Source of the DNA: Guillardia theta CCMP2712
Taxonomy: Eukaryota; Protista; Cryptophyta
Assembly: GCF_000315625.1 (NCBI RefSeq)
Contig: NW_005434520.1
Location: 63,489 to 127,488, forward strand
Direction: 5' to 3'
DNA length: 64,000 nucleotides
Below the pieces are notes generated by a model that worked only from the letters and a program-made list of their open reading frames with translations, did no database searches and was not told where the DNA came from. Positions 1 through 64,000 of this stretch are shown piece by piece. Each line of letters opens with the position of its first letter. Positions within the stretch are counted from its first letter, which is position 1. A program made the position numbers and the translations under genes.

Positions 1-157
1 AGGAAGAGGGCTCCTCGCCGAGTAGGATGATCATGAGGAGGAGGAGAAGGATTCCCATTACACTTCATCAACTTTGCATAAGTTTATACACAAGGGAGGA
101 GAGGAGGGAGGGTGATGCTGTCCCTTCCTCTTCATGTCTGTCGGGGCATGCTGCCCT

Positions 158-1688
158 TCAGTGCGCGCGGGCTGGTGTCGGAGCAGCTGACGCGTCTCCT
201 TCCACCGTGATGGGCTGCTTGGGCTGATCCTCGATGGGGGAGAGAGCAGCCTTCTTGCTGGGCCCCTGCTCCTCCGACTGACTCGCTGCTCGCTTCTTGC
301 CGAAGACTCCGAGGACTTTGACGGGCTCACAGCTCTCAACTTTAGCGAAGCCCTTCGCGTCCTGCTCCTCCTTCTGCCCGCTCAACTCCTTCAGCGCGTC
401 TCCTCCAAACATGTCCTTGGAGCTCCCTTGCCCGGATGCTGCTGCCGGCTCCACCTGAAGCTCCTCCGACTCGACGGTCTGACGGAGATCCTCGGCAATG
501 GCCTCCAGCTCGTTGATCTCGCTCTCGAGCTTCGACCGGGTCATGGATGAAACGCTGCTGCCCTCCAGGCTGCCCCCTTCCGACATCGTCTTCATATTCT
601 TGATCCGGAGCTCGCAGATGTCGATGGCTTTGCGATAGAACTCCATCGCTTGGGGTCTGTTGTTAGTGGATTGAATCATCAGGCACATGCCAAGGTTGTA
701 GTAGATCTCCACAAAGAGCCGGTCGTCAGACAAGCAGACCTGTGGAGGGTATCAGGGTAGCAAAAAGCATACAGCTAGGACAAGGACAAGTATGACGAGG
801 ACGACAACAAGGAAGACGACGAGGAAGAGGAAGAGGATGAGGATGAGGAAGAGGACGACGAAGAGGACGACGAAGAGGACGGGAACCTCTTTGCGGATGT
901 CCAGGCATCGTTGGAAATCGGAGAACGCGAGCTCGAATTGCTCGTTGCGGAGGTTCACATCGCCGAGAAAGCTATACCTGCAGCATGGCATCCATCAACA
1001 CAGCGAGCAGCAGCACGAGGCAGGAGTCACGTGTCAGCCAGCAGAAGCTTGTCGCCATCATGCTTTTCAAATATGGTGCGTGCACAATCGAGCACCTTGA
1101 CATGTCAATGTCAGCATGCACCATCTCAAGGTCAGCATACAAGTCCTACCTCCCAAGCGAGTTGCAGAGGATCTTCTAGCGGCTCTTGAGCTCCTTCCTC
1201 TCCCTTAGAAGTCTCGGGAGCGTCGCCTTCTTCCTCGCCCTTTGCTTCGTCCTCTCCCTCCTCCTCCTCCTCACCGTCTCCTTCTGCTCCCTCCTGCAGG
1301 GAATTTCCTTCGCCGTCTTGTTTCGCCGCACCCGTACAGACTTCTTTCGGAACAGACGCGCCGAAGACGTCTTGTCCTCCCGCGTTCTCTTCCTTGTCTT
1401 CGACTTCTCTCAGGAGAGCTGTGCCATACTGGAGGAGCGACTTCAGATTTCTCCACAGTCGTCTCTGCATCCTTCAAACCTTCAGGTAAACAGGAGCGCA
1501 TTCCAGCGCAAGGTCGCCATAGTAAGCAACAAAGTCTTGCAGCAAGGAGCTGAGAATATCGACAGCCTGCCGAGGCTGTCATAGCCTAACGTTTGTCGCA
1601 AACCAACTACCTCAGAACACTTCTTCTGCTGCAGCAGCCCCGCCGCCTTCTCCAGCAAGGAGTTGTCTGGCTTCTCCGGTTGATCCAT
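158..1688 (-). CDS. NASP: NASP/Sim3/N1N2-type histone H3-H4 chaperone (SHNi-TPR), spliced
   Basis: TPR-like segments across ORF pieces: 'QYGTALL', an acidic insertion (EGDGEEEEEGEDE), 'LQLAWE', the SHNi-TPR motif 'YSFLGDVNLRNEQFELAFSDFQRCLDIRKE' and 'IYYNLGMCL', then a basic tail (KKRAA..PSKK). Several short GT-AG introns, one with a (GAC/GAG)-rich repeat. Confidence 0.85.
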
Positions 1689-1959
1689 TCTCTGTGCAAA
1701 GCACGTCACGTCAAGTCGTCATGACGCATGTCTGTTCGTTGCCTGCACGGGAGCCTCTCTGATGTTCTACAGCAAGGCAGGAGACAACCATCTACGTCCG
1801 ATCAACTTCCTTCTACTCTCTGCTCCCAGCTCGTGCTTGCATCTCTCACCCGTTCTCTCCTCTGCTTCGCTTCTCCTCTACTCCTTCCCCCGGTTCTTGC
1901 ATCAGAGCAGTTTCGCGCGCTTTTCTTGCCCCTCCAGCTGCCGGCCTCATCCCCGAGTC

Positions 1960-3080
1960 CCCCGTGCAGTGACCGGCGCCGGCCAGGCTGCCGCGGCCGG
2001 GCGGCCCGGCCGGGCCTGCCCGGATCGGCCCGGGCCTCGTGACCGTACAACGTGGCTACCGTGACCGCCGAACGGTTCCGACGAAGTTCAGAAGTTCAAC
2101 TGCGGTGCGGCGCGGCCCGGTGCGCCGCCCGGGCCGCGGGGGCGCGGGGCTGGCCCAGGCAGTGTGTGGCCCGGCCTCAGCCTCACACGGCCGCCGGCCG
2201 GGCCCGGGCCGCGGAGCTCCGATCGGACAGCCCGGGGGCCGGCGCCGCGGCCGCAACGGTGCCGCCCCCACGGCCGGGCGCCGCCGGGCGCCCCGCGATC
2301 AACATGATCGGATGTTGGCACCGGATGGTTCGGAAGTTCCGAGCCTGAGCGGCCGGGCAGTTCCAAACAGGCTTGAACGTTTGTGCGGCAGTGACACCGT
2401 GGCATCAGTGACCGTCCGTCACGGGCCAGTGAGTGGCCGCACGGACACTCAGCCGCGGGAGCCTTACCCGGCGGGTTCAACGGTTGCGGTCCGATCGGAC
2501 GGTGGCATTACCCCGTACGGTACTACGCCGGGTAGTTCCGAAGTTCTCAGTCAGTCGGCAAAGGCGGCTTGTAACTCAGTCACTTACAGGCTGATCCTGT
2601 GACCGTGACTGGCAAGTTGACTGGCCGCACTGCAGTCACCGTTTCACCCCCCAGTGACCGTTCGGTGAGTTTCAAGTTTCCGAGGAGCCTGACTGGCAAC
2701 GGTGACCCGGGCCGCGGCCGTCGCAAAGTGCCCCGCCGGGGGCGGGTGATACTGAGTCCCTTTACTCAAAGTTAAGTTACTTCAAAAATCAGTACAAGGA
2801 CAACTTGATCAGGAGAGAGTCGAGGAGGCCCGACCCTCAGGACACTGTCGCACCGTGCAGGCCAAACGGCGAGAAGAGAAAGACAGCGAGAACCAAACCC
2901 AATCCTGCCGACTGCTGTCCGGGCCCTGAGGGGCCTGATCCCGGCGGGCCGGGCGCCGCCCCGGGCCGCCCGGCCCGGCGGAGTCCGAGTCCGTGCACAC
3001 TGTCGTACCCCCGGGCCGACCGTCCGAGACGGACCGACCCCTTTACTCAAAGTTAAGTTAAAAATCAGTACGAGGACAAT
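1960..3080. repeat. Very GC-rich low-complexity intergenic repeat region with two copies of a conserved AT-rich motif
   Basis: Dense CCGG/GGCC/CAGTGACCG words and no credible ORF. The motif ctttactcaaagttaagtta...aaaatcagtac occurs at ~2760 and 3041. A similar GC-rich tract lies at 16860-17640. Confidence 0.6.
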
Positions 3081-4455
3081 CAGGAGAGGACCGACCCATG
3101 CCAGTTTTCAAAGTGAGTTTTGCTGAACTTGAAAATAAAAAGATTGTTTTTAATCACTACCACAGCTAAAACTATCTGTACTGGCCCCCTCCTGGTACAA
3201 ATCATCAATAACTAATGTAAAAGTAGCAAATCGTTGCGACCCCTGCAATCTGATCGAATCTCAACTTCTCTCGACTTGAGATTGATCCTGAGATTTCACT
3301 TATCTGTACTCTAGTCACAAGGTCGCTGTCATCACTGTGCCCGGTTACCACCCCCAAATATTCTATACCCAACCCGTTGAACCCCTTCAACTGAGATCCC
3401 AAGTTCTCTTCTGAAATGACCAGGTCCTTAATATTCACGGAATCTTCCACCACCCACCCCTACCCTATATCTCGACGTCACGCGGTCTATTGTAGTGAAG
3501 TAAAATGGATCGTTTGGAAAAGAGGTAGAGGGGAATCTGAGTTACAAGGGGGTGGGGTTCCAATTGGATACGTCGAGAATCCCTCCATAGGTGGGGTCAT
3601 AGAAAAGAAACTTTGAGGCAATCGAAGGGTGAGGTTATAGATTTGTGTCTGAGGTGGGGGTAGGGAGTAGGATGGACCCGGAAGTGTGGGGGTACTGTCA
3701 CCAACTAATCTCGAGATTGCGTTTAAATCGTGTGAATAATCGGGGGGTGGGGTAATGCCTAGTACCATGCAGGGAGGTGCTTTCTGGTCGCCAGGGAGGG
3801 GGTCCCTCGTGATAAACCTGTGGTGTCAAATTGGGTGGTGGTACACGGGGTACAACATTCCTGGTAGGGTCGTATTTGACCTTGAGAGCACGGGTAGTTG
3901 GGTGGAGATGTGAGGGAGCATGGCGTAGCTGTGCATGAGGAGCGCAGAGAGGGTAATGGCGTGGGCTTGGCAGGAAAGAGGAGAGTCATGGGCGGTAGAA
4001 GCATCTCACCTTGCATGCATGAGTGCTTCTCGAACAATGTAGCAGGTTGGCATGATGAAGGTTTATGGTCACTTTCACATCGAAACTATGACTGCTCTAG
4101 TCCGTCTCCTAGCATGCATTCGCCTTTTAAATTTAACATGAGAATATGCACGAGAATGAGTTAGACAATCTGATGTTTTCCAAGTGCGATGGTTGACATG
4201 AATTGCATCATTACAAGTAGTGCTGATAAAGATTGGAACACGATCTCACTGATCGTTGCATTAACCTAATAGGGGTTCGTCCTTAGATAGCCATACAGCC
4301 AACAATTTTCATATAGAAAGACAGCGATGTTTCACAATCTTGTGTAGCTAACTATTTGTAGGTACAAGGTCGGCCAGATGAATTGTGCAAGTGATTCTCA
4401 GGTAATTGTTGTCGGTATGGTAAAATTCTAAACGCCAGAGAAAACGAATTAAGCA

Positions 4456-7400
4456 ATGTTTCCATTTCTCAAAGGCATCTTGGATCAAGACGAAGATAGG
4501 CTGAAACAGGTCTCAGAAGAGAAAGAGGCTCTGCAGAAGCAAGTGGACATTCTCAGCTTGAAGCTGCAGAACATCTCTTCCCACATGTGCTCTCACCATG
4601 ACTCTGAGGATGCATTACAAAAATTTATAAACACAGCAAATATTCCCATCTGCGGATTCAATGCAGAATTGTCAATCGTACAGTTTAATGCAAAAGCTGA
4701 GGAGATTATGAAAGTCAAGAAATATCAAGTTATTGGTGAGCCCATCCTGGAAGCATTTCCACTTGACCCCGTGAGCAAAGAGCATGTAAAACCATTTGCT
4801 GTTGTGTTTCACTCGCACTCACTTGTTTATTCAGCTGACCAAACTGTGCAAGGAAGCATGGGAGGGTAAGGAAACTCGTGACTTTGAATTCTCAACATTG
4901 ACCGGCAATGGAGAGAACATCGATTTGCTTATCAATTTCTCTCCCAGGACGGGTGAACATGGCGAAATTGTGGAAGTCCTTGGCATTGCCCAAGACATCA
5001 CAGCTCGAAAAAGACTTCAAGACCAGATGGAAAAGGCTACTGAAGATGCGAAACGTCTTGTAGAAGAAAAGGAAATGGTTGCGAAACAGTGGGAAGCTTT
5101 CATCCAGACAGCAACAGCGCCGATCATTGGAATAGATTCAAACGGTGACATCAGTCATTGGAATGACAAAGCCGCTGAGCTGACAGGATTTGATACAAAT
5201 GAGGTCCTTGGTAAGCCACTATTTGATGGATATGTCAAACAATCATCAAGAGCCAGCGTGAAGATCGTGTTTACGAATGCTCTCCATGGCATCGTCAGTG
5301 GAAATTTTGAGTGTCCTTTGCAGGGCAAAGAAGGAAATTTTTTAGACTTGTTGCTCAATTGCACTCCCCACCGTGACGTTAGTGGAAATGTTATTGGAGT
5401 CATCGCGGTTGGTCAAGATATCACTGAGAGGAAGAAGGTGGAGCAAGAGAAATCTCGAGTTGTTCAGGAGCTACAATCCTTCATTGACACTGCGAATGCT
5501 CCGATCTTTGGTATTGATGTAGAGGGATACTTGAACGAATGGAATAACAAGGCAGCTCAAATCACTGGATTTTCTCGTGATGACGTTCTAGGGTGCAACT
5601 TTGTGGAAGATTTGATTGATGTTGCCTACCATAGCAGTTTGCAAGCTGTCCTCGATGACGCCTTGAGAGGAAAGGAAACGGTAAATTTCGAGTTTCCTTT
5701 CTATACGCAAAAAAATCGCAAACTCAACTTGCTTTTGAACGTGACTGCACGTAAAGATATTAATGGAGCTATTATTGGTGTGATCGGTGTAGCCCAAGAC
5801 GTCACGGACCGTACCGTAGCAGAACAAGAAAAGATACGTGTTGCTCAAGAATTACAGTCCTTCATTGACACGGCGAACGCCCCCATCTTCGGTATCGACG
5901 CGAACGGGCTTGTGAACGAGTGGAACAACAAGGCGGCGGAGATCACGGGCTTCTCGAGGGAGGAGGTGATGGGAAAGAGCCTTGTTGACGAGTACATCAC
6001 GGACGAGTATCGGGCGTCAGTTACTGAAGTACTAGACAACGCTCTACAGGGTCGCGAGGCGGCGAACTTCGAGTTCCCCCTGTACACGAAGGACGAGAGG
6101 AGGGTGGAGGTGCTGCTCAACGCCACGACACGAAGGGACGTGAGCGGGCGGGTTGTCGGAGTGATCGGGGTCGGGCAGGACATCACCGAGAGGAAGCAGG
6201 TTGAGATTGAAAAGACCCGAGTGGCGCAGGAGCTGCAGACTTTCATCGACACGGCGAACGCCCCCATCTTCGGCATTGACGCGAACGGGCTTGTGAACGA
6301 GTGGAACAACAAGGCGGCGGAGATCACTGGCTTCTCGAGGGAGGAGGTGATGGGGCAGAGCCTTGTCGATGTGTACATCACGGACGAGTATCGGGCGTCG
6401 GTGAAAGCGGTACTAGACAACGCTCTACAGGGTCGCGAGGCGGCGAACTTCGAGTTCCCCCTGTACACGAAGGACGAGAGGAGGGTGGAGGTGCTGCTCA
6501 ACGCCACGACACGAAGGGACGTGAGCGGGCGGGTTGTCGGAGTGATCGGGGTCGGGCAGGACATCACCGAAAGGAAATGGGCGGAGGAAGAGATGACTCG
6601 AGTGGCGCAGGAGCTGCAGACTTTCATCGACACGGCGAACGCCCCCATCTTCGGTATCGACGCGAACGGGCTTGTGAACGAGTGGAACAACAAGGCGGCG
6701 GAGATCACTGGCTTCTCGAGGGAGGAGGTGATGGGGCAGAGCCTGGTTGACGAGTATATTACAGACGAGTATCGGGCGTCGGTGAAAGCGGTACTAGACA
6801 ACGCTCTACAGGGTCGCGAGGCGGCGAACTTCGAGTTCCCCCTGTACACGAAGGACGAAAGGAGGGTGGAGGTGCTGCTCAACGCCACGACACGAAGGGA
6901 CGTCAGTGGATGTGTGATTGGAGTGATCGGGGTCGGGCAGGACATCACCGAAAGGAAATGGGCGGAGGAAGAGATGACCCGAGTGGCGCAGGAGCTGCAG
7001 ACTTTCATCGACACGGCGAACGCTCCCATCTTCGGCATCGACGCGAACGGGCTTGTGAACGAGTGGAACAACAAGGCGGCGGAGATCACTGGCTTCTCGA
7101 GGGAGGAGGTGATGGGGCAGAGCCTGGTTGACGAGTATATTACGGACGAGTATCGGGCGTCAGTTACTGAAGTACTAGAAAACGCTCTACAGGGTCGCGA
7201 GGCGGCGAACTTCGAGTTCCCCCTGTACACGAAGGACGAGAGGAGGGTGGAGGTGCTGCTCAACGCCACGACACGAAGGGACGTCAATGGAAACGTTGTT
7301 GGAGTGATCGGGGTCGGGCAGGACATCACCGAGAGGAAGCAAGCAGAGCAAGAAAAGACCCGAGTGGCGCAGGAGCTGCAGACTTTCATCGACACGGCGA

Positions 7401-10400
7401 ACGCCCCCATCTTCGGTATAGATGCTCTTGGACGGGTAAATGAATGGAACAACAAGGCAGCTGATATTACGGGCTTCTCGAGTGATGAAGTTGTTGGGCG
7501 AGACTTGGTTCAGGACTTTATTACTGAGGAGTATCAGATTTCTGTCAAAGAGGTGTTTGACAATGCACTCAAGGGAAAAGAGGCGGCGAACTTCGAGTTC
7601 CCCCTGTACACGAAGGATAAAAGAAGAGTGGAGGTGCTGCTCAACGCCACGACACGAAGGGACGTGAGCGGGCGGGTCATTGGAGTCATTGGGGTCGGGC
7701 AGGACATCACCGAGAGGAAGCAGGTTGAGATTGAAAAGACCCGAGTGGCGCAGGAGCTGCAGACTTTCATCGACACGGCGAACGCTCCCATCTTCGGCAT
7801 CGACGCGAACGGGCTTGTGAACGAGTGGAACAACAAGGCGGCGGAGATCACGGGCTTCTCGAGGGAGGAGGTGATGGGGCAGAGCCTTGTCGATGTGTAC
7901 ATCACGGACGAGTATCGGGCGTCGGTGAAAGCGGTACTAGACAATGCTCTACAGGGTCGCGAGGCGGCGAACTTCGAGTTTCCTCTCTTCACCAAGGATA
8001 AGCAACGAGTTGAGGTGCTGCTGAACGCGACCTCGAGACGTGACGTGACAGGAAAGATTATCGGAGTGATCGGGGTCGGGCAGGATATTACCGAGATGCG
8101 TAGGCTGATGAACCAGGAGACTTTGTTCACTCAAGCTCAGGCAGCCAATGAAGCAAAATCTCAATTCCTGGCGAACATGTCTCATGAGATGCGAACGCCT
8201 TTGAACGTTATTATGGGCATGTGCCAATTGATCTTGGATACAAAACTCTCTGCTGAAGCTCGAAAATTTACAGAGCAGATCATGACGTCGTCAGAAGCGT
8301 TGTTATTCCTTATCAATGAAATTCTGGATCTTACAAAGATTGAAGCTGGGCAGCTGGAGCTCTCAAATATGAACTTTGATTTGCGACAAGTGCTTGAGGA
8401 TACGGTTGACTCTGTGGCTTCGAGAGCTTTGAAGAAAGGCCTTGAGATTTGTTCGTTTCTGGACCCAGACAACTCAACGTCGGTCAATGGAGATCCAGAT
8501 CGTCTGAGACAGATATTGCTCAATCTGCTTTCTAATGCGATCAAATTCACAAAGAATGGTCAAGTCTATGTGTTGGTGGAAACCGAAGAAGTGACCAATT
8601 CGCACGTTACCTTCAGGTTCAAAGTCTATGATTCTGGCATCGGAATCTCAGAAAAAGGACAGAAGAAATTGTTTGGACGTTTTTCGCAAGTCGACTCTTC
8701 GACAACTCGCGAGTTTGGTGGAACTGGGCTGGGACTTGCAATCTCGAAAGAGTTTGCTGAACTCATGAATGGCTCCATGGGCGTGCACAGCACTCCTGGT
8801 GTCGGATCTCTCTTTTGGTTCACCGCAATGTTCCAACGTCGACCGGATGAGCGTCCGGCATACTGCATCACCTCAGGCCATGTGATGAACGCGTTGCTTA
8901 TTGCCAAGAATGAGACTCTACGTAATTCTGTTCTCCGATTGTTGGAGGCCCTGGGTGTGAATGTGTCGGCCGTTGAAAGCACTGCCAAGCTGCCCAACAA
9001 CCTCCAGCAGTTCCAAGTGGTCATTATTTGTCCTGCTGCGTCGAACGACGAAGGACTAAGCCTTGCGACATCGCCTGACATTGTCAAGAACGGGGATGAC
9101 TTGAACTCGTCAAGGAATTTCCTTAATCGCGTGGCTCAAGATTACTCTTCAGTGCGTACCATCTTGCTCTGCCCCCTTACGCAGTTGAGTCAAGCCTCGG
9201 ACTGCCGCAAGATTGCCAACTGCTCAGTCGTCAGTCGCCCTGTCCGGCTCTCCACGCTCTGCGAGGTTCTATCTCAAGAGGGCTCACAAGAGGAGTTTGG
9301 TATGTCGTCGAAAAGCCTCAGCCAGCGTGAGATGGATACCATCCCGGAAGAGCCTTCGGAGCTCAGTAACCTCTGCTTGTTTTGCCGCATTCTCCACTTA
9401 CATCCTTTGCAGAGTTGTTGATCGCGATCTCAAATGATTCCCAGAGGATGGTCGCAAAAGCCATTCTAACCAGAGAGATGTACGTTCAGGAAGGTTGCCG
9501 TGTTCATGCTGAGCCTGCCGCAGGTACAAATGTACAGTCGTTACTAAAGCTGAAGAGTTCTCTGGCTCCATCAAACAAACCAAGGAAGGGTGGAACCATG
9601 ACGTCGTCTTTCTAGAATTGTCAAAAGGCAACGACAAGGTGAAAACGAAGCAGCAATTTACCTTGAGACGCTCACTGTTATGGGTTTGCCAGCTCCAGCC
9701 AGTCTTGGAAACCTTGCGGCGTATTCGCGAGATCGAAAACAATTGCTCGATATCAAAGGTCTTTGTTTCTCATGTCTTCGCAATTCCTCCTTACTGTCTT
9801 GCAGAAATTGTTCGTTGTTGGAGTACTTTCCGGCAAAGAATCAAACACTAACGAGGAGGTGCCTGACGGTGTTGACGTGTGTTTGAACATGCCGCTGGAA
9901 AGGTCATCAATCACAGAGGCCATGCAAGGAATCATGCGTCAACGGCGTTCCGCTTCTATTGATGCTGCAATGTGTGGAAAATCTTCAGAGAATGGTTTGC
10001 ACCGTCAAGTGCGAGTGCTGGTTGTCGATGACGACTATGGGCAACGTGCTGTCTTGAAGGCGATGCTGCAGAAGGAAGGCTTTGATGTCGAAGTGGCAGA
10101 AGACGGCGATCAAGCAGTCAAAGCCGTGTTGAGGGTTCCATACGATGTCGTCCTGATGGACGGGTTCATGCCGAACAAGACAGGCTGGGAGGCAACGGTT
10201 GACATCCGCAAGGAAGAGAGCAAGTTTCCAGACAAGAGGAGAGTTGTGATCATCGGTGTCACTGGAGCCACATCAAAGGATGATGAGACCAAGTGCTTCG
10301 AGTCAGGCATGACCGACGTCATCTCCAAACCTGTCAAGCGCGAAGCCTTAACGGCTAAGATCCGACAGTGGACGAAAGACATTGGGGGAGGCGCTCCAGA

Positions 10401-11592
10401 GGTCTTGAATCCCTCAAAACCCTTTTCTAGCCCATGCCCTTGCAATGACCCCAAGGTTCTCATCCTCAGCAAAGATAGAGCTAACAGGATTGTGCTGAAG
10501 AAGATCCTCAGTAATGTGCAGTTCAAGAGCGAATGTGTCGAGTCAGCCGAGAACTATATGAAGCTGCTGGACATTGGCGGGATTGATTGCATCTTTATGG
10601 AGTCTAACGCGGATTACGAAATCTTCGGTTTGCTTCAAGAGACCAGACAGCTGCTGGACTCAGGCCGTAAATCAAAGTTTCCCATCTTCGCCATTACCTC
10701 TGAGAGCGACGAGAGCACGTATTGCGCAAGTCTTGATGGTTTGCATATCTGAACATTCTTGTTTCCTTCAGGTTTGTGTCGAGAGGCTTCACCAACATCA
10801 TCCGCAAACCCTTCGACAAAGCTTCCATCGTCTCCTTGATGGAGGAGTACGTGACTTCCCCAGAGCAGAAGGAGAATGAGAACCTCGAGCTGGCTCAGGT
10901 CAACCAGGTCGCCAACGGCAAGGCGAAGGGGGTAAGACTGCATGTGGAGGAGCGGCAGGTGAGGCTGACGGGAGATGGCAGGCAAACATCCTGATAGTTG
11001 AGGACCACTGGGCCAACCGGAGGCTGCTGGAGGCGATGCTGATCAAGCAGGGACACACGATGGAGGCTGTTGAGAACGGGCTGGAGGCCGTCAATATCAC
11101 AGGCTCCCGCAAGTATGACGTGATCCTCATGGATTGCAACATGCCCATCATGGACGGCTGGCAGGTACGAGTTGACTTGTGGTGATGGTGATACGGTTGG
11201 ACTCGAGATGGGAGCGGGGGAGGGAAAGGAAGAGAAGTGGGGAGGGGGGTTGAAAGGAAGAGAAGGGGGGAGTGGGGAGGGAGGATGAGGCTCGTTTTGC
11301 TTCAGGCGTCTTCCAAGATCCGACAGAAGGAAGGGCCCAACCAGAAGACGCCCATCATTGCGGTGACGGCGAACGCCATGAAGGTGAAGAAGGCGGCAGG
11401 AGATGCGGGACTTTTGACGGGGAGCAGGGGGACCGAGAGAAATGCCTCGCTGCGGGGATGGATGATTACATCAGCAAACCCGTCGATCGCAAACGACTCG
11501 AGGTAAAATGAAAGATGAGCGAAAGGAGGACAACGTTGACGTATGTGCAGGAGCTGATCTTCAAGTGGACCACGAAGGCGAGCAAGAGGTGA
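4456..11592 (+). CDS. Hybrid sensor histidine kinase: 9 PAS/PAC repeats, HisKA, HATPase_c, multiple receiver domains (spliced; start approximate)
   Basis: Nine PAS units (FIDTANAPIFGID...GQDITE). H-box FLANMSHEMRTPLN, N-box QILLNLLSNAIKFT, G1 DSGIGI, G2 GGTGLGL. Intact receivers 'VLVVDDD...DVVLMDGFMP...ISKP' and 'ILIVEDH...DVILMDCNMPIMDG...TANAM..GDREKCLAAGMDDYISKP'. Short introns, e.g. 4786-4834. Confidence 0.95.
5861..8095 (+). repeat. Intragenic tandem array of 381-bp (127-aa) PAS units
   Basis: The unit start ttcat(t/c)gacacggcgaacgc recurs at 5861, 6242 and 6623 (period 381) and onward. Units are near-identical at the DNA level. Confidence 0.95.
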
Positions 11593-11899
11593 GCTGTGCA
11601 TTCCTTGTCTCACGAGCTCTCGTGATTTTGTTGGACCTGAGCAGTTGATCTCTCCATCAAGACTCGTTGGGTCACGGCGAGTCAGCGCCATGAGCAAACG
11701 AGAAATACTGTACGATAGTCGATGCTGTTGTAGTCTAGTGTTGAATCATAAAGAGGTGCCTCCTGCTATCACTCCAGCCCCTCTCCTCTCCCATCTTCCT
11801 CTCCTCTTCCCCTTCCCCCTCTCTCCTCCCCTCAACGCGCTTCAGCCTCGCTCGCTCGCCTGGCCCGTTCGTACCATTCCTGCGAGGACACTGAAAGAT

Positions 11900-12133
11900 G
11901 CTCAGAGGAAGGGAAACAGCACCTCAGCTGCTGTCTTGTTGCAGGCAACTGCTCGTCCTGTCTCGTACAGTTCGCCGAGTGACTCCATGGCCTACACGCG
12001 CGTCAGGGAGCGAAAGAAGAGGAGGGGAAGCAAGTACTAGATCGCATCCGTTGTCTGCTGCCTTGCGGAGCCAGGACACCCCCTTCGCCTCATCCTGCTG
12101 TCACAGTCAAACTTAAAGATCATTCTACTGTCT

Positions 12134-12223
<90 letters not shown>

Positions 12224-13776
12224 GCCCTCCCACTCTCTTTGCCTTGGTCAAACTTCCGAGCCCGTCGAGCCAGCAGATCGCAAGGTTGTACTGAGCCAAG
12301 GGATGATCCTTGCTGGCAGCCTGCTGGCCTAGTCAGATGAGGTTTTGATGCTCATCAAGTTTGCGCCTTGCGGAAGAAGTCAAGTGACTTCTTAGGGTCT
12401 GATGGCAGGCCGTAGGAGGCGTTGGAGTACAAAATTCCCAGCTTGAACTGAGCCTCTGCATCCCCCTCCGGCACATGTCACGCTCTCTTGAGCCCCCTCC
12501 CCCCCCCCCTCACCATCCGCGATGCCTCCAGGAGCAGCTCAAGTCCTGCCTGGCGAGCTCTGGATCAGCTGGAGAAGACAGAGAGAAAGTGGAGGGGAGG
12601 AGAGGAGGGGAGGGGGGGAGGGACCTGGGGGTCTCGCTCGACTCCTTGGGCCTTGAAGTACTTGAGGCCTAGGATCGTGTGGGCCGGACGATCTCCCAAC
12701 TTGACGGCCTGCGAGAAGAATGAGAGAGAAAGAGAGAGAGAGGAGGGGACACAAAGAATGTCGGCGACAGGAAGGGAGGCAGACTCAAATGGTCAAAGGA
12801 CGAGGACGAGGAGGAGGAGGAGGAGGAGGAGGAGGAGGAGGAGGAGGAGGAGGAGGAGGAGGAGGAAGGAGAAGGGTTTAGGGAAGAGAATGAGAATGAG
12901 ATATGGAAGAAGAGGAAAACAGTCGAGGGGAGAAGTGAGGAGGGGAATGAAGTAACCTCTCTCAAGAAGTGGATCGCCTTGGAGTTATCCTGTCGCGTAG
13001 ATCAGAAATTAGGAGGAAGAATGAAGAGGAAGGAACGGAGGACCTGAGGTACTCCATCGCCTGACTCGTACATGATAGCAAGGTTTCGCTGTAAGAAGCA
13101 AAAAAGCGTCAGCCTCCTCCTCTCGCTTCAGTTTCATCACATTGGCTTTTGCAGAGCCTCTGCTCGCAGCAAACGTGTAGGCGCGGATCGCTTCCACCTT
13201 GTTCTAACAAGCAAGAAGTGTGAGGATACTAAAGAAAAATGGGAGGGAGGAAGGGAGGGAGGGAGGGAGGGAGGGAGGGAGGATGCAGAATGGTACAGAG
13301 CATAAGAAAAAGCAACTTGAGAAGCGGCAGCGAGGAGGAGGAGGAGGAGTAGGAAGGGGAGGGGGGAGGGGGGCTTTGGAAGCAGAGCACCCGCGGACAT
13401 CCAAGGCCGTTAAATAGACACCATCCATAAGCAAGAGATGCGTCGACTGTATGCAGTCAAAGTCAAGTAGTGACCCTGTCGCATCCCATCCCTTCGCTTC
13501 CTCTCCTTGTCTCTCATCTTCCATCCTCTCCCTCCCTCCCTCCTTCCTTCCTCACCATCTCCCTCCTCCGCGGCGTGTTTGAAGAGCTCGCTGGCCTTGA
13601 CCTGATGTAGATAAATTCTCCTCCTCCCCTTCTCGCATGCACACCTTGTCTATCTTCTTCACGCCGATGCCTGAGAACAGTCGGAGACCAAATTCATACT
13701 GCAGAAGCAAAATCATCTATCTTCCCGCTCTCTTATTCCCATCAGCTCTCCTCCTCTGCACAACCAAACGTTTTTA

Positions 13777-13856
<80 letters not shown>

Positions 13857-13857
13857 G

Positions 13858-13907
<50 letters not shown>

Positions 13908-14670
13908 TCCCATCTTTGTCTTTTGTTTCTTTCATGCATCTCCCTCACTCACAGAAGCTTTGACATGTCCTTGTTTTGCCGCCTTCTCGAACCTGAAAGG
14001 GTCGGGGACAGAAAGGAAGGCGGAAGAGAAAAAAAGCAAATGAAGAGTAAGTATGGGAGGGCGAGAAAGAAGGAGGAAGAGGAGGAGGAGGAGGAGGAGG
14101 AGGAGGAGGAGGAGGAGGAGGAGGAAGGAGGAAGAGGAGGAGGGGGTGGGGGGGGAAGCAACAGAGAGCCAGTCAGAGAGACATGAGAGAAAGTTGCGAA
14201 TCAATAGGAGACCGACCAGAAGGAAGATCGATTTTCATTCTGTTGGCATCCTTTCCCAGTAGAGAAGCACAGCTGTTGTAGTCGTTATCCCTCCCGAGGA
14301 GCGGCAAGGGCACACACACAGCAAGCTCGTACTGAGCAGTCGCATCTCCGTCCTCTGCTTCCTCCATCCCTGAAGGCTGTCAGACACCTTCCTGCTCTAC
14401 TTGAGTTTACAATGATCTGCGCCATGCTGTCTTTTCTTCTTCTTCTTCTTGGTAGGCGCGTTTGCCTCCGCCTGCTCTTGCTCTACATCTTCAGCTTTGA
14501 TCTCATCACTTCGCTTCTTTCTGTGTAGCGTCCCGTCAGTTTCTCCTCTTCCTCCTCCTCATCGCTTCTACTTGCTCGTGACCTCCAGCCGTTTGCTCGC
14601 TGCTTCCCATCCACGCTGGCGATATTGCTGGCTTGTCTTCTTTGGATCATATTCTTCAGATGAATCAGAG

Positions 14671-14708
<38 letters not shown>

Positions 14709-15430
14709 TTCTTGTCTCTCTTCGCTTTTCTTCTCACGGTCCTGACAAGCTCAGTCAGGATGCGAGCAGGCGGTCGGCCGCATCCCACCTGATGTCCGCG
14801 TCTTCCTCCGCCCCTCAGCGAGACGAAGCATGGGATCCAGCAAGGACCAGGACGCGCTACCGCACGGTGATAGGGCTCGAGTCCAAGATCGATGCTCTCG
14901 GGGATCACCAAGTAGTGTAGGAGGAGGAGGAGGGGAACGCACTGGCACTTTGTCAGCGCAAGAAGAGAGCTATGCACAATCCTTCACCAGCGGATTCATG
15001 GCTTTCTTTGACGATCTTCTTCTATCTCTTCCTCCCAAGTTTCCAGAGGAAGCCGTTGTTGCGGTTGATCCCCTGTGTTTCTGCTCTGACTGTGGGGACA
15101 TGCTTGCTGTTCTTGCTTCCTCCCTCCCTCTCATTCTGAGAGTCTTCCTACCCTCATCCTCTCTCGTCACACGTGTCGCTCCCGCCATCTCGCATCCTCC
15201 CTCCCTCCACCTCTGCCTCTCCCTCGCACCGACCCCGGTCCCCCGCGTATCCTGGTTTCCTCGCGTTGCGCCCCGACTCTATTGTCCAGGCGGCCGAAAG
15301 GGAGGGAGGAGGGGAGGAGGTGGAAGCGGGGGTGGAGGGGGGGGCGGAGGAGGAAGCTGAAGCCAAGGGTGGAGACTTGAAGAGTTGGAAGTAGGCGAGG
15401 CCATGAAAGATGGCGAAGACAGCATCGGAC
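11900..15430 (-). CDS. Sel1-like repeat (SLR) protein, many introns (boundaries approximate)
   Basis: Exon translations 'GDATAQYELAV', 'ASELFKHAAE', 'EAIRAYTFAASRGSAKA', 'DNSKAIHFLR', 'GDAEAQFKLGILYSN...PSDPKKSLDFFRK', 'DHPLAQYNLAICWLDG' and 'DEAKGVSWLRKAADNG' match the Sel1 consensus. Confidence 0.8.
12134..12221. repeat. (CTG)n microsatellite (intronic)
   Basis: Directly visible trinucleotide run. Confidence 0.95.
12797..12870. repeat. (GAG)n microsatellite (intronic)
   Basis: Directly visible run. Another lies at ~14072-14125. Confidence 0.95.
13777..13907. repeat. (CTCCTG)n hexanucleotide microsatellite (intronic)
   Basis: Directly visible run of about 21 units. Confidence 0.95.
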
Positions 15431-15620
15431 CATGATGGGCGGGCAGGGAGGGGGAAAGGAAGAAAGACAGCCAAGCTTTAACTAGCATGCAGTTCCAGGC
15501 AGAAAACGTGCATGAACATGTCGAATCAATATCATCTTCATATCTAAGTTGCTCCTGTGTTTGCCTTCCACTTGAGTGAGAAAGTAAACTTTGATATCAT
15601 TTGGTCTTGAGCAGCTTCTG

Positions 15621-16433
15621 TCATTCATTCATGACAGACAGGTTCCTTTCTTTCTTACGCTTCTCCTTGTCCTTCTTCTTTTGACGGTCATTGAATCTTC
15701 TTTTCTCGAACGCTACTTCACGTTTTGCACCAAAGGAGATGCTAGAGGGAATGCTGATCCGCTGCACATGAGAGCATAGATCCTCCATCTCCTCATCATG
15801 CTCTCCTCCTTGCGCGTCCTCGCTCTCCATGTTCTCGTGGGCCTGAGGTTTCTTCTTTCCTTCCTTTCTCTTCTTCGCTCCCTGCACGTTGAATCGCAAG
15901 CTTCTGGGATACTTGTGCACATTGACCAGGTGCCAGTGACGCTGCAGCTCGCCCTTGAACTTCTTGCCGCATCCTTCCACCAGGCATTCGTACATGTTCT
16001 CCCGCTTCGCCATCGCCCGAAAGAAGCTGTCGTGAGTCTCCTGGACATGCAGCCCCAACAATCGGCAGGTGCGAAAGTTTGCCTTGCAGATGGAGCAGGT
16101 GTTAACATGCGAGTGAGCGTAATGCCGCTCGTACTCCTCAATGGACGAGCTCACATACCTACATCCGTCTATCCCACATTGAATCTCCTCACACACATCA
16201 TGCAGACTCTTCATCCCCAGCTCTCGCAGCCCCTTCTTGACAAGAACCTCTCTCGTAGCGTTGCCCTCCTGAAAGAACGTGTCCCAAGGAGCGTAGGATC
16301 GTTTGCAAGGCCTGTAAGCATTCATTCTTGCATCGTCGAGATTCATGGCAGTCGGACACCCGCCATGGGACACGGGCTCCTCTTGGTTGGGATCCATATT
16401 CTCTCCGGTACAATGACGCGAACGATATTCCAT
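15621..16433 (-). CDS. C2H2 zinc finger protein, ZNF511-like (5' end uncertain)
   Basis: Three fingers CGIDGC..HYAHSH, CSIC..HVQETH and CLVEGC..HLVNVH, with the family-typical 'HDSFF..MYECLVEGC..HKYP..LRF' and a C-terminal 'IPSSISFG'. Confidence 0.85.
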   Translation of the reverse strand: MEYRSRHCTGENMDPNQEEPVSHGGCPTAMNLDDARMNAYRPCKRSYAPWDTFFQEGNATREVLVKKGLRELGMKSLHDVCEEIQCGIDGCRYVSSSIEEYERHYAHSHVNTCSICKANFRTCRLLGLHVQETHDSFFRAMAKRENMYECLVEGCGKKFKGELQRHWHLVNVHKYPRSLRFNVQGAKKRKEGKKKPQAHENMESEDAQGGEHDEEMEDLCSHVQRISIPSSISFGAKREVAFEKRRFNDRQKKKDKEKRKKERNLSVMNE

Positions 16434-16859
16434 GATGCTCACTAGTTCAAGATCAAGGATCCTGCAATGAATCAAGGTCAATCCATGAACAAAAAATGTT
16501 GGAAAGACACAACCAATCCGCACTTTGCAATGCTTTCCCACATATCCTACTCACTACCTGATCATAATTTGCTTTAGTCATTCTTCTTTTTCTGCTACCT
16601 GACTCAGTGAGAATCTTGAAGAGTAATCTCGTGAGATGATAGTCCCTTCCCTCCCTCCCTCCCTCCCTCCCTCCCTCCCTCCCTGCATCGATGTCTCCTT
16701 TCAACATCCTTGAAAAGTTCACCAACGTATTTCAGCAACTTCTGCTATTCTTGCTCGTTGTGCTCCTTGGGGTCGCGATCGTGGCTCCTTATCTCCTTTG
16801 CCTTGGCGCTGCCGTAGTGCGCATAGAATCAGTTGACCCTGCAGTTCCGTGGAAGGAAC

Positions 16860-17989
16860 AAATTTCAAAGTCGGGGCCGTCAGTGCCACGGTGTGACTCG
16901 TACGTCACCAGGCCCGGCGCTCGGCCTGTCACGCGGCCGGCAAGCCAAGTTGCCTTCAGTACGGTACCGTCAACTTGTGCCGCTGACGGACGGTGCCGCG
17001 GTCGGTGGGCCCCCAAACTTACAGTCACGGATACCTTCCAACGGCTCACTGGCTTGACTGGCCAGTGCGGCGCTCCGAGCCTCGGAGGACCCGGACCTCG
17101 TTAACAATCAATGCCATTGCCAGCTGAATCCGATCCCCGGCGGGCCCCCGGCTCGCCGCGAGTCACACGGTCAGCCGAGTCACGCCTGGCGCTGCCACCG
17201 TGGCGCGCCGCGCCCGGCCGCCCGGCCCGGCACTGATCGGACCCGGGGCCGCGGCACCCGGTGGTGGCCAGCCGCATGCCCAGTGCCGCGCTGCCAGGTG
17301 AGAGTGATAAGTACGGTCGCCCAGTGAGTGACGGTGGGAGTCCGACGGTCCGATCGGACTCATCATCTGTTCAATTCGGATCCCCGGCGGAAGTTCGCCG
17401 AGCGCTCCGCCGGAGATGGGCCGGGCGGGCGGCCGGGCGGCCGGGCCGCCCGGCCACCGCTGGGGGCCCCGGGCCGGCGCGCGAGTCACTGGCCGCACTT
17501 CAACTGCCGCAGTGCGGCTGGTCAGTCCGAGCCGCGGAGCCGTGCAGTGCCACCGCGGCATCCGACTGATGAGTCATGACCGTACCTGCCACAGGTACGT
17601 GCGGTGCGGCTAGTGACGTACGGTATGCTGCGCGTCATAGGGATGATAGGACTGGGATAAGTTGAGTCTCGTGAGGCCCCTATCCCCCGCTACTTAAAGT
17701 ACCCCTCCGTCGCTCTACCCTCCCCGTTTCCTTCCATGTTCCTCCAGTCAACTTTGGGTTTCCCGGATGTCAAGCCCGCCCAGACCACCCCACCCCCAAT
17801 TTATCTATCAGCCCTAAATGCAACAGATCCTGGAAACCCCCCTAGGAGATTTTGAGGGAGGGGGTGGGGACAGGCAACCCTTTCATGTTTGTAGCCTACC
17901 CTACCCACACAAATACCCTACCCTACCTCTTACCTACCCTATGTTTATAAGTGTCCTCGTACTGATTTTTAACTTAACTTTGAGTAAAG
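16860..17989. repeat. GC-rich low-complexity tract plus C-rich tract ending in an inverted copy of the 38-bp motif at 3041
   Basis: 17952-17989 is the exact reverse complement of 3041-3078. Confidence 0.65.
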
Positions 17990-18689
17990 AAGCCCAGGAC
18001 CCTGGCCTCTGCTTATGTCAAGGTATCGTGAAAAATAATGAGAACGAAACAAAATCTCTATAAAAGAAATTTTTTACAGTACCGACAAAGCCAAATAAAT
18101 CACGTTTATTATTTTCTAAATATATATTATTAGTAATTTTGAAAAAAAACATGAGGTGACTAAAGTTTATGATGCTGGCTGTTCCTGCAGGAAGTTGACG
18201 TGAAGGAAGCAGGACCATGAGACCGTGAGGGAGGAGGGAAGGGAGGGGGAGAGGGCAGAGAAGAACGAGCGTGAGAGGATCAGATCGTCTGTTGAAACAG
18301 ACTTGAAGAGCAAGGATGTTGTGGGTGCATCTATTCCGAAACTTGTGTGATGAGAGCGGTGAGGGATTACTTGAAAAGGCTCCAGGGCCTCTGGAGGGAT
18401 ACAATGGAACATGCGTACCTGAACGTTCAGCTAAGAAGTCGTGCGTGTAAGGAGGTCGAAGATCAACTAGATTCTGATGGGGATTAAGGTCTTGCAGAGC
18501 ACCAGGTTCAATGCAAGTTTGTAGAGCAGAATTAGGAGTGACCATACTTGAAGTAGAAGTACACACATACAAGCGTGAGCATATATTGTGGTGTAGGAAA
18601 ACACAACAATGTTATTGTGATTATCATCTATCGCTTTGATGGTTGAGAGGCGTGAGACTCTCATATGACATGATGATACAGACTTGAAG

Positions 18690-19870
18690 ATGCCAGGAAT
18701 AGTTCGCCTGGCACTTGTTCTAAACCTTGTCGCGCCCTCAGCATGCTTCCTCACTCCTTCGATGAAACTGATTCGGCCAGGTGAAGTCTCAAGTTTGCCT
18801 TTGATTCGGTCTGAGTGTTTTTTGAGCAGCCATGGAACTGAAATCGTCATCTTTCCTGGCATCCTCTGCTCGCACTTGTACAGCATCGCCATCGCTCTCG
18901 AAGCATCGTTGCCGTGCCATGAGTGCTTTGAGGATGCAAGTGGACAAGACAAAAGGTCTAGAGCGACATCCTTCCATATTGCATGTTTTTGAACGTGTAT
19001 CGTATTCATTTCTGTGATGATATGATCTCTGTTCCCATTTGATGCCGTTATATTCATGATTACGTCTGGTGCAGCGAATTCCGGGAGTGGCAAGTCATCG
19101 GCAGCGTACAAGGCAAGGTAGTAGGCGATTTTATTTAACATGACAAGATTGTTAGACTGCATTGAGAGACACTGCCATCGCCGTTTCTCTTGCTTCCGCG
19201 TTCGGGGTAGCAAAATTCTCACCATATGCTTGCAATCGCTCATTTCCCTGTCAGATTGGTATCTGGAATTTTCTTGGTGGAGACAAGGCACTTGAATACT
19301 TCACTGGGTATCTTTTGGGTACACAAATCTCTGATTTACTTTTCTTGTGTGATCTTCCTTTGTAGAGGAATCTTTGTCTGTCGATAACTTGTTTGTATTT
19401 CTCCTTCTCTTCGAGGTAAAAGAGTAGTGCGTTTTCATGTTTCTTTGACTCATTGCTTCCACAGTATTTCAAAGTTCCTCAATCACAACAAAAAAAAGTT
19501 TTATCCTATGGAATATGGGTAACGACACAGGTCAGGATTTGATGTATCTGAGTTTCAAACAGGGCGCTATCGTGATGAGGGCTGGATTCATCTCAGCAGG
19601 TTTCCCCCCTTGTTGCTGTCTCTGCTTGACTTGTTCGTTCCCGCCCTCCTTCCACAGGTCTAGTTGCAATCCAGCAGTTTCGTGGAGTTCTCTTGGTGTT
19701 TGCTGGACTTCTGATGTATTCTTCCTTCAAGATGCTCACCGGTAAGCCCCAAGCGATGGACAGGAAGCAACGAGGAAAGACTCTACGAGAGAGCGAGAGC
19801 GAATGAGAGAGAGAGAGAGACAGAGAGACAGAGAGACAGAGAGCGAGAGCGAATGAGAGCGAGAGAGACT

Positions 19871-19924
<54 letters not shown>

Positions 19925-21146
19925 GATGAGAGAAGTGCGGAAATTGAAGTATCGCCAAAGTAGTGAAGAGATGCAACAGGAAAAGAAGAGGAAGGAGATG
20001 AAGCAGATATCAGCGAGAACTCGATCGTGAAGGTAAGCCATTTCGGACATCGGGAAGGCGTGAGATGAGATCATGGAATTCAGTTTGCGAGCAAACTTGT
20101 CCAATCTACCCCGGAATATGACGGCGATAGATTTTTCACGCTTGTTGATGGTAACCAGATTTTTCGTCTTGCGCTCTTGACGGGTGATGAAAGGTGTGAA
20201 GAAAGCGACCCCATTGTTCCTGGTTCTTCTCTGTGTCGAATTCAGGTATTTCAGCAGCAGCAGCAGCAGCAATAGTATTTGAGTTTATGCTGCGGTTATG
20301 CGATTCATGCATTGACTTCGATCGTAGCGATGTGATGTTTGCGGTCGACTCGATACCTGCTGTCTTTGGAGTCACCGAAGATCCTCTTATAGTGTTGACT
20401 TCCAATATCTTTGCAATCATGAGGTGATCCGAGAAGTTTCTTTCCTGAGGCTGCCTACTCAGCCATGTCTCCTTCAGTTTGAGGGCATTGTATCAAGTAC
20501 TGGCGCAGCTAGTGAGATATGCACTGAATGACCGTTAGTTGCACTCAAGCTTTTGCAGGCCAAGGACTTGAAGTATCTTGAGACTGCAGTTGGAGCTGTG
20601 CTGGGCTTTGTGGGTCTAAAGTTGGTGTGTTGCTCTTGCATGCCATGAAGTATGCTCACTTTGCTTGTCAAGGTTGGCGAGTATTTCGGGTTTGAGCTTC
20701 CAGAGCAAGCTTCCCTGGTAGCATGAGCATCTTTTCTTGTTCCTTCCGGCTTGGCCCGTTTCTTCTCTTTTGTCCTCATTTCTCCTGCTCCTCCCTCCTC
20801 GTATCATCTTTGACAAGCAAGCAGTCTGTCGTGATCGGGCTCCTGGGCACTGGGGTGGGAGCAAGCATCTACGAAAAGAGGCAGAAATTCAAGTTGCTTG
20901 ACCTGGACAACGATGGTTTCCTCACCAAGGTTCCTCCTAGCCTGCCTTGTTGCACAAATGTCTTAACGAACTTGCTTTTGCAGGAGGAGCTTGAAAAGAG
21001 CGGGTTGGATGTAGAGGAGGTCAAGTGACACTGTGAGTGTGAGCCTCGTTGATGGATTTTTTTTTCTGCAGCTTTTGTCGCAAGCAGACGTTGACATGGA
21101 CGGGAAGATTTCGATGAAAGAGTTCATGGACGAGTACAAGGCGTGA
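18690..21146 (+). CDS. terC: Plastid-targeted TerC-family integral membrane protein with a C-terminal EF-hand pair (spliced)
   Basis: Leader [21 protein letters not shown] (signal peptide plus Phe). Exons '[10 protein letters not shown]', '[17 protein letters not shown]', '[18 protein letters not shown]', '[13 protein letters not shown]', '[32 protein letters not shown]', '[19 protein letters not shown]', then EF loops [12 protein letters not shown] and [12 protein letters not shown]. Confidence 0.88.
19786..19922. repeat. (GA)n microsatellite in a terC intron
   Basis: Directly visible. Confidence 0.95.
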
Positions 21147-21662
21147 AGCCAAGGCTGTGATCATCGCGAAGAACGCTGTTTGGATTCGGAACTCGGGATC
21201 AAGATAGAACTCAAGTTGAAGCAAGTCTGGGTAGAAGGGGGTACTGGTCATAGGCACTGAACAACTTCAACGATTCCGAGTGATGGTTCAGTTCACCATC
21301 ATGACAACGGCGGGCAACTTTGCGCTGAGTCGAAGACTCTTCATGACTCATGATCGGAAGGCCGCTGTGGTTCGACGTGAAACTTTGTTCGTCAAGCTTA
21401 ACTTGACTCTTGACTGAGTTCAACGGTTGGGACTTGAGATACGGTACGCCGTGGTTTAAAGCCTAGTTGTGGTGAATGATTTCTTTAGTGAAAGCTTTGT
21501 CTCAGCCTAGTGTCTCAGTATAGTATGGCCCCGGGCAGCGCCGGGCCCCTGCTAGTTACAGTGGGCACACAGAAAGTGTGCGATGGCGAAGAGAGGGGAG
21601 GGGACTGCACAACAACCTTGACGATGAAAGACATCGATTCCAGCCTGTAGGATATGCTGCAC

Positions 21663-24600
21663 ATGCGGGCTGCTCTCTTGTCTTCCGTCCTCTTTTGCCT
21701 CCTGTCGCCTTCGTTCCCCTCGGGCGTGTCTAAGTTGTCGAGGGAAAGTCGCAGGTATGCTCCCCTTGGAGGTCTGCTAGAAACCCCACCGAGACACTCG
21801 GTGACGAGAATCTCCCTGGACAAGCTCAAGTCGCAGACCAAAAGCGTGCGGAGCCTGAGTAACTCAACTCGTTTGAGCGTCGAGCGAGCCTTCGACTCTT
21901 TGCTGGACGTCTGCACGTCCGACGCTGTGGTAACAGAGTCGCTGCGTCAGGCCTTCGAGACTCTCAATGTCATGAAGTCTTGTGGCGTCAAGCTAAGCAA
22001 GTCTGCCTATCGCGCTGTTATCAACGCCTGCATCGGCTCTATAACAGGTAACCAACTGCCCTTGCATCCCTTGTTGAATTTCTCTCCAGGACACGCCAAG
22101 CACACAGATCATGAACAGCAATTGATGTTGAAGAAAAAGAAAACTCTGCAGCATCTCTCATCTCTGGTGGCATCTTGTGCCATCAACTCTGTTCGATGTG
22201 AGGCTTTGGACATTGCCCTTGAGACTATCTCGGCCATGCACAACCATTCCATTCCTCTCGACCACACCGACTTCTCTCCTCTCTTCAAGGCCATCGAAGT
22301 CTTCGCTGGTAACGCTGGTCCTCTGCAAGAAGGAATCCGTAGCATGCGGACGATGCTCGACATGGGTCACTCGCCGGACGCGATTGTTTGCAATGCTCTG
22401 GTGGACATCACCTCCTGCGGCCTTGACTGATCGGACTTTTACAGCTAGAAGCCTGCACAGAGCTGTCTGCTGGAGGAGGCGTGTACGAGCAGATCCTTCA
22501 CCTGCTAGACTCTGCAAGAAGGGAACATTGCGCTGACCCTTGGGCCTACTCATCCGCACTCTTTGCGCTAAACGAAGCACAGAGATACGTGCTGGGTAGC
22601 GGCCTTGAAGTGCTGGAACTAATGATCGAGATGGTGAGGGATGAGAAGATCAGCACAGGCTCTCATGTTCGTGTTTCAGAACGTCAAGCCTGATCCGGTG
22701 ATGTGCAACCTTCTCCTTATGGAATGTGGACAAGCCGTTGCTTGCAGCGGGGGTTGCCTGGTGGAGTCTTTGCAAGTGAGCATCAAACTACCTAAACCTC
22801 ATTGTCTGATGGCATGCAGCTCATCAAATCTGCGGTTGAAGAAGGAATCGATCTGACTCAGCTTCCTTTTGATATGGTTGTCAAGTCCAGCGCTGAGGTC
22901 GCGAAAGTTTGCCTTAGAGCTTGCGACATTTTCATTCTGACTTTCAGGTTATTGCACATGAACATGGGGCAATCAGCCTTGGTGATAAACTGATTCGCAT
23001 GATGATCGAAGAAGAAATTACGGTACTATATGTTTCTCGATAAAATTGTTTGACGAGCAGCAAAATGCTTTTCTTGGTTGTCACAAGCTTGTTGCAGTTA
23101 CAATCAGAATCTATCGAGGCGTATTTGCATGGATGTTCGGAAGCAGCGCGAGGGAGTGGAGTGTTTAAGGTCTGTCGACGATGACGTTAAAGTAGATCTA
23201 TCGGTAAGTCGATTTGCAGATCTTGAATGGCATCCTGGACATCATGCAATCAAGCAGTAATCCTGTGAGATTTCGCCATCACTTTACCTCAAGTGTACGA
23301 TTGATGAATCTCTTGACAAAGGCAAATCTTCGTGTTCAATCAGAAATCATCCGCCTTTGCGCTCATGCTGGGGGCAAAGGCGGATCCTTAAGCAAGGCGC
23401 TGTCGGTGATGCAGTACCTACGCTTGCATGACGTCAAATATGGTGCATTGCCAGCAGCCGAGGCTGTGAGTGCTGATCATATGACAGATGCAAAAGCTGT
23501 TCTTGACGTCATGGATGCCGCTTATCATTCCGCGAATGGTAAGCTAAAACGATATGTTTGTGCTATGCCTGAGATAGAACAGGTGAAGGATGCCTTTTCT
23601 ATGGCTATAAGGTCACCACAGACTTGAATAGCAATGTTTTTTCCTTTACACTTGCTTTCTTTAGATCTTGCAGAGAAATGTTTTGCAGACCTCAGAAATT
23701 TCAAGCGGTGCTTTGGCCGAGACTTGATCTTCCCGTGCTGATGTTGCTGCTTTCGTAGGCAGTGAAATTCTATGCGCGATCTCATCAGCTGCTGAAAACT
23801 CTTTTGAGTTGAACGTGAGAATTTTTCTGCCCCACAATTCAGTGATAGGCCATGCTCTAGACGCGAACAAAAGATCCGTACTACGTTTTGTCAAAGAAAG
23901 GTTTCTGATGTCTTTTTGCAATCGTTGATCTCGATAACTTTTCTCCCAGTTGGTCATCAACGTCCACACAACTCCTCCTCAGCGGCCAGATCAAGCTCAG
24001 TAGGTGTTGCGAGTGAGGTTGTGCTGGAAGGCGTCAAGGTTGTGGAATCGTTGAGTCCTCAGCAACTTCATCGCGCTGTTTCTTTGTATGCGAGCTGTTG
24101 GCTTGTCGCCACGCTGACCTGGCTTCCTAGGGCGATCGAGACCATCTTGAAGGAGTGCGCGGGCGTGAAATCGGTTGGGTTCTTGGATGACCTTGAGGGA
24201 TCTGAGACCCAAGAAGGAATTTTTCGACTTGGTATTGAGGTTGAAGGAGCTTTTGCCCAGGGGTATGTGCGATGTGAAGTCGATTTAGGTCTTTCAAACA
24301 ATGGCTGATGCGGGGTTGAAGCCGTCAGATCAGGCGATTTGTTCGTTGATATCTGTATGATAGCTGCTCCAAACTTTTGAAAAATTCTCTAACATATTTA
24401 CAAAGACGAGTTGCAACTCTGGATTGGTGGCGAACGAAGGAGTCTCGAGATGCATTCAACTTCTCAAACGAGTCAAGGTCTGAGCATCTGCACCGACCTG
24501 CTTTCATCCGGTTGCTCAGGTTGCTAAGTGGAAGGTTGAAGACAATCAGTTGGAATACTTTGCAAAACGAGTTCTTGAATTCTGTGCGGTGGGGGCTAGA

Positions 24601-25600
24601 ATATCCGGTATGATGCAGGAAATTCTTGATTAGTTTGATACCTTTTGGAAGGGGTGGCTACTGCCATGGACATTGTCACCATTCTTCAGTCAAGGTCTAT
24701 ACTTGCAACTCAGCATTTCATTCATTCGTTTTGATTAGAAGCATACCCATCGACAATGAAGTGTACAATGCCTTGATGACATCAGCGGAGGCACAATCAA
24801 ACTCTGTTGCGTGGAGTCTAATAGTTTGCTAGATGGAGTGCTCGAGAGCTCCGACTACCATCTCCTTGGGAATTTCCCTACTCAAACAGATGCAGTCGAC
24901 AGGTAGAGAATAAACAAAAGCGCAAATTTATTTGACTTGTTGCTCTTTCAGGAGTTAATGCCGACGCCACAGTCTGTGAACATTTGGTTTCAGCCGCAGC
25001 TGTGGCACAGACAGGAGCGTACAAAACAGCCATGGAGGTCGGGGATAGCCGTAGTTGTTGATCGATTGAATGCTTCGCAGGTGCTCAACTTTGTTGACGG
25101 GAAAACGATGGACTCGAAGAACGATGAAAAATCTTTCAAGGACTTGACAAAATCACGAACTGCCTCAAGTAGACCCAGCGATCTTGAAGCATCTTTGAGT
25201 GGTTGTGTGAGAAGATTGAAAGAGGAGGAGCTGAAAGTTTTCACTCTCTCAGGTAGTCAATCTCCTGCAGCTTCAAAAAGCTTTCGATCCCCTTCCTTGG
25301 ACTCCCTTGCCACCGTCCCACGAACACCCAAGGATAGCATTAAGCGCATTGTGAGAGGAGGAGGAAGAGAGAACCAGGAGGGGCTGGTTCTGATGACTTG
25401 CAGGGGGTTGTACCAGACAAGCTGCCCAAGACGCCGACTCCTCTTCTGTCTGCCTCGAAATGCCTTCCAAGGTTATGAACCTCGCCATCCTAGCCTGAGC
25501 CTGACGTGAAGACCTCCAACAGGTCATCGCCCACCCGACGAACTCTTTTCTCTGAAGACAAGAGTCCTGCAGACATGGACAGCTTCTCTTGATTCCGGAA
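21663..25600 (+). CDS. Pentatricopeptide-repeat-like (PPR) helical protein, probably organelle-targeted, multi-exon (3' end uncertain)
   Basis: Hydrophobic N-terminus. PPR-like motifs 'AFETLNVMKSCGVKLSKSAYRAVINAC', 'MLDMGHSPDAIVCNALVD', 'NVKPDPVMCNLLLMEC' and 'IPIDNEVYNALM'. Confidence 0.65.
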
Positions 25601-25789
25601 GCTTTACTTCATGACATGTCATCCTTACTCTCCTCGTTGGAGGATACAGTGCGTTGCAGGGATAGCTTGAGAAGGAGAGTATTACGCATTGAAGAGAGCA
25701 ATTTGTCTGTAATGACTTGGCAGATGCATATTTTGGTACGCGAATGACTAGGATTAGCCTCTGATTCCAACAAAGTTTAATAATATCAT

Positions 25790-25910
25790 GTACAACTTAC
25801 ATCAGAGTGTATTGTTGCAAAAGATGGTACAACCTATTTGCTTTGAGAAATTAACGCCAGTCACTTTTCTACACTGGGTTGCTGACTGCAAATTGAACAA
25901 CAAAACAGTT
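25790..25910 (+). pseudogene. Fragment homologous to the Crypton-like gene at 43446-44400
   Basis: 'LLQKMVQPICFEKLTPVTFLHWV' aligns by eye with 'MLQKQINPIHFEKFTPVMFLDWV' (ORF 43910..44146). Confidence 0.6.
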
Positions 25911-26775
25911 AGTACTCTAAACATGCTCGTAGTAAAAGTCAGGGTTGATACAGCTGCACAGGGATGCAAAGAAGGGGAAATGGAGGACGGCATGAATGAT
26001 GCTCGAGCCAGCGATCGCGAACTGAAAGAGATATAGATCCGAGATAGCGAATGCTGATGATGTCCCGGACGCTACTGCTCATCAATAGTACATCACGGAA
26101 TATTCCAACAGTCTTGCATAATTCTTCTGCATGTGGCATATCATGAAGAATACGCCATATTTTCGTATCACATTACATATCTGCACCCGCTAGGCACATT
26201 TTCAGAAATGCTACATTTCAATTTCAGCTCATGTTTGATAGGTAAGACACTAGCGAAACCCGTTCAAAGCATCGCGAACCTTTTCGTAGGAGGTCCATCC
26301 TTTAGCCGTGGAGCACTGAACCACAAACAAGACCAATACCAACCGACTGTTGGGAACATGATGAACTTGCGTCGAATATGGGATGATGTCGATTCTTACA
26401 CAGCACATTCCGGATTTGGCCCATTATTCAGCTAGACATATCAGACAAAAGCAAGATTGATTTTAGTCCCTATCGTCCCTATCGTCCTCACTTACTCGCT
26501 ATCAAGCCCAACTCGCCCCCCATCTGAGATAAATCGGAAGAACACAAAATGGAATGTTAGCCCATCGTTCCCTGAGCTCTCTTCAATCAAGACACCGCCT
26601 GTAATTCGCAAAAACCGTGATAGAAATGTCAGCAAGCCTGTCCCTCAAGACTTCTGATCTTGCCCATTTGGTTTGTGTTCGGAGCCAGGGTCGATTTCGA
26701 TGTGAAGCAGCCCGGTATGATGGGGGAGTGAGATGAAGGAGCAAGTGAGGACGTGGAGGAGGAAAGTAGGGCTTA

Positions 26776-28160
26776 AGGATGGAGTGACGCATCCAGAAAA
26801 TCATCCGGTTTATGCAGCAGATGGAGGAAGCCAAGAAGCAGGTGACTTCCTTCATCTCCATGACTCTCCTGGGTCTCTCTTCGGTGTATGTCAACCAAGA
26901 GGAGAAGATGAAGAAGAAATTCGAAGAGATCGGACTGATCGTAGACTCAGTGCAAGAGAGTAAATCGATCATGTGGAAGGCTCCGTATAGATCCGAGATA
27001 GCGAGTGCTGATGAGATCCCGGTGACTGTTTCCTTCCTCTGCAATGCACTAGCGGAGAAGCTCTGGCAGGGAAAAAAACTTCCAGATCGATGGTCGCAAG
27101 CTCACGGCCGTACATGTGAACAAGCGAGCAAGTCCACAAAGATCTAGGTCAGAAAGGCTTCGTGAGAGGTCGAGTAGATCATCTCCTCGAGCTGCCCAGA
27201 GGCAAGCGATACCTGAGCATTCCGAGCTTTCCGAGAGAGCGAAGCGATGAAGGGAGTACACCTGACTCTATTCAGCGAGGACCCGAAGATCAGGGAGGCG
27301 CCGGCTCGCAGTCGAGCTGACAGCTGATAGCTTCGTGTCCAGAAACAAGTTGAAGAAGGCAGCAAGGACACAGAAGAAGAAGGCAGGCCGCAGAGACGAC
27401 AAGGAGATCAAGATCATCATCAAGTCGACGGCGGCTACTGGTCGCTTCACGAGGAAGGAGATGGAGGGGCTGTGCAACGGCGGCAACACGTCCATCGCAA
27501 GAGCGGAGAGAGTCTTGTTGGAGATCGCAAACAGGCTTGACATCAAAGTTGAAGGCATCGACATGGAGGAGGACTCAAATACCAAGTCATGGAACGGGTC
27601 CAAGCTATGCATCTTCCTTGACTCCACGGAGGATGCTCGACGCATGATGAAGGAGCTGCCCTTGTCTTTAGAAGGCGCAGCAATCAAGCTCGAAGCAGTC
27701 AGCTTCGACATGGAGCCTGAGGCGGTGGCTGCTGGCGACACTCAGCGGCAGGAGGAGAGCGAGGGGGAGCAGTGGCTGGAGACGGCTGTGAGCTTGCGAC
27801 CATCGATCTGGAAGTCCTCTCTTCCCTGCCAGAGCTTCTCCGCTAGTGCATTGCAGAGGAAGGAAACAGTCACCGGGATCTCATCAGCACTCGCTATCTC
27901 GGGTCTATACGGAGCCTTCCACATGATCGATTTACTCTCTTGCACTGAGTCTACGATCAGTCCGATCTCTTCGAATTTCTTCTTCATCTTCTCAGAGTCT
28001 TCATGGTTGACATACACCGAAGAGAGACCCAGGAGAGTCATGGAGATGAACGAAGTCATCTCGTTGCCTGCTGTGGCGGTGTATGTCTCGACCTTCTCCT
28101 TCTTGGCTTCCTCCATCTGCTGCATAAACCACTCTCTGGACGCGTCACTCCATCCAGTCA
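26776..28160. repeat. ~340-380-bp inverted duplication (26776-27110 vs 27780-28160) of a decayed ORF, flanking a ~650-bp spacer
   Basis: The same peptide 'MQQMEEAKK..TSFISMTLLGLSSVYVN..KKFEEIGLIVDSVQESKSIMWKAPYR.EIASADEIPVTVSFLCNALAEKLWQG' is encoded on opposite strands. A third small fragment lies at ~26032-26070. Confidence 0.9.
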
Positions 28161-28911
28161 ATGCTTCTTGTAGAAGCTCACGTCGTGCCTGCTGACATGT
28201 CGAGCGGATGGCTTCTGCGATAGCGTCGGGGGTGCATCCCTCCACAGCCTTGCAAGCCTGGGCTGTCCTACTGTTAGGAAAACGCTTCGCGAAGCTCTTC
28301 ACCCTCTCGACCAGATCAGCTTCGAGGACCGTACAGCATGTTGCGAACACTTTCATCATACTGACGAGCCATACTTAGAAAGCTGTTTGAACTATACCAT
28401 TCTCCTACACCTGGCGCGGAGCCATGGTGCCCTAGAATGCTTGTTTAAGCCGCGTATCTGCTCTCACCCAGCAATCGGCCGCCGCTGATATCCTGTATCT
28501 CCGCATCGCCGAATCTCAATGGAGCTTCTCTTGCCTGCACCGTCCCTTGCGTGGTTAGTATAGCGGTTTTTGCTGCCTTTTCTGTTTCCTAGTATTTAGC
28601 TGAGGCGGGTTTGTAGGGTTTATTCTCTTCTCCTTGTTTGCCCCCTTCAACAGCCTGCCAGATTCCACGAGCCCTTCTGCTCAGCTGCTGATACCTGCTC
28701 TTGAAACCCTTATCATGTTAGTATGTCATATCTTGATATTTGTTTCTCCTCACACCTCATCTCTTCTCGCCGGCGAGCATCTATAACATGTCGTTAGCAG
28801 GTGCATGGCGAATGCTCTCATGGGTGTCTATGGTTTGTTTTGTGTAATCGGTATTGTTGTTGTTGATCAAAGCATGGTTCAGGGCTGCATCTTCTGATAG
28901 CAAGCGGTTGT

Positions 28912-30954
28912 GTGGTCCTTGTACATGTTGCTGGCAGTTTCTCATCTCACGTGGCGCCAATGGTGATTCGAGGCGGTGGAATAGGAGATGCAAACCAGAC
29001 CCTGCGGATAGGCAAAGACCTCCATGACATGAATAGAGAGGAGGTAGATGCAAGGCTGTGGCTAGAACAGGACAAGATGAAGAGAGAACGGGAGAAGGTA
29101 GAGAAGAAGATAGTTAAAGTAGAACCAGAGATCAGGAACGTTGAGGCAAGAACGGAGAAGGTAGAGAAGAAGCCAGTTGCAGTAGAACCAGAGATCAGGA
29201 ACGTTGAGGCAGAAAAACACAAGGACTTGAAGAAGCAGGTATCGCAACTTCATGACAAGGGGACCAACAAGAAGTTCATCAAGAAAATAACGCAGGAAAT
29301 AAAGTACCTTCGAAAGGAAAACAAGCAACTTCGAAAGGAAATGAGGCAACTTCGAGATAATGTGAATGAGAAAAAAAAGAGCCTTTCCTGGTCAGAGACA
29401 ATGCTGGATCTTAGTCAAGCAGGATACAGTGAGGATCGCAAAATTTTCACCATCGATCGAGCATTGCTGAATTCAAATCCTGGGCCAGCAGGGCAGCTGA
29501 TGCTCTACTGCAGGGAAAGCTTCAATGAGCAATGGCGTTTCCTTGAGGAGAAGGTGTGCAAGGAAGGATATTTGGGTTGGATCCTAGGCCCTCCGGGGAC
29601 AGGGAAGACGACGACGACGACATGTTTCCTGCTATGGCAAAGCATGGAAGCGAGATGGAGGGTGATGTGCGTACGACTCTGGAAGGCGGGTCCTGTCAGC
29701 CTGATACAGGTGGTTGACGGGAAAGAAAGAAGGTGCGACTTTTCTCTGAAGAGAGCAGGGGACGAGATAGAGGACTTCCTTGAAGGATGGGGAGGGGTCA
29801 GCGAAAAGTACCTTCTGTCCTTGGACGGTTACCTGGAGGGGAATCCAGAACATGATAATTTGCTCAGCGTCTGCATGCTATGGCGCCGTCGTGACATGGA
29901 GAATCGACGGCTTGTCGTTACGACTTCGATGGGTGCTCGAATAAAGGTGTATTCTGAGCAAGATATGATAGAAAGGATCAAGGAAATGAAAGTATACTCG
30001 TGGATGCTTGAGGAGTACAAGGAAGCCGTCAAGCACGACCTTCTGTACAAAAATGTAGCTAACATGGTGGGAACGAGCTTGGGAACGAGGAATACGATGA
30101 GGAAGCAGGAGACCGAACAGGAGAGAAGAGCGAGAGAGGTTGAGTCCAAATATCAGATTGTTGGAGGCTCATGTCGGTACATGTTCCAATACACGACAGC
30201 AGAGGCGATTGAACAACTGCATTTCGCGATGGCTTCTGTGGATAATTTTGAAACGCTGATGGATTCGAAAACGGGAGACCGAGCAAAGCGGATGGTGAAT
30301 CGGCTGCATGCAATGTATCGTGTTGGAGACAATGTGCACTGGGGGCTTCTCAGCAGGTTTGTCGCCACAGAGCTAGCACAGAGGCTTGGAGAAGCTTTTG
30401 TGAGAAAGATCGAGCAGTTGGTGGGGATCGCTGAGAATCCGATACTTCGTGGTGTGTTGTTTGAGATGCTATTCTTTGCTCGGATAGGAAACGAGCAAGG
30501 GCTACGTGTGACCAGTAGGACAGGAGAAGAAGTCCATTGGGAGAGCTATGCTGTGAAGACGTTTGACCCAACACAACTCTATACGTCTGGAATCGAGAGG
30601 AGTGTATGCCTGAAGCCAATAGCTTGGAATCAGGGCGGCTACGACGCTGTGATTGTAGATCTAAGGGAGAGGATAGTGCGCTTTGTGCAGGTGACAGCGG
30701 CAAGCAAGCATGACCTGAAATTGCAGTACTTTGCAGACTGCATGGATGCCTTGAGCATCGAAAGATGGGATCAATGGAAGATGGAGATTGTTTTCGTCGT
30801 CACAAAGGACAATCTTGCAAAGTTCAGTCTGAGCGAGGTGGTCGAGGAAGGCGCGCTCGCGAGGTATGGTTGGAGAGCCGGAGAGGAAGCGAGCAAAGCA
30901 TGTGTGGTTGGGATGGACCCTAGAGCACAAGGATGGAGCAGCAGGATAGGATGA
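28912..30954 (+). CDS. Crinkler/RHS-like protein: coiled coil, P-loop NTPase and C-terminal PD-(D/E)xK restriction-like nuclease; intronless
   Basis: Walker A GPPGTGKT, Walker B-like LLSLDG, 'VGGSCRYMF', 'GVLFE', and the nuclease-type 'WNQGGYDAVIV...FVQVT...HDLK'. The real start is probably the Met at ~28960. Confidence 0.75.
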   Translation: MVLVHVAGSFSSHVAPMVIRGGGIGDANQTLRIGKDLHDMNREEVDARLWLEQDKMKREREKVEKKIVKVEPEIRNVEARTEKVEKKPVAVEPEIRNVEAEKHKDLKKQVSQLHDKGTNKKFIKKITQEIKYLRKENKQLRKEMRQLRDNVNEKKKSLSWSETMLDLSQAGYSEDRKIFTIDRALLNSNPGPAGQLMLYCRESFNEQWRFLEEKVCKEGYLGWILGPPGTGKTTTTTCFLLWQSMEARWRVMCVRLWKAGPVSLIQVVDGKERRCDFSLKRAGDEIEDFLEGWGGVSEKYLLSLDGYLEGNPEHDNLLSVCMLWRRRDMENRRLVVTTSMGARIKVYSEQDMIERIKEMKVYSWMLEEYKEAVKHDLLYKNVANMVGTSLGTRNTMRKQETEQERRAREVESKYQIVGGSCRYMFQYTTAEAIEQLHFAMASVDNFETLMDSKTGDRAKRMVNRLHAMYRVGDNVHWGLLSRFVATELAQRLGEAFVRKIEQLVGIAENPILRGVLFEMLFFARIGNEQGLRVTSRTGEEVHWESYAVKTFDPTQLYTSGIERSVCLKPIAWNQGGYDAVIVDLRERIVRFVQVTAASKHDLKLQYFADCMDALSIERWDQWKMEIVFVVTKDNLAKFSLSEVVEEGALARYGWRAGEEASKACVVGMDPRAQGWSSRIG

Positions 30955-32338
30955 CCATGGTGCCCGTGTTGGTGAATGCACCAGTAGAGATTGGGTTATG
31001 CTCGTGCAAGTGAGCAATGTATCAAATTTCAGCATCTTCACTGTGCAATGTTGTCAATCATTGTAAACCAATGCGGGAATGGTGTAGCCACCAGATACGA
31101 ATACGCTCATCACCTCACCTGTACAAGAAAATGGCTTGTTCCGTTCTCGTCCTCACGTTTCCACGGACCATCGCTTTTGTAATGGTGCTCGTCGGGAGCT
31201 GCGCGCCGGCGCTAAATACCTATGCCACCCGGGAGAGTGCAGCCTTCCGAGCTGCAAGGTGGAGCACGACTCAGGAGTCCGGAGTCTAGCGACGCCTCCA
31301 CGGGCGTGGTGAGCTCTGTCCGAGTCAAGGAAGCGGAGAGCCGAATTAGACTCGTCGGAGCCTTTCAATCGAGTCGGATCACAGGTATTTTGATCCAGAA
31401 GCGAGCATTTTTTCCATGCTGGTTGGTGGGTCAGCAACAGATCTCTTAGACACTCATGACTACACAACCAAGATTCTGTTTCAACCATTATTCGAGCTTT
31501 TTCTGTAATCCTGAAGATTCAACTTTACATATTCAACACAAACATTTCCCAATTGGTATATTTCAAAGTATGTTTGCCTGACGTTACATGGTCGATGATG
31601 TGCATTGGTGATGGATGTCAAGCGATGGTTTCTGTAATGAAGTTATTCTTGCCGAGCTCTTATCAGCACATTGCGTTCAACATCGGCATTAGAAGCACCT
31701 TGCTCCGCCATTCGGAAGCACCTTGCTCCACCGTCGCATTTTTGCGCCAAGAGCCATGAAAACTTCACATTAGGTAGGTTGGGTGCTCTATGTCCAAAAC
31801 CGCCTATTACATCGCCCCGGCCAGCTTCTTACAATGGAGCGCTACCCTACCTTGTGTGCAAACCTGGAAATTCTCGACCCCTCCTCTGTTCTCTCGGCTG
31901 GATGGTACCCTCCGTCAAGCGGACGAGCCGGATCTGGCCCTCCTACTGGCTTCCTTTCTGCTGGTGCATCAGGCCCTGGTTGATGGTGGAGTGCTGCGAT
32001 ATATGGACCTCAGTGACCTGGATGACGCACCATTCCGTTCCAAGTCCCTTCTGGAATTTATTGTACCAGACCATTTTGTTTGCAAAACGAGATTGTTCTC
32101 GAGCTGGTTGGATTTCCAAGCAGAGCGGTTCATACAAAGATTCAGGTGCAGATAACGGAGATCCTTCTAAGTCAGAAAAGCTTTGTCGATCATCAGCATC
32201 TCGTCGAGACTGTATGCCATTCGCCGCTGCTGTTCCGACGCTCCGCCGACGTGCCGTTGCCGGCTCTCGCATGCGAATGGGCAATGGTAGTAGATGAAGG
32301 GGGGCGAATGGGCAATGGTAGTAGATGACTTAAGTTAA

Positions 32339-33243
32339 CCTTTAATCGACAAAGGCCTCCCCTGGGAATCCCGGACTCCCCGGGGAGTCCCTTTTTCGAG
32401 CCCTCATACAGCCCCCTTGGAAGGGCATAAAGGCGCAGATAAAGGCGGGGAAAATGGCAGGGGAAGGAAGAGGGGAGGAAGAACTTTCCAACGCTGAAAT
32501 TCGCGTTGCAAACGACCAACCCGTTGTCGAGATAGGACAGGAGATAACTGTGAAAAGTAAGATGTTTGGCCGTTTCAGGCCTGCAAAGAGCATTCTCATG
32601 GGCGTGCATAGATGCGATTGGAACTCCGTCGCGATAACTGGAAAGGTGATAGCGAAGTGTGGGAATGGTAGATGGATGGTTGATTGGTACTTGCCTGGTG
32701 AAAGAATGAAAATTAGCGTCTTGGAGAGTACCTTACGATCCACATTGTTGCCTGGGGAAATGCCAAATTTGCAAAATTCTACCGTGCCAATGTTTCCGCT
32801 GCCCGCGATGTAGCCGCGTCCGATGACGCTGGCTCTAATGATGTAGTGGTGTCTCATCATGACCCTGTCCCTATGCAAGGGGAATCAAACCATGAAAATG
32901 ATTCCTCTTCGCCTATGACCATCAATTGCAATTTTGGAGAAAATGTCCTCGTTTGGCAGTTATCACCGACTGGTGTTGCAGAAGATCAACGACTGTCAAG
33001 TGGATTTGCAATGCGCAAAACTGTGATTCGCTGGACACCAGCTCTGCAGATCCTTGACGAGAAAACTCCATTTGATTGCTGGAAATTTCTGCTTCCGTGG
33101 AAGTATTTTTTCGGAGATTGCGACGAAACTGGATGTTGTTTGCTCTGGACGAACAATTCTTTGCCAGCAAATGTGAAACCGTTCACTGTACATGAATGGC
33201 TTCAGTTCATGGGTGTGCTGTTCATGAGAACTCTACATGAAGG
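32339..33243 (+). mobile_element. Truncated piggyBac-like DNA transposon remnant (left end only)
   Basis: TTAA (32335-32338) is followed by CCTTTAATCG... and palindromic subterminal repeats. The peptide 'TPFDCWKFLLPW...LLWTNNSL...FTVHEWLQFMGVLF' resembles the N-terminal part of piggyBac/PGBD transposases. It is cut off by the satellite and no right end was found. Confidence 0.55.
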
Positions 33244-33425
33244 CTACCTCTGAGAGGGAAAGCACTACCCCCTCTAGGCTACGAGTACCACCCCTATATC
33301 ACGTTTTCATAGAGAGCTGCCGTAACCGGTACCTGATGCTAGTGGTAGTGTGTGAAAAACGATACACCCGTTATATTATGCGGAGACTACCTACTACCCC
33401 CTCTAGGCTACGAGTGGTAGTGTGC
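33244..33425. repeat. ~150-bp satellite, block 1
   Basis: Unit ctacctctgagagggaaagcactaccccctctaggctacgagtaccacccc...tatgcggaga. Confidence 0.9.
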
Positions 33426-33629
33426 CACCTTTTAGCGGTTTAGAGAGCAAGAACAGCTGCTCAAGATCATTGCGAGTCTTGTGGTTTTTGAACCTAGCAA
33501 CTTGGCAACACAAGATGTGCACACTGTGACATAGTAGACACACTGGCAGGGCCATGGCACTTTCGAATGCTGGTCCGATCATCTCTCTTCGTCTATGGCA
33601 TGATGAGCATGTTTTCAGTTCTTCGACCA

Positions 33630-33750
33630 GACGACCCTCGCGACGTTGGATACTACAGCAGGCTGTTGACTGCTACCGAGCGCAATCATGACACGACGGA
33701 CAGGGAACTCGTTGCTATCAAGGATACGCTTCTTTGTTTTCGTTTATATG
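33630..33750 (+). pseudogene. Ty3/Gypsy RNase H fragment (also at ~41551-41670)
   Basis: 'VGYYSRLLTATERNHDTTDRELVAIKDTLLCFRLY' matches the gypsy RNase H consensus (VAYYSR.L...ERNY.T.ERELLAI). Confidence 0.75.
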
Positions 33751-33856
33751 CAAAAAAATCCCGAAGAGGCTGCGTCGGCTTCTCAAAGGGGAGGAACCGG
33801 CTCATTCACTGGCAGAAAGCAATACATCACGTTGATAACGACATGTAGATCGTAGA

Positions 33857-34792
33857 CTACGCTTCACCGTATTCAACGATGTCTCCATTACTCAGCACGC
33901 ACTTGCATTTCCCTTCCCCATCGACCAGCAGGACATCCAGGTTTTTCACGAACTTGCATTCTTGAAGTTTTGAGATCACGATCGCAAGCGCTTCTGCAAG
34001 CGGCGGTTCCCCTCCAACCACATACCCTGTGTAAATCTTACCCGATACGTGCGGTCTGTGTAAAGGTTTTGAGATCTCGTGCATGAGGTTTTTAAGTTCT
34101 TTCTGAACAAAGTCTTCCTTCGCTGCGAAGCCAAAGTTTCGCAGCTTATTACAGACTTCTCTGCCATACATACTCAATGTCGTTTTGTCACGGCCTACAG
34201 TCAACAAATGCTCGTTCACAAACATCTCCAAACCTTTCGTGAGAGACAAGTCGCTCTTGTACTGTTGCATGGCGTTCTCAATCAGAGCTCGGTTGTTGGC
34301 TATGACCTTGACCCGCGATAATTCTTGGAGACTTTGCATCTCCTGTTGCAGCAATTGGCTCTTGAGATCTTTCAGCTGTGTTTCCTTTTCTGCAATGCGT
34401 ATATCCTTTTCTTGAATGAATTTATCCTTTTCTGCAATGAGTTTATCCTTTTCTGCAATGAGTTTATCCTCGCGAGTCTTGAGATCTTTCAGCTGCGTTT
34501 CCTTTTCTGCAATGAGTTTATCCTCGCGAGTCTTGAGATCTTTCAGCTGTGTTTCCTTTTCTGCAATGAGTTTATCCTTCAGGGCAATGACTTCATCCTT
34601 GTGGGCAATTATGCTTGACTGCCACGGCCACCAGCTTGCTGATCCTGTTGGGGACATGCTGAGGGGTCTTGACAGCGTGATCTGCCGTGACCTGTCCCAA
34701 CCAACACTGTAGACCAGCTGCTTATCTCCTCCTAGTCTTCCTCTTCTTTTCTGCATGCTGAAACTCATTCCTCTCCCCAACATTTTCAACAT
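33857..34792 (-). CDS. Unknown protein with repetitive coiled coil (KDKLIAEK repeats), copy 1
   Basis: Open 311-aa frame, conserved intact in the duplicate. No family recognised. Confidence 0.6.
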   Translation of the reverse strand: MLKMLGRGMSFSMQKRRGRLGGDKQLVYSVGWDRSRQITLSRPLSMSPTGSASWWPWQSSIIAHKDEVIALKDKLIAEKETQLKDLKTREDKLIAEKETQLKDLKTREDKLIAEKDKLIAEKDKFIQEKDIRIAEKETQLKDLKSQLLQQEMQSLQELSRVKVIANNRALIENAMQQYKSDLSLTKGLEMFVNEHLLTVGRDKTTLSMYGREVCNKLRNFGFAAKEDFVQKELKNLMHEISKPLHRPHVSGKIYTGYVVGGEPPLAEALAIVISKLQECKFVKNLDVLLVDGEGKCKCVLSNGDIVEYGEA

Positions 34793-34849
34793 ATTCGAAT
34801 GTTCTGCCAGAAGCCTCTTTGAGTTGAGTTTATATTGCCTACTGTAGCC

Positions 34850-35196
34850 ACCCCTATATACCCGCTATATTATGCGGAGACAACCTATCTCTGAGAGGGA
34901 AAGCACTACCCCCTCTAGGCTACGAGTACCACCCCTGTATCATCTTTTCATAGAGAGCTGCCGCAAGCACCGGTACCTGATGCTAGTGGTGGTGTGTGAA
35001 AAACGATACACCCGTTATATTATGCGGAGACTACCTACCTGGTTTAGGCTCTGAGAGGGAAAGCACTACCCCCTCTAGGCTGCGAGTACCACCCCTGTAT
35101 CATCTTTTCATAGAGAGCTGCCGCAAGCACCGGTACCTGATGCTAGTGGTGGTGTGTGAAAAACTTCGATACACCCGTTATATAATGCGGAGACAA
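34850..35196. repeat. ~150-bp satellite, block 2 (left of MULE)
   Basis: Tandem units of the same satellite, interrupted at cggagacaa. Confidence 0.9.
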
Positions 35197-38100
35197 GGGG
35201 TATTCGACAGAAACGCGCCCGAAATCTTGGGTGACAGATTAAAATCTTATCTATTTTAAAGCATATTCTCCTCTGCCTTAACCGGTCCAAACAAGGCAAA
35301 GACATCTAGAGGGGGTGGGTACTCTCTGGTACCAATTAATAATTGTTAACAACCTTTTTAGGATTACGGTACCAAAAGTATTCTTGTATTCGACTACCCC
35401 TCCACTTCACTCTCACTACCCCCCATTACCCCCACCTCTCCTCAATCCACCACCCCCCCACCCTCCTTTGTCAGAGAACATCGGTTGTCACATGGGTGGT
35501 CGTCATACCCCAAACAGACTACAGTACCCCCTCCTGGCAGCCTGACATACTATACGTAGGAGGGGTACTTCATCACGATTAGGAAAGTCTACAGTACCCC
35601 CTTGTGGCAGCCTGACATCCTATACCCAAGAGGGGTACTTCATCACTTTGTTGGAAAGTCTACAGTACCCCCTTGTGGCAGCCTGACATACTATACCTAG
35701 GAGGGGTGCTACATCCCCACTCCTCCCTCCTTCACTCGTCCCACATCGTCGCGGAGTATGTCATTCGCACACCAATGCTGCTAACACTGTTCAGTGTCGT
35801 ACATTCTGGGGCACTGCGGCAAGCTCTGCAGTCATCTATATCAGTTCATCAGACCATCTCTTCCTTGTCAGGACTACTCCCATTGACTTCCTCTCTGTTA
35901 TGCCCATTGCACGTTGTCGGCAGGTTGTTGGTTTGACGATGGTGAACGCTATGATGGCAACTACTATCCTCCTGTCCCCAACACTCGTCCACGTGTGTTT
36001 ATCTTCGAAGTACCTTTATCCTACCTTGCAATGCTAGTCTGGACTCTGCAAACTCCTCGTTTTAAGGCATCCATCACTCCACGTTTACTTCTTCCCCTGA
36101 TAAATACACCTTTGTCAACAACCTTTCCATCGCTTGCCGGATCTCGTCTATGTCCCCTTGGCCAAATGTATTCACTGCCATGTTTCCAGACAGGCAGTCA
36201 GCTATTCCGCACAGAAATATGCCACATGACATGGAATCAGTTTGTCTCGGGATCTGTGTCAGGTGATTCAAACTCGGTGAATAACATTGGGCATTTGAAA
36301 ATTCTCTACTGACCTGGTTCGAAGCCATGTATTCCTCCTGCCAAACCTCTCCTGCATCCAATCCCTCTTGCTGCCATTCATGTCGCAAGAAATCTATTCC
36401 ACCCATCACGACACAAGGTATGCTTTTGTCAATAGAAGCGCATACCTGCGACTATTCCCATGTACGCCGATGGTGTGTCATGTCTAGGATCATACATCCT
36501 GCCAATCCATCATCATTCCACATCCAATGCATTTCTCAATGTGTCCACACTCACCTTATCACCTTCGTCAGGGGCTCTACAACCATCAAAGACCAATGCA
36601 CTCCTTGAATCCTCCCCGAGCCGTCCTTGTTCAGCTCACCCGTGTTGACAGGGATCAAAATTTGCTTGTAATTGGACCACGTCCCAGCTGGAAACCATCG
36701 TCGTAACGAGTTGTAACCCTCAGTCACCTCGTCGTTCGACTGTCATGTCACATTAGAATGATTGTAATGTAGCAATCACTTGCTACCTTGGCAAGTTCGT
36801 GATTTAGCCTCAACTTTGTGAAGAAGAACGTTGAAACAATGAAGCTGTTTCCTTGTCCAACCTCTCCCTGCTTTCCTCTCAATCGACGATTGTCCATTTC
36901 GCGTACGATTAGCAACTGTAAGAATGCATTGATGGCCTCGTCTCGTACCCATTCACCTGGTTGCAATACTTTGACATCCTCCTGTGACAGAGTTGATCGT
37001 GAGATCACATACACACGTTTGTGTGTAAGATATTGCATCACAACATTCCTGCTGTACTGCTCTGTGCCGATCCATTTCTTCAGATACTCGCACCTTACAT
37101 CTGTATCAAGTCGACGTGATAACGTTGACGGTCCTTCCTGTCCCAAATCTTCACCTTCCTCGGCTTCTTTCGACATTCCCGATACTTCCTGTCCTGTATG
37201 TTGTCCATTCCGGAGGTTTAATTCGGTTGGCGGGGCATGGAGTACCTCCTTAGGTGCATTCTCTTCTTGTGCTTCATGTGTAGCCTTGTCTTTCTTCTCG
37301 CAAGTCCGTACATTATGTCCGACCTCCCCACAGTATCCGCATGATCTTTGTCGTTTTGGTGGAAGTTCGCTAAATCCCTCAGTGTTGGCAATGTCATCAT
37401 CAGTCATGTTACAGCCAGTCAATGAGCGTTTGTTCGATGAACCATATTGCTTCCTCTCTGACAACCCCTGATTCGGTATTCTGCCTTTCGGTCGGCCTGT
37501 GCGCTTAGGTTTACGCGGGGGAGTATCCAACTTTGCATCTTCATTGCGAGGAAGCGGTATGTCGTCTTGATGAGGAATAGATTGTCCAAATTCAAAGTCT
37601 TCGTGTTGAAAAGCGGCATGGAGAGTATCCCCCAACCAGACTTTGTCGTACAATGATGTGATGAGCTGTTTACCACTTGTCTTCCCCTTGTGTATCTTGT
37701 TGTAAACTGCTATTGCATGCTTACAAGCTCTGCCCGTCTGCTCCCATTGCCAGCAAGGCCTGCATTGTCGTTTGCTCAGACTCACGAATGACATAACTTT
37801 GTTCGACTGAGCAGTCCGCACTGTGACTGTCGTCATTCCTTCATTGCCAACAGCATCTGGTATCACACATCTGGTGCTTGCCGTGCATGCCTTGTCGTGT
37901 TCCTGCAAGACTTTGTTGCATAGGAACAGACTAGGCTGTTCCCCTGGTGGTGGATTGTAATTATGGTATAATTTCTGAAGTATTTCCATCCAACGCTCAG
38001 CGAGTATCTGGAAAAATCTCAATGGATCAGATGATCTGGACAGATTATGACGGAGTCTTGCATTTTCACTTTCAGTATTGTTGTTGCATCGTATTCCATA

Positions 38101-40431
38101 AGTCCTGATGTAAGATCCTCGGTTGCCAGAAGCATCTTTTGGCTCTTTGCATTGCGCATACCTTGCCTGCTCCAAGTCAATGTCGCACAATCATACAACC
38201 TAGTGCTTACCCAACACTTATGGTCTATAGCATTGAGGTAATCATGTGCCACTGGGTTGTGCTCTTTCAGGTTTGCCATAGCATCTTCGAATCGGCGCAA
38301 AGTCACTGCAGACTAAGACGTGTGAACGACTCGGACAAGTGATCGGTTTGTCAACTGACCTGTGCTTGCCAGAAGAATGGTTGAGTGGCAGGACAAGTGC
38401 CTTTCCCATTGGTGGTGAGGCAAGGAGCACGGTGTTCTGTGAAGATATGTGACCAATATCTATTGAAATCCATCACGATGATGATACCTTTGCAATGTTG
38501 GTTGATGTTGCAGAGCAAGTGGAAGCAACAGAAGATAACATCGGCTTCAGGCATAGCACGTCGCACTCCCGCCAGGATAGCCTTCCCCCGGTCGGAGATA
38601 ATAGTCAAAGGCCCCGAGTCGCGAGACAACCATTCGTTCAATCCCGTGGCCTTCAGCTGGTCCCACATGAACGCAGTATTTTCTTCTGTCTCGTCACCAA
38701 CCACGGAGCCTTCTTCTTTCCACGAAGCAAACACACCTGTTAGCTGTGTTGGTGAAGGAAGGCAAGATGGGAAGAAGTATCAGAAGATACCTACTGCGAG
38801 AGGGATGATGGTATTAGTTCCCAACCTTGCTTCAATCACCATGATTTTGCCAGAATACCACCTATGTAGAATCATCACACCACAACATACACGGGAAACA
38901 AGAAGATTGAAGGGGGGAACCTGTGTGTGATGTGACAGAAGTCCTGTCCTAGAAAGCGCAGACCAATAGTCTTCACCAAATGGATCATGGTTCCATTCGC
39001 AAGGAATGCTCCACGAAACGAATTGCCCCTGCTGGAAGGCATGGGTGACATGACAACTCCGCGACTTCCCTTGTTCAAGGAGGTATATTCCTCCATCCAG
39101 TTCTCCAGAAGGAGATAGGATTCTCGATATTCGTCCCAAGATCCACTTTCAACCTGTGATCGAGCTTTGAATATAGTTGCAAGACTAGCATCTACACCCA
39201 ATTCAGACTTGATCGCAACTTGCAACTCCTTAGCGGTCATACGGGTTTGATGCAAACCACCGCCATCTCCAATCGAAGTGGATAGCAAGGAACGAAAGTA
39301 TTCGTTGTTCACCAAGAATCGTATAGTACCCGTTCCCACTGAAGTACACATGGGTTTGCAATGTCGAGTAATGCTATTCTCGACATCTATATACCAGTAA
39401 CTCTTATATCTCTGAGCAAGGCTCACAGATTTTTTGGCTACCAACCGGTACCTGTCCACCCACATTTACAGGAGATACGTGTTCTCACCGAAAGGTTACC
39501 TGCATCCTTCACACGTACACAGGATCAGATATGATTTAAATCCTGAGGGAGCTCGTTGAACACGAACACCCTTGTTCCCATTAAGAAAGTTGATTTCTTG
39601 TACATAAGACGTACACTGTTTACGTTTGAGGAAATGTTTGCCTTGAAGCTTGGAAGCATGACATACGGCGGGGACAATGGCGGATGGAGTTGCGTATAGC
39701 ATTGCGTCGACAGGGGACTGAAGGGGCGGGGCAGGGGCTGGTGATATGGAATGCATCGCAGAAGAACCATACTTGTTCCCGGACTGCACAGGACGAAGAG
39801 AGCCTTGCTGAAAATCATCGTCTGACATATCCTCTGTATCAAGAGAACTGCCTATGTCATTACAATCAGGTGGGCCAGCCTTACTATCAAAAGGCATATG
39901 CTGTGATGTATCATCATCACCTACTTGAAGACCTGCCAGTACTGTTGTGTGACTAACATTGACCGTGGCGGGAGAAGTAGGCATAGATTGGTCTGCCAGT
40001 TCATGATAAAGACGACTAGCCGCTTCCACGAGGTTCCCGTCAAGCCTCCATCCCACGAGTTGATGTCCCTTCGAGATAACTTGACCTATACGAAGGTTGG
40101 AGGAAAGCCCCAGCTGAGAACGTATGGTTTCAACATGGTGCATGAACGATGTGGGATGCAGAGCTGCCATGGCGCGGCGTCCGCGGCGTGCTGGAATGGC
40201 CAGATTTGTTGGCGGGAAAGTAGTACCAAGTTGGAGAGTTTGTACGGGGTCGTACTACGGTACCTTAGCAATAATTGTTTGTAAAGGGCAAATGTAACTT
40301 AAATTAGTACCGAGTTTGCTATTTTCATACTGTTTAAAATAATCCAAGAAGCGTTACTATCCAAACAATTTGTACTATTTATCCAATTGTCCTATATCCA
40401 TGATTTTGGACGCGTTTCTGTCGAATACCCC
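35197..40431 (-). mobile_element. Mutator-like element (MULE), full length, 9-bp TSD
   Basis: TIRs GGGGTATTCGACAGAAACGCG(C/T)CC(G/A)AAATC at both ends. TSD cggagacaa at 35188-35196 and 40432-40440. Internal ~70-bp subterminal repeats at ~35515-35715. Confidence 0.95.
36074..40170 (-). CDS. MULE DDE transposase with SWIM, CCHC knuckle and Ulp1/C48 SUMO-type protease (spliced)
   Basis: 'LGQDFCH', 'IISDRGKAIL...FCCFHL', 'NNTESEN', SWIM 'CRPCWQWEQTGRACKH', knuckle 'CGYCGEVGHNVRTC'. Ulp1 motifs 'WVRDEAINAFL', 'STFFFTKL', 'ILIPVN', 'VHWSLMVV' and 'PRQTDSMSCGIF'. Confidence 0.85.
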
Positions 40432-40854
40432 CGGAGACAACCTACCTCTGAGAGGGAAAGCACTACCCCCTCTAGGCTACGAGTACCACCCCTGTATCAT
40501 CTTTTCATAGAGAGCTGCCGCAAGCACCGGTACCTGATGCTAGTGGTAGTGTATGAAAAACTTCGATACAACCGTTGTATTATGCGGAGACTACCTACCT
40601 CTGAGAGGGAAAGCACCGTAGTACCCCCTCTAGGCTACGAGTACCACCCCTGTATCATCTTTTCATAGAGAGCTGCCGCAAGCACCGGTACCTGATGCTA
40701 GTGGTGGTGTGTGAAAAACTTCGATACAACCGTTATATAATGCGGAGACTACCTACCTCTGAGAGGGAAAGCACTACCCCCTCTAGGCTGCGAGTACCAC
40801 CCCTGTATCATCTTTTCATAGAGAGCTGCCGCAAGCACCGGTACCTGATGCTAG
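40432..40854. repeat. ~150-bp satellite, block 3 (right of MULE)
   Basis: Continues the unit interrupted at 35196. Confidence 0.9.
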
Positions 40855-41169
40855 CAACTTGGCAACACAAGATGTGCACACTGTGACATAGTAGACACAC
40901 TGGCAGGGCCATGGCACTTTCGAATGCTGGTCCGATCATCTCTCTTCGTCTATGGCATGATGAGCATGTTTTCAGTTCTTCGCCGCTGGAAGCCTCGGTG
41001 GGGCACAACATAGCTTTGCCCGCCAAAAAATTGATTTGAATTTTCTCGTGACATTCCGGCTGCCATGGCATGCAGCCCCCCCTAAATTCCCCGCCATAGC
41101 GCCCCGAACGCACTCAGTGCTGCATGGAGGCACGATGCCATGATGCCAATGATGATGCTGAGGCGGGGG

Positions 41170-41430
41170 GGTATTGCTCGTGGAGGCCCTTCCTTAAGCA
41201 GCTCAACGTCTACCTTGCTCGCTTCAAGGACTGGAAAGTCCCGGACGAGTACAAGCTCACCGAGCGCATCAATCGCCCTCTACCGCGCGGAGTCACACAT
41301 CAGCCCTGACGCCCAGGAGAGCAGATCGAGGCTCGCAGAGCTACCGTCCTCGACGAATGCGTCCGGGCTGTCTTCGCTGCCCGGCCGGATAACCAACGAG
41401 CAGCTGGCACACGAGCTGCTGCTGTGCATT
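41170..41430 (+). pseudogene. T-complex protein 11 (TCP11/Sok1)-like gene fragment
   Basis: 'YLARFKDWKVPDEYKLTERI' and, in another frame, 'ITNEQLAHELLL' resemble TCP11-family motifs. Frameshifted and short. Confidence 0.55.
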
Positions 41431-41544
41431 GATGTATTCTCGTTGACTACTTGCATGTTATTCTGACCTGCTGCAATCCTGTCTGCGTACTCTCTGAAAT
41501 GAATCATTTCAGCCTATATTTTAGCCAGTGATTCCTCATTCGCG

Positions 41545-42679
41545 CGACCAGACGGCCCTCGCGACGTTGGATACTACAGCAGGCTGTTGACTGCTACCGA
41601 GCGCAATCATGACACGACGGACAGGGAACTCGTTGCTATCAAGGATACGCTTCTTTGTTTTCGTTTATATGCAAAAAAATCCCGAAGAGGCTGCGTCGGC
41701 TTCTCAAAGGGGAGGAACCGGCTCATTCACTGGCAGAAAGCAATACATCACGTTGATAACGACATGTAGATCGTAGACTACGCTTCACCGTATTCAACGA
41801 TGTCTCCATTACTCAGCACGCACTTGCATTTCCCTTCCCCATCGACCAGCAGGACATCCAGGTTTTTCACGAACTTGCATTCTTGAAGTTTTGAGATCAC
41901 GATCGCAAGCGCTTCTGCAAGCGGCGGTTCCCCTCCAACCACATACCCTGTGTAAATCTTACCCGATACGTGCGGTCTGTGTAAAGGTTTTGAGATCTCG
42001 TGCATGAGGTTTTTAAGTTCTTTCTGAACAAAGTCTTCCTTCGCTGCGAAGCCAAAGTTTCGCAGCTTATTACAGACTTCTCTGCCATACATACTCAATG
42101 TCGTTTTGTCACGGCCTACAGTCAACAAATGCTCGTTCACAAACATCTCCAAACCTTTCGAGAGAGACAAGTCGCTCTTGTACTGTTGCATGGCGTTCTC
42201 AATCAGAGCTCGGTTGTTGGCTATGACCTTGACCCGCGATAATTCTTGGAGACTTTGCATCTCCTGTTGCAGCAATTGGCTCTTGAGATCTTTCAGCTGT
42301 GTTTCCTTTTCTGCAATGCGTATATCCTTTTCTTGAATGAATTTATCCTTTTCTGCAATGAGTTTATCCTTTTCTGCAATGAGTTTATCCTCGCGAGTCT
42401 TGAGATCTTTCAGCTGTGTTTCCTTTTCTGCAATGAGTTTATCCTTCAGGGCAATGACTTCATCCTTGTGGGCAATTATGCTTGACTGCCACGGCCACCA
42501 GCTTGCTGATCCTGTTGGGGACATGCTGAGGGGTCTTGACAGCGTGATCTGCCGTGACCTGTCCCAACCAACACTGTAGACCAGCTGCTTATCTCCTCCT
42601 AGTCTTCCTCTTCTTTTCTGCATGCTGAAACTCATTCCTCTCCCCAACATTTTCAACATATTCGAATGTTCTGCCAGAA
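41545..42679. repeat. Segmental duplication copy 2
   Basis: Near-identical to 33624-34812. Confidence 0.95.
41778..42659 (-). CDS. Unknown coiled-coil repeat protein, copy 2 (18 aa shorter)
   Basis: 293 aa. Identical to copy 1 except for one missing repeat and a T/S change (LSLTKG vs LSLSKG). Confidence 0.6.
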   Translation of the reverse strand: MLKMLGRGMSFSMQKRRGRLGGDKQLVYSVGWDRSRQITLSRPLSMSPTGSASWWPWQSSIIAHKDEVIALKDKLIAEKETQLKDLKTREDKLIAEKDKLIAEKDKFIQEKDIRIAEKETQLKDLKSQLLQQEMQSLQELSRVKVIANNRALIENAMQQYKSDLSLSKGLEMFVNEHLLTVGRDKTTLSMYGREVCNKLRNFGFAAKEDFVQKELKNLMHEISKPLHRPHVSGKIYTGYVVGGEPPLAEALAIVISKLQECKFVKNLDVLLVDGEGKCKCVLSNGDIVEYGEA

Positions 42680-42855
42680 TATAGAAAGAATAGCACGGAT
42701 TCTATATGGAGCCCTTTCTTTTACTTAAAGTTGAGTAAACTTTCTTAGTTAAGTAACGTTCACAATGCAGGAAGCACAATGAAGAGCATCGACGCCGCCC
42801 TAGAGCAAGGATGATGGTGTTCTACATCCGATCACGTCTTAGGATCATTCTAGGC

Positions 42856-43022
42856 ATAGTTGTGCATTACTTCTACACATCTTTCAATCATGATAAGGAT
42901 AGAAAACCTTTCATGTTAGAGAAGAACATGGTCTGAAAAATAGTTGCGCATTACTTCTACACATCTTTCAATCATGATAAGGATAGAAAACCTTTCATGT
43001 TAGAGAAGAACATGGTCTGAAG
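42856..43022. repeat. Two tandem copies of an ~84-bp unit
   Basis: atagttg(t/c)gcattacttctacacatctttc...catggtctga occurs twice. Confidence 0.9.
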
Positions 43023-43445
43023 AATCATACTTGTCTTGTTGAGATTCCCAAGTTGTCATTATCATGATGTCGTCCATCCCCAACTGTCTGCAATATGCAA
43101 GTCCCTTGAGCAACCATATCACGCTTGTTTCCTTTGTACACTGCACGATCATCCACACCCTAATCACAAAAGCATCCTCAAGCTCCCCTTACCCCGCACT
43201 TGTCCCATGATCCCATCCCCATGAACATTATAGAAGTGACAAGGTGTAATCGTTGTTGCATGCAGGATAGCATCCAACTTCCCAATGTGTCTGTACCTGA
43301 TCCTCTCAAACCTGCGCATACTCCTTCACCCCCATCCCCAGTTATCTGGTATTGCACTTGCATGTTTGTAGACATCTCCGACAGGTACTATGCTCTTCTG
43401 TATTGCACATTAATGTATTACACTAGTAACTACACCAAAACATCT

Positions 43446-44400
43446 CTACATCCTTCGCCCTCGCCCGCTCTTCCTAAGCAGAAGTAAATTCCTGTGATAT
43501 GTCAAGCGAGGGAAGATCCCCCTCCCACCCCAAACAAAATCATACTCACCCAGTGCTAGCAGAGGACATACTTCAGGTGAACACACGTTGCTGTAGACAT
43601 ATTTTGGATCCCGCGGTTTCTCACCAGCCTGATCATTTTTTGCGTAAATTACGTAGAAGCGCAAGGCATCCCCGACGAATTCCATGTGATTGTACAACAG
43701 TGTGCATACGTTTCTGGATCTGGACATCAAATTCCAAGCCAGAATCAAAAAAGGTCCTGGCCCAAACATATTCTCTTTCTGGTTTCTGTAGCATAACCTT
43801 GGCGAACACTGAGTACAAATCGTATGACAATGGTACATTGCCGGTTGTCACTTTTGCATCTTGATTGCAAGATTGAGAAAGATTCAACGTTCGCTTCAAT
43901 CCTCTGAAGTCACTGCTCAATGTTTTCACCGCCTCGATGCTTCAATCCTCTGAAGTCACTGCTCAATGTTTTCACCGCCTCGATGCTCAGTGTAACCCCG
44001 TAATTCTTGAGCATGTGCATCTTGTACGACGAGCATGTTTGGAATGTTAGTTCTGGATTTTGTTGAACTTTATGGGTCACCCAGTCAAGAAACATCACTG
44101 GCGTGAATTTTTCAAAGTGGATGGGATTAATTTGCTTCTGTAACATTATACTCTCTTCATGTAAGTTGTAGTTGGTAAACTCTCGTCCGTCGTCGCCGGC
44201 TCTGTCACCTGATCTGATCCGTTCAAGAATTTGTCATGTTCTTCACGCATGTTCGTTTTGAATTCATCAGTTATGAGAGCATAATACTCGTCATTCGCGT
44301 ACAACCATTCTATGAAGCGTATCATGTAGTTCATATACATCTCTCTGAGAAGATACATTGTTCTGCTGAATGCGTGTACGTCTTTCCTCGAATTCTCTCC
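43446..44400 (-). pseudogene. Degraded Crypton-like tyrosine recombinase transposon gene
   Basis: 'FLILAWNLMSRSRNV...HMEFVGDALRFYVIYAKNDQAGEKPRDPKYVYSNVCSPEVCPLLALGEY' resembles protist (CryptonS-type) tyrosine recombinases. Frameshifts, a 46-bp duplication (~43895-43988) and C-terminal truncation. Confidence 0.65.
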
Positions 44401-44754
44401 GCTGTTGCACACATAACACAGCAGCTGTGGATTGAGGACGCTTGCGACCTCGCCGTGCCCTAGGCTGCACCGGCGATTGATCCAATGGGGCTTGGGGGGT
44501 ATTACGTCCTTCAGCGGCACCAAGCTTTTAACTACGGAAGCATAGGTCTGTCTGGCGCAGAGGGAAGTGTCTTACGCAGTGCTGAAGTGGAAGTGACGGC
44601 GGAAGAGGATCGGGGGGGACTCCGGGGATGAGGAGGAGGTAATGGAAGAGGTTCATGACAGTGATTCAACGGGGCCAGAGGTAGGAGGGGAACAGGCTAT
44701 TCCAGCTTTTGCTGTGGAAGGAGACGAAAACGTCTTGCAACCTGACCTTCTATC

Positions 44755-46335
44755 TTAGGGTTTAGGGTTTTGTAAGAGGGCTATTGTCCCCGGTTTCATC
44801 TTGCTTTCAATCATTTCCCAACTGATGGTGGTCTGCATTTTTTCCGCTATCCAGATTGCGAGTCTTTCCGGTCCTCTCATCTCTTCGTTCTCTTTGAGTC
44901 TGCCCGATCTGATTTCTCGTTGTAACTGGTTTATTGTTTGACACCCCCATTGGTTGCACCATGATGTTAGTTTGTGGATCAGACTGCTTTTGATATCATC
45001 ATCCACCCTGCATTTCTTATTCGTTTCTTTCTCTAGATACCGAATCGCCGCCCTTCCCAAGATGGGTGCTGGATGGGGGAGTTGGAGGCCTCCTCTGTCC
45101 CAAGGTAGGTGAAAGATAGCGTTGCTTGTACTCTTGCTCAATCCCATAGCTCTTTTGAATGCTCTGGTCCAGAGGGTATCTAAGGTTTGTAAGTCTGACC
45201 AAGACCAGCTCACCAGTACCGCCGAGTATCTAAAGATATTGACGATGCCTACCTTCACCAGGTAATATTTTTGGGCTGCAGAGTAAGCAGATGATTCAAT
45301 CAGCTTTGTCAGTTCTTTTGTCTTCTCCAAGATGTGTTCTTTCTCTCCCCACGTGAAGGGGCAGGTGTGCGCCTTGTTGCCTCTTCCTCCTGGTCTCCAC
45401 AAGCTGATCCGGATCCCTAGATATTTGAACCATTTTGTCGGTGGTAGGTTCACAAACTCCTTGTCAAAGAACTTGATGTTTTGTGTTCCTTGGATCTCCC
45501 TCTTTAGCCGATAATCAAAGCTGGTGATTTCAGATTTCTTCGTGTTCAGTTCTAATCCACTCCATCGACAGAATCGTTCTACCACTTGAACAAGCGTTTT
45601 CATCTCTCTCACTGAATGTGCTATCAGGACAAGGTCGTCTGCAAATGACAGATTATTAGGGTGTTGAGTTGCTTTCTCGTCTTGTTGTTGATCAAGTTGT
45701 CTGGACAAGATGCTGAGCAGAAGATTTGTTTTTGGTGGACTCGCGGGGCTGCCTTGAGGTAATCCCCGGAGGAGCGGGATTGCTGCTGTATCAAACCTCT
45801 CAGTCTGGATTTGCAGAGCTATGCCTTGACTGCAGCTGACTGCGACGTCGACATCGCGCTGGTGGAATCCATATACCTCCATGATTTTTGCGATGGATTC
45901 AACCGCGACGTTATTGAAGAAGTTGGCAAAGTCGAGGTATAACAGTATAATGTTGTTTTGACTGCTCTGGGCCTCCTCGATGATGTTAAGTAGTCTATGA
46001 CCTTGACGGATCGTCCCGCCCTCGGGTCGGAAACCCTCTTGGTTATCTGTTAACAGCTTGTGCCTCTCAGCTGCTTTTGCCAGTCTGTGTGCTATCACCG
46101 CTTGGAAGATTCGCGTCACCGACGAGAGGATACATATAGGACGCATATTTTCCAGAACATGACAGAGCTCGTTTTTTGGAAGGAGTCTGACTCGTGCTAG
46201 CATGTTCAACAACGTTTTGTCTCCTGTCAACGCTCTACTGATCACTTTTCCTATCTCCTCCTTTGCGCTGTCAGGTAAAGCTTTCAGGATCTCGTTTGAG
46301 ATCAAATCCATGCCTGCTGCCTTGCGATTTGATAC
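44755..46335 (-). mobile_element. Non-LTR retrotransposon reverse transcriptase segment (inverted relative to the element's 3' part)
   Basis: 'RPICILSS', 'QEGFR', 'LYLDFANFFN', 'GLPQGSPASP', 'FADD', 'GLELNTKKS', 'KYLGI' and 'LPWDRGGL'. Confidence 0.92.
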
Positions 46336-46879
46336 TTTTTGAATCCAAATCTAAATTTCTCCTGGCTCCAGGGGAAAAGCAATTTCTATTTCCCTGGTCG
46401 GGTGTTGATCAATGTTCGCGGGAGAGTTGAATTCCGGTGGCTCAAAATTACCCGGGTGCAAGCCTTCGTATTCGTTTCCTCTCTCCCTTGGTCCGGTCTG
46501 GCTAGTTTCTTGTGTGGCTGAAGTTCATGTGGGCTAGCCTCCCTTTTTCCTTTCCTTCTCTTGTTTGGGGGCTTCCCCTCCTCCCTGGCTGGCCTTCTTC
46601 TCTTCCCTGTTCCTGCCTGCTCAAGTCCGAGTTTTGCCCAGATGACATTCGCCGCTTGTAGATATTGTGCGAGGATTTCTTCTGCTTGTTCCCTTTGCTT
46701 TGGGAATGGCCAGAGTCGGATGGGCAGGTGCAGGGAGATGCCCTCGGTATCTGGGACGGGTAAAATACTTGTCATGGAGTGGAAGCCTACTTGGGGCAGT
46801 AGTCTCCATGCCTTTGCAAAACTCTCCCAGCCTTGCCGAGCAGGAGATGTAGGTAGGGAGTTTTCTCCGGACGGCAGGT

Positions 46880-47130
46880 AGCCAGACAACAGACAATGGT
46901 GGCAAGGATTCGAGCGGGAGACCTCACCTTGACAGAGAAATTCATGCTCGAAATGCATGTGTGAAGAGATTTACTAGGGAGAGCGTTCAGATTATGCGAA
47001 GGGTCAGTTACGCGAACAGCTATCCAAGCGATCACCTTCTCAGCACCGACGAGGAAGAAGCTCTTTCAATGGGGGAAGACTAACTCACCATGTTGTCCTC
47101 ACTGTCCAGACCGAGAAGAAACCTGGGGAC
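46880..47130 (+). mobile_element. Non-LTR element 3' part, left of the LTR insertion (start of CCHC knuckle)
   Basis: Translates 'TAIQAITFSAPTRKKLFQWGKTNSPCCPHCPDREETWG'. It continues in frame after the LTR element as 'HVQLACRQFQDMIQKAHNEV'. Confidence 0.85.
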
Positions 47131-47358
47131 TGTTAGGAAAACTTCCTAAAAGTATCTCTCGATCCAGTGTTGACACACGAAGTGATCCCGTCAAGAAACC
47201 AAAGAACAAGCGCGCGACAGCAATGCACAATTCAACGGCAATTTACTCCAAATCAACGTTAGAGATAAAGAAAAGTAAGTAATCTAATTTCCTAAGAAAC
47301 GAGACTGCCTAGGACACCTACTTAAGAAAGACAGGAAGTCAGTAAACATATCCTATCA
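47131..47358 (-). repeat. 3' LTR
   Basis: tgttagg...cctatca. Preceded on the minus strand by the purine-rich agggagcgaaa (PPT-like). Confidence 0.97.
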
Positions 47359-47426
47359 TTTCGCTCCCTAGCGCTGATAGATGAGAACACACTTCTCAGC
47401 TCCAACTTCGCTGCAAACACCAAGAA

Positions 47427-50400
47427 TCATTTAGCATTCACAAGATTGAAATCACGAATCATTTTCCTCAACTCTGGAGTGCGAAATTCACGCGTAGACA
47501 ACCAAGAATCATCCGACGACTTGTCATATCCTTTCCAACGAACCAGGTACTGCACACGATTACCTTTCCCACGACGAGCCAAAATACGATCGACTTCAAA
47601 ATACTGTCCATCGCGTTGAACCAAAGGCAACGGTGGTGGTTCAATTTCATCCAGAGAAACATCTCGAAAATAGTAAGGACGAAGTTTCGCCACGTTGAAA
47701 ACTGTTTTCTTCATGTGTTGAAAACGCGGTGTGAACTCCAAGCGCACAGAGTTATCCGAAACTTTCTCTTGTATCTTGAAAGGTCCAATGAAATCGGAAT
47801 TTTCATCTTGCCCATGGACTCATGCAACTTCAAATCGCGCGTCGACAACATAACGAAGTCGCCAACATTGAATTGCAGATCCTTCCGAGATCGCTTCATA
47901 GTCTTCTCCTTCTGAATCGCTGACAACGTTAACGCATCGCGAGCCAAGTCGACGGCTGCCATGATCTTGTCACGTACTTCCTCCACGTCCTCAGCACGAT
48001 CGTCAGGAGTCAAGTCCAAAACTGTACGAACGTCTCTGCCATAGATGATCTCAAACGGCGTAAGATTCGTCGCATCTCTAACGGTCGTATTCCAAATTGT
48101 CTCCAGATGTACGAGATAATCATCCCAAGACTTGCTATCGTGCCGCATGCAGTAGATCCGCAAGGCTTCAACTATGACACTGTTGAACTTCTCAACTCGT
48201 CCCTGCGACTGCGGATGATAAACGCTGCTATGGCGTATGTCGATTCCCATTAGAGTGAACAACTCAGTCCAAAATTCTGAAGAAAATAAACTCCCGTTGT
48301 CCGAGACCAACGTTTTGCAAATCCCTTGAGCACGATAAACCGTCTCGAAATACGCACGAGCTGCTCCTTTCGATGTGATCGTCTTCTTACACGGATACAA
48401 GAACACCCTGTTGGAAAACTGATCGAGGAACACCAAGACACTGTCGTTTCCCCGCTTCGAGGTGGGCAGCGCTGTGAGCAAATCCACTGAAACCTTCTCG
48501 AAACGCTCACGCGGAACCAAATGACTGTGCGGTTCGCCAGCCGCTCGTTGCTTGTAACTCTTGCCTTGCAAACACTCCGCACACGAGTTGACATAGTTCG
48601 CGACCGTACGTCCTTACTCATGGTCGGCCAGAAGGCAATTTGCGACGCCTTCAAGAAAGTCTTCGTCTTCCCTACATGGCAAGAATCGTCATGAATCAGG
48701 CGCAAGAACTTCGCTCGAGAATGATAAGGAATACACACACGTTCCCGACCAAGCGAGTCCTTCCAAAACAAGACTCCGTCTCGCAGAAAATAAGTTCGAC
48801 GCTGCATTGGGACTAGGTTTCCCTGTTGAATGTCCTGGAGAACCTGCGCGAAATATCTGTCCTGCTGATAATTTTTGACGACATCAGCTGTAAATGCGTT
48901 GTCTGTTGCTAGAGCGTAGCAGTGCGTAACAACCTCTGCATCACTGTCAGTCACCTCCATCACCTCCCCCTCCCCAGAGGACGAGATGGTACAAAGCAAG
49001 GTAGGATCCAAGTTGACCAAATCAGCACGCTGTCGAATCTCATCGTCTAACGCACTCTGTGACGGCACAACCGTAGAATCGTTCGGACGAGATAGGTAGT
49101 CAGCGATGACATTCTCTTCTCCAGGGATGTAGGAGATTTCATCCAAATCGAAATCAGCAAGAATTTGACTCCATCGAAACAATCGACCCGTGAGGTTGCT
49201 CTGCGTGAGAAGATACTTGAGACTCTTGTGATCTGTACGAACCAACACCCTGCGTCCGTACAAGTAAAACTTGAAATGAACCAATGCTGAAATCAATCCC
49301 AGAAGCTCTTTCTCGCGCACAGAATAATTTACCTCGGCACTGTTGAGACGCTTGCTGAAGAAGGCGACAGGCAACAGATCTTCGCCATGCTGTTGTGTCA
49401 AGACAGCACCAATGGCGTAGTCGCTCGCATCGACCAACACGCAAGTAGCTAACGCTGGGTTGAAGTACCTTAAAACAGGGGCTGATATCAAACGCTTCTT
49501 CAGCTCCTGAAAGGCCGCTTCTTGCGCGTCATCCCAACAAAACTTCACATTCTTGCGTAGGAGATTCGTTAGCGGAAGTGCTAACGCTGCGTAATCCGGC
49601 ACATACTTCCTGTAAAAGTTCAACACTCCCAAAAACGACTTGAGTTCCTTCACTGTTTGAGGTGCCGTACGATCCACAATCGCTTGTACCTTTTTCTCTT
49701 GTGTCGAGACGCCTGCCTCGCTGATGTGGAAACCGAGGAAATCAATTTCAGAGTGAAACAGCTTACATTTCGACTTCTTGACAAACAACTGCTCTTTACG
49801 AAATCGATCCAGAGCCTGTCGAAGCAAACGCTCATGTCTCTCCAAGCTCCCATAACTGATCAAGCAAACATCGTCGATATAGCTCAGGCAATTCTCGAGA
49901 CCTTGAAGAACACTCTCGAGAAATTTCTGAAATTGATTTGCCGAATCTACCAAGCCGAAAGGAATCCTCCGATACTGATATTTCCCAAACTTCGTGATGA
50001 AACAGGTGTACTTCCTCGACGCGGCGTCCAACTCAAGTTGCCAAAAACTTTTCGCCAGGTCGAGTGAGCTGATCCACAACCGTGCCCCAGGTTCTGAAGC
50101 ATAACGCGCTCTCTCTTCCATGATCTTTCGACCCACTCGTTCTATCAGCTCCATCACCAACGGCAATGGAAAGTTATCATTCCGGATCAAGCTGTTAACG
50201 AACCTCATATCAGTGCAAAAACGCAATGTACCATCAGACTTTTTTGTGAAGATTACGGGAGACGTAAACTCAGACGTCGAAGGTTCAATGATCCCACGCT
50301 CCAACAAGAAGGCAAGATTCGCTTTCAACTCCTCCTCCAACGCGAGTGGCACAGGGTAAGGTTTCTTTTGCACCGCCTCAACGTTATCCTTGAGTCGAAT

Positions 50401-51195
50401 CGTCGCCTTGAAGGACCGGTCAAGAACAACGTCACTGGGAATGTCGTCACGAATGACATCCGAATAATCTTCCATGATCGTCTCGGCAGCCTTCTGCTCG
50501 AGACTCGTGGCACCATCTGTCGGCTGAGCCATCTCCAACAGGTTGCACAAATGTACCACGTACCATTCCGAATCGTTCTGCTTGAGGTCTCTCACTGCCT
50601 CAGTGTAAGAAAGTACCTGACACAGCGAGACGTCCGCAGCCCCGAATTGCTTGTTCGTCGGGCAAATAAGTAACGGAAGCTCGACCATCTTGCTGCGCCA
50701 CTTGGCAAAGACTCTGGGATGACCCGCATCAATCACGATCTTGTTCGTACGCATCCATTCCCATGAGAGGATCATGTCCGCATGCGGCAAGTCAAGCATG
50801 TAGAACGACCCACTACTCTTGAAACTGGAGCCTACGCCCAATTTTGTCTGGAAAACCATATCAGACAATCTACTCGTCCCGTCGGCCATAATAACTCGTT
50901 TACGAACTTCTGCATCCGTGACCGACAGACCAAATTTGCGCACTGCCTTCGTGCTGATAAACGACTCTTCAGCAGCTGTATCGAGCAATGCATTAAGAAC
51001 TATGGATTGATTCCCGAACCGAAAGGTCACAGGTACCATAGGTAGAGCTTTGATCCTGTGAGAGTCAACGGTGATACGACATTGACGAACATCCCTAGGA
51101 TCTTCTGGCGGAGGTGTGCCCGGGTCGAAGACAACATTCGAAGTCTGCAAACCCGTGCCCCCGTCGATTGCGCCCTCCGCGGCAACCGACGTCAC
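47427..51195 (-). CDS. pol: Gypsy pol (protease, RT, RNase H, integrase, chromodomain), broken by two frameshifts
   Basis: LLDTAAE, LDLAKSFWQ, YIDD, VDASDYAIGAVL, TDHKSL, integrase VSVD..SDNG..E, GPF motif, chromodomain 'FEVDRIL..YLVRWKGY..DDSW'. Frame breaks near 48605 and 47800. Confidence 0.93.
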
Positions 51196-51204
51196 TGGTT
51201 TAAA
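51162..51204 (-). promoter_or_regulatory. Programmed -1 ribosomal frameshift signal (U_UUA_AAC plus hairpin) at the gag/pol junction
   Basis: The heptamer is in the correct phase of gag (gcT TTA AAC cag TGA). After a 6-nt spacer comes a 10-bp stem cgtcggttgc/gcaatcgacg. The -1 frame is the pol frame. Confidence 0.85.
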
Positions 51205-52549
51205 GCTGACGGTTGTTCAGACCTCGACAAGAGAGGGCACTTGTCTCTAAAGTGACCGAACTTCTGACAGTTGTAGCACTTCACCTTCTTCTTGTCGAAC
51301 TTCTTCTCCTTGCCCTGCATGTCCTCGCTCTGAGTGGGAGCCGACCGCTTGCCCTCATGACGAGGTTGTGCTTGGGTGAAATGAAGACTCGTCTGACCGT
51401 CTTGTGGGTGTCTCTGACGCAGATTAAGAGCTTCGCGATACAACTGCGGCAAATACTTGCCCATCTCCGACGGCTCCGCATGATAAGTAATCCCAAACGT
51501 CTTACCATCGCGTTCCATCAGCATGCTCAATTCCTTCCGTAGCATGGCACGCGCATAGTCCATTTGAATCCCATCGACAAAGGCGCGTTCCCAGCTACCT
51601 AGCGCAACACTAGGTCTCTTGGACACAAGGTAGCACGCCTGCAGGTGTGTAACCATCGCCTGGAATCTTGCGGTGTACACCTCGACGGACTCCTTGGGCC
51701 CTTGCCTAGCCTGCTTCTGCACATGACGCTCAAGTTTCTCAATAAACTCGAACGGTAACCATTTCAACAACAGTTTCTCCACAAACTGTTCCCAATCACC
51801 ATGCTCAGCTGAGAACTGATCTTGCTCAGCCATCGGGAGTGTAGCCCACCATAGCTGCACCTCCGGCCCGAACGCAGAGATGGCCGCTCCTACCCATCGA
51901 TGGCGTGCTATACGGTGAAATTTACACCTGCCTTCGATATATCCGAGCCATGAGACCACCGACCTCTCCATGGTCTGCTCACCATTGTACTGCAACAATG
52001 CCAGACTTCGGATCCAGCTTGCAAATCTGACCACCGTCATTCTCCGCATGCTTAAGCTTGTGAGGCTTGTCCTCGGATTCCCGAACCCGCTCACAAAGCA
52101 GTACACGCATCTCCGCTGCCTCCTTGGCAAGCCTACGGTTCTCTCGCTGGGATTCCTCAAGTGCCCTCACAAGATCCTGGAGTTTGCGATCAGCTTCTCT
52201 CTGGGATTCTGCGAGTGCATTTACGAGATTGTGCATCTTATCCATGTTGTTCTGTTCCACAGACCTGAGCTCTCTACATGTCCGGCGTAGGTGCTCATTT
52301 TCTTCCACGATGTCACGAAAACTGGCTTTCAAGGGAAGGGCGGGACCATCTCTTTCGTTTTCATCCCTACTCTCCAACCATGAAGGCACTGTACGACCAC
52401 TGTCAACACTATCGTCACGTACAACAGCCTCCTGCTGGATGACAGTTTCCGACGGATCGTACGCATGTGACTGCGGCGACATGCCTGTCACCGTAGGAAA
52501 GCGCGGCTCTGCTGACCCATTCAATGTCTCCTTCACAAAGCTGCCCAAC
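51192..52549 (-). CDS. gag: Gypsy gag (C-terminal part; N-terminus at 57881-57948, separated by a nested transposon; frame break near 52005)
   Basis: Capsid-like 'RQGPKESVEVYTARF' and knuckle 'CYNCQKFGHFRDKC'. Removing 52550-57880 plus one TSD restores MDRTSIQ...SMSRLGSFVKET in frame. Confidence 0.9.
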
Positions 52550-52778
52550 CATTCTGGGGTCAAACCGTGGTAGTCGAACTTAACGCAAAAGAGGAATGGG
52601 TAATTCGAGTTATAGGAGACCGGTGGATGGGTACCCCTTGTTTTGATGGTGGTAGTTTTTACTAATATCAGAGGTAGGGGTAATGGCGGATTTCATTGTG
52701 ACCGGCCCAAATTCTGTTTAAAACTACAATTTTTATCAGTCTTGTTTTTCCATCGTGTTTTGTACCAATCTTGTAGGA

Positions 52779-53712
52779 GGTTTGAATTTTTGTACCAGGA
52801 GCACTAGATAGACCGGGTCCATGCACAGTTGTTTTCTGGAACCAGGCTCCTGGGTCCAGATCGTACCCTACCTGGTCAGGCTTTTCTGGTTTGAATTTTT
52901 GTACCAGTGGGTCTACATACACCGGGTCATTTGCGCCAATATATTCGATTGAGGGTAGGGTACTGAAAGGTACCTTGTACCCCTCCTGATAGGTCAGAGG
53001 GGGTAGTGGATGGTTTGAATTTTTGTACCAGGAGCACTAGATAGACCGGGTCCTTCTAGAGTATTATGACCCCACGGGTGCTAGGCTCAATCCGAGGTAC
53101 CCTACCCCTATGCACGCTCAGATCGTACCCTACCTGGTCAGGCTTTTCTGGTTTGAATTTTTGTACCAGTGGGTCTACATACACCGGGTCATTTGGGCCA
53201 ATATATTCGATTGAGGGTAGGGTACTGAAAGGTACCTTGTACCCCTCCTGATGGGTCAGAGGGGGTAGTGGATGGTTTGAATTTTTGTACCAGGAGCACT
53301 AGATAGACCGGGTCCTTCTAGAGTATTATGACCCCACGGGTGCTAGGCTCAATCCGAGGTACCCTACCCCTATGCACGCTCAGATCGTACCCTACCTGGT
53401 CAGGCTTTTCTGGTTTGAATTTTTGTACCAGTGGGTCTACATACACCGGGTCATTTGCGCCAATATATTCGATTGAGGGTAGGGTACTGAAAGGTACCTT
53501 GTACCCCTCCTGATAGGTCAGAGGGGGTAGTGGATGGTTTGAATTTTTGTACCAGGAGCACTAGATAGACCGGGTCCTTCTAGAGTATTATGACCCCACG
53601 GGTGCTAGGCTCAATCCGAGGTACCCTACCCCTATGCACGCTCAGATCGTACCCTACCTGGTCAGGCTTTTCTGGTTTGAATTTTTGTACCAGTGGGTCT
53701 ACATGCACCAGG
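52779..53712. repeat. 262-bp subterminal tandem repeat (~3.5 units)
   Basis: Identical ORF starts at 53066, 53328 and 53590 (period 262). Each unit has two ttgaatttttgtacca motifs. Confidence 0.95.
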
Positions 53713-53892
53713 TACTTCGTCCACAAATTGAAGGGTAGGGTACATTCAACAATACCCACCCATGGAAGGTCCTGGCTGGTACCCCTTCAAATCCCCCCCG
53801 TTCCAATCTATAAAAGCTGGGATGAAAGTTGTGTTTCTCGCCGGGGTGCCACATTCACGCCTTGTTCCACACTCTCACGAAATCTTGAAGCA

Positions 53893-56352
53893 ATGTTTCA
53901 ATTGGACTGTGGTCTTTTCAAGAGAAATTCTACATCTTTGCATCAAGGACCACCAACGAAGAAGAGAAGAACAAAACAGAAAATTGAAATCAGTGATCCA
54001 TCTTTGCAAATCTTGGAAGAATTTGCCAAAGAGGCAGACTTTGTCTACTCCAAGCGCAGTAAATGGCAAGGTGATGGCGATCTGCATTCGTTCTTGAATG
54101 GTTTTGGTTCAAGTGCCTCTGCCAAGTTTCCTGCACACATTCCTGCGCGTACATTCAGTGAACTGTGGGAAGAATTCAAGACAGAGCATGAATTTCCACC
54201 GGAATTCCAACCATCCTCTTTCACAGATTTTGAAGAAGAGAATATCCAGCAACTGTTCTTGGAGAAGGCTAAAGGGCAAACAATACCTTTCCTGGACATG
54301 GCTCTGCGGAATTGGTTGAAAGGGATCGGGAAACCCGGACGCTCACACGAGGAACAATGGAAGAATTTTGCATACGTGTTCGATTCGCTTTCCAATAAGA
54401 AAAACAAGAACAACAAATTTACTTTGGAGAAATTTTTGTCGGGGTTTGTTTCTAACAGGAATTGTAAGCGTCAGCTTGCAAAAGAGCTTCGCAAAAACCT
54501 AAAACTTCAAAAGAAGCTAAAGTACATTGCCCGAAGCTATATGCCGGATGTCAACGAGTCATGCGCGTTACTGCTGAAGGCGAATATGACCAAGGGCGCG
54601 TACAATATATTCTGGGGTGATGATGGCCGAATGCATCGTCTCGCGGTTCCATTCAAGAAAATAGGAAAATGCCGTGTGATGAAGAAGCTTTTCTTGAAGC
54701 AAGCTTTGAAAGTTTTTCGAACCGAACAAGGATGTCACGGAACAGACCTTTCCGATTCTGTGAAATTGAAGATAGTGCAGAAGCATTTGCAACACAAAAA
54801 GAAGTTGCTGTTGATTTTCAACACAGACGCAACGGTTTTGGGGAAGTCACTTGGATCGGACACAAAACACACTGAAGTATCTATCACAGTCCTCGCACCT
54901 CGATCCGAATGCGATGACAGCGAAGAATGGAATGAAATCGAAGCTTGTGTCAGGCGGGCCCTCGATGCTGGGACCTTGATGATATTACCTGTGGGTGACA
55001 ACGCCAAGAATATGGACTTCAATTTTTGGAAACCGTACGAGAACCCTATCATTTCGATTCTGAAGAATGGCATCACGATCGGAGACAACAATATCGAGAT
55101 TCAAGTATTTTTCAGAGCAGACTTAGCAGGACACTATGGATTGCTCGATCATGGTGGAGTTCACGATCGCAGCGGGAAGTTTTGTCTTCACTGTGAAGAG
55201 ACAGCGCAAGCCAAGAAGGCAGGCAAATTCATTTTCCTTTCCGAGATCCAGCAGCAGGATTCTATCTCTTTGCGCGAATTCTGCAAACGTCATCGCCTTT
55301 TCCCCTCCGACATTGAAATGTTGCATGACATTGTACGCAGTGCTTGCGGTAATGGAGATCTTGCTCTGGCAGAAATGATTGAAGGCAGTGATTCGGGAGG
55401 GGGCGCACATGTTGAACAGCTTTTGAGCAAATGTCTGGAAGCGGGCAATCAGCAGGAGTTGAGTACATGCTTAGACAATCCAGACAAGCCTCTTCCTATT
55501 GGACTTGTTGTACCTTGTCTTCGTTTATGTAAGATTTCAAGAAAGTCTAGTCATCTTCAACAAGCTGACTTCCCGAGTTTGCATTTCCTCTACTGCGCAC
55601 TTCATTTGAGGTTAAGATTTGTCAACTTGTTGGTGAACTATATTTATGAAGTCGCTGCCAATCAAGGCAAAGTGGCAGCGGTTAACAGAATCTTGCAGTC
55701 GTTTCAAGTCAACATGGAACTGAAAAATGACAAAGATCAACAAAGACAGTTGAGCGGAAAGATGTGTAAACGGTTTATGAACGCTTTACCGCAAATCATA
55801 GATTTGCTGATTTCGAATGAGGTCACTCGTCAAGAGTGGAGAACTGCCCTTGATGAATGGGATCATGTCATCACGGTGCTCTCGTGTCAGTACTACGACA
55901 AAATTACTCGGGCAGATGCAGAAGAGTTGCCGTCTAGAATCCGGAGCTTTTGTGTAAAAATTGTCAAATTGATCGGAGATGTGAAGAGGCTGCAGTCGTT
56001 TTATTTTCATAGCCTCCTAATTGGGCACATCGGCGAACAATTCGAGTATCTATACAAGGAGTTTGGAGTCCCCCTGGGACTTTTGAGCCTTTCTGCAATC
56101 GAAAAGCGACACGAAACAATGGGAAGACGATGCTACAAGAAAGCTATAGCAGAGATCAATTTGTACATGAGTGGAAAGAGTACTTCCGATTTGCATCCCG
56201 ATGGACAACCCGATTCTAAGGCCTCACGATCGTTTTACACTCTAATGAATCTGCTCTTACAATCATACAACGATGAGACTGCTGAAGCTCTATTTCAGCA
56301 CACAGTTCAGAACGTTGATTTAGCAGCGTTAAGAAGAAGTTTGGATGAATAA
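53893..56352 (+). CDS. RAG1/Transib-like DDE transposase (~820 aa, uninterrupted)
   Basis: Motif order as in the RAG1 core/Transib: 'CALLLKANMTKGAY', 'LIFNTDAT' (D), 'FRADLAG' (D), 'FCLHC', 'CALHLRLR', 'LSGKMCKRFM', 'YFHSLLIGH', 'PLGLLSLSAIEKRHE' (E). Confidence 0.82.
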   Translation: MFQLDCGLFKRNSTSLHQGPPTKKRRTKQKIEISDPSLQILEEFAKEADFVYSKRSKWQGDGDLHSFLNGFGSSASAKFPAHIPARTFSELWEEFKTEHEFPPEFQPSSFTDFEEENIQQLFLEKAKGQTIPFLDMALRNWLKGIGKPGRSHEEQWKNFAYVFDSLSNKKNKNNKFTLEKFLSGFVSNRNCKRQLAKELRKNLKLQKKLKYIARSYMPDVNESCALLLKANMTKGAYNIFWGDDGRMHRLAVPFKKIGKCRVMKKLFLKQALKVFRTEQGCHGTDLSDSVKLKIVQKHLQHKKKLLLIFNTDATVLGKSLGSDTKHTEVSITVLAPRSECDDSEEWNEIEACVRRALDAGTLMILPVGDNAKNMDFNFWKPYENPIISILKNGITIGDNNIEIQVFFRADLAGHYGLLDHGGVHDRSGKFCLHCEETAQAKKAGKFIFLSEIQQQDSISLREFCKRHRLFPSDIEMLHDIVRSACGNGDLALAEMIEGSDSGGGAHVEQLLSKCLEAGNQQELSTCLDNPDKPLPIGLVVPCLRLCKISRKSSHLQQADFPSLHFLYCALHLRLRFVNLLVNYIYEVAANQGKVAAVNRILQSFQVNMELKNDKDQQRQLSGKMCKRFMNALPQIIDLLISNEVTRQEWRTALDEWDHVITVLSCQYYDKITRADAEELPSRIRSFCVKIVKLIGDVKRLQSFYFHSLLIGHIGEQFEYLYKEFGVPLGLLSLSAIEKRHETMGRRCYKKAIAEINLYMSGKSTSDLHPDGQPDSKASRSFYTLMNLLLQSYNDETAEALFQHTVQNVDLAALRRSLDE

Positions 56353-56455
56353 ATTTTTTACTTCTCTGTCTGAATACTTTTACCATCACAACAGTTCACA
56401 ACGCAGAGTTAAGAAATTTGGAAGAATAAAACTTTGGCCTTGTCTGCCTTGTTGC

Positions 56456-57601
56456 TTAGTAGTGTTCCGAGGGAGGGAAATTCCACATTAGCGCCTTGGT
56501 GAAGGATAACCTTACAATTTTTGTGAACTTGAAGGTGATCGCTGTTGCACATGCCGAACGCGGATTTTGAATTGGCATGAAAATTTGGATAGGGCCTTCG
56601 AGGTAGATGGATCCTCGAGCAGGCCCCAGGCTAAAAGGACAATCTTTCAAGGGAACATTCAAGGCTTCTTTGAACAATGGAGTATGTAACAGATTTGCAT
56701 CCAGAGTCCAGGCACATCGACGAGAATGGCGGTTTGAAATTCCTGAGCACAGCACCTTGCTTGTTTCTACAGGCATCTGTCTCAACAAATACAGTATCGC
56801 AGTAAAATCTTGAATTGGTACGGTGAAAGCAAGGCGATTTGCTTTTCTCGGATTCCATTTAGTGCATCCTCGCTTCACCAACCATATCTTCAATTCTTCT
56901 CGTATGACATTAAAAACATTGGAGATCTTGAAGAAGTTAAGCTCATCCTGAAAGTTCGCCAAATAACAATTGAGCATTGATTGTGTCAACCGAAATCCTT
57001 TGAAGTATTCTATGTGACAACGTTCTTTTTGCTGTACATTCTCGAAAAAGATCCATCCAACGACGCTTACAAGTGAGACAGGAGATGGAGGACCGGGGGC
57101 AACAAAAACACAAGGGAATGTAACATGGAAAATTCTCACGATATCTGATATTGGAAACTCATCTGTATATATGCTCTGGAAACACTCATGTGATTGAATT
57201 CCAGCTAGCAAACTTGTGTACCTCCTGTCATTCATGATAGACAACTTTTGGAAAACTTCCTCAATGATCGACCTATTATACAAAATGTAAACTTCTACTG
57301 ACTGCTCTGTGACATGTTTTATGACTCCGTGCCGCTCCTTACGATCGACGTCCAAGAACACAACGCCAAGAAAGGGTTTCAACGTAAGATCAACATTCCA
57401 CATGGGCACATGGTACTTTGGAGGGTTTGGCAACGGAGGAGAAGCTTGCATGTCAGTTTGGTAGGTAAAACAAAGAGGGACTTGGACATTGTTAGGAATG
57501 TTTCCGGGCTTTTCTTGCAGCTGGACCCGTTTGTCCCTCTGTTCGTAATGTCTCCTACTGTCATCTGCAAGTTGAGCTGCCTTCCTTCGAACTCTTGCCA
57601 T
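56456..57601 (-). CDS. Transposon accessory protein (381 aa), convergent with the transposase; possible BAH-like domain
   Basis: Intact ORF inside the TIRs. 'HGVIKHVTEQSVEVYILY...HECFQSIYTDEFPISDIVRIFHV' resembles the BAH pattern (ELF.S...D..P...I...C.V). The domain call is tentative. Confidence 0.65.
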   Translation of the reverse strand: MARVRRKAAQLADDSRRHYEQRDKRVQLQEKPGNIPNNVQVPLCFTYQTDMQASPPLPNPPKYHVPMWNVDLTLKPFLGVVFLDVDRKERHGVIKHVTEQSVEVYILYNRSIIEEVFQKLSIMNDRRYTSLLAGIQSHECFQSIYTDEFPISDIVRIFHVTFPCVFVAPGPPSPVSLVSVVGWIFFENVQQKERCHIEYFKGFRLTQSMLNCYLANFQDELNFFKISNVFNVIREELKIWLVKRGCTKWNPRKANRLAFTVPIQDFTAILYLLRQMPVETSKVLCSGISNRHSRRCAWTLDANLLHTPLFKEALNVPLKDCPFSLGPARGSIYLEGPIQIFMPIQNPRSACATAITFKFTKIVRLSFTKALMWNFPPSEHY

Positions 57602-57997
57602 TCCTTTTCAGGCTGGTTGGACAGGGAGGGCACCGCCAACATTTTAAGATTCAGAATTTTAAGAGTTATCAATTCTAAAGCTATAATTGCAATAGATTTG
57701 TACCAATTCCATGTTAAGCTTTGACAGTAAAATACATGTAAAAAAAGGTTTCAACCAAGTGTGAAAATCTTCAATAGAAAATTTCAAGAAACCTTCAAAC
57801 AGAAATGACTACCCCCTGTTTCCCATGCCCCACCCCCCTTGAGAATTCCATTGAAACTACCGCGGTTTGACCCCAGAATGAACCGCGACATGCTTCGACT
57901 CATGAAGTCCGAGACAACGCTACCTGACTGAATGCTCGTCCTATCCATGTTTTCTTGAACAACTTCTTTCAACACAACAACTCCGAGAGGAAAACCA

Positions 57998-58012
57998 GGC
58001 CTTCGCGTACCA
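57998..58012 (-). promoter_or_regulatory. Putative primer-binding site
   Basis: Minus strand TGGTACGCGAAGGCC begins 3 nt after the 5' LTR. TGG is complementary to a tRNA CCA end. The tRNA identity was not determined. Confidence 0.6.
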
Positions 58013-58015
58013 AAA

Positions 58016-58243
58016 TGTTAGGAAAACTTCCTAAAAGTATCTCTCGATCCAGTGTTGACACACGAAGTGATCCCGTCAAGAAACCAAAGAACAAGCGCGC
58101 GACAGCAATGCACAATTCAACGGCAATTTACTCCAAATCAACGTTAGAGATAAAGAAAAGTAAGTAATCTAATTTCCTAAGAAACGAGACTGCCTAGGAC
58201 ACCTACTTAAGAAAGACAGGAAGTCAGTAAACATATCCTATCA
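58016..58243 (-). repeat. 5' LTR
   Basis: Identical by eye to 47131-47358. Confidence 0.97.
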
Positions 58244-58248
58244 GGGAC

Positions 58249-58685
58249 ATGTTCAGCTTGCGTGTAGGCAATTCCAAGATATGATCCAAAAAGCACACAA
58301 CGAAGTCATGAAGAAGATCAAGGTAAGACTGCAGCAGAGCTGGAGGAAACAAAGGTTACAGGTCAATTCATGGTGGGACACTCCAATACGCATCGTGATG
58401 GAAGCGATGGGGACTTCAATGCACCGAGAAGGGCAATGGATACCAGACGGTTGCTGCTACTTTGCAAGCATCAAACGCATTGTCCTCATCGAATTTGCAA
58501 GGACATCGGAATATGACGGAGTCGAACAAACAAGTCTGGAATGCCTGAAGAAGAAATTTCAGGAAAAGGAAGAGAAATATGCCCCCCTACGAGCAGAAAT
58601 CACAGCTTTGCTACCTGACCATGAAGTGGAACAAGCAACATTCATAGCAGGAGTGAAAGGATCGATCATGGAGAGGGAATGGCAT
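58249..58685 (+). mobile_element. Non-LTR element restriction-like endonuclease (RLE) domain
   Basis: 'AHNEV...WIPDG...IVLIEFART...KEEKYAPL...FIAGVKGS' matches the RH..PD..(D/E)..K..KY layout of R2/NeSL/CRE-type elements. Confidence 0.85.
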
Positions 58686-61103
58686 CATTCCGTTCCAATC
58701 GGCCCCTTCTGGAATCTTTAGTACCAGGGCGTTTTGTTTGTACTGCCTTTAAAATACTTGTTCCAAAGCGTTGTGGTATTTGTACGGAGGTCCTCAGGGC
58801 TCCCCATACATGAGGTTGTACCACAAAAGTCCCTCATTTTCTGTGAGGTTCGCATGGGTGGTTTCAGATAGTTTAGAGAACCCGTACGTTTCCCTCCGTC
58901 AGAGTCAGGGTGGGGTGGATCGGATTCAAGGGAGGAAGGATGAAATCTTAAAAGTATGGGCTCTCCGTACTGGAATTGGCGTCCAAAAGTATCATGTTCG
59001 ATTACCGGTAAGTGGTCAAACAGCACCCACCCCTGTGGTCCATAGCTCAATGACCCTCTCGCAAGGGAAATTTGAATCAAATTACTTTGACCAAAGCTAG
59101 TACCCCCTACCTTTGAAAAAGCCTGAGTAGATGGAAATCGGAAGGTAGGGGTGGGTCAATTCCCCAACCCCACACGCCTTCTGCTTGAGCCACGACAAGG
59201 AGCGATGGCCATGATACCATGAGGACGTGTTGCAATCGAATTTTCATGCGTGTATGCTTCGAATCATGTTGTATTGTTGCATAGATACAAGAAGGGTCTT
59301 GAAAAGAACCTACCTTGCATGAATGCAGCTCTGTTGTGGTGATGAACCAAGTGCAATGGATTCAAACTTCGATGTATGTCAACGCTTTTCGAAGTCAGGG
59401 AACATGTTGATCGTTAGCGAGATCTTGATTCATCTCAGCCAATATCTAAGTCAACTGCTGTCAAAGGAACTGGGGGATATGGCCCATCAACTTTAGACTT
59501 GAATGACAGCCATCAATGTTATTATCAGAAAGAGAGCAGTTGCATCAACAAGCTGTGTTAGGCAAGTTACTGATTCTAATGCATGACTACATGTCTAGAA
59601 TGTTTGTCAATCCAAAAGTTCTTGGATTGTTGCCGTGTCATTGTGGATATCCTGGCCCATGCACTGATGCCCTTATTTGTCGAATCGCAAAGCTGCAAGT
59701 GAGCATTCGCCTCGTCTGTTTGTTAACAGGCATGCATGTACACAATGTAGCAACAAAAGATGAGTTTGAGGTCATTCAATTATCTACTGCCCGTCCCTTC
59801 CGCCCTATTTTGAAGCAATCCAAGACTGATACCCAAGAAGCAAGAAAACTTCTTGTATTTTGTGCGGTGTCACCCAGGTGGCAATGATCACATACTTGAA
59901 CATCGGGGTTCAAATGCACAAGGAAGGATGGGCTTATTGATCGTGTAGATGCAGTCCAGTAATGAACATGTCTATTTTCAATAAAAGATTCGAACTAGCA
60001 TGCGCAGTGGCAAGGTTTCTCCTCTGTTGATCGACTTTCAACAGAAACATGCAAGTCTTTTAGTACAAGCACGCATATGCCGCACATGTGTGTCCCAAGA
60101 CATATGAATGTTTGGCATCATGTCAAAGCCTTGCCAACACTGAGGCCCTGGAAATTTGAACACATGTTCGAAAAGCCTGATTTTGTCAAAACTCATATTC
60201 ATTTCATCAAGACTTCATACATGATCTCAACTCTACTCACGGAACATCTTCATCTGAAAATTTCGGCAATTGAAAGTTTACAAGGAATTCATCTGCACCG
60301 TAACAAATTTGACAGCCTCAGAGCAATGCATCAGCACTGCTCTCCTAATTGAAAACGCATCTGGCTTGAATTCTTTGCTGTTAATCACTGCGAAAAGTTT
60401 TCTCCCTTCTACATAGTGCATCAGACAGCCTGCTCTGAAGAAAAACTCTAAAGCTGAAATACTGTGCTAGGAATGTATTCGAGTCTTTGAAATCTTGCAG
60501 CAATCAAAGCTCACCGAGGATTTACATCTTGTTGATTTACAAGTTGTTGGTGGACATGAGAACAGGTTGACAAGTCACTGGCTCGACTCAAATACATTCA
60601 CATCCAACACACTCCATAATTGTGCATGAGTAATGACGCTACAATAATAACGATTTTGCCCCATCATCGCAAGGAGCAATAAGTGGCAAAATTGAACAAC
60701 CAACATCAAATCACTTCTGTATACACCGATTTCATAGACAAACCTACACCATGCATCAAATACTGATTTGGAATATGCTAACCTTGATCAAAACCATTCT
60801 CCGAAAAGCAACCATGGCATAGAAACATGTTGTTTGTAAGAGATGGAACCCTCATTCGTGCTTCTCTGAAGCATGACCATTGCAAAAATTTTCACAGGCA
60901 CGGCGCGCGCCGGGGAATTACGGTGGGCTTGAGCGGGGAGATGGCCCAAAATTGTGCGAAAAGGATTCTTTTCGTTAGATAATAATATTTCAGAACCTTT
61001 TTCAATCGCAGTACAAAATTTCAGAACCGTGAAATCAAAATATTTGAGAATAAGAACCCCTTTCGATACGTGAAAAATTCCAGAAGGGAATTGGAACGGA
61101 ATG
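58686..61103. mobile_element. Non-autonomous TIR element with CATTCC ends inserted in the non-LTR element
   Basis: Left cattccgttccaatcggccccttctggaat vs right attccagaagggaattggaacggaatg (imperfect inverted repeat). The non-LTR reading frame resumes right after it. No clean TSD. Confidence 0.75.
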
Positions 61104-61228
61104 AGAATTTCAGGAGGCTAAGGGTGGATGACACGGAATGGGAAGGCATCAAGACAGCAGCAATCAAGCAACTGCTGGCGGTACAACATACGCTATGGAC
61201 GGCAAGAAGGGTAAGAGAGTCGATGTAG
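61104..61228 (+). mobile_element. C-terminal end of the non-LTR ORF
   Basis: 'NFRRLRVDDTEWEGIKTAAIKQLLAVQHTLWTARRVRESM*' continues 'GSIMEREW'. Confidence 0.7.
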
Positions 61229-64000
61229 TCCGATGGGGGCAGGCGCGGCTCACATTACGTTCGCTTGTTGGTTTTGGGGTTCTTTTTCCTGTGGGGCTCT
61301 GATACAGGCGTGGTAGAGTTTGAAGAGGGAAATGCACAGGGGTGGGTCCTGTAATACTAATTTATTTGTTTTAATGGTACAAATTACAATACTTTTAAGA
61401 GTCCAGCATTTTATGATGGTAGACCCCCCGAGCCCCCCCCCCCTCCCTTCAGCCCTCTCGCGATGGTGCAGGGATATGCACAACGCTAATCAATGACGAA
61501 GACGGATAGACCATCAAGATTCGAAGTTAATGTCGATGAGATATCTTGATAGCACGGTCGTTGTGTTGCTTTTGTGAATACAATCATCATTATCGTAATC
61601 TAATCTTGCAAGTTCAGAATCAAGCACCATCCAAGTGTTGCTGTGATGATTTTTCATTCGCATAGTCGACAATGTTATGTTTTATCAATAAACAAATGCT
61701 TGAGATGTAAAGTATTGCACTAGATATCCAGTGCTGTTTGTCAAAGCAGCTCAACCTTCACTCGTGCCCTCACAAACAAGATGGGACAACGAGCATCCTG
61801 CTCTTGCCTCATCATAGTGTAATCAAGGATTTTGATTTTGCATAGTTCAAGATATTTGATGTTAGAAATTTTGTGCCTCAGATTTACAGTATACATTTGA
61901 ATGGGAGCGGCAACATGTTTCACGGGCATTGGCAAGGTGTATGAACATCCAACTAGGGTCACGAAAGCATGAACTGAGCTGAGTGTACGTGTTCTATCAA
62001 GCACGATTCAAAGCTCATGGCCCTGCTTTGAAGCGCGGTTCGTTCGGAACCTTGCAACCTGCATGCTGTGGACTGATATGATGTTCAGAACTCTAGAGTG
62101 TTGTAGACAGTAGCAGCTTCGCATGCAGCGAGTAGCAATACTCTGTAACACGATTGTTCTCGGTCAAGGCATCAACAGACGGTACGCATTTCATTAAGCA
62201 TGATTTGGAATTAGTTTACTTGCAAGAGAACTCCTGTGCACATGACTCTGCAACTGCGCTGGAAAGTTGCATGCAGATCTCAGCATGATGATGTGACGCA
62301 GAAAAGCTCACTCCATACAGGTTGTCAACTCTCACGATGTAAGGATATGAAGTCAAGCTATGTATGCAACATTGAGATACGTTGCTTCAGAAGTGATCCA
62401 CTGTCATGAATTCTCATGAATTCATTCAAATCGTCTTTTCTCCACATGTTGAGCACCAACAGCAAGTATTCGATACACTTAGATCATCCCTACATAATTT
62501 TCTTTTGTCGTAAAACTTGTCTGCTGTCGATATCGTCACGAGCATGTAATATCTTACATGTGTTCATTGTTCTGCTAGGAAGGAAGGTGCCAAGGAAAAA
62601 AATGCCGTGTTGCTTGTTCATGTGGATGCACGATGCTTACCTGATACACAAACATGAGAAGATCAATCTTCACTTGATCTCAGCCTCACCGTGATTCGTG
62701 ATGGGATCTGTTTTTGAGAAACAGATTGCCGCTAACAGTTTGCACGTCTTCAACAATGTTGTTCAAGCTGGAATTGGGGTTCTAAACAATCTAGACAATA
62801 TAACGTCTGTCATCAACCTGTATGTGGAGTAGCAATGCCAACCTGAGTGCATCACCACATGTAATATGTGCAAGTGCAGCGTTGAAAAGGGCAGAGCTTT
62901 GGGCATCCTGATCCATGCACGATGACTGCTCGCCGGGAAGCAGGATCTGTCACTAAAGTATCAGAGTTGCAAAGTGAGCATGCATACCACTCAAACCCAC
63001 CATCTTTGATTCTCATGTTTGACCTTTGTCACCATGTTGGTCTTGGCATCTTTCAGTAGCCTGATGGTCGCTGGATGGGCAACATTCATCATGCATCGAG
63101 AGGGAGGGATGGGTTGGGGATTCCTTACCACCCACCCCCTGATCCCAAGATTGAGTGCCGTATCGACCACCCTCCTGTTTTAGGGAATTATGACACATGA
63201 GCAAGGGTGGGTACCTTACGTTAAAGTTCAAATTTTGAATACACGCCTCTGACCAGGGGTTATGCCTGCTGTATCCAACAGAGAAAAGCATGGGTGGGTC
63301 GATAGGATTTTCGGTACTGTTCTTGTACCACGAAGGCGTGTAGAATTGATTTTATTGTCGTCATGCAGTACAGTTTGAATCTAAGAATAGCACGCCGCCG
63401 ATACAAATTTCTGCATGCAAATACTTGGAATAAAAGGTTCACAACCTACCCTTGCCCCAGCCAAGTCGCCCACCCGACCTACTCTTTTCCCATGGGAGAG
63501 TGAGGGTGGGGTCTACTCCAGGCAAGGGCAGAAGACCCCCACTGCCCAGGCGCCATCAGGGGGGGAAGGACTGGTACAAATTGCAATTAGAGCCGTGTCC
63601 ATGATTAGTACCAGAAGGACAGGATCGAGAATTAACTAAAGCTATAAGCGAACGTAATGGTCAAACCTGGTTCCCGTCAGGGACCTCAACTTACTAGCAT
63701 CGCGGTCCCGCTTGTCTGCCTTGTCAGCTACTAGGATGGGCTTAGGTCCGAGGCCCTCACGCAGAATACTGCCAATCTTCTCAGCCGCTCGCGATATAAA
63801 AAAGTCTTGTCTCAGTCACGTGATGTGTCACGTGACCGGTCAGGTGAGCCTGTCAGCCGGGTCACGGCCCCTGTCAGCCGGCTGACATGTCACGGGCCTG
63901 CTGACACGGTCCGCTGACCGGTCACGGCCGCCCGGAGAGATCAGGCCCCCGGCCAATCTCCGGAGACGGCATATAAAGTCCCCCGGCTTTGATAGACTCG

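Follow-up and report, generated by a model that had tools for sequence, protein, structure and literature searches.

Does an EF-hand tail control a predicted plastid TerC protein in the cryptophyte alga Guillardia theta? The function of plastid TerC is still being worked out. Biogenesis of thylakoids and photosystem II in Arabidopsis requires the protein AtTerC. Bacterial TerCs are currently regarded as exporters of Mn2+ that metalate proteins in the course of secretion. A naturally occurring TerC with a putative built-in metal or Ca2+ sensor offers a handle on the question. An earlier note, made from the DNA letters alone, had read such a protein at this locus and proposed that Ca2+ regulates it. 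The window analysed is the whole 64,000-nt stretch from G. theta CCMP2712 (GCF_000315625.1, NW_005434520.1, positions 63,489-127,488, forward strand), and all positions below are those of the window.

An expressed TerC/EF-hand gene

The TerC/EF-hand gene is an expressed nuclear gene of the alga (Table 1). In each of three runs, belonging to three studies, one transcript contig without introns carries all of its exons, both EF-hand exons included, and continues into the 3' untranslated region (X1, 1494 nt; X3, 1236 nt; X4, 1473 nt). The three contigs extend from 18680 to between 21377 and 21498. As seen in these contigs, the introns are spliced GT..AG with one exception; 3 of the 18 splice joints, absent from the joint table, were deduced from alignment-record coordinates. 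At the exceptional intron the joint 19110>19154, found in three runs, carries 2 ambiguous bases, and a shift of +2 yields GC..AG ends and the sole phase that preserves the TerC frame. The joint 20929>20984, which interrupts EF loop 1, was likewise found in three runs, and in record 1 of contig X1 the pieces on either side are exactly 36 nt apart. An antisense ORF at 18467-19291 and an ORF at 18018-18572 had no Pfam match and were taken as chance ORFs.

Table 1. Positions of the TerC/EF-hand gene and its features in the window
Feature	Position	Strand	Content or basis
TerC/EF-hand gene	18690..21146	+	19 exons, CDS 1224 nt, 407 codons plus stop; frame/phase bookkeeping, transcript joints
Start codon	18690	+	ATG
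Stop codon	21144-21146	+	TGA
Exons 1-7	18690-18780, 18830-18955, 19075-19112, 19156-19206, 19255-19318, 19366-19415, 19465-19518	+	
Exons 8-13	19563-19599, 19658-19741, 19980-20032, 20084-20150, 20194-20245, 20328-20423	+	
Exons 14-19	20478-20511, 20559-20624, 20673-20717, 20825-20929, 20984-21019, 21072-21146	+	
Signal-peptide-like N-terminus	18690..18749	+	19 residues, then Phe at predicted +1; Kyte-Doolittle, motif
Transit-peptide-like stretch	18750..19112	+	exons 1-3; composition, no hydrophobic helix
GC..AG intron	19113..19155	+	shifted transcript joint
TerC/Alx-type membrane core	19156..20872	+	exons 4-17a; tblastn of three bacterial TerCs and E. coli Alx, Pfam PF03741, TIGR03718, hydropathy
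Alx E86 equivalent	19318 + 19366-19367	+	split codon; alignment with Alx
Alx D92 equivalent (Asp)	19383..19385	+	alignment with Alx
Alx E213, D216, D222 equivalents	20238-20240, 20329-20331, 20347-20349	+	alignment with Alx
Fusion exon 17	20825..20929	+	final TerC helix (20825-20872), basic linker, entering helix, EF loop 1 residues 1-10 (20900-20929)
Exon 18	20984..21019	+	final two residues of EF loop 1, Glu-Glu (20984-20989), exiting helix, short linker
Exon 19	21072..21146	+	entering helix, EF loop 2 (21087-21122), exiting helix, stop codon
3' untranslated region	21147..21498	+	X1 record 1 extends to 21498

Short exons make gene models fragile in general, and the fusion might have arisen as a gene-model or assembly artefact joining a TerC gene to a small EF-hand neighbour; no further support for this was found. 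The last TerC helix and the start of EF loop 1 share one exon, which is bounded by AG upstream and GT downstream, and single contigs from three studies span all exons. In addition, L085, an environmental contig from a 93%-identical relative, independently shows the same TerC/EF layout. The transcript contigs and the L085 layout refute the artefact, whose probability we regard as virtually nil. The coordinates, strand, start and stop given in the earlier note proved correct on translation and exon bookkeeping. Its argument that helix and loop lie together in one exon (~20825-20929) was borne out by the exon translation and the transcripts, and the spliced mRNA check that it had proposed came out positive: the fusion is present in mRNA, and the transcripts of three runs do not end before the EF exons. 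We conclude that the G. theta fusion is real.

The relative represented by L085 also allowed constraint on the gene to be assessed. Relative to G. theta, its introns carry 49 substitutions in 623 positions (7.9%) and its exons 16 in 629, of which 12 are synonymous and 4 are not. Within the EF exons there are 2 substitutions in 216 positions, with both loops unchanged (Fisher p = 4.6e-5 versus introns); compared with the other exons (14/413), the additional constraint on the EF exons is not significant (p = 0.067). Purifying selection on the fusion is supported by this comparison with one very close relative.

A TerC/Alx-type core behind a predicted plastid presequence

Family models and tblastn alignment confirm that the membrane core is TerC. 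PF03741 matched the exon at 20329-20421 alone (1.4e-9, 38.4 bits, cut-off 27.8), and a six-frame genome search with the same model gave 34.6 bits plus 61 bits for adjacent exons. TIGR03718, the Alx subfamily, was the best NCBIfam family for every exon with any match, reaching 53 bits versus 17 for YkoY, where exons were scored singly and the TIGR03718 cut-off of 246.4 bits applies to a whole protein. From the second helix through to the final one, the exons follow the same order as three bacterial TerCs and E. coli Alx, and hydrophobic segments fall in the corresponding exons. The first helix of the bacterial proteins is missing, so the G. theta core is expected to contain eight helices. E. 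coli Alx has nine helices in an N-out, C-in topology and needs E86, D92, E213, D216 and D222 for Mn2+ export (PMC10197570); all 5 of these acidic residues are conserved in the G. theta core. The protein thus resembles E. coli Alx and B. subtilis MeeF/MeeY, which are Mn2+ exporters and metalation factors of the TerC family, in its TIGR03718 subfamily signal, its collinearity and the five acidic residues. Alx differs in possessing the first helix and in ending 24 residues past its last helix with no added domain. By homology with the C-in topology of Alx, the G. theta tail should face the stroma, and clusters of Lys/Arg ahead of the first helix and behind the last are in line with this topology.

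The N-terminus contains a hydrophobic core (maximum 15-residue Kyte-Doolittle mean of 2.15) followed by ...PSAC and then Phe, as read by eye. Of the 53 complete codons in exons 2-3 (18832-19112), 23 specify Ser/Thr/Ala, 10 Lys/Arg and 2 Asp/Glu. Presequences of red-type complex plastids combine a signal peptide with a transit peptide whose first residue is Phe (or Tyr/Trp/Leu), the Phe following a small-x-small motif (PMC12136025). The G. theta presequence fits this plastid-targeting signal, and the plastid-type label of the earlier note accordingly holds as a prediction from comparison with that motif by eye. The bipartite form, appropriate to a four-membrane plastid, is unlike the presequence of AtTerC.

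The EF-hand tail and its occurrence among TerCs

The tail extends ~55 residues beyond the final TerC helix and contains two canonical EF-hand loops. Residue-by-residue comparison upheld the reading that both match the 12-residue Ca2+ consensus: positions 1, 3 and 5 are Asp, position 6 is Gly, position 8 is Leu or Ile, and position 12 is Glu. A PROSITE-like EF pattern was run against the six-frame translation of the window (127,996 residues). The full pattern gave a single match, loop 2, and its first ten residues gave 10 matches, loop 1 among them. In Pfam, EF-hand_5 matched exon 19 (21072-21143) above its cut-off (2.3e-6, 27.2 bits, cut-off 25.9), and EF-hand_6 matched exon 17 (20825-20929) below its cut-off (0.004, 17.2 bits), because an intron splits loop 1 and its exiting helix so that only part of the motif lies in the exon. 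The EF-hand pair model PF13499 gave partial matches per exon, each exon being scored singly. The language-model neighbours of exon 17 in a protein atlas were EF-hand clusters, with weak similarity (≤0.86). The two loops are separated by 15 residues, which is short for an EF-hand pair; calmodulin-type pairs have ~24 residues between loops. With this spacer, the hands may pack in some way other than as a standard pair.

Three sets of TerC sequences yielded no EF-hand: 120 C-terminal fragments of the plastid/cyanobacterial type, the second G. theta TerC paralogue (contig C598), and 120 bacterial TerCs that were the best matches of a hybrid profile built from three bacterial TerCs and the exon rows and that carried PF03741 only. 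A search with the exon-13 region and a C-terminal profile recovered fragments of ~57-200 residues from plants, Triparma, Haptolina, MERC and EukProt, none with an EF-hand. The atlas neighbours of a eukaryotic TerC fragment were all TerC-only clusters. Searching the junction exon against 1.84 billion representatives revealed no second TerC/EF junction, at a query length of 35 residues that misses orthologues below ~60% identity. Its matches were seven plain EF-hand proteins and P0001, an ORF called in prokaryotic fashion straight through the intron at 20930-20983 on near-identical environmental DNA. Contigs L087 and L090 contain a eukaryote exon 88% identical to exon 13, and both stop ahead of the tail; a metagenome walk from L090 with a degenerate 25-mer returned five chance matches and no TerC. 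The tail is therefore present on no other TerC examined, the sets compared being the fragments, the bacterial TerCs and the C598 paralogue. Nor was the combination of TerC and EF-hand in one protein found in the papers searched, and no citation of the study accession for the L085 metagenome turned up there. The earlier note had stated that typical TerCs stop after the last helix or carry CBS domains, and this agrees with the alignments and fragments, in which they end soon after that helix, and with the CorC_HlyC modules described for others (PMC4823308).

When the G. theta genome was searched with the tail, no second close copy was detected and no donor gene was identified. EF-pair matches in the genome number at least 146; EF-hand fusions are common there, and the TerC/EF fusion may consequently be of small effect. 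The C598 paralogue without EF-hands could be the housekeeping thylakoid TerC, in which case the EF-tailed copy would have a different role or place.

A proposed calcium-regulated TerC and competing readings

Absence of the tail from the other TerCs examined, together with its textbook loops, suggests that calcium may directly control the G. theta protein, and regulation of Mn delivery by Ca2+ through the predicted EF tail is plausible. A signal peptide, Phe and a transit-like stretch make up the bipartite presequence, which is expected to carry the protein across four plastid membranes, and both termini would lie in the stroma, the cytoplasm-equivalent side, as judged from Alx minus its first helix. 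The core would move or hand over Mn2+, possibly Ca2+ as well, from the stroma to the lumen or to nascent photosystem II. This step follows what has been proposed for TerC proteins, which metalate exported enzymes jointly with the Sec machinery, and for AtTerC, whose association with ALB3 fits a co-translocational metalation of PSII (PMC10550928). The EF pair, attached directly to the last helix, would bind stromal Ca2+ and so change the activity or partnerships of the core, in the role thought to belong to the C-terminal CorC_HlyC modules of some bacterial TerCs. We hold this proposal as a whole (a plastid-targeted TerC/Alx core whose stromal EF pair binds Ca2+ and alters its activity or partnerships) tentatively, at slightly under an even chance. 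An extended form, in which the protein is the first ligand-gated TerC, stromal Ca2+ on the tail switching the hand-over of Mn2+ (perhaps Ca2+) to nascent photosystem II, and is one of a set of lineage-specific EF-hand-tipped thylakoid proteins in cryptophytes, seems on the unlikely side.

The same tail might instead be a structural module, Ca2+-independent or permanently Ca2+-loaded, that senses no signal and serves to dimerise the protein or to dock ALB3, SecY or ribosomes. The 15-residue spacer points to a non-standard pair that might form between two chains, and the constraint on the tail is compatible with any function. AtTerC is impaired by a C-terminal GFP tag, so its C-terminus matters, and it binds ALB3 and PSII subunits (PMC4823308). 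However, every liganding position, including Glu12, is kept in both loops, which is usual for working Ca2+ sites and needless for a purely structural role; we consider the structural reading possible but somewhat improbable. Placement of the protein outside the thylakoid, in the inner envelope, the periplastid membrane or the ER/secretory system, is distinctly unlikely. There the tail would read the Ca2+ of another compartment, and C598 would be the true counterpart of AtTerC. Localisation is a prediction, there are two paralogues, and the N-terminus of C598 lies beyond its contig end. Against this, a Phe behind the predicted signal-peptide cleavage site is a mark of plastid, not periplastid, proteins (PMC12136025), and in its C-terminal third the protein is similar to fragments of plant chloroplast TERC and of algal TerC.

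Canonical DxDxDG...E loops normally favour Ca2+ over Mn2+, and the tail is without His or Cys ligands. Both points count against a further reading: the loops would bind the transported Mn2+ and, as a metal antenna or substrate sensor on the stromal side, feed the pore or throttle it, without reading Ca2+ signals. In line with such an antenna, the tail is predicted to lie at the cytoplasm-equivalent mouth of the core, and both Mn and Ca transport have been linked to TerC and to its relatives, the UPF0016 proteins (PMC10550928). An EF-hand protein has also been re-engineered into a Mn2+ sensor (PMC9907080), so the motif is able to bind Mn2+. Overall, the Mn2+ reading appears quite improbable.

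The proposed calcium-regulated TerC can be set beside several known systems. AtTerC/PDE149 (At5g12130), of the Arabidopsis thylakoid, is likewise nuclear-encoded and plastid-directed with eight predicted helices (PMC4823308). Plant TERC fragments, unlike the G. theta protein, end 5-12 residues past the last helix in an acidic or Ser-rich tail without an EF-hand. In bacteria a Mn riboswitch controls expression (PMC10197570), whereas in G. theta control may be exerted on the protein itself. Bacterial TerCs with C-terminal CBS/CorC_HlyC domains carry, as predicted for G. theta, a soluble ligand-binding module past the last helix on the cytoplasm-equivalent side (PMC4823308). Compared by description, that module has another fold and presumably another ligand, and no sequence relation to the EF tail was found.

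EF-hand-regulated transporters include the mitochondrial ATP-Mg/Pi and aspartate/glutamate carriers, plant TPC1 and LETM1. In these, as proposed for G. theta, an EF-hand module on a transport protein lets Ca2+ on one side tune transport. Their membrane folds are unrelated, their modules contain at least four hands or follow the standard spacing, and their regulation is experimentally proven.

Should the tail, on binding Ca2+ or Mn2+, alter transport or partner binding, an ion-handling role of plastid TerC would gain support, and stromal Ca2+ transients would be linked to assembly of the Mn4Ca cluster. If the tail is widespread or inert, the fusion would be an ordinary case of domain accretion in a protist genome rich in EF-hands. 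The C598 paralogue, which lacks EF-hands, provides a ready control within the same cell.

Spliced transcripts joining the TerC core to the EF-hand pair

The segment 18400-21500 of the window was read and translated in three frames with exon phases tracked. On the forward strand, a chain of short exons with AG/GT at their borders forms a single open reading frame, beginning with ATG 18690 and ending with TGA 21146, that comprises 1224 coding bases in 19 exons and 407 codons ahead of the stop; the coordinates and peptide readings that the earlier note had given for this gene are correct. Seventeen public sequencing runs cover part of the window, and four of these, presumed to be RNA, were compared with 18400-21600. 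Three runs from separate studies each provided one contig (X1, 1494 nt; X3, 1236 nt; X4, 1473 nt), starting at 18680 (X1 at 18827) and reaching up to 21498. Fifteen exon joints were tabulated (e.g., 20716>20824 and 20927>20982), all GT..AG except for one intron that is GC..AG after assignment of two ambiguous bases; no other assignment preserves the frame. The remaining three joints, absent from the joint table, were deduced from record coordinates; in the first X1 record, the flanking pieces lie exactly 36 nt apart, which equals exon 18 in length. Five reads from X18, a run recorded as RNA-seq raw reads and about 6% read, lie on exons and the 3'UTR. Because the contigs are without introns, they cannot originate from genomic DNA and derive from spliced RNA. 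Single contigs from three studies thus span the TerC and EF exons, as expected from the claim that the fusion is not a gene-model artefact, and the RNA-seq check proposed with that claim finds the EF exons included rather than transcripts ending before them. No form stopping ahead of the EF exons was seen among the contigs of the runs compared, which could miss minor isoforms. A gene-model or assembly artefact is excluded as the source of the fusion, and the TerC-EF fusion is confirmed.

Upstream of 18680, the X3 and X4 contigs carry 8-19 extra letters with no counterpart in the window; with one mismatch, these letters are found on four other G. theta contigs (C1, C55, C58 and C325). A dispersed repeat, a shared 5' leader or a chimeric contig end might account for them.

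Features of the TerC/EF-hand gene and its surroundings (window positions)
Feature	Position	Strand	Content	Evidence
Upstream neighbour	15621-16541	-	C2H2 zinc-finger-like ORF	weak Pfam
Intron	19113-19155	+	GC..AG ends	transcript contigs of three runs
Within intron 9	19745-19979		long (GA)n/(GAGAGC)n microsatellite
Within intron 12	20246-20327		(CAG)n run
Exon 17	20825-20929	+	last hydrophobic helix, basic linker, residues 1-10 of EF loop 1
Exon 18	20984-21019	+	closing Glu-Glu of EF loop 1, then exiting helix
Exon 19	21072-21146	+	whole EF loop 2, then stop
Downstream neighbour	21654-22430	+	PPR-like ORF, signal-peptide-like start	weak Pfam

TerC core, predicted targeting and EF-hand tail

Pfam, run exon by exon, identified TerC at 20329-20421 (38.4 bits; cut-off 27.8), and the best NCBIfam match was TIGR03718, the TerC/Alx subfamily (53 bits on one exon; YkoY subfamily, 17). 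Three bacterial TerCs and Alx, an E. coli Mn2+ exporter, align in order to successive exons, starting at the second bacterial helix and ending with the last. Alx is reported to have nine helices, N-out and C-in, and its Mn2+ export needs E86, D92, E213, D216 and D222 (PMC10197570); all five are kept in the alignment. Nothing in the window protein corresponds to the first bacterial helix, and the stretch ahead of its core is hydrophilic; this leaves eight predicted helices, as many as are predicted for the Arabidopsis thylakoid protein AtTerC (PMC4823308).

Exon 1 encodes a hydrophobic core followed by a small-residue site and then Phe, and exons 2 and 3, over their 53 whole codons, specify 23 Ser/Thr/Ala and 10 Lys/Arg but just 2 acidic residues. 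Within the bipartite presequence of red-type complex plastids, Phe distinguishes plastid from periplastid proteins (PMC12136025). Judged by eye, the N-terminus is a predicted bipartite plastid signal of algae with such plastids. From the even helix count and the C-in orientation of Alx, the EF tail is expected on the stromal side, and Lys/Arg clusters ahead of the first helix and behind the last fit this placement.

Beyond the last TerC helix, the tail comprises nine residues of an entering helix, loop 1, fifteen residues, loop 2 and seven last residues. Loop 1 has Asp at positions 1, 3 and 5, Gly at 6, Leu at 8 and Glu at 12; loop 2 has the same residues except for Ile at 8. All liganding positions are canonical, and residue-by-residue reading bears out the earlier assignment of both loops to the 12-residue Ca2+ consensus. 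Pfam reported EF-hand_5 at 21072-21143 (27.2 bits; cut-off 25.9), and EF-hand matches at 20825-20929 fell below threshold because an intron splits the motif. When a PROSITE-like EF pattern was scanned against the window in all six reading frames (127,996 residues), loop 2 was the sole match; the ten-residue head of the pattern matched ten times, once at loop 1, 190 bases upstream of loop 2 in the same gene. The spacer of fifteen residues is shorter than that of calmodulin-type pairs (about 24), so the hands may or may not pair inside one chain.

Distribution and constraint

Rarity was assessed among bacterial full-length TerCs and C-terminal TerC fragments of plastid/cyanobacterial type, using a word-index search that reaches proteins 0.55-1.75 times the query length and exon queries of at most 35 residues. 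The best 120 matches to a full-length profile, all bacterial, carry PF03741 only, as do 120 fragments among the matches listed for a C-terminal-third profile, including plant chloroplast TERC, Triparma, Haptolina, MERC and EukProt. The last helix is visible in ~85 of these fragments, which have short (mostly about 5-40 residues), mostly acidic tails and contain no EF loop. The bacterial TerCs compared end 10-40 residues beyond the last helix, in keeping with the earlier statement that typical members end there, and a TerC on a GC-rich eukaryotic contig (L088/L089) stops 11 residues past it. A literature search found no paper describing TerC and EF-hand in one protein.

Two JGI metagenome contigs (L087:3000-3875, L090:1000-1581) contain a eukaryotic TerC gene, one exon of which shares 88% identity with exon 13. 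Ahead of it lie degenerate, incomplete copies of this DSIPAV exon, set among microsatellites; both contigs stop short of the tail. A Planctomycetota TerC tail (L004:2300-2387) contains a DxDxDG-like string, DPDADGD, past the last helix, probably by chance; this protein, P0010, has no Pfam EF-hand on record.

The sole database match to the TerC/EF junction of exon 17 is P0001, an ORF called on L085 (1481 bp), a contig of the ENA metagenome assembly ERZ930064 whose study accession is cited in no paper found. The exon layout of L085 matches that of window 19895-21387, with 92.9% identity between the two, and the contig comes from a divergent strain of G. theta or a close relative. Substitutions number 49/623 in introns (7.9%, plus indels), 16/629 in all exons (2.5%; 12 synonymous, 4 nonsynonymous) and 2/216 in the three EF exons (0.9%; one synonymous, one Leu>Phe at 21072), with neither EF loop altered. 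Since the EF exons differ from introns (p = 4.6e-5) and not significantly from other exons (p = 0.067), the tail is constrained to the degree of the TerC core over this short evolutionary distance.

Putative role of the tail and genome context

The most economical reading is a putative Ca2+-coupled Mn2+ hand-over, in which the TerC core would pass stromal Mn2+ to the lumen or to nascent photosystem II, and the EF pair, attached immediately to the last helix on the stromal side, would tie the core's activity or partnerships to stromal Ca2+. Bacillus TerC proteins metalate exported Mn enzymes together with the Sec machinery, and the same authors interpret AtTerC-ALB3 as co-translocational metalation of photosystem II (PMC10550928). 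AtTerC is impaired by C-terminal tagging, and CorC_HlyC modules occur at the C-terminus of some bacterial TerCs (PMC4823308). Rival readings take the canonical EF pair as a Ca2+-independent docking or dimerisation module or as a sensor of the substrate Mn2+, or place the protein, with its predicted plastid signal, outside the thylakoid. The earlier reading as a putative Ca2+-regulated plastid TerC is partly supported.

A search of the G. theta assembly (87.1 Mb, 669 contigs) revealed a second TerC, located on contig C598 (2445 bp; L084:1-2445), its exons collinear with those of the window gene, with similar lineage-specific loops and different intron positions; microsatellites abound in its GC-rich introns. 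Past the last helix is a Gly/Glu-rich tail with no EF-hand in Pfam, and the 5' end lies beyond the contig. P0156, a Logan fragment resembling an orthologue of this second TerC, also ends without EF-hands. Neither neighbour of the window gene points to a functional link with it. The genome contains at least 146 EF-pair matches; with EF-hand accretion so frequent, a single TerC-EF fusion is less surprising, and lineage-wide Ca2+ wiring of thylakoid proteins is a possibility.
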